From Octopus sinensis (lineage: Eukaryota), in contig NC_043000.1 in NCBI RefSeq assembly GCF_006345805.1, positions 33,666,001 through 33,730,000 of the forward strand: 64,000 bases of DNA, written 5' to 3'. Within the stretch, counting starts at the first letter, position 1; each line of letters opens with the position of its first letter. Position numbers and translations under genes: made by a program. A model generated the notes under the pieces. The model had not been told where the DNA came from. It did no database searches and saw only the letters and a program-made list of their open reading frames with translations. This document shows, piece after piece, positions 1 to 64,000 of this stretch.

Positions 1-235
1 GGATGTTCGATCGTATCAATTACATTTGTGTTTTATTATTGGCATCTTCTAAGATGGATCACAAAAATTACTCGGAAGATCTCCGATCAAATCTATCCTG
101 GACGCCGCTCTGTCAAGAAATTCCCTTGTTTCTATTATCTTCTTTCTCATTTACGCAATGCTCCGATAATTGTGAGAGTCCAATAATTTGAAGGACAAGG
201 CCCGTTCAACGGCGACAACAGCAGCAGCACCAGCA

Positions 236-600
236 GTGGAGGCGCAATGGCCCAGTGGTTAGGGCAGCAGATTCGCCGTCGGAGGATCGCGGTTTCGATT
301 CCCAGATCGGGCGTTGTGTGTGTTTATTGAGCGAAAAAACCCAAAGCTCCACGATGCTCCGGCAGGGGATGGTGGCGACCCTTGTTGTACTCTTTCGCTC
401 CAACTTTCTCTCGCTCTTTCTTCCTGTTTCTTGTCCCCGACTTCCTACGCAACCGCTGAGCCTGGATGCGCATTCATCCATCCGTCGATGCTCTCAGTGT
501 TTCTCTTCTGCGGGTCTTACGAATAGCAAAAGACCACGTTTCGGACTTCTCCCACTGGGACGAAGACCGCTTCGCTCAACAGCAACAGCAACAGCAGCAA
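236..600 (+). mobile_element. tRNA-derived SINE (family A) with (CAA/CAG) tail
   Basis: Head GGCGCAATGGCCCAGTGGTTAGGG (A-box-like) and GGTTTCGATTCCC (B-box-like). Close second copy at 23384-23700. Confidence 0.85.
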
Positions 601-685
601 AGGCAACACCACCACCACCACCAAAACCACCACCACCACAACCACCACCACCACCACCACCGCCAACAACAACAACAACACACCA
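575..685. repeat. (CAG/CAA)(CAC)n compound trinucleotide microsatellite
   Basis: Read directly; explains the polyQ/H/P ORFs here. Confidence 0.95.
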
Positions 686-1242
686 ACATTGGCGTGACTA
701 CTGTGCAGGTGTAAGGGGAGGCCATCCCATGTCTGTTGATTGTGATTGTCTTGCACAGTGGAGGGCAAGGCTCCTTGTTTGCGTTTGATGTAGCCAGGTC
801 AGCTATGAAGACTAGTTTTGTTGATCTAGCTAAGGATTGGTCAGGTGACCTCTGATTACCTACAGCCAGGCCAAAAATATCGCTGTATTTCTCTGTTCTG
901 TCATGAAATACAAAACTCCGAAACGTCAGTATTTTAACCCCTCTGCGAGATCGAACTTATCACCAGGGTATCTACGAACTCTAACTGTTCGATAATTCCT
1001 TATTCCTCGCAATATTAATTTCTTACTTTGGAAGAAAATAAAATTTTTTTATGGAAGGGTGACATAGTGAAGCTTTTGTTGCGAGTTATTGCCCCGGGAC
1101 AATGGAATAACAAAGTCGATTTCAGTGGGATTTGAACTTTAGAATACGTCTTTAAAGGTTTGACACTGATCTAAGGGAAATATATAATAATTGTAACGAG
1201 AACAAAAGTAACAGAGGCAGGGGTAAGAGTTTCACCCCCCCC

Positions 1243-1533
1243 CAACAACAACACCACTACTACCACCACCATCACCACCACCACCACCACCACCACCAAT
1301 TCCAACACCAATTCCAACACCACCACCACACCACCACCAATACCAACAACACCACCACCAACACCAACACCAACACCAACAACACTAAGAACGCAGCAAC
1401 CATTACTAATCTCTCAATTTCACCACAAACACTATCACTACTACCTGTACAATAACAGCGACAACAACAACAAGAACAATAGTAACAGCTACTACTACTA
1501 CGACTACTACTACTACTACTACCACCACTACTA

Positions 1534-1585
<52 letters not shown>
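1243..1585. repeat. compound (CAC)/(CAA)/(CTA)/(TAA)n microsatellite
   Basis: Read directly. Confidence 0.95.
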
Positions 1586-1587
1586 TA

Positions 1588-1992
1588 AAATTTTGGCACG
1601 AGGCCAGCAAGTTCGGAGCGCGGGGTTATGTCGATTACAACTACCGCAGTGCTTGACTAGTTTTTATTTTGTCGACCCCGAAAGGATGCAAGGCAAAGTG
1701 GACCTCAGCAGAATTTAAACGCGGAACGTAAAGACGGACAATGCTTATTTCTTTACTACCCACAAGGGGACAAAGAGAGGACAAAGAAGGACAGACAAAC
1801 GGATTAAGTCGGTTATATCGACCCCAGTACGTAACTGGTACTTATTTAATCGACCCCGAAAGGATGAAAGGCAAAGTGGACCTCGGCAGAATTTGAACTC
1901 AGAACGTAGCAGCAGACAAAATACCGCAAAGCATTTCGCCCGGCGTGCTAACGGTTCTGCCGCTAAGCATTCTGTCCGGCAAGCTCACGGTT
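1588..1992 (-). mobile_element. tRNA-derived SINE family C, two nested copies
   Basis: GACCCCGAAAGGATG(A/C)AAGGCAAAGT..ACCTC..CAGAATTT.AAC occurs twice. B-box-like GAGTTCAAATTC on minus strand. Inner copy 1745-1960 carries a distinct tail; host resumes at 1961 (CGCTAAGCATT). Confidence 0.85.
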
Positions 1993-2032
1993 AAGAGAAG
2001 TAAGTATACTACTAGCAATTCACTTTTCTTAA

Positions 2033-2345
2033 TCCTCCTCCTCCTCCTCCTCTTCCTCCTCCTCCTCTTCGTCCTCCTCCTCCTTCTCCTTCTCCTCCTC
2101 CTCCTCCTCCACGACTACGACCACGACCACGACTACCACCACCACCACCACCTCCACCACCTCCACCTCCGCCACCCCCACCGCCTCCTCCTCCTCCTAT
2201 GTATGTATGTATGTATGTGTGTATGTATGTATGTATGTATATATATATATGTATGTATGCATGCATGTATGTATGTATGTGTATGTGTGTAAATGTATAT
2301 ATGTATATACTTCTATGTAGGTACGTGTCTGTATGTATACATATA
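2033..2345. repeat. (CCT)n/(CCA)n then (ATGT)n microsatellites
   Basis: Read directly. Confidence 0.95.
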
Positions 2346-2493
2346 ATAAATAATTTTAGGCATATATGAAAACGTAAAACATTAACTGCCGAGAGTGCTG
2401 AACACAATGTGTAGAAAATATTTAATTTCAAAGTTTCCTTATGATGTGGCTTTACGACTGACTGAAAGCAACGACAACTCGTTGAGTTGGCCG

Positions 2494-2575
2494 GAACGCC
2501 ATGGAGTATGGGGTGCCAAAAGAAATGTGGGTGCCACGAACTACATGGGTGCCACGAGTTACGTGGGTGCCACAA
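2494..2575. repeat. 18-bp-period minisatellite with GGGTGCCA core (4 units)
   Basis: GGGTGCCA recurs at about 18-bp spacing. Confidence 0.8.
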
Positions 2576-3209
2576 AGGAGGGGAGTGCAAAGTTACGTGA
2601 TATCAATTCTTTTCAAACACGAAGGGGAGGGGGAATGAGGAAATAAAAACAATAATAAAATGCGAATATTCCTTGAATCGAATCAAGTTGTACTTTAAAT
2701 CTTTGCACAGGTGAATGAACAAAATATTTTTGAAGAATTAATTTCTGAGGTTGTAAAGTTTCTGAAAACTTTAGAATCATCAACGATAATATGTTGAGGT
2801 TTGCATATTAAAATAATATTTATGATTGATTGAAGTGCGGACATAGGAGAGAAATCGAAGCCTATGAAGATATGTAATGTTGGTGTCTGTGACATAATAC
2901 TGATTAAAACTAGTCAGCAATTTTATCAAAAGTAATTTATGTAAAGAAAGATCGTTGTAGAAAAATGCTTGGAAAACATTTGAGATCTAAAGTCGAGAGA
3001 GAGAGAAAAAAAATGTTCTTTGAGAAGATAATGATGTTTCTTTTTTTTTTTTTTGCTTTTTCTTTTGCTTCTGTTCTCTTGTTGATGTTCTTTAATGTTT
3101 TAGAAAATTCGTTGTATCAGCAGCAGATCAAACGTTAGAACTTTCTGTCACCCTCCCAGGCTCCATCGGTGTCTGGAACAAAAATGTGTCACGATTATTG
3201 TCGGTTGAT

Positions 3210-3211
<2 letters not shown>

Positions 3212-3287
<76 letters not shown>

Positions 3288-3515
3288 TCTCTCTCACTCT
3301 CTCACTGTGTCTCTCTTTATATCAATCAAAGGATTTTACATTTTGATGCTGTTTGTGGCCTTTTCTCTTTAGCTTTATTTCTTTTTATTTCTTTGTATTT
3401 TCAAAATGTTCCTAGAAGAAAGGGACAGAGCCCATGGTCTGAGCAAGCCCCTCCCGTCGAAACCAGTAACCCAGATGCTGTTAAACTTCTTATTAAACTA
3501 TTACAAGTCGACGAC

Positions 3516-3550
<35 letters not shown>

Positions 3551-3730
3551 TGTATATATATATGTATGTATATATGTGTGTGCGTGTGTATATACACACA
3601 TATACATATACATGCACACACACACATATATATACATGTATATATATATCTATATATATGTAAAAAGATATGCAACTGAAAGACAAAATAATATATATAT
3701 AAAAGGAAAATATACATATATATACATATA
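3212..3730. repeat. (CA)n and (TA)n microsatellites flanking a short AT-rich repeat remnant
   Basis: Read directly. Confidence 0.85.
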
Positions 3731-4023
3731 AGAAAAAATAAACTTTTTCTTTTCTTTTACTGTTCTTTATATTTATTTATATATATTATTTATATTCAAT
3801 TCTTATTTAAATTTTTATTCACACATCAAATCTTTTTATTTTTTTAATATCTATATACATGTATATTTTTACTTTTATATACAAATTCATATTTATTGCA
3901 TATCTTTTACTTTTTTTTATATTTCTATATAATTCTTTGCAAATCACATATCGTACTTTTCTTTTCTCTCTTTTTTTATTCTTTTATGAATGAGCTACAC
4001 CTGAGTGATATTTGATCACTTTA

Positions 4024-4348
4024 GTGAGGGCGCGTGGCTTAGTGGTTAGGACATTCGGCTCATGATCGTAAGGTTGTGAGTTCGATTCCCGGCGACGCGT
4101 TGTGTCCTTGAGCAAGACACTTTATTTCACGTTGCTCCAGTCCACTCAGCTGGCAAAAATGAGTTGTACTTGTATTTCAAAGGGTCAGCCTTGTCACTCT
4201 CTGTGTCACGCTGATTATCCCCGAGAACTACGTTAAGGGTACACGTGTCTGTGGAATGCTCAGCCATTTGCACGTTAATTTCACGAGCAAGCTGTTCCGT
4301 TGATCGTATCAGCTGGGACCCTCGTCGTCGTAACCGGCGGAGTCTTTA
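4024..4348 (+). mobile_element. tRNA-derived CORE-like SINE (family B), full length with 14-bp TSD
   Basis: A-box TGGCTTAGTGG, B-box GAGTTCGATTCC, CORE-like GTGTCCTTGAGCAAGACACTT...CTCAGCTGGCAAAAATGAG. TSD ATTTGATCACTTTA at 4010-4023 and 4349-4362. Diverged copy at 63554-63871. Confidence 0.9.
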
Positions 4349-4837
4349 ATTTGATCACTTTATAGAATGGTTGAATGTCGGTTTGGTGTCTGAAATGGGA
4401 TAGCTTACCTCATGGGCAGGTAGAAGCTTTTTGACCTTGGTTGGTAATCTACCTACGAGAAGGAAATCTCTGAAATAAAACCTGAGGCCTTGGAAGTTCC
4501 CGGTTTTGTCAATTTTCATGTCACACTGGCGAAAGTCTTCTTGGGCCAATAGGTGACGGTAGTGCAGTGCAAGCTACACCCACTGAAAAATTATTCGTCT
4601 GTACAGGTACTTCCTGTACTCCAAATCTCAGTAAAATTATTGAATTGGTTGGAGCCAAATGAGATGGCGTGGCCATATTATTCGAATGGCAGATGAACGC
4701 ATGCCGAAACAATAGCAACCAAATCTTTGGAGCTGAGATGCGTTGAATGCACTCGGAAAAACTTCTGTAATGGTATTCCCTTGGGGTGATCTTTCGATTT
4801 GACTCTCAGAACTGTCATCTAAATCAGCTGGTTTTCT

Positions 4838-4933
4838 TCATTAATTTCCGTAAAATTTATTATTTATTTACTTTTATTTTAAAGTGAAAGTGAGGAGAAA
4901 GTGAAAGATGTATGTATGTATATATCAAATGGA

Positions 4934-4983
<50 letters not shown>

Positions 4984-5330
4984 CACCACTTAGATATACA
5001 TGAGAACACTCACGTTCGCTCACTCACTCACTCACTCTCTGTCTGTCTGTCTCTCTCTCACACACACGTATACACAAAAAAGATGTACGCATATGTATTG
5101 ATGTATGTAAGTATACATTACAACACATGCCTTCACTTACTCTCTATCTCTCTTTCTTTCTCTCTCTTTTTCACTCTCTCTTCATCTCTCTCTCTCTCTC
5201 TCTCTCATTCTTTCACACATGCACACACACGTCCATTTCATATACACGTACATACATCTTTTACTTTTTCCTAACTTTCACTTTAAAACAAAAGTAAATA
5301 GATAAAAAAAAATACGGAAATTAACGAACT
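4838..5330. mobile_element. foldback/MITE-like element with imperfect long inverted arms
   Basis: TTAATTTCCGTA...TTTAAAGTGAAAGT...AAAGATGTATGTA..(GT)n(GA)n mirrored by (TC)n(CA)n..TACATACATCTTT...ACTTTCACTTTAAAA...TACGGAAATTAA. Confidence 0.6.
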
Positions 5331-5769
5331 CCGGATGATGGAATCACATTCAGTTAAAAATATTTCTAAATGATTGAAATATTGTGTACGTCAAAAATTC
5401 GACGTTCTTTTTTTCTTAGAAAGCCGAAGACTATGTGTGTGTGTATGTCACAGATAGCGGACGTGTGTTTGTGTTGATTGAAAACCATGACATTCTGTAT
5501 GTGTGTATGTATGTTGACGTCAAGGAAGCCAAGTTTATTTTTCGTTAAGAAATAACAACCCCCAAAATGTATTTAATCGTTTTTATTTATAAATAGAGGT
5601 CCAAATATCACAAAAGTTTGTACTGCACTGCCGAAGGTAAATATGAAAATAAATATGCAAAAAGAATTAGGATAAAATATACTATTTTTGACTAATTTCG
5701 GGTACACACAAGCAAGTCTAGAGTTTCAGTATTATTAAGATCCATCCATCCATCCATCCATCCATCCAT

Positions 5770-5874
<105 letters not shown>

Positions 5875-6119
5875 ATATATAGATATATATATATATTGGA
5901 GAAGAGAGTGGAGTGGTTGTCTCTGGTAGTGACTTAATGACAATCGGTGGTCTTTCTTTGGAAATGGTTGAGGGTGTCTTCGAGATAGTAAGGAATTATT
6001 TAGCTTTACACATCTTGTTGCTTGTTTGCCTTTCCGAAAAACAAAACATTTACACATGTATGGAAGTCGAAATTCACTTTGGGTCACCATTAGAATTCAG
6101 ACTGGGAGTACATATCTTT

Positions 6120-6586
6120 CATCTTTTACCTGTTTCAGCCATTAGATTGCGGCTGTACTGAAGCACCGCATGGAAGAATTTTTTGTCGAATGAATCGAAA
6201 CCCAATACCTTTTTTTTTTAAAGACTGGTACTTATTCTATCAGTCGCTTTTTCAGAAACGCTACGTCACGTAGATGTTAACCTACCGATACCTATTTCTT
6301 TACTACTCACAAAGGGATAAACACAGAGGGGACAAGCAAGGACAGACAAACGGATTAAGTCGATTACATTGACCCCAGGGCATAACTGGCACTTAATTTA
6401 TCGACCCCGAAAGGATGAAAGGCAAAGTTGACCTCGGCGGAATTTGAACTCACAACGTAGCGGCAGACGAAATACCGCTAAGTATTTCGCCCGGCGTGCT
6501 AACGATTCTGCCGGCTCGCCGCCATGATACCGTTTGTCAAGCGGTGGTAGGGAGAAGAACACAGATACAGAGAGACACACAAATAT

Positions 6587-6631
<45 letters not shown>

Positions 6632-6826
6632 TACACAAAGACATACACACATACTCACGCACATATATCTGCGATGGGTCTCGCTCAGTTTTCATGTTCC
6701 AGATCTACTTACAAGGGTTTAGTGAGACTGAAGATACTTGTCCAAGGTGCCATGCAGTGGGATTGAACCCTCTGAGAACTATATGGTTGAGAAGCAAGCT
6801 TCTTACCACGCAGCCACGCCTGCGCC
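6120..6826 (-). mobile_element. SINE family D (internal microsatellite), interrupted by a family C SINE
   Basis: Homologous to copies at 27381, 42770 and 46800. tRNA-like head at 6760-6826, tail at 6120-6170. Confidence 0.85.
6291..6523 (-). mobile_element. SINE family C (long-tail subfamily) nested in family D SINE
   Basis: Full head GGCGAGCCGGCAGAATCGTTAGCACGCCGGGCGAAAT on minus strand. GATACC duplicated at 6287-6292 and 6526-6531. Confidence 0.85.
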
Positions 6827-6999
6827 TATTCATAAACCACTAATGAGGGGTAACTTCGAAATCACTATCATCTTCAAAAATATACAGCTGCCTTTCAGTA
6901 AATGTGTGTGTGTGAGTAGGAGTGCAAGAGTGCTGGAAATAACAACCACAAGATTGGGATTCCTTTTATTCTTCTCTCTCCAAATTTAGAGTGCGTGGA

Positions 7000-7229
7000 T
7001 GCGTTTGCATTGTAGTGTGTGTGTAAGCGTATCTGAATGTCCGAATGTGAGTGTGTATGCGTGAGCGTGTGTGTGCGTTTATGTGTGTGAATGTCCGTGC
7101 GTGCGTGTGTGTGTGGGGGGGTGGTGGTTAGTATTGGTGTGTGCGTGGAGATGTATATCTTTTGCTTGCGATCGCGTAGATTCTACTACTGTCTGCTTCA
7201 GAAATCTCACTACTAAAAACATATGATTA

Positions 7230-7306
<77 letters not shown>

Positions 7307-7326
7307 GCACACACACAGACACACAG

Positions 7327-7360
<34 letters not shown>

Positions 7361-7753
7361 GCAGAGTATGTATGGTAGGAAGGAAGACAAAGAAACCATA
7401 AAAAAAGATGTCTTTATGTCAGCGTACACTAATTTGTGAAAATGTTTAATTGGGTGTGCGTGCGCGCGCAGACACTGTGCTCTATATACATACAAATGGG
7501 TTTCTGTGGTGTGTATGCGTAAAAACCTACGCGTGTGTGTGTATGCGTGTGTGTGCGTGTGCGCGCATAGTTATATATATATATATATATATATTCTTAT
7601 ATTATATGTGTGTGTGTGTGCGTAGACATATAAATATATATATATAGTTATGTATGTATGAGTATTTTCTATATTTTGCGTACTTATATTTGTATAAAAC
7701 ACTTAAGTAAATAACTGTGAGGTGTTGTTTCTGTCTATGCTTGTGTGTGTGTG

Positions 7754-7792
<39 letters not shown>

Positions 7793-7958
7793 TGTGTGGC
7801 ATGAATGTAGCATAAGTGTGTGTGTGCGTGTAGGAGTCTATGTGGTGTATAGTCGGAGCGAACGTATGTCTTCCTGCGTCTTTGTTGACAAAAATACTTT
7901 AATTATTGTAGAACCTGTTACTTTAGCTTAGCACAATTATAGATGTGATCACAGCGAA

Positions 7959-8057
<99 letters not shown>

Positions 8058-8062
8058 TTATA

Positions 8063-8096
<34 letters not shown>

Positions 8097-8101
8097 CCAA
8101 G

Positions 8102-8159
<58 letters not shown>

Positions 8160-8160
8160 G

Positions 8161-8219
<59 letters not shown>

Positions 8220-8278
8220 GTCTGTCTGTCTGTTTGTCTATCTGTCTGTCTATCTGCCTGTCTGTCTGTCTGCCTGTC

Positions 8279-8311
<33 letters not shown>

Positions 8312-8545
8312 CTGTCTGTCTATCGTCTTTTGAATGTGTATTCACTTCTGTCTGTCTATCGTACCTCGAAATATGCATTTATGCATTGAAGTATTCCAGT
8401 ACATTTACATATTTAGAATTTCGTATGCAGATTATGTATGTATGAATACATGCATGGATATATGCATGAATATATATAATATAAATAAATATATACATAT
8501 GCATGCGAATATATAAGTATGTATATATATATATATATATTTAAT
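7000..8545. repeat. cluster of (CA)n/(GT)n, (TA)n and a long (TCTA)n/(TCTG)n array (7960-8320)
   Basis: Read directly; source of the YLSI and CVCV ORFs. Confidence 0.95.
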
Positions 8546-8642
8546 CATATCGCAGGGAAATGGAAATTAATAGAAATTTTAACTTCCAGTGGCCTAGCGT
8601 GTAAAAATTTAGTCCAAAGACTATGTATTACTCATAAAATAA

Positions 8643-8916
8643 AGTGTACATTTATACACATAAGAGGAATCCACTCATGGGATTCATCACGCTAGAAAGA
8701 ACAGCTAGGTTCTAAAACTTCAAAATTAAGGATAAAATTCCGTAAGGAACGAAATGAAAAATAAAACCTTTTACCATCTAGATAGTAAAAGTTTTTATTT
8801 TTCATTTCGTTCCTTTCGGAATTTTATCCCTAATTTTGAGGTTTTAGAACCTAGCTGTTCTTTCTAGCGTGATGAATCCCATGAGTGGATTCCTCTTGTG
8901 TGTATAAATGTACACT
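8643..8916. repeat. near-perfect ~274-bp palindrome centred on TCTAGA (8777-8782)
   Basis: AGTGTACATTTATACACA.AAGAGGAATCCACTCATGGGATTCATCACGCTAGAAAG... is mirrored to 8916 with few mismatches. Confidence 0.9.
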
Positions 8917-8940
8917 GTATTATATATATATATATATATA

Positions 8941-10330
8941 TCACCTCTCAATATATTTGATAAGGTGGTGAGATCACGGATAACCCTCTTTCTTGAAAGC
9001 AACTGATTGCTGAATCCCAACCAACATGGGTTCCGTAATGGAAGGAACTGCCTAACGCAGCTCCTGCATCACCTTGATGGCATTTTGAGAGCTTTTGGAG
9101 AGTGCTCGAATACTGAAGTCATCTACCTTGACTTCAGCAAGGCCTTTGACAGGGTGGATCATAAGATCCGCTTGAAAAAAACTATTCGACATTGGTGTCT
9201 CTGGAAAGTTACTACCATGGATCAAGTATTTCCTGACAGGCAGAACCCAACACATCGTAGTCGAAGGAGTAAAATCAAGCCCAGCCAAAGTCAGTAATGG
9301 TGTTCCACAAGGCACTGCTTTGGACCCACTTTTTTTCATCATCTACTTCAATGACATTACTGACATCATCAAGCACAGTAACATAAGAATCTTTGCAGTT
9401 GATTACAAGATCCAGAAGGTAATCAATGAAGTGGGTGACCGGACATACATTCAGTCAGATCTACTGGCTGTCATCCAATGGGCGGAAAATAACAATATAC
9501 TGCTGAAGGAGGACAAATTCGAATTAATCCACTTCGGAAAAGAGGATATCCTGAAACTCCCGTACACCCTTCCTTCAGGCGAAACCCTCATGGCATCCAA
9601 CAACATCAGAGACTTGGGAGTAATTGTGGACAACAAAATAAGCTAGGCTGCTCATATAAACAGCAAAGTTGACATGGCCCGCAGAGTATGTGTCCCTCGA
9701 TTCTCAGAAATTTCCAGTCGAGAGATATCCACTCCATTATCCTTCTCTTCTCTACTTTTGCTCGATCCCACCTTGAATACTGTTGTCCACTGTGGTCTCC
9801 CCACACGAAACAAAGTATCATGAATATTGAAGCACCTCAAAGGTCAATCACAAAAAAGATAGATGACATGACAGGCCTTGACTATTGGGGTCGACTAGAA
9901 AAGCTCAAGCTTTATTCCCTCCGACGCCGCCGTGAGTGGTACATCGGCGTTGCCCAAATGATGTTGGCATCACATTTACGATATAGCCAAGGCTTGGATC
10001 CCATGCTATCCGCCCACAACATAAATCATACTCACTTCACATAACAACAATACGGCACAATTATTTCGGCTCAATTGACCCGGCTCTCTTTAACATAACA
10101 CCAAAACACATTAAAGCAGAAACACCCCATAAAGTTCAAGAAGCCTTTGGACAAATTCTTTCAAAAATCTCGGATAAACCTCCTATGCCCAGATATGTCT
10201 CCATAAACAATAAATCTCTCCTGGAGTGGGCCGTGTTGTCCAATTCCTGATTTGAATGACTTTGCCAGGTGATGCAATTAAGCTAGACATGGCCTGGATC
10301 AATACTGCTCGAAACCTATTAAGGTGTCAA
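8941..10330 (+). mobile_element. 5'-truncated CR1-like LINE, RT pseudogene with 3' end
   Basis: NQHGFRNGRNCLTQLL, IYLDFSKAFDRVDH, GVPQG, FAVDYK (degenerate FADD), RDLGV, LEYCCPLWSP, LYSLRRRRE across frameshifted ORFs 9007-10044. Confidence 0.92.
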
Positions 10331-10906
10331 AGTGGCAAGGTATATATATATACAATATATTATTAACGTTAATGACTGTTTGCGTCTTTGCTACCCGGTT
10401 TGTGTATGTGAGCCGCACGGGCCTTCGTTTTTGGATCTCCACTTACAGAAAATGGAAAAAACAGTCTTTGATGCCATTTCTAATTCCTTCGGTATGAGGC
10501 GAAACAGCCTGCTACTAGCCCTCTTATTTAATTTACCATATATATATATATATATATATATGAACATATTCATTAATTCTTTATTAGCATGTTATACAGT
10601 CTCTCCTTGGAATATATTTTCTTATTAGTTACATGTTAAGCAATTTCTTTTCTCCACCTCTCGTAAAAGTAGTTTTTATTTATCTGTTGAGGGCCGGGAT
10701 AATTATTCATTGTTCAATTTGAATAACATGTTGAGTGTTCGAATTCACTGGAACGGTTATGAGTCTATTTATTCTTAATACCTCTTGGCACGATCAGACG
10801 CAGAACATACTAGTCGCTCTTGTGTACGTCATAGAATGACGACTGTGTATTCGACAGCGAATCCATTGCGCCAATGAGTCAAGTGTGCTGAGCACACTGT
10901 CTTTAC

Positions 10907-11050
10907 ATTCTGAGTTCAAATTCCGCCGAGATCGACTTTGCTTTTCATCCTTTCGGGGTCGATAAATTAAGTACCAGTTGCGAAGTGGGGTCGATCTAAT
11001 CGACTGGCCCCACTCCCACCAAATTTCGGGCCTAGAGTAGAAAAGAATAT
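10907..11050 (+). mobile_element. SINE family C fragment
   Basis: TTCTGAGTTCAAATTCCGCCGAGATCGACTTTGCTTTTCATCCTTTCGGGGTCGATAAATTAAGTACCAGTT. Confidence 0.85.
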
Positions 11051-11319
11051 TTTGTGTCTGAAATAGCGATGACTTAGAAATTTCTGACTTGATGCGAGGG
11101 TTCGCATTTATCACCCAGGTTCGCATTTAGCACTCAGATTCGCATTTACCAAATCTGGAAGAATGGTACCATTTTATAGCCTGGAAGAAGGCAGAGCTTT
11201 GTTTTGTGCCTAAAGCAGAAAACTCCTCAACTATCAACTAATTCCACCATTTCATTTCTAAGTGTTGGCGTTAAAAGCTTCTTTATATTATTGGCCAGAA
11301 ATAACCTTGTAAAAGACTG

Positions 11320-11650
11320 ACAATGGATTGCATATTATGATCACTTGATCGACCATACAATCGGATGCTGTTATGCATCACTGGTCACAGTGCACTTTGC
11401 AGCATCGTTTTAGCTTTCGAATGATGCTACTCAGCAAGTGGCAAGTTGGCGGGAGCCAGCATTCCCCCCACCCTATTCCTTAAACGAGAAGCTGTTCTAT
11501 CGCAGAGTGTCCCATTTACGGCCAAGCAGACTGGAACAACGAAAAAGGAAATATTTTGCTAAAGAAAACGCTCCGCTGACACGGGGGATCGAACTCACGA
11601 TCTAGCGATCGTGAGTGTAAGGCCCTAACCACAAGGCAACGCGCCTTCAC
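11320..11650 (-). mobile_element. CORE-like SINE with family B head but a different tail
   Basis: Minus-strand head GTGAAGGCGCGTTGCCTTGTGGTTAGGG...GAGTTCGATCCC. Tail matches 47430-47551. Confidence 0.7.
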
Positions 11651-11699
11651 AACGGACTACATAAATATCTCTATCCAGAAAACTGGCTTCTCGGGCTTC

Positions 11700-12800
11700 T
11701 CTGGATATCTAGAGTACACCACAATTCTCAGTGAAATGATCTGGGAAGCCCCAGAATGCAAAAGTAGCCTGCCCTGTGCGTACGAGCCGATCGCTTGTGT
11801 ACTCACATATGCAGCCCTAGTCTATGGCTATATCCTTTCACTCATTGAGATGATCACCAGCTACTTTGGAGGTATCTGTGTTTCAAAACGGTCCAGTTTA
11901 CAACTCGGGAGACAAAACCGGAGAAAGAAATTGTAACTGGTTGCAGGATTTCTCCATCATACATTTCTCTTCTTCGTGAGAATTTACCGCCTTACAGACA
12001 TTGCTGATAAAGAAGTCCAAACACTAAGAATTGAGATTGGGAGCCATCAGCATACAATAAGTGGTGCCCATAGAAGATCTCACAGTGATGAGCATAACCC
12101 ATGTGGAGTCGAAACGGATGCCATTATCATTTAAATATATGGCAACTCATTGAGGTTTAACTGAAGAAATCTTGGAGTATGGTGATCAGGAAAAGCAAGG
12201 TGAGAAGTGAGCTTGAGTTGTAAGTGTAGGGATCGGTTATTCCATCGATAGAGGAAAACCTGATTAAATATCTCACAGAGTGGTTTAATGAGTCACTCAT
12301 CGACAGGGGCAACATTCCCAGATGAGAAGAGAAGCTGATAAAAGAATGGTTGGGGAGGAGTGAAAGGTCGAGGATTCAAAGAAAATCCAAAGCAAGGCTC
12401 TACCAGCATGGACTACTCCTGAGATTCATATGGCACATATGAGGTTTCAATGGTAAGGATGGAAGGGGTGGAGGGGAAGATCAGCAAACACTCCCGTAGG
12501 AGGTTAGGGATCCCATCAAGTTTCAGATCAGTGAACCTGTATATAAGATCATAACGGATCTATATCCGTGTCGTCCATGATGAGAAAATCAAGGCAGCGT
12601 TGTGTAAAGTCGTCAAGATATGCAGTGGTCACCTAACATTATAGTTGCACAAGCTGAAAATATGTTCAACGCATGTGGCATTACTGGAATGACATACACA
12701 GGACGTGAGGGTCTCGACTCTTCTCATTTTCTGCAATGTGGTAAAGTGGATATTAAGGGAAAGAAAGTCATGATCCTTGCTGATGTACGGCTCCAGGAAA
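11700..12800 (-). pseudogene. highly decayed non-LTR retroelement C-terminus (possible zinc knuckle then RNase H)
   Basis: CVCHSSNATCVEHIFSLC in ORF 12629-12814; LYADGS-like motif near 12050; weak W.P.H..EN-like motif near 11740. Confidence 0.3.
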
Positions 12801-13545
12801 AGTAAGAAAACCAAGAGCAGTGGAGTTACTATCCCAGGAAGCCTGGGCCAAAATGAAATCTCTTGAAGAGGAAGCTAACGTGGACAGACCTGTGAAGATG
12901 AACACCTTCCGTATCGCAGCTCTCTGCATGATGACACCTCTGGGACTAACTCGGAATGACCCCAGCAACATCAAGTAAGAGCACGAAGCGAAACCAAGCC
13001 GTATCTCCTTGCTTCTGCCGCTGGTGTATAACATAACAACTATAACAAATCTGCACAAATGAAGGGAGAACACGCTATGTAGGCTTTGTGGAGAGAAAGG
13101 CATTTTGGTGCACAGCTTATCACAATATAAAATATCATTTAACTCCGGGAGATGTGGTGCTTTGTCAAGAAAGACACAAGAAATGCCAACTGTAGGAGAT
13201 GAGAACACAATTAATCAAGGTCGTGGGAGAGGGAGAAAAGTCATTGGCAACGACAAGAAAAACAATCCGTTTATTATAAGATGGCAAAACACGAAATATA
13301 AACGTAGACACGGAGGAAAGACTGCAGCTGATTTAATTCGTTCCGACAATTATGAGGCCGGATGTAGTTTTGTGACAAAGAAAGTGATTCTGATCGACCT
13401 TACAGTCTAGTGGGAAGAAGGGTGTGGCCAAGCACGACAAGTACAAGAACCTCGTTCAGGCTTACAGGGCAAAAGAGATGGTAGGCATGGCTATTCCCAA
13501 TCGAGGTTGGCCGTAGAGAATTCCCTGCCCAGTCGGTGGAAGAAA
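12790..13545 (+). mobile_element. HERO-like RLE non-LTR retrotransposon 3' fragment
   Basis: LCRLCGEKGILVHSLS zinc-knuckle remnant, KVILIDLTV*WEEG, and WLFPIEVGRREFPAQSV (cf. FPVEVGCRGF). Confidence 0.7.
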
Positions 13546-13559
13546 TTGGAGAGATGATG

Positions 13560-13573
13560 ATACTACTACTACA

Positions 13574-13628
<55 letters not shown>

Positions 13629-13629
13629 T
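13560..13629. repeat. (CTA)n microsatellite
   Basis: Read directly. Confidence 0.95.
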
Positions 13630-14025
13630 GCTGGATCATAGATATAGTAGCATACCCGGCTGACAACAAGGTATGCGATAAGGAAAAAAGAAAAATCGAT
13701 AGATATGACAAGTTAGCTTGGGAAGTAAAGCAGTTGTGGTCGATGAAAAAGGTGGTAGTAGTACCAATAATTGTCGGAGCCCTGGGAATAGCGAGCAAAC
13801 ATCTCGAGAAGTACGTGGAACAAATAGGGGCTGCAATAAAGGTGGAGCACTTGCAGAAAACAGCACTTCTTGGAACCTCTCGAATACTTCGGAAGGTGCT
13901 CGAAAAATAAGAGGTGTTACCTTAGTTCACTGGTAGTGAAAAGCTGACACCGTAGTACATGTCCATCGTTAGAAGCTCTTCAAAGGCAATGATAACAACA
14001 ACAACAACAATAATCATAATAATAA
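13630..14025 (+). mobile_element. R4/Dong-clade LINE 3' end (restriction-like endonuclease C-terminus plus UTR and AAC/AAT tail)
   Basis: CWIIDIVAYPADNKVCDKEKRKIDRYDKLAWEVKQLW...VVVVPIIVGALG...LQKTALLGTSRILRKVL; tail (AAC)n(AAT)n. Confidence 0.88.
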
Positions 14026-14029
14026 TGTT

Positions 14030-14660
14030 ACAATTTTAAAATCCCACGTATTTAGAGCAGGTCTTGAATATAGGATGTAGAATAAACCTTAAAAACCAGA
14101 ATCAGATGAAAGGGATAAAATTAAAGTCTCTGATTAGGGGGAAAATTATCAAAATCAAGAATCTCAGACTACGAAGACTGCAAGGAGAGAAACCATTCTT
14201 CGGAGTTGAATGAAATTACCATTATAAGTAATTAATGATGGTAGAATCTTGTAAAATCAAAGAGCCAATATATTTGGCACCGATTAATAATAAGCTAATC
14301 AGAAAACCCATTATAGACCAATATAATAAATATCCTAAATTAAAACAATAATTACTGCATTGATTTGTGTGGCACATAGTCAGTGTTCGAAACCTACGGC
14401 GAATATTGAGGTTCTGAGATCAAACCTGATGTTTACGGTTAGATGGAGGCCTTGAACATAATGGAAGAATGGACATTCGGAATGTTGTCAACGAAAATAT
14501 AAACGAAATATATATAAACTTAATTAGCGTGGACATTCTATATTGGATGTGTTCAATATCTATGATATAAAGGAAATAATTAACAAAGAAAATGTCAGGG
14601 GAGATAAGGATGAAGCAATCACAATATTATTGAAAAGTTATCCATAAGCTTGTTAGTTCG
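14030..14660 (-). pseudogene. very old LINE RT remnant
   Basis: Minus-strand SSLSPLTF and IFVDN (cf. QG..LSP.LF and LFADD) motifs only. Confidence 0.3.
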
Positions 14661-15688
14661 CCTGTTATACTCTAGTTAGGGAGGTGGAGGTGGAGTGAAT
14701 GCGAGGTGGAGTAAAAGTGTGTGCGTGTGAGAGAGAGAAAGAGAGAGAGGAGAAATGTGAGTAGAGAAGAAAGAAGAGTATAATAATACTTTAAGGCCAA
14801 ATGCATCACGTGGTTAGTTGAACGGAGAGGCGAAGAGCGGTGAGAAAAAAGTGGGAGAGAGAAGTGTTAATGTAGGGTGGAGAGGGAAAGGTGAAGAGAA
14901 AGAGAGAATATTAAAGACATAAAGAGGGAATTAGATGGTTAAAAAGTTTGTGGAAAAAGTAGAGAGAAAGAGAGAAATATAAAGTGATTAGCAGAGGGAA
15001 AGTTTAAAGTCATATGAGATATACTATTGTGACCGGAAGTGAAATAACTGAGCCAAATAAAAATAAAAGTCATCCTTTCTTTCTTAAATAGCTTCTCTTA
15101 AGCTTTTACGTTCTCTGGAATTTCCATGGGTTTCACTAGTAATTTTTTTCTTTTTAATTAGATAAGATTAATTGCGACGAGGCATTTTAGCGTGTGGTGT
15201 TTTAGTTATCTGACTTGACAATCCAAATTCGTTCGCTTCTTGCTTTGTTAACCAAGGAAGAACGAAGCGGAAGCAACCGCACCAAGATTCGATCCCACAA
15301 TGGAATGACGCCAATGCACTGAATTTTCTTTCAAATCAATGTTCTTGTGATTAATATTGAATATCGATAAATAATCAATAACACAGGTTTAGAAACTGAA
15401 GCCGAACACTATCCTTGCGACATGTAAAGGATTCAGTTTAGAATGTATCGCTACTGCTTTGGTTCCGGGTTCAGAGGGAACATCTGCTAGAATGTTATGA
15501 GCGACCGTACCTAAAGCCCTAGTCAGAGTTTCAGGAATCACACAAACGTGACAAAATTCTCTAACTGATCAGAATAACCGGACAAAATTAGAAAGCAAAC
15601 AATGAAATACACAACTATAAAAACATCCCGATAAAACAAGAGTAAGAATACTGGAGAAGAGGCATAAACAATACAGAAATACCAGCCC

Positions 15689-15773
<85 letters not shown>

Positions 15774-16455
15774 CATACATATATATATATATGTACATAC
15801 ATACATATACCCAGGCCTATTTTCCATTTTTTAGGAGGGGTAGCCACAGCAAGACATACACCAGGCATTCCATTCATTTCCCAGCTCAAAGAAGCGAGCC
15901 CCGTCCAATGCTCAGGTCAAGGCATAGAAAACAACCGCCAATATCAACAGCGGGACCCGACAGCATATGCTGGTTTACCCTCGCCGCGTCATGCTGGTTC
16001 CGTACCCATTTGAGCAACATCAGATTCACTCATCCGTGTCTGTGTGTGTGTGAATTTGTATATATACATGAATAGCTACAATACTAATAATAGTCCTCAA
16101 CTAAAGATCGCTGTAGCGTGAAACTCGAATCGTAAAAAAAGGAATTCAGTTTCAATAAACTATATAGATTATAATATTTTTGAGATTTTCCTCTCATATA
16201 TATATATTTGTATATATATAACATCTAATGTAGGATAAATTTTTTCGAAAAAATTCTATCAATGGCCAGCATATTAAAAAATACCTTTAAAGTTTAAATT
16301 TATAAACAATTTATAAGTAAAGGCAAAAGAAAAACTTTCTAATGCCAAAATATGCCGAAAATAGACATAACGTTAACAACCATGTAATTCATCACTACAA
16401 GCACGCGTCTCGAAGAAAGACGACAGAAATTTCTTTAAAAATCCCGTTATTACCA

Positions 16456-16509
16456 TATCGGACCCGATTTCAGAGTTAGTTCATAAGAACCTTCCCTTCA
16501 TCAGTGATA
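16456..16509 (-). ncRNA. minimal type I hammerhead ribozyme (inverted copy)
   Basis: TATCA-CTGATGA-stem II-GAAA-TCGGG-TC-CGATA on minus strand; one stem I mismatch. Confidence 0.6.
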
Positions 16510-16675
16510 AATGCGGCAAAGAAATAAATGAAATACTTACTTATACCCATGTAAGAAGCGAACACTAAGTCATGAGCACAATTAAGCACCCCAAATATAT
16601 CCAAAATAGAAACTATCTAGTGTCCGCTTCTTCCATGGGTATAAGTAAGTATTTCACTTATTTCTTTGCCTCATT

Positions 16676-16729
16676 TATCACTGATGAAGGGAAGGTTCTT
16701 GTGAACTAACTCTGAAATCGGGTCTGATA
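16676..16729 (+). ncRNA. minimal type I hammerhead ribozyme
   Basis: Stem I TATCA/TGATA, core CTGATGA (16681-16687), stem II with GTTC/GAAC hairpin, GAAA (16714-16717), GTC triplet with cleavage predicted after 16724. Confidence 0.72.
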
Positions 16730-17155
16730 TGGTAATAACGGGATTATTAAAGAAATTTCTGTCGGCTTTCTTCGAGACGCGTGCTTGTAGTGATAAATTA
16801 CATGGTTATTGACGTTATATCTATTTTCGGCACATTTTGGCATTAGAAAGATTTCTTTTGCCTTTACTTATAAATTGTTTATAAATTTAACTTTTAAAGT
16901 TATTTTTTAATATGCTGGCCATTGATAGAATTTTTTCGAAAGATTTTATCCTACATTAGATGTTAATTTTATAGTGTTCACTTCCGGACTCTCTCACTTT
17001 ACGAGAGTTTTTTTTAGTTTGAAACGCACGTGTCTTGAGATGGGCTATAGAGTTTTTATTTTGGATATATTTGGGGTACTTAATTGTGCTCATGACTTAG
17101 TGTTCGCTTCCTCCATGGGGATAAGTAAGTATTTCACTTATTTCTTTGCCGCAAT

Positions 17156-17209
17156 TATCACTGATGAAGGGAGGGTTCTTGTGAACTAACTCTGAAATCG
17201 GGTCCGATA
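17156..17209 (+). ncRNA. minimal type I hammerhead ribozyme (tandem copy)
   Basis: Same motif exactly 480 bp downstream; A.C mismatch next to the cleavage site. Confidence 0.62.
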
Positions 17210-17356
17210 TGGTAATAAAGGGATTTTTAAAGAAATTTCTGTCGGCTTTCTTCGAGACGCGTGCTTGTAGTGATAAATTACATGGTTATTGACGTTATGT
17301 CTATTTTCGGCATATTTTGGCATTAGAAATTTTTTCTTTTGCCCTTACTTATAAAT

Positions 17357-17358
17357 CA

Positions 17359-17453
<95 letters not shown>

Positions 17454-17473
17454 ACATACATACATGCATACAT

Positions 17474-17513
<40 letters not shown>

Positions 17514-17592
17514 AATGTATGTATGTATGTATGTATGTATGTATGTATGTATGCATGTATGTATGTATGTATGTATGTATGTATGTATGTGT
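17357..17592. repeat. (TCTA)n, (TA)n, (ATGT)n microsatellites
   Basis: Read directly. Confidence 0.95.
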
Positions 17593-18006
17593 GTTACAAC
17601 TCTACATAGAACAGGATAGCCAGCAATCGATAAAATAAGTAACAGTTTGAAATATTGGTGACCAAATGCCTTTGCAGTTGGTGTCCATGTTTGTTCACCC
17701 TAAAAACACTGAAATTGGTGAAAGAACATATTGATATATCGATTGGTGGTCGATACGTTTCACTGACGAAACTCAAAAGGGCAAAAATACAATGGCACCA
17801 CCGCGGCAAGGGGATTTCTATCGGCCATTTATATACTTCTGTGGATTTTTAACAACATAACTGTCTCAGAGATGCTTTCTCAAGACGAATGCCGCAGTTT
17901 ATGAGCCTTACAATGATGAATGTCCTTTAATTATGGTATACAGATATCTGTATTGTACTATTACTGTTCCTGTCGTTCATAAAATGTATCTATATCTATC
18001 TATCTA

Positions 18007-18062
<56 letters not shown>

Positions 18063-18082
18063 AATCTATCTATCTATCTATC

Positions 18083-19251
18083 TTGGCACCGCGAGTGTCG
18101 CGTTGCTCTCAAGCAACTCTGCCGTCCCGGGTCGACCTTGAGTGACTTCAACACAACCAAAGCATTCTATAGGGGATTAGTGGAGGGGAGGTACGACGAC
18201 GAGCTCGGGGCGAACCTGGACGTCGACGAGGAGTACCTGACCCGCCTGTTCAGGACGACTTTCGGGCCAGGGCCCATGGACAACTTCCAGAGATCCCTGG
18301 CCTGGCAGTGCTACCGAGAAGCGCTACCCGTTCTGGATAAGCTCTACAGACACGGCTCGAGAAACACGGGGCCGACCTGCCCGAGATGCGGTCAGAGCGA
18401 CGAAACCATTCTGCACGCACTCGTGCAGTGTCCAACAATTTCCGACCTGTGGGCTTATGTCGAACAACTGCTGTCACGTGTGGGACGAGTCGGTTTATCA
18501 GCTGAGTCTATCGTCAATATTGTCACGCCTCCTTCCTTCAAACGGGAAGAGCTATTTTCATCATCCTTGTGGCTATGGCGAAAGAATGTATCTGGTGGAC
18601 GCGTCTGAAAGGATTGGAGACAAAAACTTTCCTCTCTGGTCAATCTCTCATCAACTTCTTCAAGTACCACTTGAAAAGGAAAGTGAGAGTAGAGAGGCAA
18701 GTTTTGTCTTGCGAATGTTTTAAAAAAGGATGGGTGAATGTAGCAAGGATGGCACGTATGAATGACGAAGCCACCTTGAGCATAATCCTATGAACCCAGA
18801 AATTGAAAACAGAGGGTTACCCACTTGCAAACAAATGTGTGGTAACATATAACAATATTGACCAAGGTTACCGTGGTCTTTTCGTAGGCTTTTCTTCCCA
18901 CGGATAAACCTTACTTGCTTTCCCCTTTACACCATATATCATAACACTGTGATACACGATCCCTATTGATCGTTCTTTTTTTTCCTCTTCCCCTTTTTTT
19001 CCCCTTTTTTCTTCTTTTTCATTTCTCTTCTTTTTGTTCCTATTCCTTTTCTTTTTTTTTTCTTTTATTCTTTTTATTTTATTCAATTTTTTTTGTTCTT
19101 TTCTTCCCTTTTACGATCCCTCTTGATCGAAAACCTACGCCACCCCCTTTTTTTTTTCTTTTGTTTTTTGTTCTCTTCATCCCCCAAAAGAAAAGCTCTA
19201 CCTTGTAACTTGTCCCATCTGTGTGCAGCCTGTGTGGCCAATAAAGAAACT
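18083..19251 (+). mobile_element. 5'-truncated Tx1/L1-clade LINE (zf-RVT C-terminus plus T-rich 3' UTR) embedded in (TATC)n
   Basis: SLAWQCYREALPVLDKL...CPRCGQSDETILHALVQCP...LW zf-RVT motif; one frameshift to AKECIWWTR. AATAAA near 19240. (TATC)n on both flanks. Confidence 0.85.
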
Positions 19252-19330
19252 TATCTATCTCTATCTATCTATCTATCTATCTATATCTACTATCTATCTA
19301 TCTATATCTATCTATCTATCTGTCTATCTA

Positions 19331-19411
<81 letters not shown>

Positions 19412-19560
19412 CTATCTATCTCTATCTACACGCATACATTCATACATAGATATGTACATACATGTATACATACACACACATACATACGTATATTTTAGCA
19501 TATATATATAGTATAATGTGTATATGCGTGTGCAAGATGGTAACATGCATATGTTTTGCA

Positions 19561-19592
<32 letters not shown>

Positions 19593-19675
19593 CGCGCACA
19601 CGCGTTTTATATGATATGCAACTTGCTATGTTTGCAAGGAAACAACTACGTGTGCAGTAGCACATTCAGTGTATG

Positions 19676-19689
<14 letters not shown>

Positions 19690-19710
<21 letters not shown>

Positions 19711-20787
19711 CTACACAGCCATACCCTCACTCAGACACACACACCTACCTACACACACACACAAACACACACAGACACACACCCATACATACATACATCT
19801 ACACACACACGCCTACACACATACATGCACACATACATAAACACACACACATACACGTACACACACATACGCACACACACATATACTTATACACATGTAC
19901 ACACACACACATACATACATACATACACCCATACACATACACACACACATACCTACATACTCCTATACGCACATACATACACACAGACATACACACATAC
20001 ACACTCACACAAACATACACACACACATACTTATACACACACTCACCTGCACGCGCACACACATACACACGCACCTACATACACACATGCACGCATACAC
20101 ACGCACACACACGCATACACACATACATTACACACGTACACACACACCTACATACACATGCATACACACACACACAAACATGCACGGACACACCCAGACA
20201 TACATACATACACCTATATACACACGCCCACACACCTACATACACACACATATACACACGCCCACACACCTACATACACACACATACATACACACACATA
20301 CACGGACACACCCATACATACTTACATACATACACCTATACACACACACGCCACACACCTACATACACACACATGCATACACACACACACATGTACGCAC
20401 ATACACACACATATACGCACATACATATATATACCACACACATGCACACACACACACATACACATGCATGCATGCATGCACACGCGCACCACCTACACGC
20501 ATACACACACACACACGCACGTACACATACATACATACACACACACACACTCACTCACACACCTGTATGTACGCGCACACACATGCACATACACACACTT
20601 CCACACACCCACACGTACATACATACACACTCATACACATACACACACACACACACGGATATACATCTATGCACACACATATATACACACATACTCACAT
20701 ACATTCATCGGACACACTGCCACCCAGACATACACACAGACACACTCACACATCCACACACATAATACTTACGCGCATACTCGCAGG
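19690..20787. repeat. ~1.1-kb degenerate (CA)/(CATA) cryptic simple repeat
   Basis: Read directly; produces three overlapping 350-450 aa His/Thr ORFs. Confidence 0.9.
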
Positions 20788-20887
20788 NNNNNNNNNNNNN
20801 NNNNNNNNNNNNNNNNNNNNNNNNNNNNNNNNNNNNNNNNNNNNNNNNNNNNNNNNNNNNNNNNNNNNNNNNNNNNNNNNNNNNNNN
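20788..20887. other. assembly gap (100 N)
   Basis: Run of N. Confidence 1.
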
Positions 20888-21105
20888 AGTCTAGAACAGG
20901 TATATCTCGGCGGCTGCAGGTCTTGCTGCTCCAGACTGTGGCTGTCCGAGTGACCGTGGGCATATCTAAGAGGGCTATTACGAACAGTAATGTCCCTAGA
21001 ATAGTTCCCTGGGGCACGCCACTTAAGCTTTGAGTTTCCTCAGAAAGGGCACCATTAGCTGCAACTGCCTGACATCTGTCTTTAAGGAAATCATGCAGCT
21101 ATTCT
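20888..21105 (-). mobile_element. CR1-like LINE RT fragment
   Basis: SGVPQGTILGTLLFVIALLDMP; similar to the 56430-56600 segment. Confidence 0.8.
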
Positions 21106-21389
21106 CAGTGGACGCGTGGCATAAATTCGGTATCGTATATTTCCTCTTCTTTAATAAAGATATCCTCGAAACGTTTTCTCAATTTACGCTTTTATTTTCA
21201 CCTTAAACTCCTAGTGTTGTTTTTCTGTTTATATTGCTACACTTTTCAGTCACGTTTTCTTCGTCTGAGTGTGAGTATAATTTGGTTTTCTCTTTCTCAC
21301 AATTTTCTTCGTTTATTTGTACGATATACTTGTGTGTGTGCTGGTGTGTACGCATACATGCCTATTAATATCTGTACATATTAATGTGT

Positions 21390-21437
<48 letters not shown>

Positions 21438-21714
21438 AGTGTGTGTGTGCATACACACGTACTTATGAATATATGTACATATTAATGTATATATATGTGT
21501 ATAAGTTTGTATGTATGTATGTGTGTGTGCGCGTGTGTGCGTGTCCATACACACGTACTTATAAATGTTTGTACATAATGTGTGTGTGTGCATACACACG
21601 TACTTATGAATATATGTGCATATTAATGTATATATATGTGTGTAAGTGTGTATGTATGTATGTATGTATGTATGTGTGTGTGTGTATGTGTGTGTATGTA
21701 TGTCTGTCTGTGTG

Positions 21715-21900
21715 TGCTATAACAGTTTGGGTTTCAAGGGTCCACAACTATTCAGCATTCTGACAAACACCCTCAGACAGTTGTGAGGTGCAGATGTGGT
21801 GACCTTCAAAGAGAGTCTATTCCATTTTTTATCTAAGATACCAGATGAGAGGACATCGTGGTTGGTGTCACCAGAAACAAAGCAGAAACGAAACCAGGAA
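21715..21900 (+). mobile_element. CR1-like LINE ORF2 C-terminal fragment
   Basis: NSLGFKGPQLFSIL...VTFKESLFHFLSKIPDE. Confidence 0.65.
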
Positions 21901-23169
21901 ATACAGGAAATCATAAAGCATAAAACACAAGCGCGCACACATACACACACACGCACACAGATGCACACACACATACACACACAGACACACACAGATGCAC
22001 ACACATACACACACACAGAGACGAACACATACACATATGCTCACACATTCACGGAAGATCGCGCGTGCACACACACATACACACATACACTTACACGCAC
22101 ATACATACACACACATGGAACACGCATACAAACACACACATACACACACACACAGATGCGCACACATACACAGACGATCGCGAGCACACACACACACGCA
22201 CACACATACACTTGCCACACACACACACACATGGTAAGTTTCCAAGTTTGAGAAATGCATAGCTTCCCAAACTAAGTGAAAAAAATTACTCAACGTTTTT
22301 GATCTTCAACAACCGGAAGCGTGAAACGAGTTGCTTTATCGTTAATTTTCAAAATCCGAAGGAAATATCAATCGATTTTGGTTGGAATAAACTTCTTCAG
22401 GCCTTGATTCTCTCTTTTTTTTTCTACAGGGATTGCACGGTTCCCTTATCCATCATTTTGTAGCAAGAAACAAAATATCGTTTTGAGAAAAACCGGCCTT
22501 ATCTCAATTTTTGCAGCCAATGAAATCACTCTTCATAATATACTCCACAGGAAGTCAGTTACCACGTGGTACTGTACTCACATCCGTCTGTCTGTCTGTC
22601 TGTCTGTCTGTCTCTGTCTCTACTCTCTCTTTACTCTCTCTATATCTATCTCTCTCTCTCCCTCACACACACACACGTAAATATGCGAGTGGACACAGAG
22701 ATGCGGCTCATATCCATTGGTTGAACGCTCCATCAAAAGCCCAATATTTAATAAAATTGTTTCTCCCGCTATTGTTATCACAAATATTTATTACAGTTAT
22801 CACACATTTTTTATTGACCAATTTCGATTTCTGGGCTTCAAAAGATAAATTCGTTTCCTCGGACAATCTCTAAGTATTATTAACACGCATACATACCAAC
22901 TACACATACTTAACTATGGGCACACAGCACACACACACACACACGACATAACGCACCCTTACGCAACGCATAACAAATATAAACGCATACAGTTAAAACT
23001 ACAAATACACATATAGGCGCATGGTTGCAGCTTGCCTACGAGGGAGACTATGGCGCCGTTCAAACTGCAAGAAATAGTAGCCAAATCACTCTCAAATGTT
23101 GTCAAACTGCCTTATGTGTGTTTACATGTATGATAATTATCCAAGAGGACATCTACACGCTGGGTTTCA

Positions 23170-23890
23170 CTGTTAGGGAAAATCTCCCCTGGCGAAAATA
23201 TACCCTCAGGATCTTTAGACCGTATTCTCAAAAGAGGCCTTCCCTTCAGGGCCAGAAAATATTCTAGCCTTCAGCAACTGCTGACGCTCAACAATGCTCA
23301 ATTGAGGACCACAATGGAGTATTTTGCCCACGTTTAGAATCGCGCTGCTGGTTTCTACACAGTCATCCTGAACAGCAGCTATAGTGGAGGCGCAATGGCC
23401 TAGTGGTTAGGGTAGCGGACTCGCGGTCGGAGGATCGCGGTTTCGATTCCCAGACCGGGCGTTGTGTGTGTTTATTGAGCAAAAACACCTAAAGCTCCAC
23501 GAGTCTCCGGCAGGGGGTGGTGGCGACCCCTGTTGTACTCTTTCGCTCTAACTTTCTCTCACTCTTTCTTCCTGTTTCTTGTCGGGGGTAGACCTGCTTT
23601 CTCTTCTGCGGGTGTTACGAATAGCAAAGGACCACGTTTCGGACTTCTCCCATCTTGCGAACTCTGGGACAAAGACCGTTCGCTCAACAACAGCAACAGC
23701 ATCTACAAAAGGATCATTCGACATGTTAGAACAGAAACACAAACGGTTAGGCTCCAGGTCAAGCCCACAGGAGCCATGCCTTCTCTCTCTTTGGCATTCG
23801 TCACTTTTATAATGGCCTCTGTTTCTATCTCCATCATTCAGGCACGGATAATTGATCGGGTCCAGATCACGTGACTCGGTGAGCTTGCAT
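23170..23890 (+). mobile_element. decayed CR1/Jockey-group LINE fragment interrupted by SINE A
   Basis: QQLLTLNNAQLRTTMEYFAHV (cf. LYKAQ.RP.MEYCSH) before the SINE; KRIIRHV...FYNGLC after it. Confidence 0.55.
23384..23700 (+). mobile_element. tRNA-derived SINE family A
   Basis: Homologous to 236-600; flanked by ACAGCAGCTA and ACAGCATCTA (probable TSD). Confidence 0.88.
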
Positions 23891-24104
23891 ATGTCATGGG
23901 CAATGCCCTTTCCTCTTCCCTGAACAAGTAAATATCACATCCCCCCGACACACAATATAGTTTTGTGATTGCAGGACAAGATAACCAGTTGTTAGAACCC
24001 AGTATGTATGTAATGTCTTGAGTCTCAAACTGAGATGCAATGTTAACTCACAGACGTCCTTTCATCCAGACACAGCAACATACCTACAAAGCAAAATATT
24101 GGTC

Positions 24105-24310
24105 TCAAATTTTGGCACAACACCTGCAATTTTAGGAGAGAGTGCAATCAATTACACCGACCCCAGTGCTCGACTGGTACTTATATTGTCGACCCTGAAA
24201 GGATGAAAGGTAAAATTTGATCTCGAATTAGTTTAAACTCAGAACAGAAAATCGGACGAAATGCCGCTTACCGCTTTTTCCGGCTCCGTAGCGATTGTGC
24301 TAGCTCGCTG
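24105..24310 (-). mobile_element. SINE family C, diverged
   Basis: CGACCCCAGTGCTCGACTGGTACTTAT..GACCCTGAAAGGATGAAAGG...GAAATGCCGCTTA. Confidence 0.8.
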
Positions 24311-24671
24311 CTTTATACAGAATGGAATATTGATTAATAAGTAAAAAGACAAACAAAAAACAACATCTACAGAGCTGCGTTTATTAGGTTACAGCTGTTT
24401 CATCATGGAAACGCAGTAACAGGTGTCAATCTGTATTCTTTTAACGCCATAGGGGCTATAATGAAGTACTTTTATAAAGAAAAGCGTTTTTTTAAATATA
24501 ATACACATAGAAACCATATAGACATATACAAACCCTGTGTATATAAATCACTATACATGGTCTTGTGTGGACACAGCCATTCTGTAAATGCATATCCACA
24601 TATATAAATTCATATACACACACACCACAATATATATACATATATGTATATATATGTGTGTTTATATACCC

Positions 24672-24735
<64 letters not shown>

Positions 24736-24740
24736 ATATC

Positions 24741-24909
24741 AGTATATGAAAGAATGGAGTTGAACGACTATTTAATAAATATCCTGTATCTCGACATATG
24801 TTCGAAGGCTGCATATTCCTTCGGAATAGGAATATGCAGCCTTCGAAACATATGTCGAGAATAAAGGATATTTGTTAACTAGTCGTTCAACTCCATTCTT
24901 TCATATACT
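24741..24909. repeat. ~170-bp hairpin (inverted duplication of a Penelope-like end)
   Basis: AGTATATGAAAGAATGGAGTTGAACGACTA...GGCTGCATATTCC mirrored by GGAATATGCAGCC...TAGTCGTTCAACTCCATTCTTTCATATACT. Confidence 0.85.
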
Positions 24910-25152
24910 TATAATTTTAAATAAACATACAAATTTCGCACGAAGACACGTAGTCTATGCCCTAGGGACGTAGCTTCAACCGTGTTCTTTCTGATGTGAA
25001 TTTGCTACCCAGGTATCGGTTATCTTTCGAATTATCCTTAATAGGATAATTCATTCAATTACTCAAATATATATATATATAATATATATTATATATATAT
25101 AACAAATCAAATTGCGATAAAATAAAAATAATTATAATCGCTGGCATTACTA

Positions 25153-25189
<37 letters not shown>

Positions 25190-25908
25190 TATATACATAC
25201 ACACATACATATACATACATGTGCCGACATAAGCATACAAACGATATATATATGCATATATACACACGTATATCTACATATTCACATTCAGACGAATGTA
25301 TATGCACACACAACCACAGACACATTCCTGCACATATACTTTTAAAGCTGCCCACCTCGCTGCTAATTCACGTCGACTTCCGACAATAATTGACAAGTAA
25401 GTACTAGTTTTTATGTCCAGGTCTTAAGAATTAGAATTTATGATTGAGATAAAGATACAAATCAGATACGCATGGCCAGATATGTCACCCTAAATGTCAG
25501 CAGAGCTGCTTACGATAAACACACAAATACACACACACACGCACAAACACATATGTCATATAATACATATATGCATAAAATATATGAATACTATATATTA
25601 TATATTGTTTATACATATTTATGCATATATATATATACGTATATATGCATAAATATGTATGCATAATTATGCATATGTATGCATATATACGTATATATAC
25701 GTACATGTATATGTATATGTAAATGTGTATATATATATATATATGTATATATATATACATACATATTCAAGACATCCATATACAATGCATAGAGTGCGAC
25801 ACGAGTACCTACTCACTCACACACACACACACGCACACAATCACACACACACACATGCAAACTCACACACTTACACTCACACGTACAAGTATGTATATGT
25901 ATATGTAA

Positions 25909-25945
<37 letters not shown>

Positions 25946-26639
25946 CATACATATTCAAGACATCCATATACAATGCATAGAGCGCGACACGTGTACCTAC
26001 ATACACACCAACACTCACACAAACTCACACACACAATCACACACACACACATGCAAACTCACACACTTACACTCACACACACACATACGTATATATTTCC
26101 TTAAGACATTCTGACGTGATTGTACACAATAAACCGACACGCTGTTTCCGGTAAAAAAAAAAAAAAAACTCCTGTTTTTATTTCGTAAAATTCTCTCATA
26201 ACATTGCCCAACGTAAGAGAGAAGAAGCAGTTTGCCAGGAGTGGAATATTAAAAGGTTAAGCTTGTCTTTAAACTAATATTGGTAAATCTAAAATATTGT
26301 CTTTTATTTGGAAACTGTAATATGTGCACACATCAATGACATTTCATGTAATTTCTCGCTAGTATTACAAAATGCAACTACTTTAAAATTGCATATGATG
26401 TCATAGTTGGCGTCCATTGTTGATTTGGTGATGTTATCTATGACATCATCAACGAGAGTTAAGTTGGAAATACTGCAATACGTCTTCGTTTACGTCAGCG
26501 GCCAATTGAATTTGCTTTTAGGATTCATTCTAATAGATATATAATATCAGTTTGTTCTCTTCAAATGTGTCTATTATGTCTGTGCTGCAATATTCTACCG
26601 CAAATGTGAAGATATTATTCTACTCATTACGAATAGAAT

Positions 26640-27543
26640 GTTGTGTCTATATTAAAAATGGTGAGAAGTGTAAAGGTTATTATTTTGTGGTATCAGTGAA
26701 GAGAAAGTGATTGTGGCCCTCCTGGAGAGATCGATATCCAGCATAGTTGATGTTAAGTTTAAACAGTGGTATGTTGTCAGTTGAAGGGAAGAAAATATGA
26801 CAAGAAGGGTATTTCGAAGAGTTTTTGGTTAGAGAAGTCGGGCGAATCAGAATAGAGTGAAATGGTAAAGATGACAAAAGGGGTGGAAATGACTGTGTCG
26901 GGTTGGATGGAAACCACAAAGTCCGAGGAGCAGAGGCCGTTGTAGAAGCAGTGTCAAAGGCAATGTGAAGTCACAAAGGTTATTATACTCTTGTGTGTGG
27001 CAGTGGAAGCACCGTCTCTGATTCGGCAGCGGTTGCCCATTGTGATTGTTTCTTGATTTTTGTAGAAAGTCATCAAATGCGTGGCGTACGGGGTACCTTC
27101 AAGCTGTGAAGGATAGGTTTCGAAACGTAATGCTTGTTGTGTCATCAATGTGGGATTACCAGTAGATATCCTTAGTGATTGCAAGTCTTAGCTTCTGTGG
27201 TTCTGTGAGGATTATAATTGCGTATCTTCCTAAAGTGCAGAGGATGCGGAGAAGTGGGAGTATTTCCTTCAGATGCCTAGGGATCCAATCTTTGGACTGT
27301 TCAAAGGGATTAGATTACTATGATTCTGCTGGTGTCCGGATTGTAAGCTAGAGGATGTCTGGGTGTATAAGATTAAGTAAAGCGCAGGAGTGGCTGTGTG
27401 GTAAGTAGCTTGCTTACCAACTACATGGTTCCGGATTCAGTCCCACTGCGTGGCACCTTGGGCAAGTGTCTTCTACTATAGCCTCGGGCCAACCAAAACT
27501 TCGTGAGTGGATTTGGTAGACGGAAACTGAAAGAAGCCAGTCG

Positions 27544-27588
<45 letters not shown>

Positions 27589-29500
27589 GTGTGTGTGTGT
27601 GTGTGTGTGAGTGTGTGTGCGCGTGTGTGTGTGTGTATATGTTTGTGTGTCTATGTTTGTCCCCCCAAAATCGCTTGACAACTGATGCTGGTGTGTTTAC
27701 GTCCCCGTCACTTAGCGGTTCGGCAAAAGAGACCGATAGAATAAGTACTATGCTTACAAAAAATAGGTCGCGGGGTCGATTTGCTCGACTAAAGGTGGTG
27801 CTCAAGCATGGCTGCAGTCAAATGACTGAAACAAATAAAAGAATAAGAAAAAAGAATAAAGCAAAGAGACATCATCTAGAGAATCGTGGGCGGTGTTTGA
27901 ATTGACAACAGGTATGTCGATAATATATACCATGGAGAGTGTGTGTGACATAACCGTATCTTGGGGTTCAAGAAAGTTGAATGAATGGGATTCAGGAGGA
28001 ATCCTTATCTGTAAATGGTAAAATGGGTGCTATGTATCAGGAAACTTGAACCGAGGGATGGAAGTCAGTTGGAAACCACTCAGGAAAGTTTTAGCCAGCG
28101 AGTTTCTTGTGTTGGGCATTGTCAAACGTTTTGCTGATGTCGAGCGGAACGACATTATTTTAACTGAATCTTTCAAAGGCGATTGACCACGGGTGAAGCC
28201 AGTCATCTTACTAATTTGAAGTAAATGGAAGTGTCTTTTTCTGTTTTTGCACTGTCACATTGCTCTGTACAAATTTTGGTATGTATCACACTCTTCGGTA
28301 GAGTTTTGTAGAATGCATGTTGTAAAAGAGTTGACTAAAAATCAAGAGGCAAATGCAGAATGTCGAATCTTTTCCTGTGATAGTGCAGAGTCTTGGAGAG
28401 TGACAGATTCCACTAACTTGGTAGAAATACTTTTAGCAATTTGAGGAACAGAATGTAAAACATTCTATACTATGACATGTACGAAGGTGTCCTTGAACTT
28501 TGGTTTGAAGTCTTGCATGGTTAATGGCAGAGAGTAAAAGATATCCAGCTGGTAGGGGAGGGTGATTGTCCTGCAGGCGTTGTACGCAGTGTATTCTTCG
28601 TTTGTGTTCCTATTCGGGAACCATTCGGAAATATTTGAAGTGGAAGGTTTTCGTTCTTTCAAGAGTGTGAAGTGATATGACAGAGGATATTTTCAGGTAT
28701 CTATGTTTCTATCTCAGATTGATCGGGAGTGAGACACATTTGCTGCCAGTGATAATGGTTAAAAGGCAGCAGAATAGCAGAATAGATTAACGGAAGCAAA
28801 GGCTGGCTACAAAGAGTATAGAAAAGTATAGAAAGCGGAGGGCAAGATAGAGGGGAGAGAAATCCACAAGCGGCAGATTATCAAGATACCTAGTCAACGA
28901 AATCCTTGAAAACCAAATGGTTATGTCTTTGATGGTTGCCATACAATACTGATGTATCAATATGACATTCATAATATGTAATTTAAAATTAAAAGAGAAT
29001 TCGTGGTCATCTTTTAATCTCCGAAGTCTACAGAAAAGTGTCACTAAGATCAGTTCCTATCACATCTGGAGAGGTTGCTAGGGAGTTGGCCGTTGTCCAT
29101 CAAGTAGGTTCTTTCCCTCATCAACACAAACGGTTCAAGAAGAAAACGTCAGAGGTCATGTGTATTGCACCAATGGTATGACGGATAATACTGGTGCCTT
29201 AGTGTGATATTGTTAGAATTATCCTGGGAACAGAACCAAATTGTCTCAAGGAATCGTTACTTTAATGTTGACCATAGTGATGGGGGTGGGGGACAATATT
29301 GGTGCCGTTAAATGAAAAATATATGACCGATGGCGTTCCAGCTGTGACCATCAAGAGAAAGAATATATCTATAGATCATTGCCAAAGGATCTATGTATCC
29401 AATTTCCTGACTGCACATTCATTATTATTAGAGTTAGGGTGGATTCAGAAGAACCATCAGGGAGGATGGTTTAAAATATTGATGACGTTGTCGATAATGA
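26640..29500 (-). mobile_element. old, heavily mutated LINE (CR1/Jockey group) interrupted by SINE D
   Basis: Minus-strand LDISKTFD near 28140 and PQ..V.S-like motif near 27960; continuous non-simple sequence with many stops. Confidence 0.5.
27381..27860 (+). mobile_element. SINE family D, full length, internal (AT)n(GT)n
   Basis: GCGCAGGAGTGGCTGTGTGGTAAG head, CORE-like GGCACCTTGGGCAAGTGTCTT, tail GGTGCTC.AGCATGG..GCAGTCAAATGACTGAAAC. Confidence 0.9.
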
Positions 29501-31229
29501 TCGATGAAGACAATTAGAGAAGTCTTTGAAAAAACATTCCTGGTGCGATTTATTTCATCATTTTTTTTGTTTTATCTGTGTTGTGTTCTTGAAGAATTAG
29601 TTTTATCGTACAAAATTGGTCAAAGATTGCTTTAATCAACTTGGAATCGAAACTGCTTAGGATCCTGCTGTTGCTGCTATTGTTGAGCTGTATTTCGCAT
29701 TACTATTCATACGTATGTGTATGAGTGTGTCTGTAAGTATATGAATGTGAGTGTGTGTGTGTGTGTGTTTAGCCACGTGTAATCTCACCTACGAAGACGT
29801 AAAAGCTCTTAGTAGAACATACTTTATAGTTATCAAAGTGTTTGATGTTTTCATTGAACAAGAAGACAATTTGGCAATAAAATTATTGATAATTGATCTA
29901 GGATTGATTGGGGCCATGTGTTAATGTAATTATATTCAAGATCGAATTCCTTGATAAATATTTTCTTCGATTTATAGAAAATTAAATGTACATAAAAATA
30001 ATTGTTATTTCCAAGTTTCCCAATAAAACTCGTAGTATTTCTTTTCAACACCAGTCGTATATTTATGCAAGTCTATTGCAGAGAATAAAAGCAATTTGCT
30101 ATGCTCAATAAAAAAAAAAAACTATTTTTATTTACCAAACTGTAATGTGTTCAGAAGCAATGGAATTTTCCTGCTGTAATTTCTCAGCTCTATAAAAAGT
30201 TCTCATTTTCCAATCTACCTTTTTTTTTTGCATTGAAGCACATTAACGGTTGTAATAATTCAGTGTTTAATACTGCAAAACGATGTTATTTGACGAGTTC
30301 CTCATACTTACAATGCTACGTTCATCTCTTTTATACTTGTAAGTACATATATATATATATATTTATAACCAATTCTTGATTCGCTTTTCAGTATTTCCAA
30401 TGAGTGAATGATGCCAGTTTGGTCGTTAGGTTGTAAGGAAGAGGTTGTTAAAATGCAAATAAATACAAAGTACACGTTTCTTTAGGTTGTTCTTTGTGCT
30501 GACGTTCCCTCTTTTAAATTTTAATGTATTTCACATGTTTGTTGTCTGAAACAAGGCCTTCATCTGGAATGTAGGAATTATGGAGATTTACATTTCTTCT
30601 CCATGAATCAGTATTCTGCTATGTTTTGATTCAAGTGACTTAATACGTACCCTGACACTTCAATAATGGTGGGTTACACCAGAAACTGTATTTTGGATAC
30701 AGGATCTATAGACACCTCACCATTGGTGCAGTAATTTTCACACCACAGTGATATCAAGCGAGTAATGTTTTTTCTTTCTTGGCCCGTAACATCATTATTA
30801 GATTGTCTGTATTTCCATTTGGTTCCTGATTTATTTTTGCTTCTACACATTCACTTCCTCCATCGACCTCACAATCTTTACCTACATTCACAGTTGTTTC
30901 TTTTCTTTGTTCTCTTTCACCTCAGTTCTGTTACTACATTGTAATTCACGAGGATGTAGAATCTTGTGAATCGCTATCTGCATAATTCGTGTCTGTTGGT
31001 ATTATATATATGCTAAGTACGCAGATATGTTCGTATGTCTATCTATATCTGTATGGCAGATGCGTATAGGTTCTTTTTCTCTTTAATTCAGACTTGATTT
31101 GGACCGGCCACCTACGTCGTAGTAAGATCGTCGAGGAAAGTATCTTGTTTTGTTCTTCATCCTTTAAATTTTAAGATCTTGCAGAATTTTATTGTCCCAA
31201 ACATCGCAATCATTTGTAGTGTATTAATT

Positions 31230-31520
31230 AAGAATTCACATTCTCTCCCCAAGAACCCAACAGCAGCCATACTTTGTCTCCGCTGAGTTTGCAAACGCCT
31301 TATCAATGATCCATTGACGTTCTATTTCTGTATTTTACAGACAACATTGGTATCCTGAGTACAGCTGATTTCTGCAAAATAGCCTATCTTTTTCTTGAGG
31401 TCCTACGCAACAATATTTTTCCGGTTGTGTTAAAACACAACTTGGTGGCTGTTTTAATTCTTATGTGCCACCAACATTTTTGACCCATTGGTCTCAATAT
31501 AGTCAATTTCTGAATAGTAG
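31230..31520 (-). mobile_element. RLE-type (R4/NeSL-like) LINE remnant
   Basis: Minus-strand WWHIRIKT...KKIGYFAEISCTQDTNV resembles an RLE PD-(D/E)xK region. Confidence 0.45.
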
Positions 31521-31569
31521 CAGGTTAGACTGCTGCTGCTGCTGCTGTTGCAGCTTTGCTGGTCGCCCA

Positions 31570-32652
31570 TAAGACATCTTTCGACGTAATTTGACGCCCA
31601 TTGGCATAAATATCTTGTTTAATGATGGACCAAAGATTTTCGATAGGATTGAGATCCGGAGATGTTAGCGGTCACACCATCAGTATTTCACCTTGTATGC
31701 TGTAAGACCCTATGAATGTTTGGGGGTCCTAGCAGAGAGGAAGGGAACGTTGTCATGCATGAATACGAGATTCCTTAGAAGTGACTACGGTATGTCATCT
31801 AGCTAGGGATCTAAGACCTCCTTCAGGAGACTGTAGTGGGCGGCTGCAGTCACTCTAACCTCTGCAGGCACTCTGACTGGGCCAACCAACCCACAACATG
31901 ACTTCTCCACCCTGTTGTTGACGTCATACACCTTGGTAACACTCATCTCCAGAACAGACCCAACCATTTACCCAACCGTCAGATTTGTCAAGAGTTGCTC
32001 TGGTTTCATCAGTGAACAGAACACAATTCATGTTAACGTCATGTACTTTTGGGCTCATTGAAGCCTCAAACTCCTGTGACGGAGTGTCAAAGGAAGCAGT
32101 TTCAGGGGCTCTCGCACAGAAGCCATGGTCTCGAGGATGCGATTTGTTGTGGTTATCAGTACACGAGGAAGGCCTGAGGTGGTGAAAATAGCTTGCTTCT
32201 TTGTCCAGGTTTCTCACGTAACTTGCAGCCAATATTCCTTAAATTCCCTAGCTGTCACAGTCTTGAAGGTCTCACAATCGGATCGTTTCTTCCTTGGCGA
32301 AGGGTCCTTCAAGAATCGTCTAACCGTGTCCACATGACGACCTAGCTTCTACGCAATTGCCATAAAGAGATGTGCCTTTAGAACTTTCCTTGATGATGAA
32401 AGACATTTCTTCATCGTTAAGGCCTTTTCTACGTTTCATTTTTCTTAGAGACGAGACGCCATTAGCGCGGTTCACCCAAAAACTGAAGAATCTGAAATAA
32501 AAAAGAAAGGACTTTGCACGGAATAATTAAAACATAACAATGGCGTTGTTATAGTGTGCAAACCAGCTGGGAAAAGTTTTATCAAAATCAATTCACAGAA
32601 AACAAAGAAATCCTAAACTTCACTCCTAAGCTAGTATCGTGGGTTCTAGGTG
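31570..32652 (-). mobile_element. Tc1-superfamily transposase pseudogene, DD37E (TRT-like)
   Basis: ATG at 32439 MKRRKGLNDEE..KLGRHVDTVRRFL (HTH), VLFTDETRATLDKSDGW, FMHDN, SPDLNPIENLWSIIK. 110 nt between the second D and E (37 codons less 1 nt). Confidence 0.85.
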
Positions 32653-32764
32653 TATATAATATACAACTTATAAAATTATACACACATGCTACGCACTCGC
32701 GCACCCGTGCACCCCCCACACAAACGCACACACACACGCACACTCACACACACACACACACACG

Positions 32765-32819
<55 letters not shown>

Positions 32820-33077
32820 ATCTAGATGTAACTGCAATGAATTTTAGTGATTTCTTATACAAGCAAACTGTTTCTCGTCTGAGACTCTACAAATGACATA
32901 TTTCTCATAACAAGGACCAGGCAATCACACTTCTGCGATTATTTCCATTACAGCAAACTTGCAGATATGGAAAAGGGTTCCCACACTCACACAACCAGAC
33001 GTCTTTGAAGTTCAACTCCTCGGATTCGGAGTCTTCCCACTTACATCTTTATACGTTGCTGTTGTTGTTACTGCTAC

Positions 33078-33712
33078 AAATCTTCTTCTCCTTCTTCTAC
33101 TTCTTTTTCTTCTTCTTCTTCTTCTTCTTCTTCTTCTTCTTCTTCTTCTTCTTCTTCTTCTTCTTCTTCTTTTTCTTCTCTTCTTCTTCTTTTTCTTCTT
33201 TTTATCTCTTCTTCTTTTCTTCTTCTCTTCTTTTCTTTTTCTTCTTATTCTTCTTCTTCTGCTACTTCTTATTCTTCTTCTTCTTCTTCTCTCTTCTTTT
33301 TTTCCTTCTTTTTTTCTCTATTCATCTTTATCGTTTTTTCCTCTTTCTCCCCTCCTCCTCTACCCCGTCAACTCGCATCCTCCCCTACCATCCTCCCCCC
33401 CCCCCCCCCCCCCCCTTCTCCTCCTCTCTTCCTCCTCGTTTGCCTCCTCCTCCTGCTCCTCCTCCTCCTGCTCCTGCTCCTCCATCTTCTTCTTCTTCAT
33501 CTTCTTCTCCTCCTTCCTCCTCCACCTCCTCCTCTTCATTTTTATCTTTTCTTCTTTCTCCTCTTCCTTTTCTCTTTATTCGTCTTTATCGTTTCTTCTT
33601 CTTTCTCCCCTTTTCCTCCCCCCTCCTCTTCACCTACCATTCTCCTCCTTATCACCCTCTCCTCCCCTCGTTCGTCTTCTTCTTCTTCTTCTTCTTCTTC
33701 TTCTTCTTCTCG
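33078..33712. repeat. long polypyrimidine (CTT)n/(CCT)n tract
   Basis: Read directly. Confidence 0.95.
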
Positions 33713-34004
33713 TTCACAAACATAATGGTATTCTTTTATAACAACTGAATTACTAACGCATATCAGCTGCAGCTTAGATATTTAACCTCGCAAATGTGTA
33801 CACAGAATATATATGTGTGTGAGTTTGTGTGTGTATGTAGATATACATGTATATACACACATATATCATTAATATACACACATATATCATTAATATTTAA
33901 AAAAATAATAATAAGTTAGGAAGCTTAACCAGTGATCTCTTAAGCACCACCAGCTCAAATATTTTCTCCTCTGTCTTCCCTCTTTGGGATCTTTCCTTCT
34001 CCTT

Positions 34005-34040
34005 GTTTCCGACGACGAGAGCTCGCTCGAAACGTTAAAC
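34005..34040 (+). ncRNA. minimal hammerhead ribozyme variant (CCGACGA core)
   Basis: GTTT-CCGACGA-cGAGagctcgCTC-GAAAC-GTT-AAAC; loopless palindromic stem III (AACGTT). Confidence 0.55.
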
Positions 34041-34159
34041 CTCCCTTCCCTTCTTTCTGAACGTCAATAATACTTTAATTGTTCCACGTCCTGCGTTGCT
34101 GTGTTTTTTTCTCCTTTTTTTTCTCTTTTTTCTGTGTTTTCTTGTTTGGATTAACTTTA

Positions 34160-34212
<53 letters not shown>

Positions 34213-34308
34213 TATATGTATATAGCTATAATGTATGTATATATATATATATCTATATTATATATATATATATCTATATAATTATATAATGTATATATAT
34301 ATATGTTG

Positions 34309-34340
<32 letters not shown>

Positions 34341-34407
34341 CTATATATATATATCTATATGAATATATATATATATGTATATATTATATATATGTATTTA
34401 TATATCC

Positions 34408-34700
34408 TTTTATTCTTTTACTTGTTTCAGTCATGATGGAACACCGCCTTTAGTCGAACAAATCGACCTCAGAAATTATTCTTTGTAAGCCCAGTACTTA
34501 TTCTATCGGTCTCTTTTGCCGAACCACTAAGTTACGAGTACGGAAATACACCAACATCGGCTGTCAGTTTCCCTCTACCAATTCCTCTCACAAGGCTTTG
34601 GTCGGCCCGAGGCAATAGTATAAGACACTTGCCCAAGGTGCCACGCAGTAGGACTGAACCCGGAAATATTTGGTTGGGAAGCAAGCCCCTTACCTGCGAT
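34408..34700 (-). mobile_element. SINE family D lacking the internal microsatellite
   Basis: Both conserved halves are joined directly near 34560. Confidence 0.85.
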
Positions 34701-34857
34701 TCTTACCCATACATGCATGCATACATACATACATACATACATACACACACATACACACACATATGTAATGTAACGTAAGGCAACCAAAAATTGCCTTCTT
34801 TTCTTTCTTTTCTTTTCTCTTACAGGCCTTCAAACTTGATTAATTATCTACTTACTT

Positions 34858-34940
34858 ATTCCTGATGAAGGTGACATGTCAGTGTGAATCTAAATGATAC
34901 ATACCTGCTGACTAATGGCCTCTAGAAACGGCCGTTGAGT
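34858..34940 (+). ncRNA. type I hammerhead ribozyme with extended stem II
   Basis: ATTC-CTGATGA-(AGG..GTCAG...CTGAC..CCT)-GAAAC-GGCC-GTT-GAGT; palindromic stem III AACGGCCGTT. Confidence 0.65.
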
Positions 34941-35163
34941 TGCTTCGTATTGACGTTATAACCCTCTATAAAACATTTCTTCAGAACTCTTTTAAATCCA
35001 TAATTAGGATTTCTCACTACTACCGACGCATTTTATAACTTTTAAACCTTATTTCAACGACTTTTAATCTTAAATTTAAATATAATATGATTTTTAAACG
35101 ATATTTCAACCTTTATTTATTTACTCTTTTCATGTACATAATTTTTACCTCATATAATTCTTA

Positions 35164-35392
35164 TCTACTATATATTTGTGAAAAGGGCGGATGTTGTCTC
35201 ACAAGCAGTTGTGCAAGCAAAATTGTAAGTAAATGTGGTCGGATTAATCTGCAAATTTGCACTCCTATGTTAAAAGTGCTGGGGAGTTTGCATGCAACTT
35301 TCAGTTTGCTCACATGAAAGGCATGGCCTCTAGGGCCTCATCTTTAAAATTTGGCCCGAGTAGACCCGAATGAAATCGGGTTATAATACTAG
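35164..35392 (+). mobile_element. non-autonomous Helitron
   Basis: A|TCTACTATATAT 5' end; 3' hairpin CCCGA-ATGAAA-TCGGG (35365-35380) followed by CTAG (35389-35392). Confidence 0.7.
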
Positions 35393-35800
35393 TCTATTAT
35401 ATAAAATCAATGTCTGTATGTTCGTGTATTACTTATAGACTCGAAAACTACTGGACCGATCCGAATGAAATTTGGAACACAAAATCCAAGCCTAGGGAGA
35501 AGGGTAATGCCGTATGTTTCATAAATTTTGAGAGGGCATAAAAGGGGGGCAGCCCTCCCCCTCCCCGTGAAAATTCATATGCTTCGAATTTTGATGAAAT
35601 TTGAACCATAGGTATCAGAAATAAAATTTTAAAATATACCTATATATATGATTCTAAGACCCTCGTAATGGAGGCTTAAATCTCAAATTTTAGTCATTTT
35701 TCATGGACCAAAATTACTGAATGGAGATTTTCGGAAGCAGAAAATGCAACAGATTCTTGGAGAATTTTTAAATATGAAACTATGAAAAAGCTAGTCTAAG
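35393..35800 (+). mobile_element. second Helitron-like element (5' part; 3' end uncertain)
   Basis: TCTATTATATAAAA start and AAAACTACTGGACCGATCCGAATGAAATTTGG motif typical of non-autonomous Helitrons. Confidence 0.6.
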
Positions 35801-36249
35801 CCAAAAGGACTAACAATCTCCTTCAACAATATCCAGCATTTTCCGCTATAATTTCATTATCTTCGCTGGACATAACTATTTTTCATAATTATATTTCTCG
35901 CTTGGTTTACCCCAAGAAGCAGTAAATTTCGGTTCACCTCTAAAGTGGCAACAGTCACTATTACTGTAATCCTCAGTTGGTTGTGTTTCAATCGTGTAGA
36001 ATGCACTTACTCTCATACAAACGTTTAGACAAACACAGACACACACACACACACACACATACAATTATATGTAAGAACGTATATGTGTGCGTGTGTATAT
36101 ACGCTTGTGCATATATATATATATATAAACGTGTGTGTACATTATATACATGTGATCGCTAGATGTCTGTTACGTATATGTATATGTATATATATAAGCA
36201 TATATATGCATGCATACCTATATATATATATATATAATAGATATGTATA

Positions 36250-36282
<33 letters not shown>

Positions 36283-37479
36283 ACACACACACACATATAT
36301 ACATTTATATATGCATTTCGGAGTGTGTGTGTATGTGTCTATGTGATTGCTTCTCGCTGTAAGAGAAACGGATATTTATCACATTAACCCTCAAGTAACT
36401 ATTTTCTTCAACCTCCTGCTCTATAATTTAAACAAAATAGTTATTCATCCGCGTCATACCGAAACTGTCAACTTGTCCAGTCACCCTTCACCTTCTGTTT
36501 TTCCGGACAGCACCTTCCTTTATATATCTTTCTTGGCAAGTATTCTCTGCCAATTTCACTTCAAGATAACAATTATTATCAAATATACGCTTAATTACCA
36601 TACTGTTAGATACATATAGATTACACATTCAGAAGAGCTGACAGCGTACATATATGTGTATGTACATATGTGCGTATGAATATGTACGTATATAGTCCCT
36701 GTAGCCATTTCCGTACTATAGATTCATAACGGTCTACCGCAGACACCGTTGTAGTTTTAGTTGCTAAAGCAAAAACCAAGATGGTCGTGTTTCTTGTGAT
36801 GTATTATGCCGCTCTGATCTGGCTGGTGCTTTAAGAAGCGATAGTAGAATATTCACACCATGTTTTGCCAGTTGACAGTAGCTCCATCACTCCGATCACT
36901 TTTGAGGCAACGCTATGTATCTGTCTGACAAATTGCTTATTGAGAGATGACCGTGTTGGCTAGTTTAGTCGTCGAGAGCGAGAGAAGTGGAGAGTTGGAT
37001 CCCTCTCGAAGTATATTTGTGAAAAAGGAAAAATGCATTTGATGAAATAGATTTAGATACTTTATACATCAATAAAAGATGGAATGGCTGTGGCCGCAAC
37101 GCCAGAACTATGCTTGCTCAAAGGGGAAAGATCTGGGGTTAGCAAGCATCCACTGTTGTTTCTGGTTCTGTTTTTTTGTAATAGTAGTTGTTAGTGAAGC
37201 TTCTGTTGCTGCTCTTTGTTTTCTAGTCGTTGTTATTGGTAGTGTTGTTGTTGCTGTGGTTGTGGTGTTATCTGTAGTGCTGGCTTTCTTCCTACTCACG
37301 GTCTTCAAGGGTTACTCCCACATGTGTAGCATCTAGGTCTTCCAACAATAACCTGAAGTTATAGTCCGTACGTCAGTTCAATAAGATCAGGAATCTTGAC
37401 GCATTTTGCCGGTTTTAAATGGATTAATATCGCCAGCTGAAGCCAATTCTTTTTTTCGATAATATTTTAAAAATAGAGT

Positions 37480-38110
37480 AGGGTGTTCGAACCTCCTATT
37501 CCGATACATGCCATCACCGTCATAACTCAATCAGACAGCAAGTGAAGAATCCGCAGGAAAGAATACAAAAGTATCAGTCACCTCTTGTGTGAGAGCAGTA
37601 GCTATCACAAAAAGAATATAAGCACAGACCTGACTGTGTAGGTTAAAAGAATGCATTCGGATGGTAGCAGAGTGGGAGGCTTGTAAACAACATAAAAGTG
37701 GTGTGGGCTGGAACTAGAGGCTGTGGAGAAAATGAGAATTACAGGATATTGTGGGACATCCCCATAAAAACTGACCCCCCACATCTGAAGATAGGATATA
37801 ATTATAAAGGGGGAAATAAAGCGTGTGATATTGTAGATTTTTACAATTCCTTGTGATAACAGAATGGAGAGCAGAGAAATCGAAAACAAGGGTGGGGGTT
37901 AGCTAGAGGGTGGAACAGACAGTCGAAGAACACAATTATTCCTGTGGTAATTGGTGCACTTGGCCCAACACCCAAAATGCTATCTAAAAGACTGAAAGAA
38001 ATTGGAAGTTAGACTTGCACTGTCAACCTGCAGAAAAGTACCATCCTGTATTCTGCCAGAATCCCAAGGAAGATTCTTGAGATTTGAGGTAATTTGTTGT
38101 CACAAAAAAA
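37480..38110 (+). mobile_element. R4/Dong-clade LINE 3' fragment
   Basis: ENENYRILWDIPIKTD, IVDF.IPCD, TIIPVVIGALG...LQKSTILYSARIPRKILE. Confidence 0.8.
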
Positions 38111-38154
38111 TCAAGGTAACATTCCTGCAAAATACAGCAACAATTCTTTCTACT

Positions 38155-38295
38155 CTGGGTACAAGGCCTGACATTTTATGGGGGTGGGTGTTAAGCAGTT
38201 AGAGCCATCCTACTGTTTGACTGGAAAAGATGAAAGGTAAACTAAAAATCTGAACGTAAATCCGGAAGAAATGCCGCTAAGTATTTTGTCCGGAG
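38155..38295 (-). mobile_element. SINE family C, degraded
   Basis: AAAGATGAAAGG...GAAATGCCGCTAAGTATTTTGTCCGG. Confidence 0.6.
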
Positions 38296-38341
38296 TGCAC
38301 TGTTATTATTATATGGACATAAATACTATATATATACATAA

Positions 38342-38408
<67 letters not shown>

Positions 38409-39251
38409 CTTCTATATACTTAAATAGACACACACACACATACGTATGCATGTATATGTATATATGTGTATATAGAAAACCCTATGTAGCGCTCAAATGA
38501 TTTGAACTTACACTCCGAAACCTTTATCGAGGAACAAGTTCACGGGGTAACGAGCAGCTACAGGAGGAACCCGGGTGAGCAGATATGGAGACAATGAAAC
38601 GAATAAACAAATAAAACTGCTTGAGTTTGATACACAAAATACATATACATACATACATACATGTAAATACAGAGAAAGAAAAGGCTAAACATTTTCAGAC
38701 GATGAATATTCCTGTATAAATATATCGTTATTTATATTAGAAGAAATGAGGTACTCAGAAATTCGGATGGTTTTATATTTACAGATATTTATTTGTATAT
38801 TACATGTTTTTATACATCATATATCATATATCATATATCATATAATAGCGCTTTCGTCCATTCTAGTGGAGTTTTCAAATATATAAATCGATATTTATAT
38901 ATTCACAAAGCAAACTTATACACAGTACAAAGATAGAAGATTAAAGGGCAGAAGGTTTATGTATATTTTTGTGAACTACATCTGCCAATATTAGGAACCG
39001 ATTCCGAGCCTCAGAAGCGGCTGCTGGAACTGTAACGTCTTACCTTCTTACTTTATAATTCTCTGTGTCTTTTGCATTCCGTGTAAGTTGGATCTGTTGA
39101 CATAGAAATATCGATATATATTTATTCTTCAACATTCATCGTCTGAAATTTTCAATCTTTGCTTTCTGTCTACTTACATGCATACACGTGTGTATATGTT
39201 GTATATCTAACCCAAGGTTTTTATCTGTTTACCTGCATCATTATCTAGGAA

Positions 39252-39310
<59 letters not shown>

Positions 39311-39416
39311 ATAATATATATATGTGTGTGTGTGTATAATATAATATAATAATATATACATACTTACGTAAACACACACATATATATGCATACATACACA
39401 CACACACACACAACAC

Positions 39417-39453
<37 letters not shown>

Positions 39454-39509
39454 ATATATATATAATATATATATATATGCTGGATACATACATACAGATA
39501 TATATATAT

Positions 39510-40040
39510 GGTGGCTGCCCCCTCGTTATCGAGTATGGCCATTGCACGAAGCTTAATCAAAGTTGTTATCGTGCAATGCCAGTGCAAGATTTTTTTTTAA
39601 GTGAGGAAAGGCTGTGCACTGAATTCAATCCCACTCACTAAGCAACAGCAGCCATATTCCCGAAAGAAGAACAAGTCAACATCATCGGTAACCACCGAGC
39701 CGCAGGTTTTATGTCGGAGTTATCCCAGTTACCTGAGTTACCTTCTAGAAGGATGCCCTAACAAAGGTTAGGAGTCCTTCACTCCCAATGGTTTAACCGC
39801 GCGATCGGGTAATCAGTCCGATTATTTCTATGTCCCCGCCCATGATACAGCCTTAAGACATTTATTGGATGGCCGTTGACTCTCAAAAGTTCCTCCGCCC
39901 TTTGACGGGTTTTGTTTTTCATCCCGCAAGGTGTCCAATAAACACCCACCTCACCAGCAAGCTTGGTGGAGTTGCTGGTTTAGTCGCCGACGACACGACC
40001 ATGCGGCAGGTTGTGCTGGGTTACATGCTACAAGTAGCAC
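39510..40040 (-). mobile_element. GC-richer non-coding retroelement segment, probably RTE-derived non-autonomous element
   Basis: Sharp GC island between (TA)n tracts; ends resemble RTE UTR motifs from recall only. Confidence 0.4.
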
Positions 40041-40239
40041 ATGAAAGTGACCTGACATAATTATATATATATATATGATATATATATATATATGTATATA
40101 TATACATACATATATACAATATATGTATGTATGTATATATATAGTGTAATAAATAAAATATATGCATACATACAAACATATATGTACGTACCTACACCTA
40201 CATGTATATATACATGCATATAAAAATATATATACACGT

Positions 40240-41300
40240 GAGTACAGGACACTACAACTAGACGTAGAACTCAACGAGAAACGAAAAACGAAAACGGAAA
40301 AACCATTTTTTTACAACAGAAAAAACAAGTACAGGACATACTACACAAGGAAAAACCCCCTATCATCAGCTGTCACTAGTTCGGCTCCAGTGTGTTTCGA
40401 AGGCAAGGCAGGACACGACTCGCTAAACTAATCCTTCCTGCGAGAGAATTAAAATAAAATTGCCTCACAGAGGGGTAAAAACAAGCAAGAAAAAAATGTA
40501 TCACAAACAGGACGTAAAAACGATACAAATAAAACTACAAAATAAAATAAAGATAAAAATACATGTACAAGAAAATACAATACGAGAAATAAAATGAAAG
40601 TACAATACGAGAAATAAAAATAAAAATAAACAAGAAAACAAACAAGAAAACAAACGAAAAGGCCTTTTTTCTGGCTGAGACGAAGGAGATTCTAGCAGCG
40701 CATGAGAAAACAAATGTGTCTCTTTATAGTTTGAAAGCCGCGTGTAAAAGGAAGTAGTTTTGGCTAGCAGTGGCAAAGATGAGGAGGAGTGAGAGAGAGA
40801 GAGATAGAGGAAGACAAGCGGCTGAGAGAGAGATGAGGAAGAGTGAGAGAGAGAGAATTAAAATAAAATTGCCTCGCAGAGGGGTAAAAACAAGCAAGAA
40901 AAAATGTGTCACAAACAGGACGTAAAAACGATACGAATAAAACTACAAAATAAAATACAAGATAAAAATACATGTACAAGAAAATACAATACGAGAAATA
41001 AAAAGAAAATACAATACGAGAAATAAAAATAAAAATAAACAAGAAAACAAACAAGAAAACAGTACATATATATATATATATAATAATATAGGGGGATAAA
41101 TCCAAACTTACAGGGAAAAATTAGATTTAGGATTAAATCCAATTTTATGGTATAAATATATTATATCATATTATATTAAATTAGAGATAAAACGACTATT
41201 AGGCAAATCAAACAGTGAAAAACATAAGCCAATACATAAAATTAATTTAAAAATATAAAAGTTAAAAATAAAAAATTATTTAAATAATTTAAACTTATAA
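40240..41300 (-). mobile_element. Penelope-like pseudo-LTR remnants with ~210-bp direct repeat (40442-40655 and 40851-41060)
   Basis: GAGAGAATTAAAATAAAATTGCCTC.CAGAGGGGTAAAAACAAGC... duplicated. 41170-41240 matches 55110-55185. Confidence 0.55.
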
Positions 41301-41355
41301 ATTTTATATATATATACAAATATATATATATATATGTATGTATGTATGTATATTT

Positions 41356-41388
<33 letters not shown>

Positions 41389-41502
41389 ATATACATACAT
41401 ATATATATATATACATACATATATATAATACATACATATATATATTATATACATACATATATATATACATACATATATAAATATACATACATATATAATA
41501 TA

Positions 41503-41536
<34 letters not shown>

Positions 41537-42070
41537 CATATATGTGTGTGTGTGTGTGTACATAGATATATATGTGTGTATACACAAATACACACACGCG
41601 CACACAGACACACCACAGACACACACACACACACACGCTTACACACACACACACACTTACACTCCATTGCTAAAGTTTGGATGATAAAACTTTGTTGACA
41701 TATCTCTGAATATAGTCACTCACTGCATCTAAAATTTTTATGTTAAATTCACAAGTTCGAGCAATTTTTTTCAGTCAAGATTTAGAGACAGAGAAAACTT
41801 TTATGCCACACATAGGTGCCGGCCAGACTTGATGTTTGGCAACAGTAAACTGAGTATAACCACACTTTGTATTGTCTTGCTTTCTTACACACAACAACAG
41901 GTTTTCTATGAATGATTTATATATTGTCACTAGAAACATTCTTACATGTCCAAGGATGATATTTAGAATGTCTACATGGCTGTTTTCATAAACTTTTGTA
42001 AATTTTACTTATTGTGTTAAACAATTTTTCTCTATCTATCTTTCTACCTATCTATCTCTCTACTTACCTA

Positions 42071-42161
<91 letters not shown>

Positions 42162-42252
42162 GTCAGTCTGTCTGTCTGTACGTATATATATATATATATA
42201 TATACACGCATATATATACATATATATATATACATACATCTCTCTCTATCCT

Positions 42253-42290
<38 letters not shown>

Positions 42291-42312
42291 CATCTATCTA
42301 TCTATCTGTCTG

Positions 42313-42369
<57 letters not shown>

Positions 42370-42769
42370 ACATACATACATACATACATACATACATACA
42401 TACATACATACAAGCATACAAACATACATACATATATTCATGCACGCATATCGTTTCATTAACTACTCACTAAACCAATCGGTGTTGAACTAAAGACAGT
42501 TATTCAACAGTTTTGTAACAAAGCAACTGCCAACATCATGTGTGGATCGTATATGACCAGGAAAAGACAAAGGAACGATTTATATCTATGGTGGAATATA
42601 AGTTTGGATGTTTAGCTACAGGCCAGTCGTTATATACTACACAGCTGATTGACTAACATAAAACTAGACTTGATTATCTTTGTTTGAAATGCTTAGAAAC
42701 ATAAATTCAAAACGACAGATGTTCGCTACCATGATATTATGCCAATAAAGCAAATAGAAAGATCGGAAC

Positions 42770-42948
42770 TAGAAGTGGCTGTGCGGTAAGTAGCGTGCTT
42801 ACCAATCACATGGTTCCGGGTTCAGTCCCACTGCGTGGCACCTTGGGCAAGTGTCTTCTACTATAGCCTCGGGCCGGCCAAAGCCTTGTGAGTGGATTTG
42901 GTAGACGGAAACTGAAAGAAGCCCACAGTATATATGTATATGTATAGG

Positions 42949-43032
<84 letters not shown>

Positions 43033-43268
43033 GAATATATGTATAGGTGTGTGTGTATGTTTGTGTTGTCTGTGTTTGTTCCCCCACCGTCGCTTGACAA
43101 CCGATGTTGGTTTGTTTACGCCCCCGTATCTTAGCGGTTCGGCGAAAAAGACCGATAGCATAAGTACTTGGCTTACAAAGAATAAGTCCTGGGGTCGATT
43201 TGCTCGCCTAAAGGCTGTGCTCCAGCATGGCCACAGTCAAATGACTGAAGCAGAGTAAAGAGTAAAGA
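42770..43268 (+). mobile_element. SINE family D, internal (TA)n
   Basis: Homology to the 27381 copy. Confidence 0.9.
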
Positions 43269-43269
43269 G

Positions 43270-43561
43270 TATGACACATCTAGAAAATCATGGAAGTTTA
43301 TCACCACAATTTGACATTTGAGTGCGGGTCTCTGAGACGGTATCGCCAAAACATCTTTCCCTGTCTTGGTCGAAGGAACGATCACACGCTACACACGTTC
43401 CTTCCAAGCACTGCTGTAAACATCGGAAGTGAGCTAGAACATTAAAACTTAGTGCGCATGCACATCAGAGTTCAAAGTCAATCTATGGTAAGCGGCTTCA
43501 CTCTGCGTACTGAAGCTTAGTTACTATGGCAACAGTCCGGATACTTATTGATCAGACCTCG
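43270..43561 (-). mobile_element. mariner-like element 5' end (TIR plus start of transposase)
   Basis: TA|CGAGGTCTGATCAATAAGTATCCGGAC terminal sequence; NVK..-like N-terminal remnant. Confidence 0.6.
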
Positions 43562-43617
43562 TATGTATGTATATACATACACACATACATACATACATAC
43601 ATACATACATACATACA

Positions 43618-43653
<36 letters not shown>

Positions 43654-44089
43654 TTATATATATATATATATACATATGTATATATAATACATATATACAT
43701 ACATATATACATATATGTATATATGTATTTATATATACATACATATATACACATATGTATATATGTATTTATATATATTATATATATATAGATATATATA
43801 TATATGTATATACATACATGTGTATACACACATAATTTGTTGGCAATGTATTGTGCTTGAGTTTCGATAGGTTATTGATTTAAGTGAAATTACTTTCCAT
43901 TGATTTGTAAAGGATAATCACATCAGTAATTCGATTTACATATCTGAGAACACATTCCTCACCACACTCACACACACACACACACATACATGTACATACA
44001 TACACACTCACACACGCACACATTTATGTAAATGCCTTCACCTACCCACCCACACACACACTCACACACACTCACACACACACACACAC

Positions 44090-44745
44090 ATATATATCTC
44101 TGTACATATAGGGGGCATCCATCAACCGAGAATCTCTCTCAACACAAAATACTTGGACGCGCGCACACACACACACACGCACGCACGCACACATATTGAC
44201 ATATTCGAATATGAAACGTAAAGCCTGTTTGATACAAATATAAGTGAGATAAATTTGTTATCATGTTTTGGTTTGCGGATTGTTAAAGAAATATAAAACG
44301 GAAAGAAACAATCGGTAAGTAGGTTTATAGAGGAGTTGAATGCAGCTATCTACTGACGTCAATGGCCAATATATACACACATACATGAATACATATACTA
44401 CGAACATATACACACACATATATATCTCTGTACATATAGGGGGCATCCATCAACCGAGAATCTCTCTCACACACAAATACTTGGACGCACACACACACGC
44501 ACGCACACATATTGACATATTCGAATATGAAACGTAAAGCCTGTTTGATACAAATATAATGAGATAAATTTGTTAAGTCATGTTTGGTTTGCGGAATTGT
44601 TAAAGAGAAATAATAAAACGGAAAGAAACATCGGTAAGTAGGTTTATAGAGGAGTTGAAATGCAGCTATCTACTGACGTCAATGGCCAATATATACACAC
44701 ATACATGAATACATATACTACGAACATATACACACACATATATAT
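44090..44745. repeat. ~330-bp tandem duplication
   Basis: TATATATCTCTGTACATATAGGGGGCATCCATCAACCGAG at 44091 and 44421. Confidence 0.9.
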
Positions 44746-45137
44746 ATATATAGCATAAAGTGTAGGGTGTTTTTGACGTTGCTCTGAAATAAGTTATGCG
44801 AAAAAAAGTGCTCAATATTGTTAAGCAGAGTGAAATAATATAATTTATCGAAAGCTGCGTTTCTATGGATCGCTTCTTGGAGTTTCACGGTTCCGGTGTT
44901 TGGGCGACTGATAATGAGAATTCTAAGGGTTCCTTATATACATCAGGGATTTCTCAAACGGCTATGGTCATGTGACACTAGTCCAGTGGTCCTGGTTAGC
45001 TGACCGTGAAAATGTAACTGTTCATATTGACACAAGTCATGTGATGATGGTTATAGCAGACTGATATATAAATATACATGCATGCATACAGCCATACATA
45101 CGTGCAAACATACAGGCATTATATACATTAATACGTT

Positions 45138-45182
<45 letters not shown>

Positions 45183-45204
45183 AGTACACACACACACACA
45201 CATA

Positions 45205-45322
45205 AGCGGTACTAGGCTTACAAAGAATAAGTCCTGGGGTTGATTTCTTCAACTAAAAACCCTTTAAGGCGGTGCTTCAGCATGGCCGCAGTCAAATAAC
45301 TGAAATAAGTAAAAGAATAAAG
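45205..45322 (+). mobile_element. SINE family D 3' fragment
   Basis: GTACTAGGCTTACAAAGAATAAGTCCTGGGG...CAGCATGGCCGCAGTCAAATAACTGAAA. Confidence 0.85.
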
Positions 45323-45328
45323 GAATAT

Positions 45329-45359
<31 letters not shown>

Positions 45360-45795
45360 CGTATGCGTATGCGTGTGTGTGTTTGTGCATGCGTGTGTGA
45401 ATGTATGTATATATACATATTATACATATACATAAAGACATATATAAACCTATGTTCCTATTTCTTTCAACGCTATCTCATTTGCACGGAGAAATATCAC
45501 TTGTTATCGTCAACGTATGTACACACACACGCATACACACATATCTATAGGAATATCTACATATGTATATATGTAGATATATGTATTTGATCGCGTTTAT
45601 ACATACATACATGCATACATACAAATAATATATATATATATGCAAATATACTTAATATGCACATGCATATATACCTATATATATGTGTGTGTGTATATGT
45701 ATAATATATGTATATATATATATATATATATATTATATATGTATAATATATATATATATATATTATACTAAAGGAAAGAGGGGGAGTAAAAGAGA

Positions 45796-45831
<36 letters not shown>

Positions 45832-46294
45832 ATATTAGAAAGAACACAAATGAAAGCAATGAAGCAAAGAGCTTTTGTCTTTTATAATTTTCTTGCTTCT
45901 TTAAGTTCTCAATTACAAAACGTCGTTTTGAAAAATAAATGAAATTAAAGAAAGCAATCATCTTTACCGGAACCGGAACACCACCACCTATCTGACTCCT
46001 CAGATTCGCTCGTAGTTATTATAATCAGACTAAAAACTGTTCTATAGACTCATTACTAACATCTCGATAGTTGAATAATTTCTTTTATTGCTAGAAGTGT
46101 TAAGAACACTCTGCTGAATAACAATAAATCTATTAACCCAATCGTCTAGTTTCGTGTAATATGTGTTTTAAATAGAGCATAAGTCGCAAATGGAAGCCTT
46201 TTTTAACGCCGTACAAGGCTTCCATTTAGAATATGAGGGGTTTGATGCTTATTCTACTCCTACGCCGGTATATTCTAAAGAGTCTGCAGCGTAA

Positions 46295-46420
46295 TCAAGG
46301 TTTTACTGTGTCTGCCTTGACTTCGTTAAAGCGTTTCTTAAGATCAGTCCTAGAATCTTCCGTCAGGAGGTGAGAAATGCTGGTTTGATGAGAAAGTGGG
46401 GAATTTCGTCCTTTGGTTTC
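46295..46420 (-). CDS. candidate terminal coding exon of unknown host gene
   Basis: Acceptor TTTTTAACTTCTGTCTTTCAG|GAA; phase-0 frame ETKGRNSPLSHQTSISHLLTEDSRTDLKKRFNEVKADTVKP*; AATAAA at 46089-46084. No homology recognised. Confidence 0.2.
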   Translation of the reverse strand, partial: ETKGRNSPLSHQTSISHLLTEDSRTDLKKRFNEVKADTVKP

Positions 46421-46799
46421 CTGAAAGACAGAAGTTAAAAAGGAGACGTTCAAAAGATTCAACAGTCATGAAATCTGTGAAAATAAATATACCGTTAGGT
46501 GTTTTGTGTCCCCTTTTATTAGTTGTAATGTTGTCAGACATAGACAAAAGTCTACAATCAGGAAAAGAGATCAATTCTAGAAATAATAGCAAACAGTGAT
46601 ATCTATACGTCATCGAACAAGATCTACGCACATTATACAACTGCGCGACTGACAATAACGTTATTCAATGTCACAAAATTGCATGAAGTCCGTTATAGAA
46701 AATACAATGTTCTACTTTGACGTAGACAAGGAAACACATCCAACCTCAAAATGCGCTCTTGACCTAATCTTATAACTATAGATGGATTTATTTAAATAT

Positions 46800-47297
46800 T
46801 CTTTTACTCGTTTCAGTCATTTGACTGGGGTCATGCTGGAGCACCGCCTTTAGTCGAGCAAATCGACCCCCAGGACTTATTCTTTGTAAGTCTAGTACTT
46901 ATTCTGTCGGCCTCTTTTGCCGAACCGTTAAGTTACGGAGACGTAAACACACCAGCATCGGTTGTTAAGCGATGGTGGCGGGACAAACACGGACACACAA
47001 ACACACAACATACATACACACACGCACACATACAGATATACATGCATGCATACATACATACATACATACATACATACATACATACATACATACATACATA
47101 CATACATACATTCATGCATATATATATTGTATAGGGCGGATTTCTTTTTAGTTTCCGTCTACCAAATCCACTCACGAGGCTTTGGGCAGCCCGAAGCTAT
47201 AGTAGTAGACACTTGCCCAAGGTACCACGCAGTGGGACTGAACCCGGAACCATGTGGTTGGTAAGCAAGCTACTTATCACACAGTCACTCCTGCGCC
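46800..47297 (-). mobile_element. SINE family D, full length, internal (ATGT)n
   Basis: Homology to the 27381 and 42770 copies. Confidence 0.9.
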
Positions 47298-47429
47298 TAT
47301 GTCCATTAACTGTTGACAAACTATTAAGAACTCAATAAGTGATCATTGAAAAATGTTAGTCTGAAGGAGAGTGACTCTCACATTGAGTAATTTATCATAA
47401 GTAAGGTCGCCAAGTAATACTGGGCCTAA

Positions 47430-47551
47430 ATCACTGGATCACAGTATCGATCAGACTATCAGATGACATTATACATCGCTGGACACGATGTGCTTCACAT
47501 TGTTTTAGCCTTCGAATGATACCATCCCGCTGGCTAGGCGAGCAGGCCAAG
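47430..47551 (-). mobile_element. 3' fragment of the SINE seen at 11320-11650
   Basis: GTTTTAGC.TTCGAATGAT and upstream similarity shared. Confidence 0.6.
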
Positions 47552-47699
47552 GGCCTACATACCAGCTGCAAAATCGGGGATCACCGGGATCATCTCTGCG
47601 TATTATATTTGTCTTCTATGAAGCCAGTGAGAATGAGACATTAAAATATTACATATGGTGACCCTCCCCTAAAAAAAAAAAAGAAACAAGTCCAACAGG

Positions 47700-48200
47700 G
47701 AGTATTGTCAGATCCCAATACATCTTTCCTCAGACTCTCACATTTCGGAACCAAACATCAGCAGAATTAGGCATTTAAATGTCTTCTGTTTTTCTGGTCA
47801 TCTTCGTATATAGTTCTTACTTTCAATTTTCCCTCCTCTGCCTTTTACAAACCCACTGACTCCCATTTCTATCTTGATTTCACCTTCTCCCATCTAACTC
47901 CTACTCCTTTCAGAACTCGTTCCCCTCCTACCACTTCTGTGGTCATGAACATCAAATGGTTCAGAATTTCACAAAACATGGCTACCCAACCAAATATCGA
48001 CGCTGCTTCGAGCTGCTTCACTGTCTCCTTTCCCCAACCAACCTCCAATATCAACCACCTTCAAGTGATATCCTTTCCCGACCATCTTTGGTCCGTCATT
48101 TGGCAATTACATCTACTCAAGAGGCTTTAGAATGCGATCTAAATGCATTTCTTTCTAGCATACCACATCAAACACCTGCAAAATGTTAGAATCAAAGTAG
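47700..48200 (+). pseudogene. possible Penelope-like RT remnant
   Basis: NFTKHGYP motif (cf. F..NGYP in PLE RT thumb); otherwise decayed. Confidence 0.3.
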
Positions 48201-48519
48201 AGCACAGACCGCCAATTCGGTGATCTGCCGAGTGAGATATCACCAACAATGGAAATAAAGAACGATCAAAAATGATTACGTCTTCCGCCGGAAACACACG
48301 CGGTAGACACAAAAGCAGAACATTTAACTCTCAATGTTCTGCAGTCTTGGATTAGCAAGAATGGTTAAAGCAGACCAAAGAATATATTCTGTAGCGACTC
48401 TCACACAGAATCCCGTTCCTCTCGATTAAACGAGCAGCAGTTTTTCTTTTCTATTTTTGGCTGGCTCGAAACCAAACGTATCGACATATTCTCTCACAAT
48501 GTTTACGTCACATCATCAT

Positions 48520-48557
48520 CATCATCATCTCTCTCTTTCTCTCTCTTTCTTGTATAT

Positions 48558-48644
<87 letters not shown>

Positions 48645-48679
48645 CATTATATACATATATCATACATATAAATATATAA

Positions 48680-48732
<53 letters not shown>

Positions 48733-49119
48733 ACATATATATGTACATATGCGTATGTCTATGTATCTATGTATACTCGGATATATCTATCTATCTATCT
48801 ATCTATCTATATATATATATCCTTACACATAATACATATATATATATATTCACACGCAAACACACACACACACAAACTCACACATATACACACACACATA
48901 TGAGTATATTATTTGTATTTTGTCTGGCGAGGCAATTATCTGTTTCCCTGTCCTTCTCTGGGTGTGTATATACATTAATGATATTACTTATACGCAGCTG
49001 TACCACAATAGATGTGCATTAAAGTGTGTTAGTGTTTATATAATCATTGTTTAATAGTAGTGAGCATTAGTGACAGCAGAATGATCAATGACGCAGCATA
49101 TTTCTCTACCTTTACCCCC

Positions 49120-49157
<38 letters not shown>

Positions 49158-49206
49158 CTACGCCGCCTACTTTCACTTTCACTCTCTTCTTCTTCCTCCT
49201 ATTGAT

Positions 49207-49237
<31 letters not shown>

Positions 49238-49272
49238 GCATATAAATATATATGTATATGCATATATGTATA

Positions 49273-49323
<51 letters not shown>

Positions 49324-49447
49324 TGTATATATATATATATGTACCTATATATATATATTTATATATAATATATATATCCACATATATATACGTTGTATAT
49401 ATCTATATCTATATCTATAATGTATACATATACATGCATATATAAAC

Positions 49448-49505
<58 letters not shown>

Positions 49506-49720
49506 CGTGTATGTGTGAGTGTTTATACGCGCACTTGTGTGTATACAGAGAAGAATAGGATACTGAGAAAGAAAGACACACACACATATATACACGTATG
49601 CATTTATATGTATATAGTAAGTGTTGCGTGTACGTGTGGATGTGCGTGTGTATGTGTATGTCATTATATGTGTGGTTGTGTGAGTTTGTGTGTGTGTGTA
49701 CCTGAAATTCCTGTGTGAGT
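48520..49720. repeat. dense (TA)n/(CA)n/(CT)n microsatellite block
   Basis: Read directly. Confidence 0.9.
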
Positions 49721-50267
49721 TTGTCGCCTCTTTAAGACTGTGATAAACAACTTAATACACGTTAAATCTATCTATCTCTCTCTCTCTTTCTCTCTCTTTC
49801 AGCTGAGAATTACAGATTAGACTTGATATATCACCATCATCAATCGTGATGATGGTGAAACGTAGTCGTGGTCGTCGTGGTGGTGGTGATATATTTAAGT
49901 TACTATGAAATACAAGTTGTATTTTGTTTCTTACGATTTCTCTCTTACCTGATTGGTTGACGGATTTGATATTTCTTACTCTTTTAGTCGTGTTTTTTTT
50001 TGTGTCCAGACAGAAAAAGTAAAAAAAAACAAAACAAAACAAAAAACTATAGAATTCAATTATAATTCTTTTTGCTTCCCATTGTGTTGAAAGTCGAATC
50101 CATCCATGTTTACTGTTTTGAAGACCAAGCGAGTTGTGCTGATAAAAATAAAAAAGATGAGAGTCAACAGGAGAGGAAGACTTGCAAGACAAACCAGGAC
50201 GAGGCTTCGATCGCTGGAATGCCACAACAAAGAACTTCAAGTAATTCTTCCGACTTTGTTTTTTTAT

Positions 50268-50400
50268 ATTCTGAGATCAAATCCCCGCTGAGGTCGACAT
50301 TGCTTTGAATCCTTTCTGGGTCGATAAAACAACGAACCAAAAACTGGGATCGATGTAATCGACTTAATACTTCACCCTAAATTTCAAACCTTCTGAAAGG
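50268..50400 (+). mobile_element. SINE family C fragment ending in (ATT)n
   Basis: TTCTGAGATCAAATCCCCGCTGAGGTCGAC...GGGTCGATAAA. Confidence 0.75.
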
Positions 50401-50447
<47 letters not shown>

Positions 50448-50990
50448 CCTCATCATAATGTGGGAGAACAATGCATGCCATCAAAGTGACACTGGGGTAA
50501 AATATACGAAGCCCAGTATATACCCGTCATGACTACTTGTCTGATAAGGGTATACCAGGCACATGCATCACAGTCATATGTGCGCGACATGGTGATCTCA
50601 TATCAAGATAAACAGCACATGACCTTGCAGGTGGGGCCCACTTAGAATTTTCTTCAAAAGGTTCCTGAATAAGGTTTGTTTAAGGACGTTGAACGAACCA
50701 CCCATGTTTCCAGAGGTAAATTATTCAAAACCCAAAGAATTCCTTCAACACATGGCTATGATGCTCCCCTACTATTTCTGCTTGTGATCAGAGATGCACA
50801 TATCGTCATCCACTCAGGGACATATTCAACTGGTTAAGATGAAACAACTGACAAGCAAATCTGTTGTTTTGAGCAGAATATTTGCTGTAATCCATCTTTT
50901 ATACTAAGACAAAACAATGTACATGATAACACTTCCAAACAGTTAAGATCAAAAACTATGAGAGCCACTGCCTGGTACTGCATCAGGGGA
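50448..50990 (-). mobile_element. non-coding interspersed element flanked by (TAA)-type repeats (probable Dong-dependent non-autonomous element)
   Basis: Bounded by (ATT)n at 50401-50447 and TTATTATTAGTAGTAG at about 50996; no ORF. Confidence 0.45.
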
Positions 50991-52055
50991 TAGTTTTATT
51001 ATTAGTAGTAGTACCAATTACTTGCACCAGCCTTACCGTAGGTGTTCTTTTGTGGTTTTATTGCAATTCGATTGCGATACCTCCTCTTTATTCTATAATG
51101 TGTAGAGCGCTGCTTACCATTTTACCAAGATTATTTCAAAGAATTCTATTTTTAGTTTAATTAATTCATCACAGTTTCGGTTTCTCTCGTAAATCTGCTT
51201 TAAATCTACTTTGTTGTAAACGAAATGATATTATTTTCTGTTTTGTAAGCAAAAACGTAGTTCGAGAAAAGTCTGTATAGAAGAAAATTTACTTCGATTG
51301 GTGCTAATCCAAAGATGTTATCTTTGTAGATTCTTCGCTGCTTAGAAGAATTAATCACGCACTGTATATGAAAAAGCAAGCTCCAGGTCTGTGTGTCTAA
51401 CTCTTACTCATTCTTTTATCACAGCACTCGTGGTATTGAGGCAACACGAATCTCCAGTAGCTAATTCACACTATCTACGCTAACATTACTATTGAGAACA
51501 GCATGAACCTCACAGCAGTTCATACACTTAAGCACAGGACAGTATGAACCTCACAACAGCTGATTCATTTTTATCTATCATAATAGTGGCCTCTTCTGTC
51601 TTGAACGGTAATATTTATATAAAGAAAAGGAATCTAAAAGTATTTGAGTCCAAAAGTTGATTTCGATTTTTATTTCAAAGATATCCCCTTCACCATTTCT
51701 TGCTCATATTTCGCATTAGCTTACTATTGTCTCTTTTGAAATATGAAAATGTTTTTCTTTCCTAAAACAAACTTGTATTGCTGCTCCTTATGTTTTTGTG
51801 GAGTGTAATCAATTGAGGGGACACCACTGCGTTACTAGAAACTCATCGCATACAAGAAATGGTATTTCTGTCTTGGACAGAAATATTTATGCAAACAAAC
51901 AGAATCTAAAAGAATTTGAGTTCTGAATTTGTATTCGGTTTTTACTTCAAAGATACTGCTTTCATCATTTTTCAACTAAAAGGAGAAAGTCAACTTCAGT
52001 AGAAAGTTAACTTCATATTTTAAACATCAACTGACAGTCTAACAATTTATTATCT

Positions 52056-52176
52056 CACCACCATCACCACAACCACCACCACCACCACCACCACCACCAC
52101 CACCACCACCACCACCACCACCACCACCACCACCACCACCACCACCACCACCACCACCACCACCACCACCACCACC
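52056..52176. repeat. (CCA)n microsatellite
   Basis: Read directly. Confidence 0.95.
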
Positions 52177-52599
52177 TCTTTTACTCTATTTTACAAACAC
52201 AACAGTTCTCTGAAAAGTACCTTACAAAGAAAATCTTCCACTGTTGCTGACACAAACTACAAGCACAAAAATGGCTGTCGTTACTTCAGAAAAATGAAGG
52301 CACCGGTTGTGACGATATCCCTTCCATGGCACTCAAACGTTGTATCCTAGAACCAGCCGCTATACTCACCAAATGTGTCGATCGAAATCTAGCAATTGGA
52401 ATCTTTTTCTCTCTTTCTCTTTCTCGCATTCGCTTTTTATCTGTCTGTCTACCTGTCTGTCTGTCTATCTGTCATATCACTTTCAACTTGTCACTTTCAA
52501 ACGGAAAGGAGACACAAACTTTACTCATATGAAAATAAAAATTCATCACACCACACACCCTAATCCCGAAGAACACTCAGATCTCACAAAATCTCTCTA

Positions 52600-53300
52600 G
52601 TTGCTAGGTCTTCTGTCGCCGAGTATAAGCAAATCCTAAACGTTCCTGGGATCACTTTCTAACTACATTAAGGCTCTCCGGTTCAGAGCCAGGGATAACA
52701 TCATGCCCGACTATTATTGATATTTTACAAACCTCAGACGAGCTCCTCATTGGGTTAGTGTTCTCACAACTAAGTCAGTGCTGCTGTTGCACTCACAGAC
52801 TTCCTATTCTGCATCCAGGAAAGAGTCTACTCGCTGATTGATATAAATCACAGAGATTATCCAAATTCCAGCCTCCACTCTCCGATTTTTCAGCCGCCTT
52901 TTATGATGGCCCCTTGAAATTGGCTGGTCCCATGCAGCACTCACCCAAGCAGTCTCGAGTCATTCATTTTTCTTCATTTCACCACAATTGATGTGTACAA
53001 TACTACTAAACACCGCACATATTACTAAGTCCAATCATCCAATCATTCATAGAAGGACATTGGACCTCCAAAAATCCCTCACTGCTCATATCTTTTCAAC
53101 CAATTTTGCCCCGTGTAAGTTCAACAGGAACAGCAATGGGTGCCAAATCTCACCGATTAAGGAGATCCTTCAGAGGTCATGGAGACCAAGCTTTCTTTTA
53201 GATTTGGAACTAAAAATAAGTAAGAACTGCCGAACTGAGTTCTCAGTCCATTCCTCAGTTGAATCCATAATCCTTTTCACTTACACCTCATGAATGATAA
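52600..53300 (+). pseudogene. decayed CR1/Jockey-group LINE fragment
   Basis: LIFYKPQ...CSH..SAA motif, like the 23170 fragment. Confidence 0.4.
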
Positions 53301-53469
53301 CAAATCCCTCTGCTAAATATATCGGTTTCTATCGGTTCGAAAACCACAATGCTGCTACATTCACAATAGCTATTTTTCGACATCATGACAACAAAGGATT
53401 ACATGTAAACACACACAAGCGCGCGCGAACATGACGAAAGCTAGATTTGCCTATATTCATGCATATAAG

Positions 53470-53508
<39 letters not shown>

Positions 53509-53779
53509 ATGTGTGGTGTATGTGTATGTGTGTGTGTGTGTGTGTGTGTGCGCGTGTGTGTGTGTGCGTATGTATGTGCGTGTTATGTGCATCTATATGT
53601 ATAGATACAAACATATATATTATTATATTTTAGAGAGACATTCTGTCAATAAAAGAACACGCACTGGTTGTAGTTCACTTATTTGGTAAGTTTGCTAGTA
53701 ATTCATTACATGTCAAGGTGATTTGTTACAAATGTGTAACATATAAATATATTATTACCAACATATTCACATCTATTCT

Positions 53780-54974
53780 TTTATCAACGATAATTACACT
53801 TTTTGGAAAACATATTTAATTAGTTCTGAAAATTACGTCCCTTCAAATACCATTTTCTTCCCTATAATAGCAGGTTCTTTCCAAAGAAGGTTCTATCACC
53901 ATTTGCGATATCTCTTGGCTTATCCTTTCAATTTCGTCGCGGATGATGGTCTTAAATTACTGGATTATCCGGGGTTTGTTAGTGTATACTCTGGCTTTCA
54001 GATTCCCCCACAAGCAAAACTCTGGAGCCGTTAAATCGAGTGAATGTGAGGGAGAGTAAAATTTAAAGTTTATCGAAATTATCTTGCGTCCAAAGATTTG
54101 CCTTAAGAACTTCATCATCGGGCGAGCTGTATCCAATGCTACCCCGTACCTTTTCAACTGCAGGACTCACTTAATGTTCCAACATATTCCGATGCCGCTC
54201 TCCTATGACAGTTAGTGCGTTTTTGCCTCATCCTCAAAGAAATAAGTATCTAGGACTCTTTCCGTATATAACTAGCACTAAACTAGAGTGCCACTCATGG
54301 TGATGGACTAGTTTTGGATATTTTGTCCCCCACCTCCACCAAAATCGGATAATTTGTTTGTTGACAAAACCGTTTAGATGTAAGTCAAACTTGTCAACCA
54401 TAATGGGGGTTGTAAAATCACATTCTTGCCCTGCTAGTTCTTGGATCTGAGCAACAAGCACTAACCCCATCTGATGATCTTTTTGTTCCGGTTCCTGCAC
54501 AAGTTGCTCTTAGTACAATATTAAAACCAGCCTCCTTTGAATCCTCTGTGGTGAGCTTCGTGATGTTCCTAGCTGCTGGGTCGCTTTCGGGTTGATATTG
54601 AAGGCTCTTCTTCAATGTTCCGACCTCTACGCTGAATGCTGTCCTGAGATCTCCCCGAACGTTGCCTTCCCGTACGTGGTAAATCAGTCACAGCCTCCTA
54701 TTGTTCAAACCACTGGAATAAGTTGAGTATCACTTGTTTAGACGCTGGTTGTCTGACCCCAAAAGGGTGAATGTAAGGTTATTTGGTTAGTACAATTGAT
54801 CGCTGATTTTGTAGATAAAATTCAATTATTTTTATTAGTTTCTCAGTTGTGCATTTTACCATGATTGTTTTCCAAGAATTACATGTCAATAATCTGAAAC
54901 ATAATAATTAAAAAAATAAATAGTGAAAACATTATTATATTTTTAAATGGTCTAGTGACTATTGGGCCAACATG

Positions 54975-54977
<3 letters not shown>
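53780..54977 (-). mobile_element. DD41D (rosa/Visitor-type) Tc1/mariner transposase pseudogene
   Basis: LHLNGFVNKQIIRFW and SLDLTAPEFCLWGNLKARVYTNKP; 41 residues between the degenerate second and third catalytic positions; TIR-like end next to TA at about 54977. Confidence 0.78.
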
Positions 54978-55009
<32 letters not shown>

Positions 55010-55025
55010 TACATATATATATATG

Positions 55026-55106
<81 letters not shown>

Positions 55107-55242
55107 ATATATTATATTAAATTAGAGATAAAACCACTATTAGGCAAATCATACAATGAAAAACTTAAGCCAATACATAAGATTAATTAATTAATATTAT
55201 TTTCAATATATATAAAAATTATTAAAAAAAGATAACTAGTAT

Positions 55243-55309
55243 AACACTACGATCGTTTCATGGCTGTCCAATTCTTAAAATTTCGAGTTACAGTCATTCT
55301 TCAGGTGAT
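55243..55309 (-). ncRNA. type I hammerhead ribozyme
   Basis: Minus strand: CAC-CTGAAGA-ATGaCTGT...ACAGcCAT-GAAAC-GATC-GTA-GTG; palindromic stem III. Confidence 0.68.
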
Positions 55310-55471
55310 TTAAATATCTAAAATAAAATCAGAAATATTTAAACAATATTTTAAAGATATAAATAATATATATAATATAATAATTTTACTTAAATAAACT
55401 CTATTATCAAACTAGAGACATAGAACTTAACAATTATATACATACATATATACTACACACATACATACATA

Positions 55472-55599
<128 letters not shown>

Positions 55600-55609
55600 C
55601 TGTAATCTT

Positions 55610-57960
55610 AACTCTTTAAATTGTTTCAGCATCATAGCTGCGGTCATGCTGGGGCACCACTGTTGACTGTGCTACACCATTATTTGAAACCTCCTCTGAT
55701 ATGTGGCACCTGGTGAATGAGGGAGTTTGGTGCCGCTGCCGCATCTGTGTTTCCTACCGTGAGGTAGACTCATCCAGAACCCCTAACAGGAGGAGATCCA
55801 GTTTTGTTTCGAAGACACCTACATCCACACCATGCAGTTCTCAGACAAGTTTGGTACAAGGCCTTCCAGGGTTCTCCAGATGTATTTCACTGCATATCTC
55901 TTCCGCCTTCATTTTAGGGAGAAGAGTTTTAATTCTTTCAGTGTTTCCCAGTAACTGATATGTTGCATTGAGACGATTTTCTTTGTATAGCTTCGTTGGA
56001 TTGCTTTGAGTTCCGCCGTTAATTCTATATTGTGTGGTGACCATAGCTAGACGCAGCAGTCCGAGCGGCTGAGGACGTATGCTCTCCAAAGGACCATCAT
56101 TGTTTCCTTTCTCTTGTTTTGAAAGTTCAGAGGATCCATCCTGCTAGCCGACTGTATTTTATTATCAACTTGATAATATGCACTTTGAAAGATGCATCAT
56201 TGCTCATGCCAATGCCCAGGTCACGCACTGATTTTTGCCCAGCGATTGCAATTCCTCCCGGGGCAGTGTATCCTGTCAGCATGTCGTTCAGCTTTGTTTG
56301 CTGGTTGCGCAGGGCTTGGAATTTTCCTACATTAATCTACCCACTTGCATACTGCGTCCAACTCCCGTTGCAGACGCACAATATTTCATGGATTTTGTAC
56401 TATCTGAGGGACTTTTGTGTCATTTGCATAGCTAGCAAGGGTGGCTGAGCAGCTGAGTGCATGTCTGAGAGAGCCACTATGACTAGAAGTGGCCCTAAGA
56501 AGTGCCCTGTGGATAACCACTCGCTATTTGTGTTTCCTGGGAGGGGGCTCCATTGGCCACCACTGCCTGATATCTATCTTTTAGAATGTCGTGCAGCCAC
56601 TCTCCAAGTTTTCTATCTGGTCGAAATCCATGCTGAGTGTCAGTCAACAAGTCATTTTCTTCAAGGAACTGACCAGTTTCTGGCGGCCTATTCGTTCCAT
56701 GACTTTGCTGATGTGTGAGGTCAGAGAGATAGGCCTATAATTTTAGCATCTGGTCTGCTTCCTCCCTTATAGATAGGGCATATCATCCCTTCCTTCAGTT
56801 TGTCTATGAGCTCACCACTTGCAAGAGCGCTCTGAAAAAGAAGCTGCAGTGGTTTTGCAAGGGCTCGTTTACACGATTTGAGAAGGAACACTGGGAATCC
56901 ATCAGGGCCAGCAGCTGAGTTTGTGTCAACCTCATCTATGGCCAGTGTTACATTTTCTTCTTCAATGTTGATGCAATCAATTTTCGCTTCTTTGGTTACA
57001 GGTAAAGTGGCAAAGAATTCTGCTAGTTTGTTTACTTGCCTGTGTCCCAGAGGTGTTGTGAACACACTTTGGAACTGTTCATTCAATATTTCACTTATCC
57101 TCATTGGGTTTCATCTTTTTGGAAGAGAGGTTCTATTTTGTGGCGTACTGAGGCTGTTTCTTTGGCAAACTTAAAGAAAGCTTTACGGTTCGACTTGATA
57201 TTTTCTATAACCCAAACTTCCTTATCTGCTCTCTCCTTTTCGTGAGATTTATGTAGATCTTCCTCAATCTTCAATAGCGCTTCTCCAGACGAGGTTTCTC
57301 ACCACTTTTGGGGTGCTTGCTCAGACGGTTCGCAAACTTTGCCCGTCGTCGAATAAGGATCTTCCTTTCTTTAGGGATTCTGTTTTTGTGTATGTTGGCC
57401 CTGCGCTCTGGAACGGATTTGTCACATGTGACTTGCATTATGGACATGAAATGTCTGTGCTTCATGTCAATGCCTGGTATGGAGGGACATTTAGGCCAAT
57501 CCGATTTGAGGATCTCTTTCTCAATCAACTTCCAGTTTTCTTTATGAAAATTTAGTTTGGAGAGATTTTGGATGCTTCGTATAGGCTGTCTGTCTGCAGA
57601 GGCTTTTGGCCCATACATAAACATCTCTAGTATGTTGTGATCTGAGACCAAATTTGTGTTTGTAGCCAGGTCATCTGCTGGACAATCTTTTGTGCCACGT
57701 GCAAAACAAAACAGACTGTTCTTCTGCTGCTGCCCTTTTCGCATCAGAGTGAGCCAGCCGTTTGTAGGGCCACACACAACATCTGCATTTCGTCTTTCGG
57801 GAGTAGACAGTGCACCATTTTTTCGTCTTTGATGCATTTCCTTGTGTCCTCCTCGTAGAAGGGAGTATTGTCTTGGGCCCATGCAGTTTTGGCAGAGGTG
57901 CAAAGCGACAGTTTACACCATCATCCCCATGCTAGCAGTTCCCTTGAAGGTAAAATTAGC
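55610..57960 (-). mobile_element. CR1-like LINE with internal deletions (EN-linker-RT-3' UTR)
   Basis: SDHN, SAAGPDGFP..LLK, PIYKGG, NYRPISLT, QHGF, PQG..LGPLL, SYANDTK, IWRTLEGLVPN; tail GGTGCCCCAGCATGACCGCAGC...GCTGAAAC. Confidence 0.9.
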
Positions 57961-58067
57961 AAATGCTCCTGCTTTTACCCTTGTAATTCCTGTAGCTTTT
58001 GTCGCTGTTGTTGTTGCTGTTGGTGGGGGGTCTCTTTGCTTTTGTTTGTTTTTTAACGTCTTTTGTT

Positions 58068-58123
<56 letters not shown>

Positions 58124-58130
58124 ATGTATC

Positions 58131-58163
<33 letters not shown>

Positions 58164-58279
58164 GGCAAATAAAAGACGGAAGATGGAATATACAAGAATT
58201 TGTTACTTATCACGACAATTGTTAGTGCGTGTGAGTGGGTGTGTATGAGTACATAATATACAGACATATATACATATAC

Positions 58280-58314
<35 letters not shown>

Positions 58315-58489
58315 CGTGTGTGCGTGCGCACGCGCCTGTGTATAGAAAGTTGAAAAGTAACACACGAGCTGATATATATAAAGAAAATAGGAGGTAGAGT
58401 ATGCTAAAATAATTTTATCATGAAGAACATTTTAGTACCGGTTTTAGCCTTTTCAACTTTTTCAACTTAGAATAAAGTAGGAAAGGCAG

Positions 58490-58720
58490 TTAATTGTGGA
58501 AATTGTGGAAAAATCAAATGAAATGTTTTTTAAAAATATTTCCATAGTCTTGAAATAGGTAGGACATTTTCCTTTTTTTTTCTTCCTATCTTTCTCTCTT
58601 TTATTTCGTGAAGGTTAGGTAGGTAGTAGCCGATCTGAAAAAGGAAAATGTCCTACTTATTTCAAGACCATGGAAATATTTTTGAAAAAATTTTCATTTA
58701 ATTTTTCCAAAATTTAATTG
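58490..58720. repeat. imperfect inverted repeat (~85-bp arms)
   Basis: AAAATATTTCCATAGTCTTGAAATAGGTAGGACATTTTCCTTTTT mirrored by AAAAAGGAAAATGTCCTACTTATTTCAAGACCATGGAAATATTTT. Confidence 0.85.
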
Positions 58721-58833
58721 TTTTCTTTTTACTCTTGTCAATGAAATTTACCTTATATATAATTCAGTCAACACGTTATATATAAAGCTACAGCTTTATT
58801 AAGTTCGTCCAGAGTTTCCTCGCTTAGGTACAT

Positions 58834-58876
58834 CTCATTGACGAGAGCCAAGTAGCTTGAAACATCGATGTCTGGG
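58834..58876 (+). ncRNA. minimal hammerhead ribozyme variant (TTGACGA core)
   Basis: CTCA-TTGACGA-GAGCcaagtaGCTT-GAAAC-ATCGAT-GTC-TGGG; palindromic stem III. Confidence 0.55.
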
Positions 58877-59084
58877 GTTCCTAATTGATGGCAACACTGT
58901 ATGAACCGGGTGTTTTCATACCTTTTTAGCACAAAATGCTTTCAAATTACCTAATTCTGCTTATACTTACACACTGCTTCGAGCTGCCACTTCGTTATAT
59001 ATACATATATATAGATATGTTCACATATTTGTATAAACACATACATCTTACACATGAACATACACACACACACACATGTATATA

Positions 59085-59440
59085 CTAGCAGCTAAGCCCA
59101 GTTCCCCCCGGGTGGTTTGGATCACGTGACTGTTAAACCTGCTCTATGTAAGCGTTCGATTTGCTTAGGCACGCTTGTCAGAACTCTAACCAAGTATGAC
59201 ATTACCCCTTCCTTCCTTATTCCTCTACTACATCTTCCTTTCTCATTCATAAACGCAAGAGTATTATTATAGTAGATTATCTCGGTAACCATGGAAGCTA
59301 TGAAAAAAAAATACAAAGCGCAGCATTACCACCAGATCATTCTACATATCTGTGTAAATTTTCGTGCAATTCCACCCAGCCGTTTGACCGTGAATCCCAA
59401 GACAAGGAAGAATCGCCCATGTCAAATTTATACGTATAGA
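59085..59440 (-). mobile_element. complete non-autonomous Helitron
   Basis: Minus strand A|TCTATACGTATAAA...CCCGGGGGGAACTGGG hairpin...CTAG|T; A^T insertion site with no TSD. Confidence 0.75.
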
Positions 59441-59975
59441 TTATTAAGATCGATATGAAAAGCATATAAGCAAATATTGACAAAAAAATAGCATACCTTA
59501 TAAATTTGCATGTTATTTTCACAAATTAGAAGCATTTAAACAGACTGACGGACATATGAACAGACCGACAGAGAGGCAGATAGACATAGAGATAACGGGT
59601 GTGTGTGTGGGGGTGAGAGAAAGTGAGAGAGCGAGGGAGAGAGAGAAAGAAAGAAAGAAAGAGAGAGAGAACGCAACTATGGCGACAAGTATATTCACAC
59701 ACCGGATAATATGAAACAAATATAATAAATATTTATCTAATGTAATAATAGGAACATAATGAAGATATCCCAGCACATTCTGTAATTTCCTTCCAACCAC
59801 AATAAATGATAAATGAAATATATCTGATAACGTTTACACTTTGTAAAATATAGTTTAACGTACTGAACAGTGCATTTCTATTACGATATTTATTTATACA
59901 CCTACGCACAAGCACATTCCTGTTGTGTGGGAGATGGACTTTTATCGGGCAGCATATTTGCCATTACCTACATAA

Positions 59976-60010
<35 letters not shown>

Positions 60011-60090
60011 TCTACTCACACATCAACACACTCACTCACACACACACACACACACACACACACATCTACTCACACATCAACACACTCACT

Positions 60091-60124
<34 letters not shown>

Positions 60125-60584
60125 TATACATATATATGCATATAGTTGCGCCATGTATATGCCTGTTTTATTAAAAACACGACTATGTTCTAGTTTAATC
60201 TTTTTTATATTATATTTTTCATATATTCTTATTAACTTTTTACAGTTGGTTTCGAAATGTAGGGTTCCTAAACCCATATCCAACGGTTCTACCCAATCCG
60301 AGATGCAATATCAAGGATTCAAAGGAATATATTTAGCATTTGTGTTCTTTCTTAAATCCTGACAGAATTTATGTAGACTTTCCCGCCAAAAGATAAAAAA
60401 ACTTTTGGCATTGTGCCGCAAGTGGCATTCTTCACTAAGCGATACTGGAACGATTTCATCATCTTCCTTCAATATATCGTGTTTTTAAAAACTGCACGTC
60501 CATATGAGAAGTTATTTCTGGATGAATACTGCAGTAACTTGACTGTTAACGATGTATATACCTAAGTATGATAAAATAGATGAC

Positions 60585-60623
<39 letters not shown>

Positions 60624-60644
60624 TTATATATATGATATGTATGG

Positions 60645-60779
60645 ATCCCAGGTAGCTCTCCAGCTGACCAGTTCCTGTCAAACCGTCTAACCCGTGTCAG
60701 CATGGAAAGCGAACATTAAATGATGATAATGATATATAATAATAATAATAATAATAATAACAACAACAATAAGAATAAC

Positions 60780-60838
<59 letters not shown>

Positions 60839-60852
60839 TGATGATGATGATG

Positions 60853-60906
<54 letters not shown>

Positions 60907-60920
60907 TTAATAATAATAAT
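60645..60920 (+). mobile_element. retroposon 3' tail running into an (ATG)/(AAT)n array
   Basis: CCTGTCAAACCGTCTAACCCGTGTCAGCATGGAAAGCGAACATTAAATGATGAT then about 200 bp of AAT/GAT repeats. Confidence 0.6.
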
Positions 60921-61472
60921 TTCTTAAGTAACGAGAAGATGGATTTCGTATTAATCTTCATTTTGTGAAACGGTCGTTTCAACCCATCCTGCTACTGTCC
61001 CTTATGGGTGGGGCTCCGTTCCGCATGCGTTGCATCCATTTTGCAGTCTGGGTCTCATCGAGTACATCCATGCATAAAGTTGTGTCTCGCTAATGATCTT
61101 GAGTTTTGGCTGCCATGTTCTTCTATGCTCGTCTGGTTAGGGAGTGAAACATTGCTACAAATTTTCAATTAATGTTATCTTTCTAAAAGAATAGCAAATC
61201 TTTGTAAATATAGACAAATAACTGTTGATTAAAAAAAGAAAAAAAATAGAAGTCAATGGCTGGACAGAGATGGATTGAGTTACACTGGGTTTCAGACAAA
61301 GGAAAGGTACTATAAAAAGGAAAGGAGATATATATATATGTAGAGGTTAGAATGTCTAGGGGGTGAAAGGTTGTTTAGCTAATTAATTTAGGTCGGAATG
61401 TGTATACATACATTCACACATGCACTCACACAAGGGACATTGGTCCACCCACCGATTCCGGCCGTAGTTCGA

Positions 61473-61968
61473 TAATCTCACCATAAGCCTGTCATATCGG
61501 TGATATAGATGTGAAGCGAGTCAGACTGTCTGCGAGCTACCCAAATCTTCATGTGATTCTTTTCTACTCTGTGCACAAGACCTGAAATTTGGAGAGTTGG
61601 GATGGGAGTGGGTACTTAATTTATCGACCCCGAAATGATGAAAAGCAAATCGACCTCGGTGGAATTTGAACTCAGAACATAAAGACAGATAAAATAACTA
61701 TTTCTTTACCAACCACAAGGGGCTAAACACAGAGGAGACAAACAAGGACAGACGAACCGATTAAGTCGATTATATTGACCCCAGTGCATAACTGGTACTT
61801 ATTTAATCCACCCTGAAAGGATGAAAGGCAAAGTCGACCTCGGCGGAATTTGAACTCAGAACATAACGGCAGACGAAATACCGCTAAGCATTTCGCCCGG
61901 CGTGCTAACGTTTCTGCCAGCTCGCCATCTTAGTCTTGACGCGATTTTGACGACAGGCTTATGGTGAG

Positions 61969-61972
<4 letters not shown>
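61473..61972. mobile_element. MITE with perfect 20-bp TIRs containing nested family C SINEs
   Basis: AATCTCACCATAAGCCTGTC (61474-61493) and GACAGGCTTATGGTGAGATT (61952-61971); right end followed by G|TA. Confidence 0.7.
61575..61927 (-). mobile_element. SINE family C composite (long-tail copy joined into another copy at 61698)
   Basis: Same duplicated architecture as 1588-1992. Confidence 0.85.
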
Positions 61973-62015
<43 letters not shown>

Positions 62016-62440
62016 CATATAGAATATTTCGATGGGTGTCGGCATCTTACACCGTTTATCCTTTGGAATAAAACCATGTTGTCTTCGAAACATATATCGG
62101 CATCTTACACCGTTTATTCCTTTGGATAAAACCAGGTTGTCTTCGAAATATAGGTCGAAAGTAAAGGAATTTTATTAACATCTTCGTTCAACTCCATTTA
62201 TTTATTTATTAATATATATATATATATTATATATATATATATAATAAGAGTAGAAATTAATATTATTATATAATATCAATTTCAACTAGTGGTCAGCAGA
62301 CTTAAAAATGTCCGAGGACCATGAATTCTATTTAAATATAAGCAAAATGAGATCATTTTGTGGAACCCTTGTATACGTTTTTACTAAGTTGGGAACACAG
62401 ATTTAGTGGTAAGACTCAACATAGTGATCCCTCATATTGT

Positions 62441-62512
<72 letters not shown>

Positions 62513-62614
62513 CAGCTGGAATTTACAAAAAACACAAACAATACAAAAGACGAAGACGGGGTGTGTAAACAACAAACACGTGTATTAGTTTAACCCACGG
62601 GAAGTGAGGAAGTA

Positions 62615-62648
62615 TTTTACGTTTCGAGCCTACTCTCTTCGACAGAAA
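62615..62648 (-). ncRNA. minimal hammerhead-like motif with CTGTCGA core
   Basis: TTT-CTGTCGA-aGAGagtaggCTC-GAAAC-GTA-AAA; inverted degenerate partner at about 62790-62820. Confidence 0.45.
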
Positions 62649-62909
62649 GGAACACAGAAATAAGCAGAGAGCGAAAATAGAAAAAGGTTTAGAGGCTAGC
62701 GATCAATCATATATATAAGTGTATATTGTATGATATATTGCCTCAATTTTTTCTCTCTTCTGTTTGTGCCTCTTCCTTGCTGTGTTTTTCTGAGTCCCTT
62801 TCTGTAGAAGAAATAGGCTATAACTCTTTGACTGCTATTTCTATTCGGTCTGTGGTAGGCATTCTTCTAAACCCTTTATCGCTTAGTATTATATATTTCG
62901 TATATATAT

Positions 62910-62971
<62 letters not shown>

Positions 62972-63553
62972 TCTCCTTTTTTCTCTCTTGTTTCTCTCCT
63001 TGTTTTTTCTGTGTCCCTATATATATATATAAATAAAAGATTTTTCTATTCCTGGCCTATCTAATATATATGTTTGTTTTGTACAACCAGTCTTCATCTT
63101 GTTTTTTTTCGTAACGCTCCCTATATATATATATATATCTATATATCATATTTTAGCATCTATTTGACTTGACATATACATTATATATAGTATATATATA
63201 TTATATGATATATATATTATATATATAATCTTATATATAATATAATTCTATAGATTATATATATATTATAATATTTGAAAAGTGAGTATTGTTAACTGGG
63301 TCTCTGAGGTGTTGACTCCTTTCATAGTTCTTGTTTTACAGTTATTCATATCGTTATTCGCGTGAAATCCACGAATGGTTTGGTGTTGGCTTCCTTTGAA
63401 TGCCTTCTCTGCTGATCCTGTTTTGTATGTTGAGGTGTTGTTGGAAGGGATGGAACTAGCATACGTTTCTTTCAATGTAATTGTCTTACGTTGTAGACGC
63501 CTCTCTGCTGCGGCAGCTTCTCTCTTTGCCATAGATTAGCTCCAATCCTATAA

Positions 63554-63871
63554 AGGAGCGTGATTTAGTGGTTGCGGTATTCGGCTGACGATCGTATGAT
63601 CGTGTGTTCGATTTCCAGAGATGCGTTGTGTCCTTAAACAAGCCACTTTATTTCACTTTGCTTCAGTTCACTCCATTGGCAAAAATGAGTTCTATCTGTA
63701 ATTGAAAGGCCCAGCTTTTTCATATTCCGTGTCATGTTGACTCTCCCTGAGAACTTCATTAAGGTCACGTATACCTGTAGAATGCTCAAACACCTACACG
63801 TTAATTTCACGAGCAGGCCGCTCCGTCGACCGGATCAAATGGAACACTGGTCGTCGTAGCCGACGGAGGAC
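63554..63871 (+). mobile_element. CORE-like SINE family B, older copy
   Basis: Colinear with 4024-4348. Confidence 0.85.
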
Positions 63872-64000
63872 CATTTCAATAGCTCTGATCCAGCAGTTTT
63901 ATAACACGAAGGAGATCCTACAGACGACCAGACGAGGCTCACAAATCCATATTTGGAGTGATTCCATTGGACTTGCTGAAGACAGTACAGCACACTCTAG

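Follow-up and report, generated by a model that had tools for sequence, protein, structure and literature searches.

A dispersed hammerhead-bearing repeat family in Octopus sinensis, a likely non-LTR retrozyme with paired arms that mostly end at two different fixed sites

What kind of element carries direct and inverted copies of one short repeat, each with a hammerhead-like core, and how could such a layout arise? The question is raised by a locus at 16221–17356 of a 64,000-nucleotide stretch of Octopus sinensis DNA, here called the window. Self-comparison of the window revealed three repeat copies that were 93–94% alike, with a direct pair at a spacing of 480 (16618–16859 and 17098–17339), inverted pairs (16309–16620 with 17045–17356, and 16326–16567 with 16618–16859) and CTGATGA cores at 16681 and 17161 on the plus strand and 16504 on the minus strand. 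A sequence-only reading of the locus had described three similar copies, one inverted and two exactly 480 bp apart; the copies, their orientation and the spacing were borne out, but they are not three full units. With unit position q1 placed at window position 16618 and a period of 480, the element has the following parts:

16195–16220: left flank, TA-rich
about 16221, minus strand: outer end of the inverted arm, a distal ('long', tail-bearing) 3′ end abutting a TA run
16221–16620, minus strand: inverted arm, 5′-truncated, q428–480 then q1–346, about 400–409 nt
16617–16620: head-to-head junction, with 3 nt (16618–16620) common to both arms
16618–17356, plus strand: direct arm of 739 nt, one 480-nt unit plus 258 nt (1.5 units), q1–480 then q1–258
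17356, plus strand: outer end of the direct arm, a proximal ('short') 3′ end abutting a (TATC)n run
17357–17453: right flank, (TATC)n

The outer ends of the element are both 3′ ends and both touch microsatellites. The unit is non-coding, as had been proposed: the longest stop-free frame in the direct arm was 86 codons, five Penelope-like element (PLE) peptides of the same genome gave no tblastn match in the 64-kb window, and neither the ORF listing nor tblastn revealed a reverse transcriptase (RT) plus GIY-YIG reading frame inside the element. The G+C content of the predicted window monomer was low, at 33.5%. We consider it highly probable that the locus is an aged insertion of a non-coding, multi-copy family whose unit of about 480 nt carries a conserved type I hammerhead, and that this family is likely a non-LTR retrozyme which a PLE RT/GIY-YIG protein copies in trans through a two-site priming mechanism. 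The element has drifted by about 3% per arm and is probably inert. Elsewhere in the window, frames at 17931–18723, 9176–10044, 56721–57912 and 13485–13910 resemble broken fragments of LINE reverse transcriptase. A 320-bp unit at 44082–44745 is present in 2.1 tandem copies that are 93% alike and has no CTGANGA core.

The genome searched (2.72 Gb, microsatellite-rich) contains a dispersed multi-copy family, and the copy search proposed in the earlier reading thus gave a clear answer. The hammerhead core pattern had 1,682 genome matches and its reversed control 32, while a looser pattern of core plus stem III had 1,960 and a 16-nt tail motif 3,119, with none for either control. A one-unit query returned 3,684 first-look candidates, and the 40 that were scored included at least 105 matches on many contigs. 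Four subfamilies were distinguished by stem II and a fifth was seen among the looser-pattern matches; the window unit was 76% alike to a subfamily-B unit, and at least five subfamilies keep the non-coding period (450–504 nt). The hammerhead recurs in consecutive head-to-tail units, both in the window (16681 and 17161) and in 12 natural monomers bounded by two hammerheads. No description of this family was found in openly available papers on octopus or cephalopod hammerheads or Penelope elements, a search that covered neither subscription papers and supplements nor Repbase and Dfam. At two loci (L187 and L201) adjacent tandem units were identical over 182 and 178 nt and the remainder of each locus was older, which we read as recent local duplication, conversion or an effect of assembly.

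Where the hammerhead would cut was examined using the variation in the family. The window motifs were assigned as follows:

16450–16510, minus strand: type I hammerhead in the inverted arm, with the cut predicted 3′ of A16456 (AUA)
16675–16735, plus strand: type I hammerhead of the first direct copy, predicted cut after A16729; stem I UUAUCA/UGGUAA, CUGAUGA at 16681–16687, GAAA at 16714–16717, stem III AUCG/UGAU
17155–17215, plus strand: type I hammerhead in the second direct copy, with the cut predicted after A17209

In this AUA register the core CUGANGA...GAAA, three helices and an NUH cut site are all present in the window hammerheads; stem III (AUCG/CGAU) has 4 bp, and stem I (UUAUCA/UGGUAA) has no A·C mismatch. 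The sequence-only reading had placed the cuts after 16724 and 17204, in a GUC register whose stem III has two pairs and which contains an A·C mismatch. The two registers were compared in the first 100 core-pattern matches on chromosome 1, of which 95 were recovered in 81 loci; seven were set aside (six unrelated, one near-duplicate) and two could not be anchored, leaving 86 of 88 copies. U16.1 was kept in 84 of the 86 copies and pair 2.1–1.1 formed in 83 in the AUA register, against 67 and 22 in the GUC register, which therefore fits the family worse. The most telling copies belonged to subfamily D, where the A–U pair beside the AUA cut had become G–C in 12 of 20 copies, a stem III C–G pair had become U–A in 13 of 20, and the U required by the GUC register was replaced by A in 19 of 20. 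Among 30 distinct rows from subfamilies A and D, the AUA structure had 97.2% of cells paired and 30 cells changed on both sides, compared with 89.8% and 14 for the GUC structure. None of 500 shuffles equalled the AUA covariation, although the compensatory changes (4 of 19 pairs altered on both sides) reflect few subfamily-level events and are not independent. Without prompting, RNAalifold found the AUA-register stem I in the 12 natural monomers, and the GUC register was 4.8–7.6 kcal/mol less stable.

Constancy of the core is uninformative in copies picked by a pattern that presets it, but in 42 BLAST-chosen copies variation was almost confined to N7, a position at which all four bases were found among the 86 chromosome-1 copies. 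Core conservation and stem covariation, two family features named in the earlier reading, were both found. The variation in the 86 copies supports predicted cleavage after AUA (16729, 17209 and, on the minus strand, 16456), 5 nt downstream of the sites first proposed, and with a cut after AUA rather than GUC both earlier caveats, the A·C mismatch and the very short stem III, disappear. An AUA cut site is known in a natural viroid hammerhead (PMC1636495). A hammerhead model scan, which had been suggested as a check, was not supportive, as no hammerhead family among the Rfam models matched the window at gathering or E-value thresholds; the miRNA-like Rfam matches in the window were discarded because they correspond to the inverted junction. 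Internal loops are present in both stem I and stem II. In the lowest-energy fold the core CUGAU is paired with AUCGG, and this fold is more stable than the catalytic one by 3.6–6.8 kcal/mol; cleavage may therefore be inefficient or require assistance. For comparison, eight of nine frog retrozyme dimers did not cleave in vitro (bioRxiv 10.64898/2026.07.22.740005).

Were the plus arm transcribed and its ribozymes active, a monomer would be released between the two predicted cuts:

16730–17209, plus strand: predicted 480-nt monomer

The released length of 480 nt expected by the sequence-only reading agrees with this prediction, and only its boundaries are shifted. Folded as a circle, the window monomer was predicted to be 65% paired (z −4.5 against 40 shuffles, and −3.0 against 15 in a second run). 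The 12 natural stretches between two hammerheads, 450–504 nt long, all folded better than the average of their 15 shuffles (z from −1.6 to −9.4). Outside the hammerhead, covariation in the 12 monomers was sparse (RNAalifold). Strongly folded monomers have been described for retrozyme circles (Cervera & de la Pena 2020, PMC7229834).

Two further motifs near or within the element had also been read as degenerate hammerhead cores:

16991–17055, plus strand: the proposed second core, not a hammerhead
16101–16131, plus strand: decayed hammerhead with CTAAAGA for CTGANGA, outside the insertion and belonging to an unrelated low-copy family

The first (16991–17040) was rejected, as GAAAC was present only in the window copy among 24 aligned copies and the family reads CTYTRYG..GAAT-like. 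A hammerhead at this position was also dismissed as the origin of 5′ ends near unit position 410–430, the core being unconserved. In the predicted fold, 17026–17055 forms the 3′ strand of a long-range helix with about 16754–16785. The second is a real motif, though decayed and from another small family; it matched seven other places in the genome, three of them with an intact CTGANGA. Other hammerhead-like motifs were seen in passing. One with a long stem II (window 54970–55320, minus strand, core at 55304) lies in a repeat that is 80–88% alike to inverted repeats beside a GIY-YIG locus (L105/L069) and is likely the pseudo-LTR (pLTR) of a different PLE family. Another (34862–34935, plus strand) reads CTGATGA...GAAACGGCCGTT, with about 55 nt separating the core halves, and is possibly the hammerhead of a third family. 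The core search pattern also detected a further hammerhead family, CCG CTGATGA...GAAATCGCG..CCGG, at L226 and L227 (G000:C1:68008470 and 84878570).

Two intact hammerheads 480 nt apart beside a long inverted repeat could suggest that the locus is a host-selected generator of circular RNA and double-stranded RNA, and family pieces were indeed found in contigs of four sequencing runs guessed to be RNA. The unit was not found in any run on record as RNA. The four guessed runs contributed 80, 123, 189 and 99 family contigs, of which only 3, 8, 10 and 3, respectively, were at least 99% alike to the locus, and in such contigs a circle junction is indistinguishable from a genomic tandem and uninformative either way. 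Two contigs ending at 16724 were considered as cleavage ends and set aside, as a T/C variant at 16725 explains them and contigs cannot show ends. The same layout occurs at dozens of unrelated sites, and the three copies are about 5–6% apart, as in other insertions. Host selection of the locus is accordingly very improbable. The sequence-only reading had seen the inverted arm as a supply of antisense or double-stranded RNA; the better interpretation is that it is a by-product of PLE integration, one that recurs in insertions across the family.

The insertions have a regular structure. Their 5′ ends are scattered, and their arms stop at two fixed 3′ sites about 85–105 nt apart, the short one close to q260 and the long one close to q346. 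In the chromosome-1 sample, a microsatellite run followed 51 of 55 short ends and 45 of 47 long ends. Two features of the window unit mark this region:

16868–16884, plus strand: AU-rich hairpin marking the proximal (short) end site, the point at which short arms terminate
16877–16963, plus strand: the 'tail', an interval of about 85 nt separating the two end sites and containing a hairpin at 16924–16950

The tail hairpin is symmetrically lengthened in subfamily B (in L122:1200–1345, minus strand, both of its strands are extended and it measures about 22 bp, z −4.5), which suggests selection on a hairpin between the end sites. The inverted arms and TA flanks raised the possibility of a DNA transposon of the MITE or foldback type that has terminal inverted repeats and targets TA, but the unequal ends at different fixed sites, the random inner ends and the many one-armed copies are foreign to such an element, tandem units occur and the RNA structure covaries, and we give this origin almost no credence.

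The two end sites are used in a complementary way. Among 54 clean head-to-head pairs, which come from 135 loci that also include 65 single-ended and 16 complex ones outside the count, 50 joined a long-ended to a short-ended arm, three were short+short, one was intermediate and none was long+long. Long+short pairs made up 20 of 22 in 74 chromosome-1 loci, 8 of 9 in 16 further subfamily-B loci and 22 of 23 in 45 BLAST-chosen loci, a set biased to long ends; the hammerhead-pattern sets alone gave 28 of 31 (p about 2e-6 against even chance, binomial, by hand). One apparent long+long pair (C2:131042674–131042971) is in the match table, outside the 54 counted. Twelve of the 69 free 5′ flanks contained a tiny inverted stub (short in 11 cases and long in one, with one stub in the control), and some single-ended loci are therefore two-armed. 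The window element, with its long-ended minus arm and short-ended plus arm, is typical of the family. The one-sided tail is already in print as a qualitative rule, and what is added here is the count; our literature search on twin priming with Penelope, tails and inverted repeats, which left paywalled papers and supplements aside, found no such count or model.

By its tested features, the family classifies as a non-LTR retrozyme, or non-autonomous PLE, and the retrozyme-type element proposed at the outset, a tandem non-coding unit with a conserved type I hammerhead, was right in kind. Candidate partners exist in the genome, where intact-looking RT plus GIY-YIG frames of 775–780 aa contain a cysteine linker and are Neptune-like by the description in PMC8557442; TA runs terminate some of them. 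Apparently intact PLE frames were seen at L091:2245–4569 (minus), L092:1753–4092 (plus) and, as 781-aa open frames, at six more places, indicating that at least one Neptune-like family is young. The expected linkage of the unit to such frames was upheld only in part, as the frames are there but no DNA homology to the unit was found near PLE ORFs in 50 loci around GIY-YIG matches (150 of 5,029 candidates scored). In one locus (L109) a PLE fragment and a separate unit copy lie about 2 kb apart, and PLE fragments near L045, L181, L199, L220 and L231 were set apart from the arms. The 69 free 5′ flanks, drawn from 152 loci, shared no upstream sequence hinting at an ORF, and profile search, flank tblastn, flank cross-comparison and the stem-III and tail patterns found no autonomous partner. 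The units might instead be truncated pLTR ends of an autonomous PLE elsewhere and not an independently amplified non-autonomous family. Stumps of the 5′-truncated pLTR type are the commonest PLE product (PMC8557442, PMC8969392), and the partial ORF search (150 of 5,029 GIY-YIG candidates) leaves room for this reading. However, what follows the tail in the longer arms is again the same non-coding unit, repeating every 450–504 nt, this period is kept in at least five subfamilies, and no PLE ORF was contiguous with an arm in the loci searched, which makes the truncated-end explanation improbable.

How do the two arms of an insertion arise? They are nearly always of the same subfamily, and in 39 longer pairs the opposite arms were each other's best match in 16 and in the top 5% in 22, with four complex pairs low, so on sequence likeness both arms would come from one source. 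That similarity would also suit fold-back or self-priming, in which one strand folds on itself and is copied, making the second arm a copy of the first, as proposed for the head-to-head repeats of rotifer Penelope elements (PMC3846280). A copy cannot exceed its template, however. In the 50 long+short pairs the short-ended arm extended further upstream in 20 (by a full period in one of these), the long-ended arm in 27 and neither in three, and when the pairs were read by hand, 19 of the 50 fitted fold-back from neither arm unless the template jumps. The 5′ ends of the two arms lay within 10 nt of each other in only three of 50 pairs, and in the window pair the short-ended arm is further upstream (698 against 271 nt). 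Fold-back is thus unlikely. The arm lengths instead favour two priming events, one per target strand. The junctions showed overlaps of 1–7 nt in 19 of 49, were blunt in three and had filler in 27, as expected if two cDNA ends were joined.

The form of the template is less sharply defined by the arms. In 12 loci with both, tandem units differed by 5.9% and opposite arms by 6.3%; this equal divergence is compatible with one sequence read repeatedly, for example a circle, and equally with a uniform uncut multimer. A fixed linear dimer, which would give position-specific differences between tandem units, was discounted, as 26 tandem pairs had no consistent polarity, though the test is a weak one. 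The predicted cut site was run through by 76 of 100 arms, a figure raised by hammerhead-based selection, and two sites by eight. Arm 5′ ends did not pile up there (4 of 100 lay no more than about 10 nt away), and the genome therefore carries no direct trace of cutting. Together the run-through and the lack of a pile-up imply templates that are uncut or re-ligated.

These observations can be accommodated in a scheme in which a tandem copy would be transcribed and its hammerheads would cut the transcript to a monomer that is ligated to a circle (or the transcript would be left as an uncut multimer). A PLE protein would nick both strands of an AT-rich target, and cDNA synthesis on RNA of the same source would start from one nick at the distal site and from the other at the proximal site. 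Both cDNAs would stop at variable places and then join head to head with a 0–7 nt overlap or short filler, and the tandem part would be produced by reverse transcription continuing past the unit boundary. In its strictest form, PLE integration would be obligately asymmetric double priming by a dimeric RT-endonuclease on one circular retrozyme RNA, each start site being used once per strand and both arms and tandem units being copies of the same circle. We offer this form tentatively, and it may well be wrong.

LINE-1 twin priming also gives head-to-head arms with their 3′ ends outward from two primings on opposite target strands. There the arms divide one RNA between them without overlapping and the position of the second site varies, whereas the octopus arms copy overlapping sequence and both sites are fixed.

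The closest relatives by class are the metazoan non-LTR retrozymes, which, as far as described in PMC7229834 and bioRxiv 10.64898/2026.07.22.740005, are like the octopus family non-coding, of low G+C, head-to-tail and a few hundred nucleotides long, with a single type I hammerhead in each unit, a copy number in the thousands, co-resident PLEs and a self-paired monomer (here predicted). A link between PLEs and retrozymes is argued in the latter report (Li, Clavereau & Pollet 2026). The octopus unit is longer (450–504 nt, against 170–400 nt for the described circles of invertebrate retrozymes), and the octopus circle is a predicted one. Its copies are mostly dispersed insertions of 1–2.5 units with inverted arms and tails, where the retrozymes in these accounts form long arrays, and it differs from them in its predicted AUA cut site, its 4-bp stem III and the lack of a homologous autonomous pLTR in our searches.

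The insertions themselves look like those of PLEs, whose signature is a partial tandem, an adjacent inverted copy and a tail often at one end only (PMC8557442, PMC3846280, PMC8969392). Insertions of EN-bearing PLEs (Craig et al. 2021, PMC8557442; Arkhipova et al. 2013, PMC3846280) share with the octopus family 5′ truncation, a partial tandem, an inverted 5′-truncated copy, a tail at one end, microsatellite or AT-rich targets and a hammerhead in the repeat. As described there, they differ in having an RT/GIY-YIG ORF and a tail of 30–40 nt, against about 85–105 nt in the octopus family; in the latter the one-tail rule has been counted (50/54), and the arm lengths argue against the self-priming model of PMC3846280. 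The green anole Poseidon PLE has been studied in vitro, with two internal RT starts bounding a tail and both strands cut (Frangieh et al. 2024, PMC11167929). Its two start sites, like the octopus end sites, lie downstream of the hammerhead with a start in a stem-loop, its targets are AT-rich, both strands are cut and extended, and uncut RNA is usable as template. Its hammerhead overlaps the start of an ORF, which the octopus unit lacks, and it showed no strand difference in start-site use (PMC11167929), whereas the octopus insertions use the two sites complementarily.

The element class being already known, the window locus itself is ordinary. What the family adds is, first, that natural compensatory changes fix a predicted AUA cut site that Rfam misses, and second, that a short unit with thousands of copies allows whole insertions to be counted, from which a near-strict rule of one long and one short end emerges. 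The origin of the inverted repeats and one-sided tails of PLEs is posed as an open question in PMC8557442 and PMC11167929, and the long/short rule is a sharp prediction for the existing in vitro PLE system. If true, asymmetric double priming would account in one step for two features of PLEs, their inverted repeat and their one-sided tail, and would link the hammerhead to circularisation of the template.
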